DNA of 13,415 bases from a virus (lineage: Duplodnaviria > Heunggongvirae > Uroviricota > Caudoviricetes). The notes beneath the pieces are model-generated. The model made no database searches and was not told the origin of the DNA. It saw only the letters and a list, made by a program, of their open reading frames with translations. The DNA is taken from positions 1-13,415 of the IMG/VR virus record IMGVR_UViG_2654587746_000003; one strand, given 5' to 3'. Both the position numbers and the translations under genes were made by a program. How positions within the stretch are numbered: the first letter of the stretch is position 1; every line of letters begins with the position of its first letter. Shown here one piece after another: positions 1 through 13,415 of the stretch.

Positions 1-290
1 GTGTTGCATTGACAGATTGAATCTACAGTAGCCTTTTTTAATATTTCATTTTCCATTTCAATACGTTGTAGCTTTTTCCTGAGCTCACGGATTTCAATTT
101 GTTCCGGGGTAATGGGGGAGGCTTTTGGTGTTTTTCCCTGCCGCTCATCACGTAATTGTTTCACCCATCGCGTCATTGTGGAAAGGCCGACATCCATAGC
201 GCTGGCTGCATCTGCCACGGTGTAATTCTGGTCAACGACCAGTTGAGCGGATTCGCGTTTAAACTCTGCGCTGAAATTTCTTTTTTTCAT
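1..290 (-). CDS. IS3-family transposase OrfA (helix-turn-helix / leucine-zipper protein), partial; C-terminus lies outside window
   Basis: Reverse-strand translation from ATG (complement of 288-290) gives [88 protein letters not shown]..., which I recognise as the IS911/IS3-group OrfA N-terminus. Not in the ORF track because it runs off the window edge. Confidence 0.8.
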
Positions 291-362
291 TATGGCACCT
301 GTGTTGTTCTGAGGTGAGCATATCACCTCTGTTCAGGTGGCCAAATTCAGTAAACCACTTCA
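1..362 (-). mobile_element. IS3-family (IS911-like) insertion sequence, terminal part only; element continues beyond window start
   Basis: Minus-strand orfA starts at 290. Upstream of it the element ends at 355-362 (CCACTTCA on + strand, i.e. 5'-TGAAGTGG on the IS strand), the TG...CA terminus typical of IS3-family inverted repeats. Exact boundary is +/- a few bp from memory of the IS911 end. Confidence 0.75.
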
Positions 363-676
363 GAGGGAAACGTTCAAAAGCAACCGCCGGGAAAATGAAG
401 GCTGAAGGGCAGAAAAAAGGTTATCCGGACATGAGTCTCGATAAAGCATGCGGTATTTATCACGGCATGCGAATTGAGCTTAAAGAACCAAATGGTAAAG
501 CCCCGACGAAAGAGCAGATCGCCTGGATGCGCAGGCTTAGAGAGGAAGGTTACTACGTCGTTCTTGCGTATGGTGCAGAACAAGCGATAACCGCCATCCT
601 GGAATACATAAGCCTTAAAAAGGGTGAGGCTATTGAGCATGTATTGAACGGCGACAAGTGGTTGTATGCTGCTTAA
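363..676 (+). CDS. VRR-NUC domain nuclease (PD-(D/E)xK fold), apparently 5'-truncated by the IS insertion; possibly a pseudogene
   Basis: Frame continuous with ORF 314..676, but 314-362 is IS terminal repeat, so the GTG at 314 is not a real start. The remaining protein has GYPDM...IELK (PD-ExK core) and a conserved VRR-NUC C-terminal half (PTKEQIAWMRRLREEGYYVVLAYGAEQAI). The usual ~30-40 aa N-terminal segment is missing. First in-frame ATG is 395, with a weak RBS. Confidence 0.6.
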
Positions 677-732
677 AATAATAAATTAATTAGTGCATAT
701 GTGCTCTTTGATATAGCGCACATTAACATCGG

Positions 733-898
733 GAGAATAATCGTGTCATTCAAGGCTAATTATGAATCGCTGGCATCGATCATGCCGCGTAATGAACAGG
801 AAGCAGATGCTGTAGTGGACCCGGTAATCGCTGAAATGAATGCTCGCCTGGAGGCTGAATTTGCAGCTGAGAATGAACATACCACCCAGGGCGACTAG
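733..898 (+). CDS. hypothetical small acidic protein (54 aa)
   Basis: GTG at 733 preceded by GGGAGA (721-726). Frame is that of ORF 701..898. No recognisable domain. Overlaps the next gene by about 26 nt. Confidence 0.3.
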
Positions 899-1502
899 GA
901 CTGTTTTTTGTGTCGGTAGCGGTCCGTCACTCACTCGTGAGGACTGTGCTGCTATAGAAAAAACTGGCTGTTCAATCATCGCGGTTAACAATTCCTGGCA
1001 GATGTTCGATGACATTTATGCCTTATACGCCGGTGATTTGTCATGGTGGAAGCAATACGGATCCACCATACCGGGAGGGAGATTCCGCAAAGTGACAGCC
1101 AACCTGGCGGCGGCGAAATCATTTTCGTTGGAGTACAGGCGATATTGTGGACCGGCGGAAGGGGTAAATAGCGGCGCGCAGGCTATCAGTCTGGCTGCTG
1201 AATCAGGGGCTGAAGTAGTGGTATTAGTCGGCTATGACTGTTCTCTGCAAAACGGCCTTCATTGGCATGGCGCGCACCCTCAAGCCCTACGGAATCCAAC
1301 GCAGGTGTCTATTTCAAAATGGCAACAGCAGTTCCTGGATACCCGCAAAAAACACGCAGATTTACATATTTTGAATGCAAGTAGGAGCAGTGCAATTCAA
1401 TGTTTCCCAAGAATAAATTTAGAGGCAGTGATCGCGTTATTATCGTCGGCAGTGGCCCAAGCGCCGCAAACTTTGTTGCGCCGCGCGGAGTGCCGATTAT
1501 AG
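873..1502 (+). CDS. DUF115 / GT42 (CstII-, Maf-like) Rossmann-fold protein, putative glycosyl- or nucleotidyl-transferase, paralog A
   Basis: N-terminal VFCVGSGPSL (GxGPS loop), IIAVNNSW, then VNSGAQAISLAAESGAEVVVLVGYD. This matches the motif order of CstII-type sialyltransferases and DUF115 proteins (IAGNGPSL ... ITSGVYMCAVAIALGY..YLSGID). Start taken at ATG 873 (MNIPP...); ATG 840 is the alternative. Confidence 0.55.
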   Translation: MNIPPRATRTVFCVGSGPSLTREDCAAIEKTGCSIIAVNNSWQMFDDIYALYAGDLSWWKQYGSTIPGGRFRKVTANLAAAKSFSLEYRRYCGPAEGVNSGAQAISLAAESGAEVVVLVGYDCSLQNGLHWHGAHPQALRNPTQVSISKWQQQFLDTRKKHADLHILNASRSSAIQCFPRINLEAVIALLSSAVAQAPQTLLRRAECRL

Positions 1503-2026
1503 CGGTCAATGGGGCCATCGACTGGCTTAACCGCGCTTCTTATTTTTTCACCCTTGATCCATCGCCAGACAATATGCGGCGCGTTGGTCGTGGCCGCCGT
1601 CGCCGTGGTGTTTGTTATTGCATGGCGCTACCCGATGTTAAAGAACGTGAGGTCAGAGACGGCGTTCTGTGCTTCCGTCGTGTGGCTGAGCGCGGCACGG
1701 AGCCAAAAAATACGAATTCTCCCGAGTGGTGGGCGTGGCGCTGGTCCGCACATTTCGGCCTTTGCGAAGATGAGAATGAAATTGCCAGCGGCAATAGTGC
1801 ATATGGTGCTCTGAACCTGGCTTTCCATATCGGATTCAAACATGTAGCCCTGGTGGGCGTTGACGCTACGCAAGAACCACGCGTTCATTCCGGCGGCACG
1901 CCAAAAAATCTAAGTCACCTGCCTTTGTTATTCCAGTCTGCGCGTGAACAGATTGACGTTGTTTCATGCGGGAAAATGGGAGGTATTCCGCAGATGACTC
2001 TTAAAGAATGGCTGAAGAATACATGA
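1400..2026 (+). CDS. DUF115 / GT42-like Rossmann-fold protein, paralog B
   Basis: [25 protein letters not shown], and [24 protein letters not shown] give the same motif order as paralog A. AGGAG at 1383-1387. Overlaps paralog A by 103 nt out of frame. Stop TGA 2024-2026 overlaps the start of the next gene. Confidence 0.6.
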
Positions 2027-2700
2027 TGGCACCCACAATTTATCACCGTATCGACGGTACCAAATACAGGAATGTCTGGGTTGTTGGTGATCTGCATGGT
2101 TGCTACACCAGACTGATGTCCGAACTCCATCGTGTGGATTTTGACCCGGCGCAGGATTTACTGATATCGGTCGGCGACCTTATCGATCGCGGTACTGAAA
2201 ATGTCGAATGTCTGGAACTATTGCAGATGCCCTGGTTCAGGGCAGTGATGGGGAACCATGAGCGGCTGATGATTGATGCGTTAAGTCCAGATGGCAACGT
2301 GAATAACTGGCTAATGAATGGCGGACAATGGTTCTTCATGCTGGACACTGATCAGGAAATATTAGCCTGGGCGCTGGTGGAGCTGGTAAAGCGTCTGCCC
2401 TATATCATTGAGTTGAACACCGGGCAAGAAACTATCGTTATAGCCCATGCCGACTATCCGGATAATGAATACCAATTCGGTAAGGAGGTACCGCTTTTCA
2501 ACGTTGTCTGGGCGCGCGAGCGTATCAGTGATTCGATGGATGATATTGGTGGCGAAATTTCGGGCGCAGATCGTTTTATCTTTGGTCACACTCCGGTGAA
2601 AAGCCCGAAGACATTCTGGAATCAGCAGTATATCGACACTGGTGCCGTATTTTGCGGAAACCTGACATTGATGAAAGTGAAAGGTGATGGTGCAGCATGA
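2023..2700 (+). CDS. Ser/Thr protein phosphatase, calcineurin-like metallophosphoesterase (lambda PPase / PrpA-PrpB family)
   Basis: Motifs GDLHG, GDLIDRG and GNHE in the canonical order. N-terminus [22 protein letters not shown] aligns with lambda phosphatase as I remember it. Start ATG 2023 or 2026 (ATGATG overlapping the upstream stop). P1 also encodes a phosphatase (ppp), but I cannot confirm orthology. Confidence 0.85.
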
Positions 2701-3398
2701 AGATTGCTTTAGTTTTTCGCTCTGGTGGTGACTATAACGCTTCCGATGTGCAGTGGCTGGTTAATCAACTGCCAAAAGGCTATGAAATTATTTGCCTGAC
2801 AGACCTGAAGCGTTTACATGTACCTGGCGTCAAAGTTGTCCCATTGATCAACCAGTGGCAAAAGTGCCGTGGCTGGTGGGCGAAAATCGAGTTGTTCCGA
2901 CCGGATATAACCGATGATCTGTTCTATCTGGATTTGGACACGGTTATTGCCGGTGATATACGCCCAATCCTAGAGCATCCACCAACCAGCTTCACCATGC
3001 TTAGGGATTTTTACCATCCACAATATCGTGGCAGCGGTGCCCTGTGGATACCAAATAGTGTTAAAGCGCATATCTGGAGTTCATTCTGGCAAGATCCGGA
3101 AGGTTGGATTTCTCGTTGTGTCACTACTGAGTGCTGGGGTGACCAGGGGTTCTTACGAAAGGTTATGGGCGATGATACACCAGCATTTCAGGATCTGTAT
3201 CCAGGATGGTTTGTAAGTTACAAGGCCGATGTTGTGGAACCTGGTTCAAAATATGCGAGCGCGCGTTACTCCAGGGGGAATGGGGCATTACCAAAAGACT
3301 GCCGAATAATCTTTTTCCACGGCAAACCGCGACCTCGCGAAGTGTCAGAGGATTGGCTTCCCCTTATCAGCTCATTTTTTGAGCGAGAATCAGAATAA
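2697..3398 (+). CDS. GT8-like (GT-A fold, DxD) glycosyltransferase, putative
   Basis: ATGA overlap with the phosphatase stop. [29 protein letters not shown] resembles the GT8 signature (K..L...L.....YLDxDxxV.GDI). Later DQGFL and FFHGKPRP resemble the GT8 DQD..N and H.G..KPW motifs. Motif-level only. Confidence 0.5.
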
Positions 3399-3399
3399 T

Positions 3400-3416
3400 A
3401 TTGCTCTAATAATTCC
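3400..3416 (+). promoter_or_regulatory. P1 C1-repressor operator-like site overlapping a sigma70-like promoter
   Basis: ATTGCTCTAATAATTCC matches the remembered C1 operator consensus ATTGCTCTAATAAATTT at 14/17. TTGCTC (3401-3406), 17-bp spacer, TAAAAC (3424-3429) gives promoter-like spacing. Confidence 0.55.
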
Positions 3417-3447
3417 ATATTTTTAAAACGTGATGTACACTCATCAC

Positions 3448-3464
3448 ATTTTTTATTAGAGCAA
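3448..3464 (-). promoter_or_regulatory. second C1-operator-like site, inverted orientation
   Basis: Reverse complement of 3448-3464 is ATTGCTCTAATAAAAAA (14/17 to consensus). Forms a 13-bp inverted repeat with the 3400 site. Lies between the putative start site and the RBS (AAGGTG, 3470-3475) of the 3480 gene. Confidence 0.5.
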
Positions 3465-3479
3465 TCTACAAGGTGCACT

Positions 3480-3698
3480 ATGTGGCCATTCCGACGGAAA
3501 TATCACTACTGGCTGATCGCCTTTGTTACGCCGACCGGCGGTATCAGGCATGTAATCACCAGGTATCGCAACAAGAGACTCACCTTAGCCAGAATTTTAC
3601 AGGCTGCCATAGGTGAGGGACTGGATACAAATCGCGTAGTCCTTCCACCTTCATACTTAGGAAAAATGACCGAAGCACAAGCTAATACGGAACTTTGA
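3480..3698 (+). CDS. hypothetical protein (72 aa)
   Basis: ATG 3480 with AAGGTG RBS. Stop TGA 3696-3698 is 1 nt from ATG 3700 of the next gene (coupling). No recognisable domain. Confidence 0.45.
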   Translation: MWPFRRKYHYWLIAFVTPTGGIRHVITRYRNKRLTLARILQAAIGEGLDTNRVVLPPSYLGKMTEAQANTEL

Positions 3699-3699
3699 A

Positions 3700-4962
3700 A
3701 TGAGCACTTCAGCACAAAACCAATCAATCGAAAATGTATCTATCCCTGACGTCCTGAATGCCGGTATCCCAGCCATTATCCAGAACATCCGGGCCGCGCA
3801 ACGCCGCGTTAGTTGTGATGACCTCACAGCGCGTTTTTTTGATAATGCGGTTCAGTCAGCGGAGATGCTTCACGCACAGCTTATTGATGTTTATAACGCA
3901 GAAGCTGATAGCCATAACTCCCTGGTAGATGCAGCTGAAAATATGCAGTTGGATCTCGGTCTGAAGGGTAAAGAAATTGAAGAGCTTCAGCTACAAATTG
4001 AACATTTGAAACGCCAGCAACAGGACGCGATCGACGATGCGACGCATGACGCCAACCAGCGTGCTGATAATGCCGAACGTATAAGCATTGAGCTGGAAAC
4101 AAAACTCAATGAAATGACCGCGATGGTTGAACTGCGGAACTCACAGATTTCAACGCTAAAATCTCAATATAAAGAGATCATGAAACTTGATCCTTTTAAC
4201 CTTGAGAAACGCTATAACAAAGCTAAAAGCGAGCGACAGGAACTGCGTAAGCAGGTCGCCGACCTTAACCAACAGCTCAAAAAAACTATTAAAGATGCAA
4301 GCGAAGCGCGCGTGGCATTTGCTAATAAAAAAGCAGAGGTTACCGCGCTGGTTAATGAGAATGCCAAATTTGCGACGCTCAAGAAGGAAATGTATGGCAT
4401 TACTGAGCGCCGTTTCCCTGCAAGCAAACTTCATCCGACGTTAGGGCAAATCTCCTTCTTCCCGCGCCTCCTGGCTTATGGGATCTCATCGCCTAAAGAG
4501 TTCAATAACGAGCGTCCTTATATCGTTTCTAAGCTGGACTTTGCTTATCAGTTCTGCTGCGACATGGGCTATGCCATTGATATCCGAATCAACGAATGGT
4601 TGATGCCAAACTTCCAGCCGTTGGCAATTTTCCGCGAGTTCCAGCCGGAAGGTTGGGTAGAGTTCTTCCATGAATTGATCTGTAAAGAGATGGAAAGCCG
4701 CCGCCCGGAATTGGTCCGTCGAGTTGAGTGGGCGCAAGAGGTTATGTTGGCAGATGCAGAGCTGCCGTTCGAACCGGAATTCATTGATGATCTGGCAACT
4801 AAAGGGTTGCATACCCTGTTTGATGTGGTTACCCGCCGTCATGAGCAGTTGGTTGTCGAATTGGGTTTAGAGGAAACTGCGGCAAGAAGACTTCTCGATG
4901 TTTGCTATGCACGTAGCGAGGCATGGGAAAAAGAGAACGGCGGCACTATTTACGTTCGCTGA
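3700..4962 (+). CDS. hypothetical protein (420 aa): N-terminal ~230-aa predicted coiled coil, C-terminal globular domain of unknown function
   Basis: Long ORF. N-terminal half is heptad-like and charged (ELQLQIEHLKRQQQDAIDD...RQELRKQVADLNQQLKK). C-terminal half is aromatic and Cys-containing (ERPYIVSKLDFAYQFCCDMGYAIDIRINEW...). No motif I can assign. Confidence 0.7.
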   Translation: MSTSAQNQSIENVSIPDVLNAGIPAIIQNIRAAQRRVSCDDLTARFFDNAVQSAEMLHAQLIDVYNAEADSHNSLVDAAENMQLDLGLKGKEIEELQLQIEHLKRQQQDAIDDATHDANQRADNAERISIELETKLNEMTAMVELRNSQISTLKSQYKEIMKLDPFNLEKRYNKAKSERQELRKQVADLNQQLKKTIKDASEARVAFANKKAEVTALVNENAKFATLKKEMYGITERRFPASKLHPTLGQISFFPRLLAYGISSPKEFNNERPYIVSKLDFAYQFCCDMGYAIDIRINEWLMPNFQPLAIFREFQPEGWVEFFHELICKEMESRRPELVRRVEWAQEVMLADAELPFEPEFIDDLATKGLHTLFDVVTRRHEQLVVELGLEETAARRLLDVCYARSEAWEKENGGTIYVR

Positions 4963-4981
4963 TAGTTACAGTGTCACTTTT

Positions 4982-5017
4982 AATGCTGGTGGAGTGCTCC
5001 CACCAGCATTTTTTTCG
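4982..5017 (+). terminator. rho-independent terminator
   Basis: AATGCTGGTGGAG (4982-4994), short loop, CTCCCACCAGCATT (4997-5010), then TTTTTTT (5010-5016); 20 nt after the 420-aa stop. Confidence 0.8.
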
Positions 5018-5034
5018 TCCAATGAGGAGGGCAT

Positions 5035-5541
5035 TTGAGTATTTTCAATAAACACGCACACCAGGAACGTCCGTACATCGTCATAGTAGATATTGATGGG
5101 ACGATATCAGAGGCAACGGAAGACAGGCTGCATTTACTTCCACCACCTGGCAAAGGTGCATTAACAGAGCACTGGAACGAGTTTAACCTTGCCTGTGACA
5201 CTGATGCTCCCATCACTCCAGTTATTGATATGGTGCGCCAGTTGTCCGGCATTTACACCCTCTGGTTTGTAACCGGGCGCTGTGAGATAGCCAGGGATAA
5301 AACACGAGCCTGGTTGCGTAAGCACGTAACAAATGGGGCTGAGCCTTTGCTATCTATGCGTCCTGCCACCGATGACAGAAATGACGGTCCAGCAAAGATT
5401 GATCTCCTGAAGAAAATTGGTCTAAGTAAAATTGCGTTCGCGCTGGAAGATAAGATTGAAGTGGCGCGTGTTTTCAGGAGTCACGGCGTACTTACGTTAA
5501 TGGTCAGGGAGTATGAAAACGCGCTTCTCCATCAACAATAA
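5035..5541 (+). CDS. HAD-superfamily phosphatase (DxDGT motif I), nucleotidase / polynucleotide 3'-phosphatase-like
   Basis: TTG 5035 preceded by GAGGAGG (5024-5030). IVIVDIDGTIS is HAD motif I; a later WFVTGR is motif II-like. Exact start uncertain. Confidence 0.65.
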   Translation: MSIFNKHAHQERPYIVIVDIDGTISEATEDRLHLLPPPGKGALTEHWNEFNLACDTDAPITPVIDMVRQLSGIYTLWFVTGRCEIARDKTRAWLRKHVTNGAEPLLSMRPATDDRNDGPAKIDLLKKIGLSKIAFALEDKIEVARVFRSHGVLTLMVREYENALLHQQ

Positions 5542-5571
5542 TTACTCTAATAAATCTTGATTTTTAAAACA
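5541..5571 (+). promoter_or_regulatory. C1-operator-like site plus promoter-like -35/-10
   Basis: ATTACTCTAATAAATCT (5541-5557) is 15/17 to the C1 consensus. TTACTC, 17-bp spacer, TAAAAC (5565-5570) has the same architecture as the 3400 element, including the shared ATTTTTAAAAC. Confidence 0.5.
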
Positions 5572-5639
5572 GAGAAAATGAAAATAAAAACATGCCGCAA
5601 GGCGCGGCATGTATCCAATCAATCTCAGGAGCTGAAAAT

Positions 5640-5726
5640 ATGAACACGGCATTCAAAATCATTATGGCCGCGATCTATTTCTGGCTGTTCTCTATCACTT
5701 TTGGCAGCATTGTCGCGCATGGGTAA
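5640..5726 (+). CDS. small hydrophobic peptide (28 aa, one predicted transmembrane helix), not in ORF track
   Basis: AGGAG (5627-5631), 8-nt spacer, ATG 5640. Translation MNTAFKIIMAAIYFWLFSITFGSIVAHG, stop TAA 5724-5726. Confidence 0.45.
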   Translation: MNTAFKIIMAAIYFWLFSITFGSIVAHG

Positions 5727-5805
5727 GGGGAGTATATTAGCCATTTGGAACCCCACGGTCTCTTGCGGGTTTAATTAAGAACCCGCAAGAAAAATACGAA
5801 TTGGG

Positions 5806-8800
5806 CTATATTTTTCCGCCTACGCCTTTAAACTTCTCAATAAACGAGACGATTTTCTGGAAAACTGCCTGTTTTTTCGTTTTATATTGCGGATTCAACG
5901 GACTAAGTTTTGGTAATGTTTCGTTTAATTCTGTGCCATTTTCGGTGGCGTATTCGCGTTTTAAAGACATGCGAATATAGCGTTTTGCTGCATCTTCATT
6001 GAGATTTTCTTCTTTTATCAATGCTTCTGCTTCACGTTGCTGTTCGCGTTGAGCAAACGTAAAGAATGCCTCAATGATACTGGCTTTGTCTGGTAAATCA
6101 TCCAGGTTCGTTTGCTGAATAAAATCGACCACCAGGCCCTCTTTCGCCCGGTTCCCCAGGCTTGAACGAATTAAGCGTTTGACCTCTTCGATCATTTCGC
6201 CCTTGCCTTTATTTTGTCTGTTGTGTTCGAAAATCAGTCCAAGGATATAATCCAGGTTTATTTCCTGAGACTTCAGCAAATCGACCTCAAAAACTACGTC
6301 ATCCCAGTCAGTGGTTGATTTCTCTTTTTTCTCAGCTTCTTTCTCACGGCGCTGCCAGTCGCGAATATCGTTATAGGCAGAACGATAATCCTGAATCTTG
6401 CGATCAGCAGGGAGACGAATTGTTTGCAATTCAGCGAACTTTTCATTATCCACATAATGTTCTGCTTTGAATTTTTCTACCGCAACAGGATCGCTAAGAT
6501 CGATTTGTTGCAGGGCTTTTAGCGTGGCAAATTCATCATAGTTTTGCAGGATGTTCTCGGCACGCAGGTATTCGCCAAACAGTTTAACGAAGTCTTTCTT
6601 CTCTTTTTCACTTTCAATACTGGTAGGGTCAGGGAACCGTTGTTCCAGTTCTGAAACTACTGTCATGAAGCCGCGTTTAGCTTCACCAGTGGCAGCATCA
6701 GTAAAGCCTTCCATATACTCTGCATAACTCTTTTCTAAAACCACATTTTTGGTATTTTTGTCACCAAACAGCGTTATGGCATCAATGGTTGAGCGTTCCA
6801 GATCCCGGAACGTGACAATATTACCGAAGGTTTTAGTCGCGTCATAAATGCGGTTGGTGCGGGAGAATGCCTGCATCAGGCCGTGAAAACGCAAGTTTTT
6901 ATCGACGAATAGCGTGTTTAATGTTGGAGCATCGAAGCCGGTTAAAAACATCCCCACGACAATTAGCAGATCGATATCCTGATTTTTAACCCGCTGGGCT
7001 AAATCACGATAGTAGTTCTGAAAACCGTTACTGTCGGTGCTAAAGTTAGTTTTAAAATGGCTGTTATATTCACGAATTGCAGCGTCCAGAAACTCTTTAG
7101 CACTGCTGTCCATTGCGCTGGTATCAAAAGTTTCATCGGAAATTTCACCAATGGCATTTTGTTCTTCATTGGCGGCAAAGGAGAAGATTGTCGCAATACG
7201 CAGCGGTTTATAGGTAGCCGATTTATTAGCGGCTTCCTCTTGTAACCGTTTAAACGTCGCGTAATAGGCTTTCGCGGCATCCACGCTGCTCACTGCCAGC
7301 ATGGCATTAAAACCTTTGGAGCCAGGGAAAGTACGGTGGGTTTTCTGGCGGAAGTTATTCAGGATATATTGCGTAATTTCCTGAATACGCATGGGATGAA
7401 GGAACGCCTGCTGATTTTCAGCCGCACTCAGTTTTTTCTCGTCGGTTTCTGTCTCTAAAGACTTAAATTGTGGCCGCACATCGTTATAGTCCACCTTGAA
7501 TTTGAGCACTTTTTCATCACGAATCGCATCGGTAATCACATACGAATGCAATTCACGACCAAATACGCTGGCGGTCGTTTCTGAGCCTAAAGCGTTTTCC
7601 GGGAAAATAGGTGTGCCGGTAAAACCAAACTGATAATAGCGTTTGAATTTCTTCTTCAGGTTTTTCTGCGCTTCTCCAAACTGGCTGCGGTGGCATTCAT
7701 CAAATATAAACACCACTTGCTGATTGTATACAGGCAGATCGCTTTCTGCTTTCATCAGGTTATTGAGTTTCTGAATAGTAGTGACGATAATTTTGTTATC
7801 GTCCTTATCCAGATTTCGTTTAAGACCTGCGGTATTTTCCGAGCCGTTGACGCTGTCTGGCGAAAAACGCTGATATTCCTTCATGGTCTGGTAATCGAGG
7901 TCTTTCCTGTCGACCACAAAGAAGACTTTATCAATAAAGTCCAGCTCTGTTGCCAGACGCGCGGCTTTAAAGCTGGTGAGGGTTTTACCAGAACCGGTAG
8001 TGTGCCAGATATACCCACCGCTTTCCGGTTTTGACCAGTTCTTCGCTGTAAAGGAACTCTTAATTTTCCACAGAATGCGCTCGGTGGCGGCAATCTGGTA
8101 CGGTCGCATTACCAGTAGTGTCTGACTGCTGTCAAAAACGCTGTAGTTCACCAGAACATTAAGCAGAGTATGTTTCTGGAAAAAGGTAGCGGTAAAGTCT
8201 TTGAGGTCTTTAATCAGCGTGTTGTCTGATTTAGCCCAGTTCATGGTGAAGTCAAAACTGTTTTTATCGCGCTTTGTGGTGTTGGCAAAATAACGGGTAT
8301 CAGTGCCGTTGGAAATGACGAACAGCTGCAGATACTTAAACAGGGAATTTTCGCTGTTAAAACTCTCTTTACTGTAACGATGTATCTGGTTGAAAGCCTC
8401 ACGAATCGCCACCCCGCGTTTTTTTAGTTCGATTTGCACCAGCGGTAAACCATTAACCAGGATCGTGACGTCATAACGGTTAGCATGAGAACCCGTCTGT
8501 TCAAACTGCTGGATAATCTGCACCTTATTGCGCATGAGATTCTTTTTATCTATCAAATAGATGTTCTCAAGACGCTCGTCATCAAAAATAAAGTCGCAAA
8601 TATAGTCGATATGGATTTTACGGGTCTTATCCAGAATGCCATCGCTCGGGTTATCCAGATACTGCTCCGTGAAACGCCGCCACTCGCTGTCATTAAACAC
8701 CACACCATTGAGGTTCTGAAGCTGTTCCCGAACATTGGCTAGCATCGCCGACTGTGATTTTACGGATATAAATTCATAGCCCTGATTCCGCAGGTCCTGA

Positions 8801-8922
8801 ATCAGTTCACGTTCCAGGTCCGATTCGCTCTGATAGCTGTCGCCTGTTTGCTCAGCTTTGATGTACTTATCAAGAACGATAAAGTTATTGGATTCAGCAA
8901 TGGTGTGTGTCTGATGAGTCAT
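5806..8922 (-). CDS. hsdR: Type I restriction enzyme R subunit (HsdR), Type IC family size (1038 aa)
   Basis: Walker A GSGKT, DEAD-box-like FDECH, helicase motifs ([12 protein letters not shown]). The 1038-aa length and the partner genes match the EcoR124/EcoprrI (IC) family. RBS AAGGA upstream of ATG. Confidence 0.93.
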
Positions 8923-9043
8923 AGCGCATCCTTTGTGCCGTCTGGCAAGGGCCGGAAGGGAGTTAAGGGCGACTTCCAGCGCGTAAAAAATAGTCTATAT
9001 ACTGACCGGGTGTTAAGGTGGCCCGGTCGGTAGCAATGGTCAA

Positions 9044-10245
<1,202 letters not shown>

Positions 10246-10249
<4 letters not shown>

Positions 10250-11808
10250 GATTGCGCCTTGTCACCTTCAATCTTTGCCACAATTGCATCAATATCTTTA
10301 CGCAACTGGTCGATTTTGCTGACCGTGGTTTTCAGCTCAGCATTCAGCTCAGCAATATCGATAATTTCGCGGTTATCTTTCGCTTCCACATAGCTGCTCA
10401 CCGACAGGTTATAGTCATTAGCAACAACGGCCTCAAACGCGACAGATTTCGCCAGATGAGCAACATTTTCTTTGCTGGCAAATACCTGCATAATCTGGTT
10501 GATATGGGCATCGGTCAGGATATTGTTGTTAGTCTCTTTTTTGAACAGTTCGCTGGCGTCAATAAACTGAACTTTGGTATCCGTTTTATGTTTAGACAGC
10601 ACCAGAATATTTACGGCAATGGTGGTGCCAAAGAACAGGTTCGGTGCGAGTGAAATCACGGTTTCGACATAGTTATTGTCGACCAGATACTGACGGATTT
10701 TCTGCTCTGCGCCGCCACGGTAAAAAATACCCGGGAAGCAGACAATCGCAGCACGACCTTTGGCCGAAAGATAGTTCAGCGCATGTAGTACAAACGCAAA
10801 GTCAGCTTTGGATTTGGGGGCCAGAACGCCAGCCGGGGCAAAACGTTCATCGTTAATCAGCGTCGGGTCATCGCTGCCAATCCATTTCACCGAATACGGT
10901 GGATTAGATACGATGGCGTCAAACGGTTTTTCATCTCTGAAGTGCGGCTCAGTCAGTGTATTACCCAGCTTGATATCAAACTTGTCGTAGTTGATATTGT
11001 GCAAAAACATGTTCATACGCGCCAGGTTATAGGTCGTATGGTTGATTTCCTGACCGAAAAAGCCTTCTTCGATGATGTGGTTATCAAACTGTTTTTTCGC
11101 CTGCAACAACAGTGAGCCGGAACCCGCTGCCGGGTCGTAGATTTTGTTAACGCTGGTCTGCCCGTGCATAGCCAGTTGTGCAATCAGCTTGGAGACGTGC
11201 TGCGGTGTAAAGAACTCACCGCCTGACTTACCGGCATTTGCGGCATAGTTAGAAATCAGGAACTCATAGGCATCACCGAACAGGTCAATCTGATGTTCGT
11301 TGAAGTCACCAAGTTTTAACCCTTCAACCCCTTTCAGAACCGCTGCCAGGCGGGCATTTTTATCTTTAACGGTGTTACCCAGGCGGTTACTGGTGGTATC
11401 GAAATCAGCAAACAAACCTTTGATGTCAGCTTCTGAAGGGTAACCGTAAGCAGAACTTTCGATAGCAACGAAGATGCTGTTTAAATCTGCATTCAGTCTG
11501 TCATTGGTCTTTGCTTTCGCAGCTACGTTGCAGAAAAGCTGGCTTGGGTAGATGAAGTAGCCTTTGGTTTTGATGGCATCGTCTTTAATGTCATCAGTAA
11601 TTACGCTGTCATCCAGTTTCGCATAACAGATACTGTCATCACCGGCTTCAATATAGCTGGAAAAATTTTCGCTGATAAAACGGTAGAAAAGTGCGCCCAG
11701 AACGTATTGCTTAAAATCCCATCCATCGACCGAACCTCTGACATCGTTGGCAATTTGCCAGATTTGACGATGAAGCTCTGCACGTTGTTGAATACTTGTC
11801 ATTTTCAT
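10246..11808 (-). CDS. hsdM: Type I DNA methyltransferase M subunit (HsdM), N6-adenine, 520 aa
   Basis: AdoMet motif [11 protein letters not shown] and catalytic motif IV NPPY. Length fits Type IC HsdM. A possible promoter -10 TAGAAT (complement of 11843-11848) lies upstream. Confidence 0.93.
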
Positions 11809-11939
11809 CCACTTATTTCAGGCTTATGTAATTGGCGGTGATTCTACAGCAACTTGGATGCTTTAGCAGTTCGGACATTAGGCTACGAATGACCTGCCTA
11901 GAGGTTTGTTAAGCCGCAAAGTGCTGGTGCTTTATGCCT

Positions 11940-11984
11940 GTGAAGTTTATAATTGTGTACACATAACGAGTACACGAGGTGTTT
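11940..11984 (+). promoter_or_regulatory. phd-doc promoter/operator region
   Basis: TATAAT at 11948-11953, followed by palindromic GTGTACAC (11955-11962) and GAGTACAC (11968-11975), consistent with the Phd/Doc autoregulatory operator of P1. RBS GAGGTG before ATG 11985. Confidence 0.55.
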
Positions 11985-12206
11985 ATGCAATCCATTAACT
12001 TCCGTACCGCGCGTGGCAACCTTTCTGAAGTGCTCAACAATGTTGAAGCCGGGGAAGAGGTTGAAATCACCCGCAGAGGCCGTGAGCCAGCAGTAATTGT
12101 CAGCAAGGCTACTTTCGAAGCCTACAAAAAAGCGGCGCTGGATGCTGAATTTGCATCCCTGTTTGACACCCTGGACTCCACCAACAAGGAACTGGTTAAC
12201 CGATAA
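11985..12206 (+). CDS. phd: antitoxin Phd (prevent host death), Phd/YefM family
   Basis: [73 protein letters not shown], recognised as P1 Phd. Stop TAA shares its last A with the doc ATG (TAATG). Confidence 0.92.
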
Positions 12207-12586
12207 TGAGGCATATATCACCGGAAGAACTTATTGCGCTTCATGATGCGAATATAAACCGCTACGGCGGCCTGCCGGGCATGTCAGATCCGGGTAGGGC
12301 AGAGGCCATTATCGGGAGAGTTCAGGCCAGAGTTGCCTACGAAGAGATCACCGACCTTTTCGAAGTCTCCGCCACCTACCTGGTGGCTACAGCGAGAGGG
12401 CATATATTCAATGATGCCAATAAGCGTACCGCGCTAAACAGTGCGCTGTTATTTCTACGCCGTAACGGGGTGCAGGTATTTGATTCACCTGAACTGGCAG
12501 ACCTTACCGTAGGAGCTGCGACCGGAGAGATATCTGTATCTTCTGTCGCCGACACGTTACGTAGATTGTATGGTTCTGCGGAGTAG
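12206..12586 (+). CDS. doc: toxin Doc (death on curing), Fic/Doc-family kinase
   Basis: 126 aa, [22 protein letters not shown]...[11 protein letters not shown] (Fic/Doc core motif). Position and overlap with phd as in P1. Confidence 0.92.
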
Positions 12587-12590
12587 ATTA

Positions 12591-12770
12591 ATGGCACGTA
12601 AATACAACAAATTGTCCCGTGAAGCGTTAAAGATGCTTCTTGATGGTGTGAGCCGCAGCGAGGTAAAGCAATACCTGGTTGGTAAGCAAATTGGTGCCAG
12701 GACCGCTATTGCTGTGTTATGCCGTCAGGAAATGGTTGTGCTTAAACAGAGAATGCCGGGCAGCAGATAA
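12591..12770 (+). CDS. small basic protein (59 aa) in the position of P1 pdcB (post-doc)
   Basis: ATG 12591 with GGAG 8 nt upstream, immediately after doc. Identity inferred from synteny only. Confidence 0.45.
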   Translation: MARKYNKLSREALKMLLDGVSRSEVKQYLVGKQIGARTAIAVLCRQEMVVLKQRMPGSR

Positions 12771-12797
12771 AGCCCAATCAGTGATGAAAGGTGTGAT

Positions 12798-13331
12798 GTG
12801 AAAGCCGTAATTACTCCCTTTGTACAAAAAGAGCTTGGCGTCGCCACATTCAAAGTGGATCAGGAAGTCAGAAAGCTGGTGGAGGCTGGCCGTAAATTTA
12901 TTATGGAGCCGGTGCCGCGTGAGTTAATCGAGCACATGGACGACGGCCTCGTTGTTTCCGAGCAAACTATGGCAACAAATGAGGCGTTGCAGCCGTTTTT
13001 TAACAGCGATGAACTGTTTCGCCGTATTGGTGGAATTGACGCGCTGGTGGCGTGGTTGCGCAGGAAAGAGGGGCAATGCCAGGCCGCAGATCGTAGCTGG
13101 TGTGACAACCATATTGTCCACGCAGAACGAGACAATAGCGCGGTGTTGTTGTGCTGGCATCACGATAACCATTACCGGATGCGTGGTTTTAATGAGCTGA
13201 AAGAAACGCTGCATAATAATCGCGTTAACTGGATACTGGATGTCGCCCGTCAGGAAATGGGGCTTTCAGATGGCCATGATCTAAGGAAGGTGCGAATAAG
13301 CAGGTCATTTCTTCCCAAGTTGACTCGCTGA
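12798..13331 (+). CDS. Cys/His-rich protein (177 aa) in the position of P1 lpa (late promoter activator); putative zinc-binding regulator
   Basis: GTG 12798 with AAAGG RBS. Contains CDNHIVHAE...LLCWHHDNH. Assignment is by gene order phd-doc-pdcB-lpa, not sequence recall. Confidence 0.5.
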
Positions 13332-13382
13332 TTAAAATTTCGCGGATCTGGGCCGATTTTTTTCCCGCAAACACATCGAATC

Positions 13383-13405
13383 AGCCTATTTAGGCTATTT
13401 TTTCC
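13383..13405 (+). terminator. weak hairpin plus T-tract, possible terminator
   Basis: AGCCTA-TT-TAGGCT followed by ATTTTTT. Stem is short, so low confidence. Confidence 0.25.
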
Positions 13406-13415
13406 ACCATTTCTG

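Follow-up and report, generated by a model that had tools for sequence, protein, structure and literature searches.

Bacterial genetics relies heavily on bacteriophage P1, and resistance genes are spread by P1-like phage-plasmids. Conserved enzymes that take up about 2.5 kb of P1 are without a known role, and the question raised by the locus described here is what these enzymes do. A copy was analyzed within a 13,415-nucleotide stretch of phage DNA, referred to as the window (IMG/VR record IMGVR_UViG_2654587746_000003, positions 1 to 13,415). A preliminary description of this DNA had placed a four-gene operon at 873 to 3398, encoding two DUF115/GT42-like paralogs, a lambda-type Ser/Thr phosphatase, and a GT8-like transferase.

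Locus identity and regulation

Positions 701 to 3398 of the window belong to a P1-like phage-plasmid and are its pmgN-pmgO-pmgP-ppp-pmgQ operon, a C1-repressed unit (Table 1). The region matched the P1 genome (AF234172, 79.3 to 82.2 kb) at 98.6% identity and 100% coverage, with gene-for-gene synteny that included the C1 operators, and a 3.1-kb block was 98.6 to 98.8% identical to P1, P7, and 17 other P1-like phages. Gene order and overlaps agreed with the annotations of both P1 and P7, where the genes are named hdmA-hdmB-hdmC-ppp-hdmD in the latter; the five are real, conserved genes, and chance open reading frames (ORFs) are ruled out. The four ORFs of the preliminary description were recovered, as were the overlapping stops and starts from which coupling had been proposed (ATGA at 2023 to 2026 between pmgP and ppp, and at 2697 to 2700 between ppp and pmgQ), in support of that coupling; the overlap of pmgO with pmgP is longer, at 103 nt. 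The left edge required correction. The 3' end of a fifth gene, pmgN, overlaps the start of pmgO and belongs to the operon, so the true left edge lies at about 644 to 700, at the promoter and C1 operator, and not at 873. The GC content of the operon was 48 to 52%, versus 45 to 46% in the flanks. Just upstream, pmgM is truncated by an IS fragment in the window.

Table 1. Positions of genes and regulatory elements of the operon in the window
Feature	Position	Strand	Description and basis
Predicted sigma-70-type promoter (P1 PpmgN)	644-679	+	P1 annotation via alignment
C1 operator Oppp (former Op83)	683-699	-	Monovalent; annotated at the homologous position in P1 and P7 records
pmgN / hdmA	701-898 (P7 model) or GTG 743-898 (P1 model, GGGAGA before start)	+	Small acidic protein; phrog_2350
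pmgO / hdmB	873-1502; alternative start 840 as in P1 record	+	Predicted Maf/MptE/GT42-fold enzyme; PmgP paralog
pmgP / hdmC	1400-2026	+	Predicted Maf/MptE/GT42-fold enzyme; most conserved member of the cassette
ppp	2023-2700; alternative start 2008 as in P1 record	+	Lambda-type Ser/Thr PPP-family metallophosphatase
pmgQ / hdmD	2697-3398	+	Predicted distant GT8-type retaining GT-A glycosyltransferase
C1 operator OpmgRa	3400-3416	+	Consensus match and P1 annotation
Terminator-like hairpin and T-run	3430-3447		Between OpmgRa and OpmgRb; downstream border 3400-3465
C1 operator OpmgRb	3449-3465	-	Consensus match and P1 annotation

The predicted promoter was also found by a consensus scan (GCGACA-17-TAAAAT at 651 to 679), and Oppp of the window differs from that of P1 at 1 of 17 bases. 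The C1 operator consensus matched three times in the window, against 0.1 matches expected by chance; the third site is OpmgT, at 5541 to 5557. Lysogenic conversion is excluded because C1 represses the operon in the lysogen. Together with this repression, a GC content barely above that of the flanks and overlap coupling to structural neighbors in other phages led to rejection of the moron reading.

The labels "putative morphogenetic" and "head morphogenesis" given to these genes derive from map position only. CRISPRi knockdown in P1 produced no plaquing phenotype for them (PMC10695390), and, by the account that the same paper gives of a P1 deletion survey (PMC9024508), pmgN-pmgQ and ppp are nonessential. 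Because the labels rest on map position and the genes are dispensable for plaques, the P1 gene names carry no functional information. RefSeq and PHROGs already label pmgO "alpha-2,3-sialyltransferase" and pmgQ "glycosyltransferase." Literature searches turned up nothing published on what these genes do or on glycosylation of the P1 virion. The possibility raised in the preliminary description, that the operon is a well-characterized P1 core block, is borne out as far as a conserved, annotated pmg block is concerned and not for a characterized function.

Ppp and PmgN

Ppp aligned end to end with lambda phosphatase (1G5B; E = 1.3e-94; residues 6 to 224 against 3 to 221), matched Pfam Metallophos at 59.4 bits (cutoff, 21.5), and carries the GDLHG, GDLIDRG, and GNHE metal-binding motifs. 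As judged from its sequence, it is an ortholog of lambda phosphatase, in agreement with the initial lambda-type assignment. The lambda Ser/Thr phosphatase (NinI) sits in the nin region, whereas Ppp of P1 lies between two glycosyltransferase-like genes; we know of no biological substrate for either protein.

The trio of pmgO, pmgP, and pmgQ occurred without ppp in every locus that was not of the E. coli/Salmonella type, including distant P1-like contigs of about 90 to 100 kb, and in phage D6, ppp is located elsewhere. On this distribution, Ppp was rejected as a dedicated partner of the trio. Within the P1 lineage of E. coli and Salmonella, it is an insertion that separates pmgP from pmgQ, and it stands outside the conserved machinery. 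PmgN was restricted to P1-like phages that also carry ppp (E. coli/Salmonella type).

PmgQ

Profile comparison and predicted structure both indicate that PmgQ is a distant GT8-type GT-A enzyme similar to glycogenin, Gat1, and LgtC. A profile search against PDB matched Gat1 (6mw5; E = 1.9e-6) and 5gvv (E = 2e-3). With the AF2 model (pLDDT, 94.6) as a Foldseek query against PDB, the top 50 matches included Gat1, glycogenin, WbbM, GlyE, LgtC, and 3tzt, and the sole match not of GT8 type was the UGGT catalytic domain (probability, 1.00; E = 1.7e-9 to 7e-7; TM score, 0.5 to 0.63 [about 0.57]; identity, 12 to 17%). The GT8-like DxD core initially noted in this protein corresponds to a DLD motif: D79, L80, D81, and T82 were invariant in 34 homologs and aligned with D-A-D of Gat1 and D-S-D of GlyE. 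G148 and D149 were likewise invariant, and Q150 nearly so, in alignment with G-D-T-G of Gat1. The C-terminal motif H208-G209-x-P211-x-P213 was also invariant, with its histidine 2 residues from that of Gat1 in the HMM alignment. PmgQ has in common with GT8 enzymes (glycogenin, Gat1, GlyE, LgtC, and WaaJ/WaaR) the predicted GT-A fold and the DxD motif, and the G-D(-Q) loop and the C-terminal His...P-K/R-P motif are candidate counterparts; it differs in being shorter (233 amino acids) and in matching no Pfam family at E ≤ 1, including PF01501 (Glyco_transf_8, the Waa/Rfa outer-core type).

PmgO and PmgP

The early impression that PmgO and PmgP are Rossmann-fold paralogs was sound. Alignment of the two families by hhalign gave a probability of 98%, and the GxGPS signature is present in both as GSGPS. 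Structure prediction was needed because both single-sequence and profile searches of PDB sequences returned only noise. Among structures, the best match of each predicted model was Maf, a protein O-glycosyltransferase (5mu5), and the predicted fold is common to CstI/CstII (GT42). Matches to the fold in BFVD were MptE-like phage proteins only. Maf flagellin nonulosonic-acid glycosyltransferases differ from these proteins in size and architecture; 5mu5 is a multidomain protein of 632 amino acids, whereas PmgO (209 amino acids) and PmgP (208 amino acids) are single-domain proteins.

Neither protein reached the gathering score of PF01973 (MptE-like, DUF115; 34.6 bits), with 23.1 bits for PmgO and 20.9 bits for PmgP, each over a C-terminal motif only. 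Nevertheless, 40 of 50 PmgO-family members and 45 of 51 PmgP-family members matched PF01973 at E < 0.01; the relation is therefore one of superfamily level. The family profiles retrieved no GT42 chain from PDB at E ≤ 10, and hhalign of both families against CstII (sequence identical to 1RO7) gave probabilities of 5 to 8%, confined to a local T-S-G...S-G-I-D segment, and the catalytic His188 of CstII was aligned to no conserved histidine of either family. With this weak local match only, GT42 membership was rejected at the sequence level. PmgO also matched phrog_4603 (E = 4e-74); its C-terminal 23 or so amino acids, encoded where pmgO overlaps pmgP, are not conserved. PmgP was 53 to 62% identical across phages with unrelated capsid proteins and hosts with unrelated LPS cores.

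Distribution and genomic context of the trio

The diverse IMG/VR set was obtained from a scan led by a distant homolog. In this set, PmgP and PmgQ were found together at 25 of 25 loci and PmgO at 21 of 25, and the trio co-occurred at nearly all species-level genome loci examined. The conserved unit is accordingly PmgP with PmgQ, usually accompanied by PmgO, and not the four-gene combination first proposed. Fused forms exist (PmgP-PmgQ, PmgQ-PmgP, PmgO-PmgP, and PmgQ-PmgP-methyltransferase), and in phage XacN1 a TylF-type O-methyltransferase domain is fused to a PmgQ-like protein. Often the trio had accessory neighbors of the sugar-chemistry kind, which included FkbM-type and class I SAM methyltransferases, as well as weak Nucleotid_trans and GT1-like matches. 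By co-occurrence, fusions, accessory genes, and placement, PmgO, PmgP, and PmgQ are one unit.

Phage_capsid genes lay upstream of the trio in 7 of 21 nonredundant loci, with gp6 connector or head-completion genes downstream, and the remaining loci lay between lysis genes and terminase. In phages other than P1, the trio was often coupled to its neighbors by overlaps, mostly in head or late operons without a promoter of their own. Carriers included virulent E. coli phages and jumbo phages, all named hosts were Gram negative, and chromosomal copies of the trio surround an invasin with Big_1 repeats. No sugar-nucleotide synthesis genes were found at any trio locus, no membrane segments were predicted from the trio protein sequences, and no PADLOC (known or candidate defense-system proteins) or NCBIfam model matched PmgN, PmgO, PmgP, or PmgQ.

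Proposed function

Tentatively, the trio could well constitute a soluble, cytoplasmic glycan-building cassette that draws on UDP-hexose and probably CMP-Kdo of the host, with virion or exported proteins as the most likely targets of decoration. PmgQ would be a retaining GT8-type hexosyltransferase using UDP-hexose. For PmgO and PmgP, we infer glycosyltransferase activity; because the loci carry no sugar-nucleotide genes and all named hosts are Gram negative, their donor would be a CMP-activated ulosonic acid of the host, most plausibly CMP-Kdo. The joint product of the three enzymes may be a short glycan, with O-methylation by the co-encoded methyltransferases as a likely further step in other phages. 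The acceptor would be made during lytic growth.

This proposal draws on the GT8-like character of PmgQ, the Maf match of PmgO and PmgP, the co-occurrence and fusions of the trio, its sugar-chemistry neighbors and head-gene flanks, its occurrence in virulent and jumbo phages, the invasin between chromosomal copies, and the lack of membrane segments. It is also consistent with the presence of at least two virion glycoproteins in XacN1, which carries the trio (PMC5852040), with the ability of Maf enzymes to take CMP-Kdo in E. coli (bioRxiv 10.1101/2020.06.03.131540), and with the precedent of mycobacteriophages, whose virions, according to a summary of Freeman et al. 2023 (PMC12363180), are glycosylated by phage glycosyltransferases. 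Counted against it are the lack of a plaquing phenotype, the failure of GT42 membership at the sequence level, the placement of the P1 operon under its own C1-controlled promoter and outside a late head operon, and a term search of two P1 cryo-EM papers (capsid, DarA/Hdf; tail-baseplate), whose text yielded no mention of a glycan. The identity of PmgP, maintained despite unrelated capsid proteins, also points to a universal acceptor more than to one specific to capsids.

Alternative functions

The main rival, first raised in the preliminary description, is modification of the envelope. At the cytoplasmic face, lipid A-core or a different glycan linked to lipid would receive Kdo and/or hexose. 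The LPS core glucose that serves P1 as receptor would thereby be altered, which would limit superinfection or the loss of progeny to debris. Kdo2-lipid A would be a universal acceptor and would account for the high conservation of PmgP, LPS and LOS enzymes occur within GT8, LgtC and WbbM were among the Foldseek matches of PmgQ, and the named hosts are all Gram negative. Expression in P1 might also be early after derepression, given the C1-controlled promoter and provided that the operon behaves like the other C1-controlled operons of P1. Nevertheless, this alternative is disfavored and unlikely. The operon is repressed by C1 in the lysogen, the promoterless head or late operons in which most other phages place the genes would act too late for surface remodeling, and the trio occurs in virulent phages. 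Furthermore, PmgP is conserved across hosts whose LPS cores are unrelated, PmgQ is nearer to protein-modifying GT8 enzymes (Gat1, glycogenin, and GlyE) than to LgtC and is without a match to the Waa-type Glyco_transf_8 family, and segments for membrane association are absent from the proteins.

Two further alternatives are less likely still, and equally so. The enzymes might glycosylate a host protein or defense component during host takeover in place of virion proteins, as would suit soluble enzymes predicted to be cytoplasmic, a conserved target that explains PmgP conservation, and genes that are nonessential in laboratory K-12, a strain that carries few defense systems. Most phages, however, place the trio in head modules and not in early or anti-defense regions, the domesticated chromosomal copies adjoin adhesins, and no precedent is known for this pair of enzymes. 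Alternatively, PmgO and PmgP might be MptE/TPK-like pyrophosphokinases or nucleotide-handling enzymes that make or destroy a small molecule (e.g., a signaling nucleotide or cofactor) for host takeover or anti-defense, with Ppp as a matching phosphohydrolase. MptE-like is the sole Pfam match of the two proteins, and ApaH-type Ap4A hydrolases are relatives of Ppp. Yet the constant and even fused partner is a GT8-type transferase, the accessory genes encode additional glycosyltransferases and O-methyltransferases of the sugar type, genes for pterin, thiamin, or nucleotide synthesis are absent from the vicinity, and Ppp is not a conserved partner, nor did a PADLOC model match.

P1 DNA is not, to our knowledge, known to be sugar modified. 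The second early hypothesis, sugar modification of DNA as anti-restriction, would suit late expression before packaging and has parallels in phage glycosyltransferases, Kdo-adding ones included, by which DNA is hypermodified at a late stage of infection (bioRxiv 10.1101/2023.12.21.572611), but it is very improbable: the known systems need an adjacent hydroxymethyl- or hydroxy-pyrimidine pathway (C5-methyltransferase with 5mYOX, or ThyS-like; same source), which was absent from every trio flank tally and from the P1 region, and the 24 viable single-gene knockouts of P1 kept normal antirestriction (PMC9024508), a set tied to pmgN-pmgQ and ppp through the account in PMC10695390.

Implications and comparison with known glycosylation systems

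Glycosylation of virion or exported proteins by the trio can be extended to a broader and rather doubtful proposition: that the trio is a widespread O-glycosylation system in phages of Gram-negative bacteria, producing a hexose/Kdo-type glycan, often methyl capped, from host nucleotide sugars only; that P1 particles are glycosylated; and that bacteria have domesticated the trio for adhesins with Ig-like repeats. If virions prove to be glycosylated by the trio, this kind of modification would no longer be confined to mycobacteriophages but would reach phages with Gram-negative hosts, which matters for how the immune system recognizes therapeutic phages. Protein glyco-engineering in E. coli would gain a new class of small Maf-like transferases, and some 645 orphan protein clusters could be annotated.

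Among known systems, a close parallel is that of the mycobacteriophages. Methyltransferase genes reportedly accompany their glycosylation cassettes, as Freeman et al. are said to have described in 2023. We know of no description of GT8-like together with Maf/MptE-fold families in mycobacteriophage cassettes. As summarized in PMC12363180, in Che8, Corndog, and Myrna, capsid and tail-tube proteins are decorated by phage glycosyltransferases with sugars from donors of the host, and the P1 trio would resemble these cassettes in its proposed role; the two differ in that the hosts of the trio are Gram negative.

Results

Nucleotide comparison of bases 600 to 3700 of the window returned full-length matches to 19 P1-type phages (98.3 to 98.8% identity), and the window is assigned to a P1-like phage-plasmid. 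The P1 and P7 records name the block pmgN-pmgO-pmgP-ppp-pmgQ (hdmA-hdmB-hdmC-ppp-hdmD in P7 nomenclature). Both ATGA stop/start overlaps reported in the preliminary description, at 2023 and 2697, are present. The operon proposed there was confirmed except at its left edge, as the unit begins approximately 200 nt farther left and contains a fifth gene, pmgN, which overlaps pmgO. The coding sequences of pmgO and pmgP share 103 nt (1400 to 1502), read in different frames; the approximately 23 C-terminal PmgO residues encoded there are without conservation among PmgO homologs, and the PmgP N terminus encoded across the overlap, including its GSGPS loop, is conserved. C1 repressor operators are annotated in the P1 and P7 records upstream (Oppp) and downstream (OpmgRa and OpmgRb) of the block. 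All but one base of Oppp is kept in the window, and OpmgRa and OpmgRb, which bracket a hairpin with a T run, fit the consensus of this operator, for which the window holds 3 matches where 0.1 would be expected. At the left end, an insertion sequence has apparently truncated pmgM and come to lie between the pmgN operon and the P1 late promoter LPpmgL.

Positions of features in the window and in compared loci
Feature	Sequence	Position	Strand	Remarks
IS3-family transposase OrfA-like frame	window	3-293	-	Pfam HTH_Tnp_1, E 4e-14; runs off left edge
pmgM (VRR-NUC)	window	314-676		120 aa (192 aa in P1)
pmgN	window	701 or 743-898		
pmgO	window	873 (P1 model 840)-1502		
pmgP	window	1400-2026		
ppp	window	2023 (P1 model 2008)-2700		
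pmgQ	window	2697-3398		
PmgS	window	3700-4962		420 aa, long coiled-coil; weak SMC/Rad50/LmuB-like matches
Pap ("P1 acid phosphatase")	window	5035-5541		best Pfam match HAD_PNKP, E 3e-11
hsdR, hsdS, hsdM	window	5806-11808	-	EcoR124-type (type IC) restriction-modification; 1038, 401, and 520 aa
ORF375-372 region	XacN1 (L193)	4303-10220		trio, each annotated "hypothetical"
orf7	D3 (L194)	3959-4555		PmgO-like; record splits gene into orf6.5 and orf7
ORF010-012	PAJU2 (L195)	3474-5417		PmgO-like gene deposited as "structural protein"
Trio around invasin-type gene	L091-L095	about 3300-9300		non-phage chromosomal copies
Other non-phage chromosomal trio copies	L102, L110, L112			

The hsd system fills the interval from pap to phd/doc, in place of the pmgT...humD genes of P1. 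This interval looks like a recurrent cargo-exchange site, since the P1 record comments on the likeness of its junctions to the sequences flanking the EcoDXXI/R124 hsd loci. The domain match of Pap, to the HAD domain of polynucleotide kinase-phosphatase, suggests a nucleic-acid 3'-phosphatase/repair-type role rather than that of a generic acid phosphatase.

Fold assignments made in the preliminary description were right at the superfamily level. Ppp, by sequence, is an ortholog of lambda phosphatase, matching 1G5B end to end (E 1.3e-94) and Pfam Metallophos at 59 bits, with every metal-binding motif present. PmgQ had no match in Pfam and NCBIfam searches; in the PDB, a profile of 34 homologs matched Gat1 (E 1.9e-6) and GlyE (E 2e-3), both of which are GT8 enzymes. 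Its predicted structure (pLDDT 94.6, high confidence) matched almost exclusively GT8-type structures (Gat1, glycogenin, WbbM, GlyE, LgtC, and UGGT; E 1e-9 to 1e-7). Three features do not vary within the family: the DxD motif, the G-D-(Q) loop, and the H-G-x-P-x-P motif. PmgO and PmgP scored 23 and 21 bits against Pfam MptE-like, below the cutoff of 34.6, and the same family was matched by 40 of 50 PmgO homologs and 45 of 51 PmgP homologs. The two are paralogs, since their family profiles align over the full length (hhalign probability 98%, E 8e-14). Profile searches against the PDB and hhalign against CstII did not place either in GT42 at the sequence level, and the modeled fold alone does not separate a glycosyltransferase from a pyrophosphokinase. 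No membrane segment was found in PmgN, PmgO, PmgP, Ppp, or PmgQ.

Adjacency of PmgP and PmgQ was nearly universal across 26 loci from species-level genomes or contigs and 25 distance-selected IMG/VR loci. In the former set, PmgQ was absent mainly at contig ends or where the match was only a distant PmgO-like gene. PmgO occurred in most loci (21 of 25 in the IMG/VR set). The phosphatase, which had been described as part of the gene combination, falls outside the conserved unit: in both sets, Ppp and PmgN were restricted to E. coli/Salmonella-type P1-likes, four distant P1-like contigs (~90 to 100 kb) carry the O-P-Q order without ppp, and phage D6 has ppp among lambdoid small genes without an adjoining trio (PmgO, PmgP, and PmgQ). 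Ppp is therefore a lineage-specific insertion. When 1.84 billion representatives were scanned in full with an HMM, 645 PmgP-family clusters were found, which included PmgO-PmgP, PmgP-PmgQ, PmgQ-PmgP, PmgQ-PmgP-methyltransferase, and methyltransferase-PmgP fusions. Additional genes within or beside the trio encode class I SAM and FkbM-type methyltransferases, along with weak Nucleotid_trans and GT1-like matches. Flank tallies revealed no nonulosonic-acid or CMP-sugar synthesis genes in any locus, and named hosts were Gram-negative throughout.

Among 21 non-redundant non-P1 loci, scored for two upstream genes, the trio was most often preceded by major capsid (7 of 21), portal, prohead protease, terminase, or lysis genes and was followed by gp6-type connectors, head-completion, HK97 gp10-like, or tail-completion proteins, or terminase. 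The usual order was protease, capsid, (PmgO), PmgP, (methyltransferase), PmgQ, and connector, with frequent stop/start overlaps. The trio was found in the virulent E. coli phages EP_H11 and IME392 and in jumbo phages of Xanthomonas and Stenotrophomonas. In one of the latter, Xanthomonas phage XacN1, ORF373 combines a TylF-type O-methyltransferase and a PmgQ-like domain in one fusion protein; the next gene encodes a product of 1088 aa, in which a PKD domain was matched weakly, below the Pfam cutoff. D3-like Pseudomonas phages carry a PmgO-like gene alone inside the head-tail block, after the major capsid gene in D3. In PAJU2, it follows a head-tail adaptor gene and precedes genes for an unassigned 275-aa protein and a SAM methyltransferase.

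In five Enterobacteriaceae species (Pseudescherichia-type genomes), chromosomal copies outside phages surround an inverse autotransporter of the invasin type, which contains seven Big_1 repeats. Serratia- and Buttiauxella-type loci have PmgQ-PmgP between holin and endolysin, plus a DUF2514 protein; Big_1, lipase, lipoxygenase, and PmgO-like genes lie close by in the Serratia locus. These loci may represent holin/endolysin-type secretion loci with glycosylated cargo.

Discussion

Glycosylation of virion or otherwise exported proteins is tentatively proposed for the trio, which would form a soluble cytoplasmic cassette expressed during lytic growth. In this cassette, PmgQ would act as a hexosyltransferase with a UDP-sugar as donor, and PmgO/PmgP would transfer a CMP-activated ulosonic acid, by analogy with Maf, their nearest structural relative. 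Host CMP-Kdo is the obvious candidate donor because the cassette lacks donor-synthesis genes and is confined to Gram-negative hosts; Maf enzymes accept this donor in E. coli (bioRxiv 10.1101/2020.06.03.131540). Virion proteins of the phage, or outward-bound proteins more broadly, are the putative acceptors, given the head-module placement and coupling to structural genes, the occurrence in virulent phages, the adhesin-linked chromosomal copies, and the glycoproteins of XacN1. At least two of the latter were detected in virions by authors who credited them to two other glycosyltransferases (PMC5852040). We infer the acceptor, donors, and activities throughout.

Counting against protein glycosylation, glycans are absent from the text of the P1 cryo-EM papers, and CRISPRi knockdown of each gene left plaquing intact (PMC10695390), a result for which that paper also cites a deletion survey (PMC9024508). 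PmgO, PmgP, PmgQ, and Ppp are unnamed in the main text of the survey, including its virion-proteome table. Also against protein glycosylation, PmgP is unusually conserved (53 to 62% identity among P1 and prophages of Ochrobactrum and Pseudomonas), which would be in keeping with a universal acceptor, lipid A-Kdo for instance. Modification of LPS or envelope is nevertheless unlikely. A small-molecule or pyrophosphokinase role is improbable, since the partner genes suggest that a (methylated) glycan is assembled in steps, rather than pterin/thiamin-type chemistry, and a host protein as the target is given equally little weight. DNA modification is very improbable; in PMC9024508, antirestriction was unchanged in the 24 viable knockouts.

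The operon block is already known and named, and PHROG/RefSeq labels ("alpha-2,3-sialyltransferase," "glycosyltransferase," and "metallophosphoesterase") already hold the fold-level idea. In the searchable literature, no description was found of PmgP-PmgQ(-PmgO) as an obligate trio, of the fused forms and methyltransferase partners of this trio, of its position in head modules over several hundred protein clusters, or of its domestication beside adhesins. Interest in the trio would be high if virions of P1 or related phages carried glycans. As a putative variant of phage-encoded glycosylation cassettes, the trio would have a role, as we infer it, that parallels the known virion glycosylation of mycobacteriophages (PMC12363180).

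Follow-up and report, generated by a model that had tools for sequence, protein, structure and literature searches.

The closest described counterparts of the element considered here are found in phages P1 and P7. Two sites in the P1 record (AF234172 / NC_005856), OpmgRa and OpmgRb (formerly Op86a and Op86b), are annotated as monovalent C1-controlled operators controlling the expression of pmgR and pmgS, and are accompanied by a predicted sigma-70 promoter, PpmgR; in the P7 record (AF503408) the two sites go by the names Op(sht a) and Op(sht b). The operator pair has been present in these genome records since the early 2000s. Unlike the notes on Op21, Op68, Op82, Op88 and Op94, the GenBank note on Op86 cites no earlier experimental record, and nothing relevant emerged from a full-text search for Op86 and other old operator names in literature other than the P1 genome paper. 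Two inverted, asymmetric C1 sites are likewise present at a single promoter in the bivalent P1 operators Obanab (Op72ab) and Oc1ab (Op99ab), in which, as in PpmgR, the -35 element is formed by the operator TTGCTC. However, the 17-mers of these bivalent operators overlap by 6 bp to make a 28-bp unit, whereas those of the pair discussed here are 32 bp apart, with a hairpin and the core of the promoter in the intervening DNA, and are individually annotated as monovalent.

The window that we analysed (the whole stretch of 13,415 nucleotides, positions 1 to 13,415 of IMG/VR record IMGVR_UViG_2654587746_000003) shows, over positions 2700-5000, 99% identity to P1 and P7, and equally to many P1-like phage-plasmids. 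This bears out the P1-like origin that had been suggested from the letters alone, and, judged by its sequence, the window is part of a P1-type phage-plasmid. When the window ORFs were transferred to P1 gene coordinates by means of an offset of 78,752, pmgO, pmgP, ppp and pmgQ (ending at 3398) were placed upstream of the operators. Downstream are the first and second genes of the controlled unit, pmgR (3480-3698, + strand, 72 aa) and pmgS (3700-4962, + strand, 420 aa), both recognized from their ORFs and the P1 annotation, followed by pap (5035-5541), mapped by the same offset. Direct reading of the sequence reveals a Shine-Dalgarno-like AAGGTG (3470-3475, + strand) 4 nt 5' of the pmgR ATG. Directly 3' of pmgS, a terminator scan and the sequence itself point to a strong intrinsic-terminator-like hairpin (4982-5015, + strand; an 11-bp stem with 6 G-C pairs, and a T-run), which bounds the pmgR-pmgS two-gene unit; the P1 GenBank listing has no terminator feature at the matching site. 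In P1, c1 itself lies about 11 kb beyond pap, and outside the 13.4-kb window. Comparisons with Pfam gave no match for PmgR or PmgQ, and for PmgS no family above the cut-off, only a sub-threshold match of coiled-coil type.

After about position 5730 the window departs from P1, with a minus-strand type I hsdR/S/M system, P1 sequence being resumed at phd/doc. This restriction-modification system (5806-11808, - strand) comprises ORFs of 1038, 401 and 520 aa, which are hsdR/S/M by annotation in matching plasmids, and stands in place of the P1 pmgT-humD segment, between Op88 and phd/doc. The insert is flanked by 5541-5800 and approximately 11900-12600, and the P1 record notes that these flanks match sequence beside the EcoDXXI and R124 hsd loci. 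Two more G+C-rich inverted repeats were seen between Op88 and the hsdR end: one, at 5590-5612, resembles a terminator on the minus strand; the other, at 5761-5790 (TCTTGCGGGTT / AACCCGCAAGA), is at the junction with the hsd insert.

Both 17-mers of the window are base-for-base the P1 operators, in the same place between pmgQ and pmgR. OpmgRa (ATTGCTCTAATAATTCC, + strand) occupies 3400-3416 and is identical to the P1 feature at 82152-82168, while OpmgRb (ATTGCTCTAATAAAAAA, - strand) occupies 3449-3465 and is identical to the feature at 82201-82217; the original prediction had the left arm exactly right and the right arm one base off, at 3448-3464. The arms are inverted and face each other, 49 bp from centre to centre, and this spacing and orientation, like the 17-mers themselves and the flanking pmgQ and pmgR-pmgS genes, are shared with the P1 and P7 pairs. 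A single difference from the P1 pair lies inside the element, a G to A change at window position 3448, between the hairpin and the T-run. As had been claimed, each arm agrees at 14 of 17 positions (three mismatches apiece) with the C1 operator consensus ATTGCTCTAATAAATTT, which is available in print (PMC8546580). At this tolerance of up to three mismatches the window contains three matches to ATTGCTCTAATAAATTT (0.10 expected); in 200 shuffles, three were never reached. The 13-nt inverted repeat formed by the arms proved to be perfect (3400-3412 / 3453-3465) and is the only one of its kind in the window, any such repeat being found in just four of 500 dinucleotide shuffles. In their 3' thirds the two 17-mers are off consensus (TTCC and AAAA vs ATTT), and the A-run of Op86b on the minus strand is the T-run found 3' of the hairpin on the plus strand. 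From the identity of its sequence, then, the element is the already-known P1 operator pair Op86a/b with the pmgR-pmgS promoter: a re-discovery, not a new element.

A weight matrix was built from 18 annotated monovalent C1 operators of P1 (20 were extracted, and Op86a/b were left out), the strand of Omat having been corrected beforehand. Op86a scored 21.0 bits and Op86b 19.4 bits, whereas in 300 shuffles of the window the best site averaged 10.8 bits and never exceeded 18.97, so the resemblance to C1 operators held up to this check. Exactly four sites in the window exceed 19 bits, and all are at annotated P1 operator positions; they include Op83/Oppp (683-699, - strand, 19.9 bits) and Op88/OpmgT (5541-5557, + strand, 22.9 bits), each differing from P1 by one base (TATGCAC... 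vs CATGCAC... and ATTACTC... vs ATTGCTC..., respectively). The next-best site in the window that is not an operator scores 10.5 bits.

Some details of the P1 record itself came to light at the same time. The feature for Omat (AF234172, 2628-2645) is given a length of 18 nt and placed on the wrong strand, the operator being CATGCACTAATAAATAT on the plus strand. AF234172 also contains two unannotated sites, one just upstream of c8 (ATTGCTATAATTATTTG, 18.0 bits) and one inside darB (16.4 bits), the positions listed for them being 1485-1501 and 17166-17182.

The pair is strongly conserved. Among 83 close relatives there were no variants at 3400-3414 and one singleton in Op86b, the substitutions clustering just beyond the arms, at 3385-3399 and 3466-3471. 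Searches for the locus based on PmgS yielded only relatives at least 98% identical among viral contigs and, from the genome collection, two loci that were nearly identical. More diverged lineages, namely Cronobacter phage JK004 and a Salmonella phage-plasmid group, were obtained by blastn and tblastn against phages and plasmids: here the flanks are only about 70% identical, yet the two arms remain, 49 bp apart from centre to centre, with their cores unchanged and position 1 of arm b being A, G or T. Since the C1 protein of JK004 is 76% identical and about 18 sites in JK004 fit the same matrix, the C1 regulon is common to P1 and JK004. A still more distant P1-like element, the Pantoea sp. CCBC3-3-1 plasmid (NZ_CP034366), has a C1 only 28% identical and no P1-type operators. 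It carries instead a 15-mer, AAGATACTAAAATAT, with 13 copies at up to three mismatches (2.5 expected), mostly intergenic, which has the look of an operator belonging to another immunity type. Two copies of this 15-mer form a perfect inverted pair at 60293-60340 of NZ_CP034366, upstream of a small ORF and a pmgS-like gene that together resemble pmgR and pmgS; therefore the paired layout appears to have outlived a change of operator sequence.

How are the two genes expressed? In RNA-seq of P1vir infections of wild-type cells (PMC8201110, Table S1; values are log fold changes), pmgQ stood at 7.05 at 10 min and 11.66 at 30 min, pmgR at 9.02 and 10.81, pmgS at 9.99 and 11.70, and pap at 8.45 and 11.23. 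At 10 min, late structural genes had values of 3-5, and early genes known to be C1-controlled values of about 7-10 (ref, kilA, dmt and ant1 being at 8.3-10.0) (PMC8201110). In a dksA host, pmgQ was at 6.23 at 10 min, followed by pmgR at 9.00 and pmgS at 9.09 (PMC8201110). A second data set (bioRxiv 10.64898/2025.12.28.696737), the columns of whose table we assigned from the arithmetic of the listed differences, gives 5.94, 7.96 and 8.21 for pmgQ, pmgR and pmgS at 10 min. The two published P1vir data sets agree in a 4- to 8-fold rise from pmgQ to pmgR at 10 min, and place pmgR and pmgS in the early class, in keeping with the proposal that they are switched on at infection. Such a step would be expected if an independent early promoter lay between pmgQ and pmgR; the step alone is no proof of C1 control, since P1vir is constitutively derepressed. 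Across the terminator-like hairpin at 4982-5015 there is a fall at 10 min, from 9.99 for pmgS to 8.45 for pap.

Taken with the operator identity, the matrix scores, the conservation and the covariation of the intervening stem (see below), this step in early expression makes it very probable that Op86a and Op86b, with the promoter of pmgR-pmgS, form a switch through which C1 represses the two genes and permits their early transcription once it is inactive. The occupancy of the sites by C1, the precise start of transcription and the activity of terminators we infer. In the plasmid prophage, C1 would bind the asymmetric 17-bp sites as two separate units. C1 is aided in repression by the co-repressor Lxc. 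The two facing sites would enclose the whole promoter core and the transcription start, so that RNA polymerase would be shut out. When C1 is inactivated (through Coi or Ant), whether on induction or in an infection before it builds up, the host sigma-70 polymerase would transcribe pmgR and pmgS early, and the transcript would end at the strong terminator at 4982-5015.

Which sequences constitute the promoter is less straightforward. The -35/-10 pair with 17-bp spacing that had been noticed overlapping the first operator coincides with the PpmgR of GenBank (3401-3429, + strand, annotated in AF234172), made up of TTGCTC at 3401-3406 and TAAAAC at 3424-3429. It agrees with the consensus at 7 of 12 positions, the -10 being without its final T, and was not called in a consensus promoter scan; moreover, its -10 is not conserved in JK004, which has TGAAGC there. 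An alternative sigma-70 candidate that we propose (3413-3441, + strand) pairs TTCCAT (3413-3418) with TACACT (3436-3441), again with 17-bp spacing; its -10 is the loop of the hairpin, and its predicted start is near 3448. Either candidate is bracketed by the two sites, as had been supposed. On a rough matrix of textbook frequencies, the numbers from which are indicative only, the alternative scores 6.5, 9.8 and 8.5 in P1, JK004 and Salmonella, and PpmgR 5.4, -2.1 and 5.4; both are weak (5-10 of about 18 bits).

It is accordingly quite conceivable, if rather short of probable, that the same operators serve a different promoter from the annotated one, the true -10 being the loop hexamer and transcription starting near 3448. 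The -35 would then overlap the 3' end of Op86a, with Op86a extending from about -49 to -33 and Op86b from +2 to +18. This candidate has the top score in P1, JK004 and Salmonella on the rough matrix, where PpmgR scores lower and loses its -10 in JK004; the loop hexamer, which reads TACACT in P1 and in the window and TATCAT in both JK004 and Salmonella, has an A (position 2) and a T (position 6) common to all lineages; and the base 7 nt downstream of it is a purine (G in P1, A in the window). Set against this, the scoring matrix is approximate and all the scores are low, the available -35 (TTCCAT) is poor, and in the window the score of 6.5 falls just below the 6.7 of a candidate created by the private A at 3448. 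Furthermore, several other annotated C1-controlled promoters of P1 (P1ban, P2pmgT) have their -35 on the operator TTGCTC, as PpmgR does.

Two other kinds of promoter were considered for the region and rejected. A candidate minus-strand promoter served by Op86b, which would be directed antisense into pmgQ, lacks conservation: its score is 10.2 in JK004 and Salmonella and drops to 6.7 in P1 and in the window. For an Lpa-dependent late promoter, we used a model consisting of a 9-bp -22 box (AAGTGACTT-like), 4 bp and a -10, trained on ten annotated promoters. Nine of these ten scored 18.9-22.1 bits (the tenth, LPpmgL, 10.6), and the best score in 3380-3480 was 2.2 bits.

Returning to C1 control by the facing operators, we consider the hairpin that lies between them. 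The predicted GTGATG-TACACT-CATCAC is indeed present, at 3430-3447, with an A between it and the run of TTTTTT (3449-3454). In its full conserved form the stem-loop with T-run extends over 3428-3454 (+ strand), with stem arms at 3428-3435 and 3442-3449, the loop at 3436-3441 and T6 at 3449-3454. The stem sequences are ACGTGATG / CATCACGT in P1 (8 bp), ACATGGTG / CACCATGT in Salmonella and GCATGGTG / CGCCATGT in JK004. The A at 3448 is private to the window among 83 sequences, P1 and 81 other relatives having G, and may be either a genuine mutation or an error of sequencing. It breaks the C3429-G3448 pair and makes the fold less stable, at -7.6 kcal/mol in the window as against -13.0 kcal/mol in P1; JK004 and Salmonella are both at -13.6 kcal/mol, and no shuffle folds as well. 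It may be added that 3448A would be the +1 base of the alternative promoter.

When the stems of the three lineages are aligned, 97.9% of cells are paired, compared with 20-62% in slid controls. Two pairs have undergone compensatory change (G-C to A-T and A-T to G-C), and two have become G.U, which pairs only in plus-strand RNA, this covariation being evident in three lineages only. Because the minus-strand version of the JK004 stem-loop is so much weaker (only -5.8 kcal/mol), it is the plus-strand RNA that is under constraint. A scan called the feature at 3428-3454 terminator-like, and it combines, on the transcribed strand, the stem-loop and U-run of an intrinsic terminator with a stem that the covariation indicates to be maintained by selection. 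Neither the GenBank record of P1, which has no terminator feature at this hairpin, nor an Rfam scan of 3250-3750, in which no family was found at E<=1, includes it.

Like intrinsic terminators such as that at 4982-5015, then, the inter-operator hairpin stands at an operon's end and consists, on the coding strand, of a stem-loop with a T-run after it. Its stem is weaker, having 6-8 bp and 3-4 G-C pairs as against 11 bp and 6 G-C pairs, which makes it poor by the usual standards for a terminator; and unlike the hairpin at 4982-5015 it is nested between two operators, with a T-run that doubles as operator sequence. Strong termination is not evident in the gene-level RNA-seq data, which do not distinguish read-through from initiation at the local promoter, at 30 min, when pmgS (11.70) is as high as pmgQ (11.66). 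The hairpin probably serves the upstream operon as a weak terminator, most likely attenuating transcripts from pmgL-pmgQ, while those from the local promoter would escape it because their start falls inside or after it. The coincidence of its U-run with the A-run of Op86b may also explain why Op86b deviates from consensus. Going further, we tentatively suggest that the hairpin has been selected as a dual-coded insulator or weak terminator, with its U-run in Op86b and its loop acting as a -10, and that the paired layout is ancestral. Local transcripts would on this suggestion escape termination because their start lies past the 5' arm, and the paired inverted operators would be considered ancestral because they were kept despite the full change of operator sequence in the Pantoea plasmid.

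Might the dyad instead act mainly as RNA? The whole 66 bp could in principle form one long hairpin on read-through from pmgQ, with an outer 13-bp stem made by the operator arms and an inner stem, serving as a terminator, processing site or stabilizer, the likeness to C1 operators being secondary. The compensatory changes in the inner stem would suit this idea, as would the folding of a 74-nt transcript (-21.1 kcal/mol in the window and -26.9 kcal/mol in P1, with z-scores of -8.5 to -10), but an inverted pair of operators is self-complementary by construction, whatever its role, and the outer arms, being invariant, are without compensatory variation. Both of them bear precisely the C1 core that about 20 other sites in P1 have, the Pantoea relative puts its own operator sequence at the same place, and the U-run right after the inner stem would terminate transcription before the outer 3' arm is made; we therefore regard a mainly RNA-level role as distinctly unlikely. 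The most sceptical possibility, that the 17-mers are chance matches in AT-rich DNA that bind no repressor, draws on their deviation from consensus in the 3' thirds and on the occasional shuffle of 3380-3480 that reaches 20 bits (maximum 20.4 in 3000), but can hardly be entertained, given that the 99.9th percentile of those shuffles is only 17.3 bits, that the two sites lie 49 bp apart exactly where P1 and P7 annotate operators, that their cores are invariant in 83 relatives and kept where the flanks are only about 70% identical, and that known operators such as Olpa (15.6 bits) and Oref (19.2 bits) score no better in a leave-one-out analysis in which most of them give 15.6-27.3 bits.

The original prediction had thus picked out a genuine regulatory element from raw sequence. 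Beyond the GenBank annotation, little is added to our knowledge: that the hairpin covaries, that it overlaps both Op86b and a -10 candidate, and that the paired layout persists in the Pantoea relative; the nested arrangement of terminator, promoter and operator is a compact case of overlapping signals. As to the genes under control, pmgS is listed as non-essential (PMC10695390), and pmgR is essential, its deletion giving unjoined heads and tails (PMC9024508). pmgR is thus a gene for completing heads or head-tail joining that is nevertheless expressed early and is under predicted direct control by the repressor.

Follow-up and report, generated by a model that had tools for sequence, protein, structure and literature searches.

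A probable 28-codon membrane peptide gene behind the C1 operator Op88 in a P1-like phage-plasmid

In the P1-like phage-plasmid analysed here, the C1 operator Op88 is followed by a 28-codon open reading frame (ORF) with a strong Shine-Dalgarno (SD) sequence. On balance, and with modest confidence, we favour that this ORF is a real small gene, that it is the first cistron of the C1-repressed Op88 (pmgT) unit, and that it encodes a 28-residue single-pass inner-membrane peptide. The ORF lies in a 13,415-nt stretch of viral DNA, the whole of which is referred to as the window; its features are listed in Table 1.

Table 1. Positions of the features in and around the small ORF, numbered from the first nucleotide of the window
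Feature	Position	Strand	Remarks
pap, 3'-phosphatase/5'-polynucleotide kinase-like	5035..5541	+	P1 pap 83787-84293; Pfam HAD_PNKP in homologous loci
C1 operator Op88 (OpmgT), ATTACTCTAATAAATCT	5541..5557	+	Positional homologue of P1 protein_bind 84293-84309
Predicted sigma-70 promoter P2pmgT, TTACTC-17-TAAAAC	5542..5570	+	P1 annotation; hexamers 5542-5547 and 5565-5570
Predicted sigma-70 promoter P1pmgT, TTGATT-17-GAAAAT	5557..5585	+	P1 annotation, direct reading
GC-rich hairpin of 9-10 bp, CATGCCGC/GCGGCATG	5591-5611, extendable to 5590..5612		Structurally conserved
In-frame upstream extension (44-aa form)	5592..5639	+	Probably non-coding
Shine-Dalgarno AGGAG	5627..5631	+	8 nt before ATG; invariant in 79 aligned loci
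28-codon ORF, MNTAFKIIMAAIYFWLFSITFGSIVAHG	5640..5726	+	ATG 5640, TAA 5724-5726; predicted single transmembrane helix
GGGG	5727..5730		Common to P1 type and hsd type; with the stop codon forms the P1 pmgT ribosome binding site TAAGGGGGATGCATG
10-bp hairpin, CTTGCGGGTT/AACCCGCAAG	5762..5789		Between ORF and hsdR stop; part of the hsd cassette
hsdR, type IC (EcoR124I-like)	5806..8922	-	Convergent with the small ORF
hsdS	9044-10249	-	Cassette gene
hsdM	10246-11808	-	Cassette gene

A BLAST comparison of positions 5000-6000 of the window with phage genomes gave identities of 94-98% with phage P1 and related phages. Left of the ORF, the P1 gene order is kept (ppp, pmgQ, pmgR, pmgS, pap), and the identity to P1 is ~96-97% across 5520-5730. 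Homology to P1 ends after 5730 and restarts at ~11903, just upstream of phd-doc. Between these two points lies the hsd cassette, which takes the place of P1 pmgT-pmgU-pmgV-upfMNO-hot-lxr-humD; its HsdR matched that of EcoR124I (2w00) with 2293 bits over the full length of 1038 residues. From the hsd genes and the break in P1 homology between 5730 and ~11903, we conclude that the window represents a P1-like phage-plasmid with a type IC restriction-modification cassette in place of P1 genes.

A P1 backbone with an hsd cassette is a known arrangement. In the P1 record NC_005856, positions 84263-84482 are described as 96-98% identical to DNA that lies downstream of both the EcoDXXI hsd locus and R124/3 hsdR, and P1 DNA flanks type IC hsd loci (EcoR124, EcoDXXI) according to Tyndall et al. 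(1997, Mol Microbiol 23:729) as cited in PMC12707154 and in the P1 record. The window resembles these loci in that its HsdR is essentially that of EcoR124I and in that its cassette has the Op88 region on one side and phd/doc on the other. By contrast, that literature deals with the restriction system, and no discussion of the small ORF in the hsd flank was found in the EcoR124/EcoDXXI hsd literature searched. The genes from pmgT to humD constitute 'variable region 8' of P1-like phage-plasmids (PMC9603915), and pmgT and its neighbours score as non-essential (PMC10695390). The left edge of this region, already known to be variable and non-essential, is where the ORF is located; among P1-like elements, pmgT to humD are replaced there by hsd, Ea22/DUF551-type or other cargo. 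The published description, however, is at the level of genes and includes neither the small ORF nor the position of the boundary (PMC9603915).

The original prediction, which was made from the sequence alone, placed the ORF behind a third C1-operator-like promoter, and every element that it listed was found at, or at most 1 nt from, the position given for it. The operator-like site matches the 17-bp, asymmetric C1 consensus ATTGCTCTAATAAATTT at 15 of 17 positions. With up to three mismatches allowed, the window contains three such sites (3400, 3449 and 5541) versus 0.10 expected, and three sites were reached in 0 of 200 shuffles. The sites at 3400 and 3449 are Op86a/b of P1, and the site at 5541 is Op88 of P1, renamed OpmgT. 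The operator aligned base for base with P1 84293-84309, overlapping the annotated P2pmgT and P1pmgT hexamers, and its first base is shared with the stop codon of pap. The two operators differ at position 4 only (5544), at which the window has A, a rare base found in 2 of 58 haplotypes, and P1 has G. The promoter described in the original prediction is present and corresponds to P2pmgT, the -35 hexamer of which lies inside the operator; it is weak by consensus and was missed by a promoter scan. P1pmgT is nearer to the consensus, and its transcripts would begin at ~5592, at the foot of the leader hairpin. Because Op88/OpmgT as well as P2pmgT and P1pmgT are annotated in P1 (NC_005856), the operator and promoter were already known, and the site, while real, is not a new third one.

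The likeness to the P1 Op88/pmgT region (NC_005856, 84293-84488) is not confined to the operator. The region follows pap in both elements, the promoter hexamers, the hairpin, the SD and the 28-codon ORF are common to both, and the encoded peptides are identical except for S23G. The two elements differ downstream: in P1, the ORF is followed, 9 nt on, by pmgT-pmgU-pmgV, whereas in the window it is followed after 5730 by the convergent hsd cassette.

The claim that a near-ideal ribosome binding site, AGGAG with an 8-nt spacer, precedes the 28-codon frame was confirmed. With a strong SD defined as AGGAG or GGAGG located 4-10 nt before an ATG, only two ATGs on both strands of the 13.4-kb window qualified, one of which is the start of the ORF. 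Moreover, when the window was Markov-shuffled, ~1% of the shuffled sequences combined a strong SD and an ATG with a frame of 20-60 aa in which a 19-aa window had a hydropathy of 2.0 or more. In the peptide itself, the best 19-residue Kyte-Doolittle window reached 2.08, and residues 7-26 are uncharged. This hydropathy, the ribosome binding site, the position behind a C1-controlled promoter and the conservation described below make a single-helix membrane-peptide gene plausible, as had been proposed.

The gene was also said to be unannotated. This is correct for the reference P1 record, which has no CDS here; however, a 44-aa form that starts at ATG 5592 is annotated in RefSeq and in phage records, i.e. 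as WP_024191728.1 (RefSeq, hypothetical protein), as AMR60016.1 of SJ46 ('membrane protein') and as Orf75 of phi456. We rejected the 44-aa form because natural indels fall in its N-terminal extension, with a GG insertion (6 haplotypes) and a 4-nt deletion breaking the frame between 5592 and 5640, and because ATG 5592 is buried in the hairpin stem and lacks an SD. We conclude that the conserved form has 28 codons and not 44.

In P1, the stop codon TAA of the ORF overlaps the SD of pmgT (TAAGGGGGATGCATG), and the ATG of pmgT is located 9 nt past the stop; the same holds for RCS47 and SJ46. Neighbouring cistrons of an operon are commonly arranged in this way. The arrangement would also be expected if translation of the ORF mattered while the peptide did not, with the ORF serving re-initiation at pmgT or shielding from Rho, a role that would be lost in the hsd-bearing window. 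Such a leader function is consistent with a weak amino-acid constraint on an ORF whose frame is nevertheless kept. However, pmgT has a good SD of its own, the ORF stays intact also where the convergent hsd cassette is present instead of pmgT (~25-35% of loci), and the strongly hydrophobic composition is left unexplained. We therefore regard a leader function without a role for the peptide as rather unlikely.

The original prediction had named conservation in related phage-plasmids as a check. For this comparison, 80 IMG/VR and 2 genome loci were gathered by the Pap protein and are unbiased with respect to the ORF; another 63 metagenome loci, 61 of them complete copies, were gathered via the SD region. 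The ORF was intact in 139 of 141 independently sampled homologous loci. By set, 82 Pap-set loci contained the SD anchor, and 80 of them kept all 28 codons, as did 61/61 complete metagenome copies. In both exceptions (L055 and L075), AT-rich foreign DNA is joined after codon 19, and the ORF is truncated at codon 19/20. Frame-disrupting variation would have spoken against a gene; in the 139 loci, neither an indel nor a premature stop was found in the 84 nt of the ORF, while two indel variants were found in the adjoining 98-nt leader. The region as such is present in 889 of 5426 complete E. coli genomes (16%).

Diversity at codon positions 1, 2 and 3 was 0.014, 0.006 and 0.028 in the ORF, and 0.027, 0.008 and 0.097 in pap. 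Thus, the order of the positions in the ORF is as expected for coding DNA, but the differences are compressed relative to pap. Similarly, piN/piS was 0.38 for the ORF, the lowest value among the six frames, and 0.12 for pap, in which the coding signature is strong. Selection at the level of amino acids was undetectable in the ORF; 12 non-synonymous versus 6 synonymous events (binomial p 0.18-0.37) are indistinguishable from neutrality. Polar or charged variants occur in or beside the helix (G22D in 4 loci, L16Q and G28R). Moreover, diversity in 5605-5695, the SD region included, was ~ten-fold lower than at pap third positions. Because diversity is low at synonymous sites and in the untranslated 5612-5639 alike, part of the conservation is at the nucleotide level or due to recent spread and is not explained by the peptide. 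In total, the comparative data are compatible with a gene without proving one.

These data bear on the main rival to a gene, i.e. that the open frame is functionless. Here, 5558-5730 would merely be the 5' leader of the pmgT operon, present in the window as a relic upstream of the hsd cassette, and its conservation would stem from a recent origin of the whole block, from recombination of the block as a unit, or from constraint on the RNA or DNA. The neutral-like ratio of events, the low diversity that spans synonymous sites and non-coding 5612-5639, the lack of homologues beyond elements at least 89% identical and the persistence of disrupted copies in nature all agree with a functionless frame. 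By contrast, ideal SD spacing combined with an ATG and a hydrophobic product of transmembrane length is rare by chance, piN/piS is the lowest of the six frames, indels are found in the leader and not in the ORF, and the stop codon lies within the SD of the next gene as in ordinary operons. We consider a functionless frame possible but doubtful.

Searches for relatives of the peptide yielded P1-like elements only. No homologue outside these elements was found in 5.8 billion proteins by a word-indexed search or in 1.84 billion representatives by an exhaustive phmmer search, and tblastn of phage and plasmid collections returned P1-like copies only; all matches to the peptide were at least 89% identical. 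The peptide matched no family in Pfam (type I toxin families included), NCBIfam, PHROGs or PADLOC, the best PHROGs match being to a family of unknown function (E = 0.09). The N-terminal 232 residues of PmgT, in comparison, belong to a widespread phage ASCH-domain family. A conserved pairing of a small transmembrane ORF with PmgT was considered and rejected; the PmgT homologues of PhiR68_1, Serratia BZS1 and SPN1S have other genes upstream. Finally, the literature searched, to which the P1 genome paper did not belong, contained no translation or transcription mapping, ribosome-profiling or proteomic data for the interval.

The original prediction compared the peptide with type I toxins and small membrane regulators. 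In type I toxin-antitoxin systems, the toxin mRNA is constitutive and stable, and a structured leader limits translation. Like Ibs, ShoB, TisB, Hok and MgrB/MgtR, the peptide is short, has a single hydrophobic helix and is preceded by a strong SD; in size and hydrophobicity it resembles Ibs- or ShoB-class toxins in particular. If it were a membrane-damaging peptide checked by an antisense RNA, the terminator-like hairpin at 5612-5590 on the minus strand could terminate a transcript that is complementary to the SD and the start codon, and there are weak minus-strand matches to Rfam sRNAs. These matches were all far below threshold, however; no Rfam family reached threshold on either strand, the best match scoring 17 bits where 42 are needed. 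Thus, the search for an antisense sRNA that the original prediction had suggested gave a terminator-like hairpin on the minus strand, but neither a promoter nor an Rfam match at threshold. No minus-strand promoter in or beside the ORF passed a scan at 9/12 or better, the best candidate on direct reading being a lone CATAAT (5666-5661) without a -35 hexamer, and the stability of the minus-strand fold is unremarkable (z = -1.2). Moreover, in the predicted fold, the SD lies in a loop closed by a 4-bp stem instead of being occluded by a long structure, and the promoter is C1-repressed, the opposite of what is typical for a toxin mRNA. Unlike the toxins and regulators named above, the peptide lies outside these families, has no identifiable antisense gene, and is tied to a phage repressor and to one phage-plasmid lineage. 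Given the lack of a toxin family match, an antisense promoter and an Rfam match at threshold, together with an unsequestered SD and a repressor-controlled promoter, the proposed type I toxin was not borne out, and we regard it as very improbable.

The leader hairpin of the original prediction, on the other hand, is real and conserved. Its natural variants lie in the loop or keep pairing as G-U, with one exception, in the closing pair. Read on the plus strand, it would make a stem-loop at the 5' end of the P1pmgT transcript. Its minus-strand reading had been overlooked; on that strand, it is followed by TTTTATTTTC (5589-5580), and this gives an intrinsic-terminator-like site that is the second strongest in the window and the first canonical one on this strand after the hsdR stop. 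The hairpin at 5762-5789 has no U-run next to it on either strand; it is also found in IS1-truncated IncF copies. The conserved element could accordingly be one of the minus strand, with the hairpin at 5612-5590 terminating leftward transcription from the variable cargo region, here hsdR. If the terminator is used, hsdR transcripts would cross the ORF in antisense, so that the ORF would lie under the hsdR 3' UTR. The overlap between the convergent RNAs would then span ~225 nt (5582-5806), with mutual interference possible upon induction. The rank and place of the site, the missing U-tract at 5762-5789 and the structural conservation of the 5590-5612 hairpin speak for such an element. However, the hairpin is equally conserved in P1-type elements, in which pmgT to hot all run rightward, and a 500-nt scan gave 1 terminator-like site versus 0.6 expected. 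Furthermore, the T-run of the hairpin is also the A-rich -10/discriminator of P1pmgT, and its resemblance to a terminator may therefore be incidental. A minus-strand element of this kind appears unlikely to us; it would be compatible with a coding ORF.

Some natural copies are interrupted within the ORF or at its right-hand end. In IncF plasmids with the same hsd cassette, the ORF is present from codon 3 on and cut by IS1, and two more IS1 insertions lie at codons 27 and 28. In several rare variants, different downstream DNA is joined exactly after GGGTA (5725); in these variants, the stop codon becomes Tyr and the peptide is extended (P0010-P0014), or the stop becomes TAG (L078). Four of the GGGTA variants derive from a P1-type or Ea22-type parent by deletion, with microhomology of 0-5 nt. 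Site-specific recombination at GGGTA was rejected; the right-hand partners share 0-5 nt of microhomology and no common motif. In a spread sample of 947 plasmid hits, boundaries were found at 5730 and within pmgT only and not at 5725. Because an 87-nt ORF is below the usual limits of gene calling, the protein database holds only variants that extend the ORF, and the clustering at GGGTA is thus partly a matter of ascertainment. A break hotspot could underlie the clustering, but so could selection that keeps the ORF intact, or sampling.

Two more far-reaching proposals start from these observations, i.e. either that the ORF and a leftward RNA form a repressor-gated antisense pair or that GGGTA (5721-5725), the left end common to several independent rare deletions and replacements, is a preferred break or join point for the exchange of cargo in variable region 8; that one or the other holds is a long shot. 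In an antisense pair, the leftward RNA could be the hsdR 3' UTR in the window or an unrecognised sRNA in P1, ended by the terminator at 5612-5590; it could cover the SD and the whole ORF, and the two RNAs could antagonise each other upon C1 inactivation. If true, the peptide would be a toxin-like early membrane effector involved in the timing of lysis or in abortive killing, or the pair would be a switch that lowers HsdR in the lytic phase.

We favour the reading as a small gene of the C1-repressed unit on several grounds: the identity of Op88, P1pmgT and P2pmgT, the composite of SD, ATG and transmembrane segment, the intact frame with the lowest piN/piS, the geometry of the pmgT operon, the CDS calls of independent pipelines and the occurrence in 889 of the E. 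coli genomes. It is weakened by the 12:6 ratio of events, the polar variants in the helix, the low synonymous diversity, relatives that are restricted to P1-like elements, natural copies that are truncated (codon 19/20) or cut by IS1, and distant PmgT homologues without a comparable small ORF upstream. The peptide is dispensable for plasmid maintenance.

For such a gene, we suggest the following course of events. Repression by C1 has been established for P1 (literature cited in the NC_005856 record). In a lysogen, C1 would occupy Op88, a site that overlaps or directly adjoins the -35 hexamers of the two weak sigma-70 promoters, as the homology to P1 indicates. Upon induction or infection, transcription would start at ~5577-5592, and the RNA would open with a stable stem-loop. 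Ribosomes would load at AGGAG and make the peptide, and with one Lys before a hydrophobic stretch of ~20 residues, insertion with the N terminus inside is expected. In P1, translation of the small ORF would probably also feed ribosomes to pmgT because its stop codon overlaps the pmgT SD 9 nt before the ATG. In the window, the hsd cassette has replaced pmgT to humD, and the ORF is therefore the only gene left behind Op88. Here, the peptide would be the sole product of the Op88 promoters, and the transcript would meet the 3' end of hsdR head-on.

P1 serves as a reference phage, and the ORF is probably an ordinary small membrane peptide gene of an early operon. The regulatory region in which it lies is well known, as is the phage itself. 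If the 28-aa membrane peptide is translated and controlled by C1, it would add one gene to the P1 map, and it would be the sole product of the Op88 promoters in the many elements in which a cassette of the EcoR124 type stands in for the pmgT operon. In practical terms, the value is modest and consists of a correction of the annotation, to 28 aa instead of 44 aa or nothing, and of a defined target for work on small proteins. Of the features described, only the convergence with hsdR and the breakpoint that recurs at the ORF end may lead to something more general.

The EcoR124I-type hsd cassette, which occupies the place of the P1 pmgT to humD segment, has its right junction ~80 nt upstream of phd. 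Among 5426 complete E. coli genomes, 889 contain the region, and in 221 of these 889 the junction is of the hsd type. Chi sites (GCTGGTGG) are numerous in the window, with six in 13.4 kb vs 0.29 expected, but the hsd cassette itself contains none. One pair is oriented face to face, with one site on each arm of the strongest plus-strand terminator hairpin, which is located between pmgS and pap, ~700 bp to the left of the variable-region boundary.

At least six distinct downstream sequences abut GGGTA exactly, i.e. they are joined within the stop codon of the small ORF (GGGTAA, 5721-5726), which encodes the predicted 28-residue membrane peptide. Four of these variants are deletions with microhomology of 0-5 nt, and their right ends differ, lying within pmgT, at the end of the hot gene or within an Ea22/DUF551 cassette. 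GGGTA-joined variants are rare, and the sample is skewed toward events that extend the small ORF; the clustering of joins may reflect a hotspot, selection or ascertainment. For pmgT, at least three alleles occur among P1-like elements, and they begin to diverge 61-97 nt into the gene. P1 PmgT (3237-4166 in the P1 locus L001; see also L192-L195) is labelled 'putative morphogenetic function'; its N-terminal 232 residues are common to a widespread family that in other phages is annotated as ASCH-domain or RNA-binding protein.

Features in and around the small ORF (window positions unless a homologous locus, L, or a database protein variant of the small ORF, P, is named)
Feature	Position or members	Strand	Detail
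Intrinsic terminator-like site	5580-5612	minus	leader hairpin read in reverse: 10-bp stem, then TTTTATTTTC
IS1 insertions	5647; L003/L004 about 2950-3000; P0008, P0016
Promoter-like site	5710-5738	plus	TTGTCG-17-TATATT, 9/12
Joins after GGGTA	L078, L087, L089, L187, L188, L189
AT-rich replacement past codon 19	L055 from 2163 onward, L075; P0007, P0021
EcoR124I-type hsdR-hsdS-hsdM cassette	5731-11903		in place of P1 pmgT to humD
Chi sites	4982-5010 (two sites), 2373, 2872, 12875, 13043

On the minus strand, the leader hairpin upstream of the small ORF is predicted to be a canonical intrinsic terminator, and ranks second in strength among the terminator-like sites of the whole window. Because it is the first such site on this strand past the hsdR stop (5806), hsdR transcripts may, judging from this arrangement, read through the entire small ORF in antisense. 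The promoter-like site, confined to the hsd-type junction, overlaps both the 3' end of the small ORF and the adjoining bases of the cassette flank, and is directed at the hsdR 3' end. The window's copy of operator Op88 has an A at 5544 (operator position 4) in place of the consensus G shared by P1 and 56 of 58 haplotypes; this substitution might weaken C1 binding and partially de-repress the small ORF.

At least three independent IS1 insertions fall within the ~90-bp stretch of the small ORF: in codon 3, in a widespread IncF plasmid lineage with the same hsd cassette; inside codon 27; and immediately past codon 28. Finally, in some P1-like contigs of ~97-99 kb, the small ORF is interrupted past codon 19 by AT-rich DNA without long ORFs. 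These contigs show that the intact 28-residue peptide is not needed for maintenance of the P1-like element.

Follow-up and report, generated by a model that had tools for sequence, protein, structure and literature searches.

Type IC systems and the variable site of P1

The families of type I restriction-modification systems are defined via sequence, complementation and antibody cross-reaction, and the TAEL repeat is known as the determinant of spacer length in type IC S subunits (PMC3874165). The type IC prototype is the EcoR124I/EcoR124II pair of plasmids R124 and R124/3, with the gene order hsdM-hsdS-hsdR and two TAEL repeats in the S chain deposited in the PDB. Another type IC system, EcoDXXI, with the target TCA(N7)RTTC, lies on a conjugative plasmid with P1 DNA on either side (Tyndall et al. 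1997); the title of that study, on the hsd-P1 arrangement, is cited in a passage of PMC12707154 as evidence linking restriction systems to mobile elements. In the GenBank notes of P1, the EcoDXXI hsd flanks are recorded as homologous to P1 84263-84482 (downstream) and 87969-88647 (upstream, phd-doc), and the R124/3 flank, 3′ of hsdR, to P1 84399-84482. EcoprrI (prrA-D) is likewise type IC with the same basic gene order, but has prrC between hsdS and hsdR. In P1-like phage-plasmids, the stretch from pmgT to humD is named 'variable region 8' in the passages of PMC9603915 that deal with it, and these passages contain no occurrence of 'hsd'.

The stretch of DNA analyzed here (the window, 13,415 nucleotides) carries hsd genes at this site. 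Judged from the sequence, they very probably form a functional EcoR124-family (type IC) operon, which would be one of two alternative cassettes at the known variable P1 site running from the pap side to phd, and no result contradicted the identification as an EcoR124-family cassette. The arrangement is already known and ordinary. The same gene set, hsdR-hsdS-hsdM between pap and phd, was found in the deposited P1-like phages phi456 (OR339795; 95% of the window at 98.0% identity) and vB_EcoM-673R5 (ON470615; 90% of the window at 96.9% identity). In the collections of phages, plasmids and E. coli genomes, even the best records reach only ~98% identity to the window, which is ~2% diverged from all of them.

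The hsd cassette and its specificity subunit

Three intact ORFs were obtained on the minus strand in the order hsdM-hsdS-hsdR, as in EcoR124I/EcoR124II: hsdM (10246..11808), encoding an N6-adenine methyltransferase subunit of 520 aa; hsdS (9044..10249), encoding a specificity subunit of 401 aa and overlapping hsdM by 4 bp; and hsdR (5806..8922), encoding a restriction/translocase subunit of 1038 aa. PADLOC type I models for methyltransferase, specificity (Specificity_I) and restriction were matched. HsdR matched TIGR00348 (770 bits) and aligned over its full length with EcoR124I HsdR (2w00; 2292 bits), with ~8 differences within the first ~1010 residues, while HsdM matched TIGR00497 (648 bits) and, likewise over its full length, EcoR124 HsdM (7bst_D; 1138 bits), with ~10 differences in 519 residues; the identities to EcoR124I/II are ~99% for HsdR and ~98% for HsdM. 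The motifs TGSGKT, DECH and D...ELK (nuclease) in HsdR, and DPAAGSG and NPPY in HsdM, were read from the alignments. Gene order, HsdM and HsdR sequences, HsdS regions and catalytic motifs are all those of type IC (EcoR124 family), and the complete type IC hsd cassette of the preliminary description is thereby confirmed.

The 121-bp gap between hsdS and hsdR (8923..9043, minus strand) contains no ORF and no prrC-like gene, and an embedded anticodon nuclease of the prrC type, as in the EcoprrI locus, was rejected, there being no room for one. The gap holds a candidate hsdR promoter, TTAACA-18-TATTTT at 9016..8987 (minus strand), a match to the consensus only, and a non-P1 leader without P1 homology, 5′ of hsdM (11809..11908, minus strand), presumably carries the hsdM-hsdS promoter. 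The hsd promoters count as inferred only, because promoter-like matches did not exceed the level of shuffled sequences (12 sites in the sigma-70 scan against 11.7 expected, no enrichment). At the other end of the cassette, a perfect stem-loop of 11-13 bp lies 16 nt past the hsdR stop (5761..5790; fold −25.4 kcal/mol, z = −3.9 on both strands) and has no U-tract on either strand. The Rfam search of the entire window gave no match.

A decaying relic without function is a very unlikely reading of the cassette. Related loci do show damage: the hsdS of phi456 is interrupted by an insertion of ~1.2 kb, and the record of vB_EcoM-673R5 shows hsdR and hsdM split into fragments, together with an hsdS allele that differs from that of the window. 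In the window, however, hsdS is uninterrupted, all ORFs are full length with intact catalytic motifs, and HsdR and HsdM share 98-99% identity with the EcoR124 subunits, which are active and have been crystallised.

The specificity subunit is organized as N-conserved region, TRD1, central conserved region, TRD2 and C-conserved region. Its conserved regions are identical or nearly identical to those of EcoR124 HsdS and the alignment is limited to them, whereas both recognition domains differ; the target of the window system is therefore probably not GAA(N6/7)RTCG. Because every HsdS homologue has a generic name, none offered a characterised specificity for the subunit. Three tandem 12-nt repeats (9656..9691, minus strand), found by the repeat scan and in alignments, encode TAEL three times at aa 187-198, one repeat more than in the EcoR124 S chain and the same number as in EcoDXXI, whose spacer is N7. 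The subunit equals the 397-aa P0001 exactly, save for one added TAEL, and the exact HsdS sequence was not found in a collection of 15 billion proteins. This S-subunit sequence is previously unrecorded and is the sole new detail of the case. One pair of recognition domains is in circulation with either two TAEL repeats or three, which parallels in nature the spacer switch of EcoR124I/II; pCFS3292-3 is a relative with two.

What is established here is that the genes are intact and to which family they belong; the enzymology that follows is what is generally known of type I enzymes. HsdM and HsdS would be produced together and, with AdoMet, would form an M2S1 methyltransferase methylating a single adenine per half of a bipartite target, which would be set by the two recognition domains, both unlike those of EcoR124I. 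Joined by HsdR, the enzyme would become an R2M2S1 pentamer that translocates and cuts DNA with unmethylated targets, and such cutting would protect both host and plasmid against incoming phage and plasmid DNA.

Replacement at gene borders within P1 DNA

Collinear, high-identity P1 genes were located on either side of the hsd block. The left arm (363..5730, plus strand) is collinear with P1 79115-84482 at 98.4% identity and contains pmgM′ (3′ part), pmgN, pmgO, pmgP, ppp, pmgQ, pmgR, pmgS, pap (5035-5541) and the pap-pmgT intergenic region. The right arm (11909..~13284, plus strand) starts at the humD stop codon, is collinear with P1 87970-89346 at 97.6% identity and contains Pphd (about 11925-11953, at the same position as the annotated P1 Pphd), phd (11985-12206; phd_fam, TIGR01552 above cut-off), doc (12206-12586; DOC_P1, TIGR01550 above cut-off), pdcA (12570-12770) and pdcB′ (12798-13284), with the Phd and Doc family proteins encoded in operon order behind Pphd. 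The minus-strand hsd genes are divergent from plus-strand phd-doc and the modules stand back to back, as had been described. The accompanying distance of ~175 bp is correct as hsdM ATG to phd ATG (176 bp) and not as the distance to the promoter, the −35 of Pphd lying at ~11925, 117 bp from hsdM.

Several elements are preserved in the pap-pmgT intergenic region. The C1 repressor operator OpmgT (Op88; 5541..5557, plus strand), its position transferred from the P1 annotation, is conserved in sequence apart from a single G-to-A substitution in the window, and predicted PpmgT promoters just 3′ of it (about 5542-5585, plus strand) face the 3′ end of hsdR here, instead of pmgT. The terminator scan revealed a hairpin with a U-tract resembling an intrinsic terminator for leftward transcripts (5590..5612, minus strand; fold −18.7 kcal/mol, z = −4.05), located within the P1-homologous arm 194 nt 3′ of the hsdR stop and conserved in both P1 and the relatives that bear hsd. 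An unannotated hydrophobic ORF of 28 codons with a Shine-Dalgarno sequence (MNTAFKIIMAAIYFWLFSITFGSIVAHG; 5641..5727, plus strand), read from the sequence, is conserved in P1 and five relatives.

Between 5730 and 11909, P1 homology is absent from the alignment. The non-P1 block (5731..11908, minus strand; 6,178 bp) comprises the hsd cassette and the 3′ and 5′ flanks that belong to it, and occupies the place of ~3.49 kb in P1, nine genes from pmgT to humD, that is, the variable region 8 block. The hsd genes had been proposed to take the place of hot-lxr-humD; the block in fact stands in for a longer stretch than these genes. The left junction lies 3 nt past the stop of the 28-codon ORF and the right junction at the humD stop codon; the boundaries, as called for, were defined by P1 alignment at 5731 and 11908. 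The left junction is identical in 5/5 aligned hsd-bearing relatives, and the limits given in the P1 GenBank notes coincide with the window junctions within 1 bp: R124/3 matches P1 up to 84482, and EcoDXXI shares the pair of junctions, phd-doc being the neighbour in both EcoDXXI and the window. No direct or inverted repeats linking 5700-5810 with 11850-11950 were detected in the repeat scan, in answer to the flanking repeats that had been considered, and no transposase, terminal inverted repeats or target-site duplication were found at the block borders. One cassette cleanly replaces another here at the borders of genes; this is not an insertion. Transposition, or carriage as transposon- or IS-borne cargo, was rejected because the borders have neither flanking repeats nor a transposase.

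The hsd genes had been described by eye as AT-rich, and this proved correct in part. The GC content of the block is 43.7%, compared with 47.8% and 49.2% in the P1 arms, and each of the three hsd genes is lower in GC than any of the 11 genes of the P1 arms (exact Mann-Whitney p = 0.0027). However, the difference is modest: GC3 of hsdR (0.485) and hsdM (0.514) lies inside the range of P1 genes (0.46-0.55), and the RSCU of hsdR/hsdM correlates with that of the P1 arms (r = 0.75-0.81), while arm against arm gives r = 0.50. Only the two recognition domains of hsdS are strongly AT-rich, with GC3 of 0.295 and 0.236. The dip in GC is genuine yet small, and its sources are the hsdS recognition domains and amino-acid composition. 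Composition is not uniform, but hsdR and hsdM stay within the P1 pattern of codon usage, and strong compositional foreignness of these two genes was rejected.

These results bear on the reading of the preliminary description as cargo acquisition, taken here as the recent capture of a foreign hsd operon by this element through insertion beside phd. The reference P1, which had been named as a check, has no hsd genes at the site, the block GC stands 4-5 points under the arms, and the recognition domains have very low GC3, all of which speaks for such a capture. Nevertheless, ~3.5 kb was replaced and nothing was inserted, the borders carry no repeats or mobility genes, the codon usage of hsdR and hsdM is indistinguishable from that of P1 genes, and the junctions are common to hundreds of replicons (one of them in 701/5,426 genomes) and to loci sequenced in the 1990s and are already noted in the P1 annotation. 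A fresh acquisition is largely refuted and extremely improbable. The SNP pattern is patchy, consistent with frequent recombination, and we infer that the cassette would spread by homologous recombination in the P1 arms, or by taking P1 fragments along into other plasmids, rather than by transposition, because the junctions lie at gene borders and are shared with many replicons.

P1 context and linkage to phd-doc

The P1 segment ends at an insertion sequence on each side. On the left, the end of an IS3-family (IS911-like) element (1..362, minus strand, reading leftward) truncates pmgM at P1 position 79115; over positions 28-362, the identity to copies of IS911/IS3-family elements in phage records is 93-99.7%, and the 3′ DNA of pmgM, and with it P1 homology, starts at 363, directly after the IS end. 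On the right, an IS5-family (ISKpn26-like) end with its terminal inverted repeat (GGAAGGTGCGAATAAG...; 13285..13415) is inserted in pdcB after CTAA (13281-13284), truncating the gene, and gave 98-99% matches to IS5-family ends beside IS5/ISKpn26 transposase genes in two records (L003, L004). In the species-representative genomes, an exact 46-mer spanning the pdcB/IS5 junction had no match, and a junction 37-mer matched the one E. coli representative only.

The P1-like backbone that had been proposed stands as far as the flanks are 97.6-98.4% identical to P1, but it is cut by an IS at both ends of the window and may be a P1 remnant. A reading in which the segment is no live P1-like phage-plasmid but lies within a bigger plasmid, perhaps a conjugative or mobilizable one, with hsd-phd-doc kept as a defence-plus-stability module, has a slightly better than even chance, and it concerns the context, not the identity of the cassette. 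The left IS/pmgM junction (window 1-500, zero mismatches) recurs in pMS14386-2, an IncFIB-typed mobilizable plasmid of 123 kb in which the DNA past the IS is non-P1, and the same junction occurs in other plasmids of 127-202 kb, while records without that IS measure ~92-100 kb. P1-derived plasmids retaining phd/doc have also been reported (PMC10879196), in agreement with this reading. However, the visible DNA amounts to 13.4 kb only, and an IS in pmgM or pdcB need not kill the phage; phi456, deposited as a phage, also has IS1 copies near these genes.

The distribution of the junctions was analyzed in 5,426 complete E. coli genomes. The right junction hsdM|phd was present in 701, about one in eight, and the canonical humD|phd in 470, so that hsd is the more common of the two alleles at the P1 site in sequenced E. 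coli. The left junction between the pap side and hsdR was present in 224 genomes, against 285 for the canonical left junction. Linkage of hsd to phd-doc is thus far more frequent than linkage to the left P1 arm (701 vs 224), which also favors the remnant.

Two readings would give the neighbourhood of the EcoR124-family operon a function of its own, and together they are unlikely, although slightly less so than a relic. In one, loss of C1 on prophage induction could drive PpmgT antisense into hsdR and lower restriction; the sole structure counted between PpmgT and the 3′ end of hsdR is a hairpin without a U-tract. If true, restriction would fall as unmodified phage DNA replicates, and a type I system would be coupled to the lysis-lysogeny switch. 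In the milder version, selection would act on hsd-phd-doc as one unit, in which the toxin-antitoxin pair would provide the addiction that, to our knowledge, type I systems lack.

As one of two alternative cassettes at the P1 site, the EcoR124-family operon is a textbook example of a restriction system on phage-derived DNA, a known positive and not a discovery. phd-doc is the conserved neighbour of this variable site, and therefore stability and defence modules travel together.

The hsd cassette and its place in the P1 backbone

The region 5806–11808 was found to be filled by three long minus-strand ORFs, hsdR (8922..5806, 1038 aa), hsdS (10249..9044, 401 aa) and hsdM (11808..10246, 520 aa), with a 4-bp overlap between hsdM and hsdS and a gap of 121 bp between hsdS and hsdR, which is too small for a prrC-like gene, so this candidate was excluded. 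The NCBIfam models TIGR00348 (771 bits) and TIGR00497 (648 bits) matched hsdR and hsdM, respectively, and PADLOC called the trio as a type I methyltransferase, specificity subunit and restriction enzyme. HsdR matched the EcoR124I HsdR (2w00) end to end (2292 bits, ~8 substitutions within the first ~1010 residues) and contains the motifs TGSGKT, DECH and D...ELK; HsdM matched the EcoR124 M subunit (7bst_D, 1138 bits, ~10 substitutions in 519 residues) and contains the methyltransferase motifs DPAAGSG and NPPY. Judged from gene order, sequence family and S-subunit layout, the cassette is type IC, and all three genes are intact members of the EcoR124 family; the complete minus-strand cassette claimed in the preliminary description was thus upheld by the ORFs, NCBIfam, PADLOC and the EcoR124 structure matches together. 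It is also divergent, as had been described, to the addiction genes phd (11985–12206) and doc (12206–12586), both identified by family matches on the plus strand. The distance of about 175 bp given for the hsdM start and the phd promoter holds from ATG to ATG (176 bp), but the −35 of the annotated Pphd maps to ~11925, only 117 bp from hsdM.

The comparison with P1, by megablast against phage records and local BLAST against the P1 reference, revealed two collinear arms, with window 363–5730 corresponding to P1 79115–84482 (98.4% identity) and window 11909–13285 to P1 87970–89346 (97.6% identity) in the local BLAST, and the reference carries other genes between them. The 6,178-bp block between the arms (5731–11908) is a replacement of nine P1 genes and not an insertion beside hot-lxr-humD; the site first proposed was correct in lying upstream of phd, but more is displaced than the three genes named. 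The left junction lies 3 nt past the stop of a 28-codon ORF, just ahead of the pmgT ribosome-binding site, and the right junction coincides with the stop codon of humD. Flanking repeats, which were to be looked for at the insertion boundaries, were not found: neither direct nor inverted copies join the two borders of the block. The 28-codon ORF (5641–5727) has a Shine-Dalgarno sequence, encodes the conserved hydrophobic peptide MNTAFKIIMAAIYFWLFSITFGSIVAHG and carries no annotation in the reference P1, and the left junction follows its stop by 3 nt in every hsd-bearing relative aligned.

Base composition and the specificity subunit

The hsd genes had been described as more AT-rich than their flanks, and their total GC is indeed lower: the block has 43.7% GC versus 47.8% and 49.2% in the arms, the displaced P1 segment having 46.5%, and all three hsd genes fall below all eleven P1-arm genes (exact Mann–Whitney p = 0.0027). 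However, the codon usage of hsdR and hsdM resembles that of P1, with GC3 values (0.485 and 0.514) inside the P1 range and RSCU correlations with the P1 arms of r = 0.75–0.81, versus r = 0.50 between the arms themselves; the lower GC of these two genes results from the abundance of Lys, Asn, Ile, Phe and Tyr in their products. The deviation is confined to the hsdS recognition domains (aa 20–158 and 220–342), with GC3 of 0.295 and 0.236, while the conserved regions of hsdS are ordinary (0.44–0.53). Such a profile argues for modules exchanged out of a lower-GC pool and gives no support to a recently imported operon.

Only the N-terminal, central and C-terminal conserved regions of HsdS align with EcoR124 HsdS, and both target-recognition domains are unlike those of the latter. 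The central region harbors three TAEL repeats (9656–9691, aa 187–198), whereas P0001 (397 aa, encoded on plasmids like pCFS3292-3), its nearest match among database proteins, has two and is otherwise identical; no copy of the exact 401-aa HsdS was present in a collection of 15 billion proteins. The homologues P0022 and P0053 are other alleles, sharing only the first or the second recognition domain with the window HsdS. This pair of recognition domains occurred in only nine complete E. coli genomes, seven with the three-repeat form (1206-bp gene, on plasmids, 99.4–99.5% nucleotide identity) and two with the two-repeat form (1194-bp gene). In type IC systems, recognition domains reassort and the spacer shifts via unequal crossing-over at the central short repeat (PMC3874165), and the allele pattern matches this behavior; the two- and three-TAEL forms are a natural counterpart of the switch between EcoR124I, GAA(N6)RTCG, and EcoR124II, GAA(N7)RTCG.

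Expression, spread and replicon context

In established type I enzymology, M2S1 methylates both half-sites and R2M2S1 translocates along and cuts unmodified DNA, and restriction alleviation of EcoR124I is independent of ClpXP (PMC3874165). Transcription of hsdM-hsdS would start in the 100-bp non-P1 leader. A putative promoter in the hsdS–hsdR gap would serve hsdR, and EcoR124I has two promoters in such an arrangement. The hsdR transcripts would stop at a hairpin at 5761–5790 and/or at 5612–5590, where a second hairpin has the canonical look of a terminator for leftward transcription. This second hairpin belongs to the P1-homologous arm and occurs in P1 as well; the only gene annotated there on the strand served is lxr, ~2.5 kb rightward. 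It might be a hint that hsd has long occupied this site. Also kept, within 5541–5612, are the C1 operator OpmgT and the PpmgT promoters, which in this allele are convergent with the hsdR 3′ end. Mismatches to relatives are unevenly spread, with 0 to 40 in a 500-bp stretch according to the relative compared, a pattern that indicates a mosaic of recombination tracts and fits a cassette that would move by recombination within the P1 arms. No record closer than ~98% over the window was found in the phage, plasmid and complete E. coli genome collections.

Both ends of the window are insertion sequences. An IS3-family (IS911-like) element end in reverse orientation (1–362) cuts pmgM, with P1 homology beginning at 363 (P1 79115), and an IS5-family (ISKpn26-like) element end (13285–13415, terminal repeat GGAAGGTGCGAATAAG...) is inserted in pdcB after CTAA (13281–13284), leaving 162 P1-derived codons of ~347. 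The IS5/pdcB junction had no exact match in species-representative genomes. Plasmid pMS14386-2, which has non-P1 DNA on the far side of the IS, carries the left IS/pmgM junction too (0 mismatches over the first 500 bp), as do other plasmids of 127–202 kb; it is absent from P1-like plasmids of ~92–100 kb. Since the P1 segment is IS-bounded and its left junction recurs in these larger plasmids, the source of the window, seen from 13.4 kb alone, may be a hybrid plasmid with P1-derived parts instead of a live phage-plasmid.

Prior record and frequency of the allele

The P1 GenBank record already notes that 84263–84482 is 96% identical to DNA downstream of the EcoDXXI hsd locus, 84399–84482 is 98% identical to plasmid R124/3 DNA downstream of hsdR, and 87969–88647 (phd-doc) is 98% identical to conjugative-plasmid DNA upstream of the EcoDXXI hsd locus. 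The ends of these homologies coincide with the window junctions within 1 bp. A passage of PMC12707154 cites Tyndall et al. 1997, by its title a study of this arrangement, for restriction systems linked to mobile elements, and PMC9603915 counts pmgT to humD among eight regions that are highly variable between P1-like phage-plasmids. Two P1-like phages with deposited genomes, phi456 and vB_EcoM-673R5, also carry hsd between pap and phd, in a form that looks damaged. In phi456, hsdS carries an insertion of ~1.2 kb (12174–13370), and in vB_EcoM-673R5 (6527–12478) hsdR and hsdM are annotated in fragments, which may stem from true decay or from frameshifts in sequencing.

With 300-bp junction probes covered over at least 80% in 5,426 complete E. 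coli genomes, the right-hand hsdM/phd junction was detected in 701 genomes versus 470 for humD/phd of the P1 allele, and the left-hand pap-side/hsdR junction in 224 versus 285 for pap-side/pmgT, nearly all matches being plasmid-borne. The hsd allele is therefore the commoner right-hand state, and hsd keeps its link to phd-doc in far more genomes than its link to the left P1 arm. Coverage of at least 80% of 5560–12000 was seen in 617 PLSDB plasmids, and the 1,619 matching records comprise 966 non-mobilizable, 388 conjugative and 265 mobilizable plasmids. They range from the apparently complete P1-like pCFS3292-3 (99.8 kb) to larger plasmids with P1 fragments, such as pMS14386-2 (IncFIB-typed, 123 kb) and p13C1065T-3 (150 kb); P1-derived plasmids of this sort, with phd/doc kept, have been described (PMC10879196). 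Overall, the arrangement is an already known, long-documented and very common allele, and the cargo acquisition proposed earlier is right in so far as P1 DNA here bears an accessory defence cassette beside an addiction module, though not in implying a notable or recent gain.
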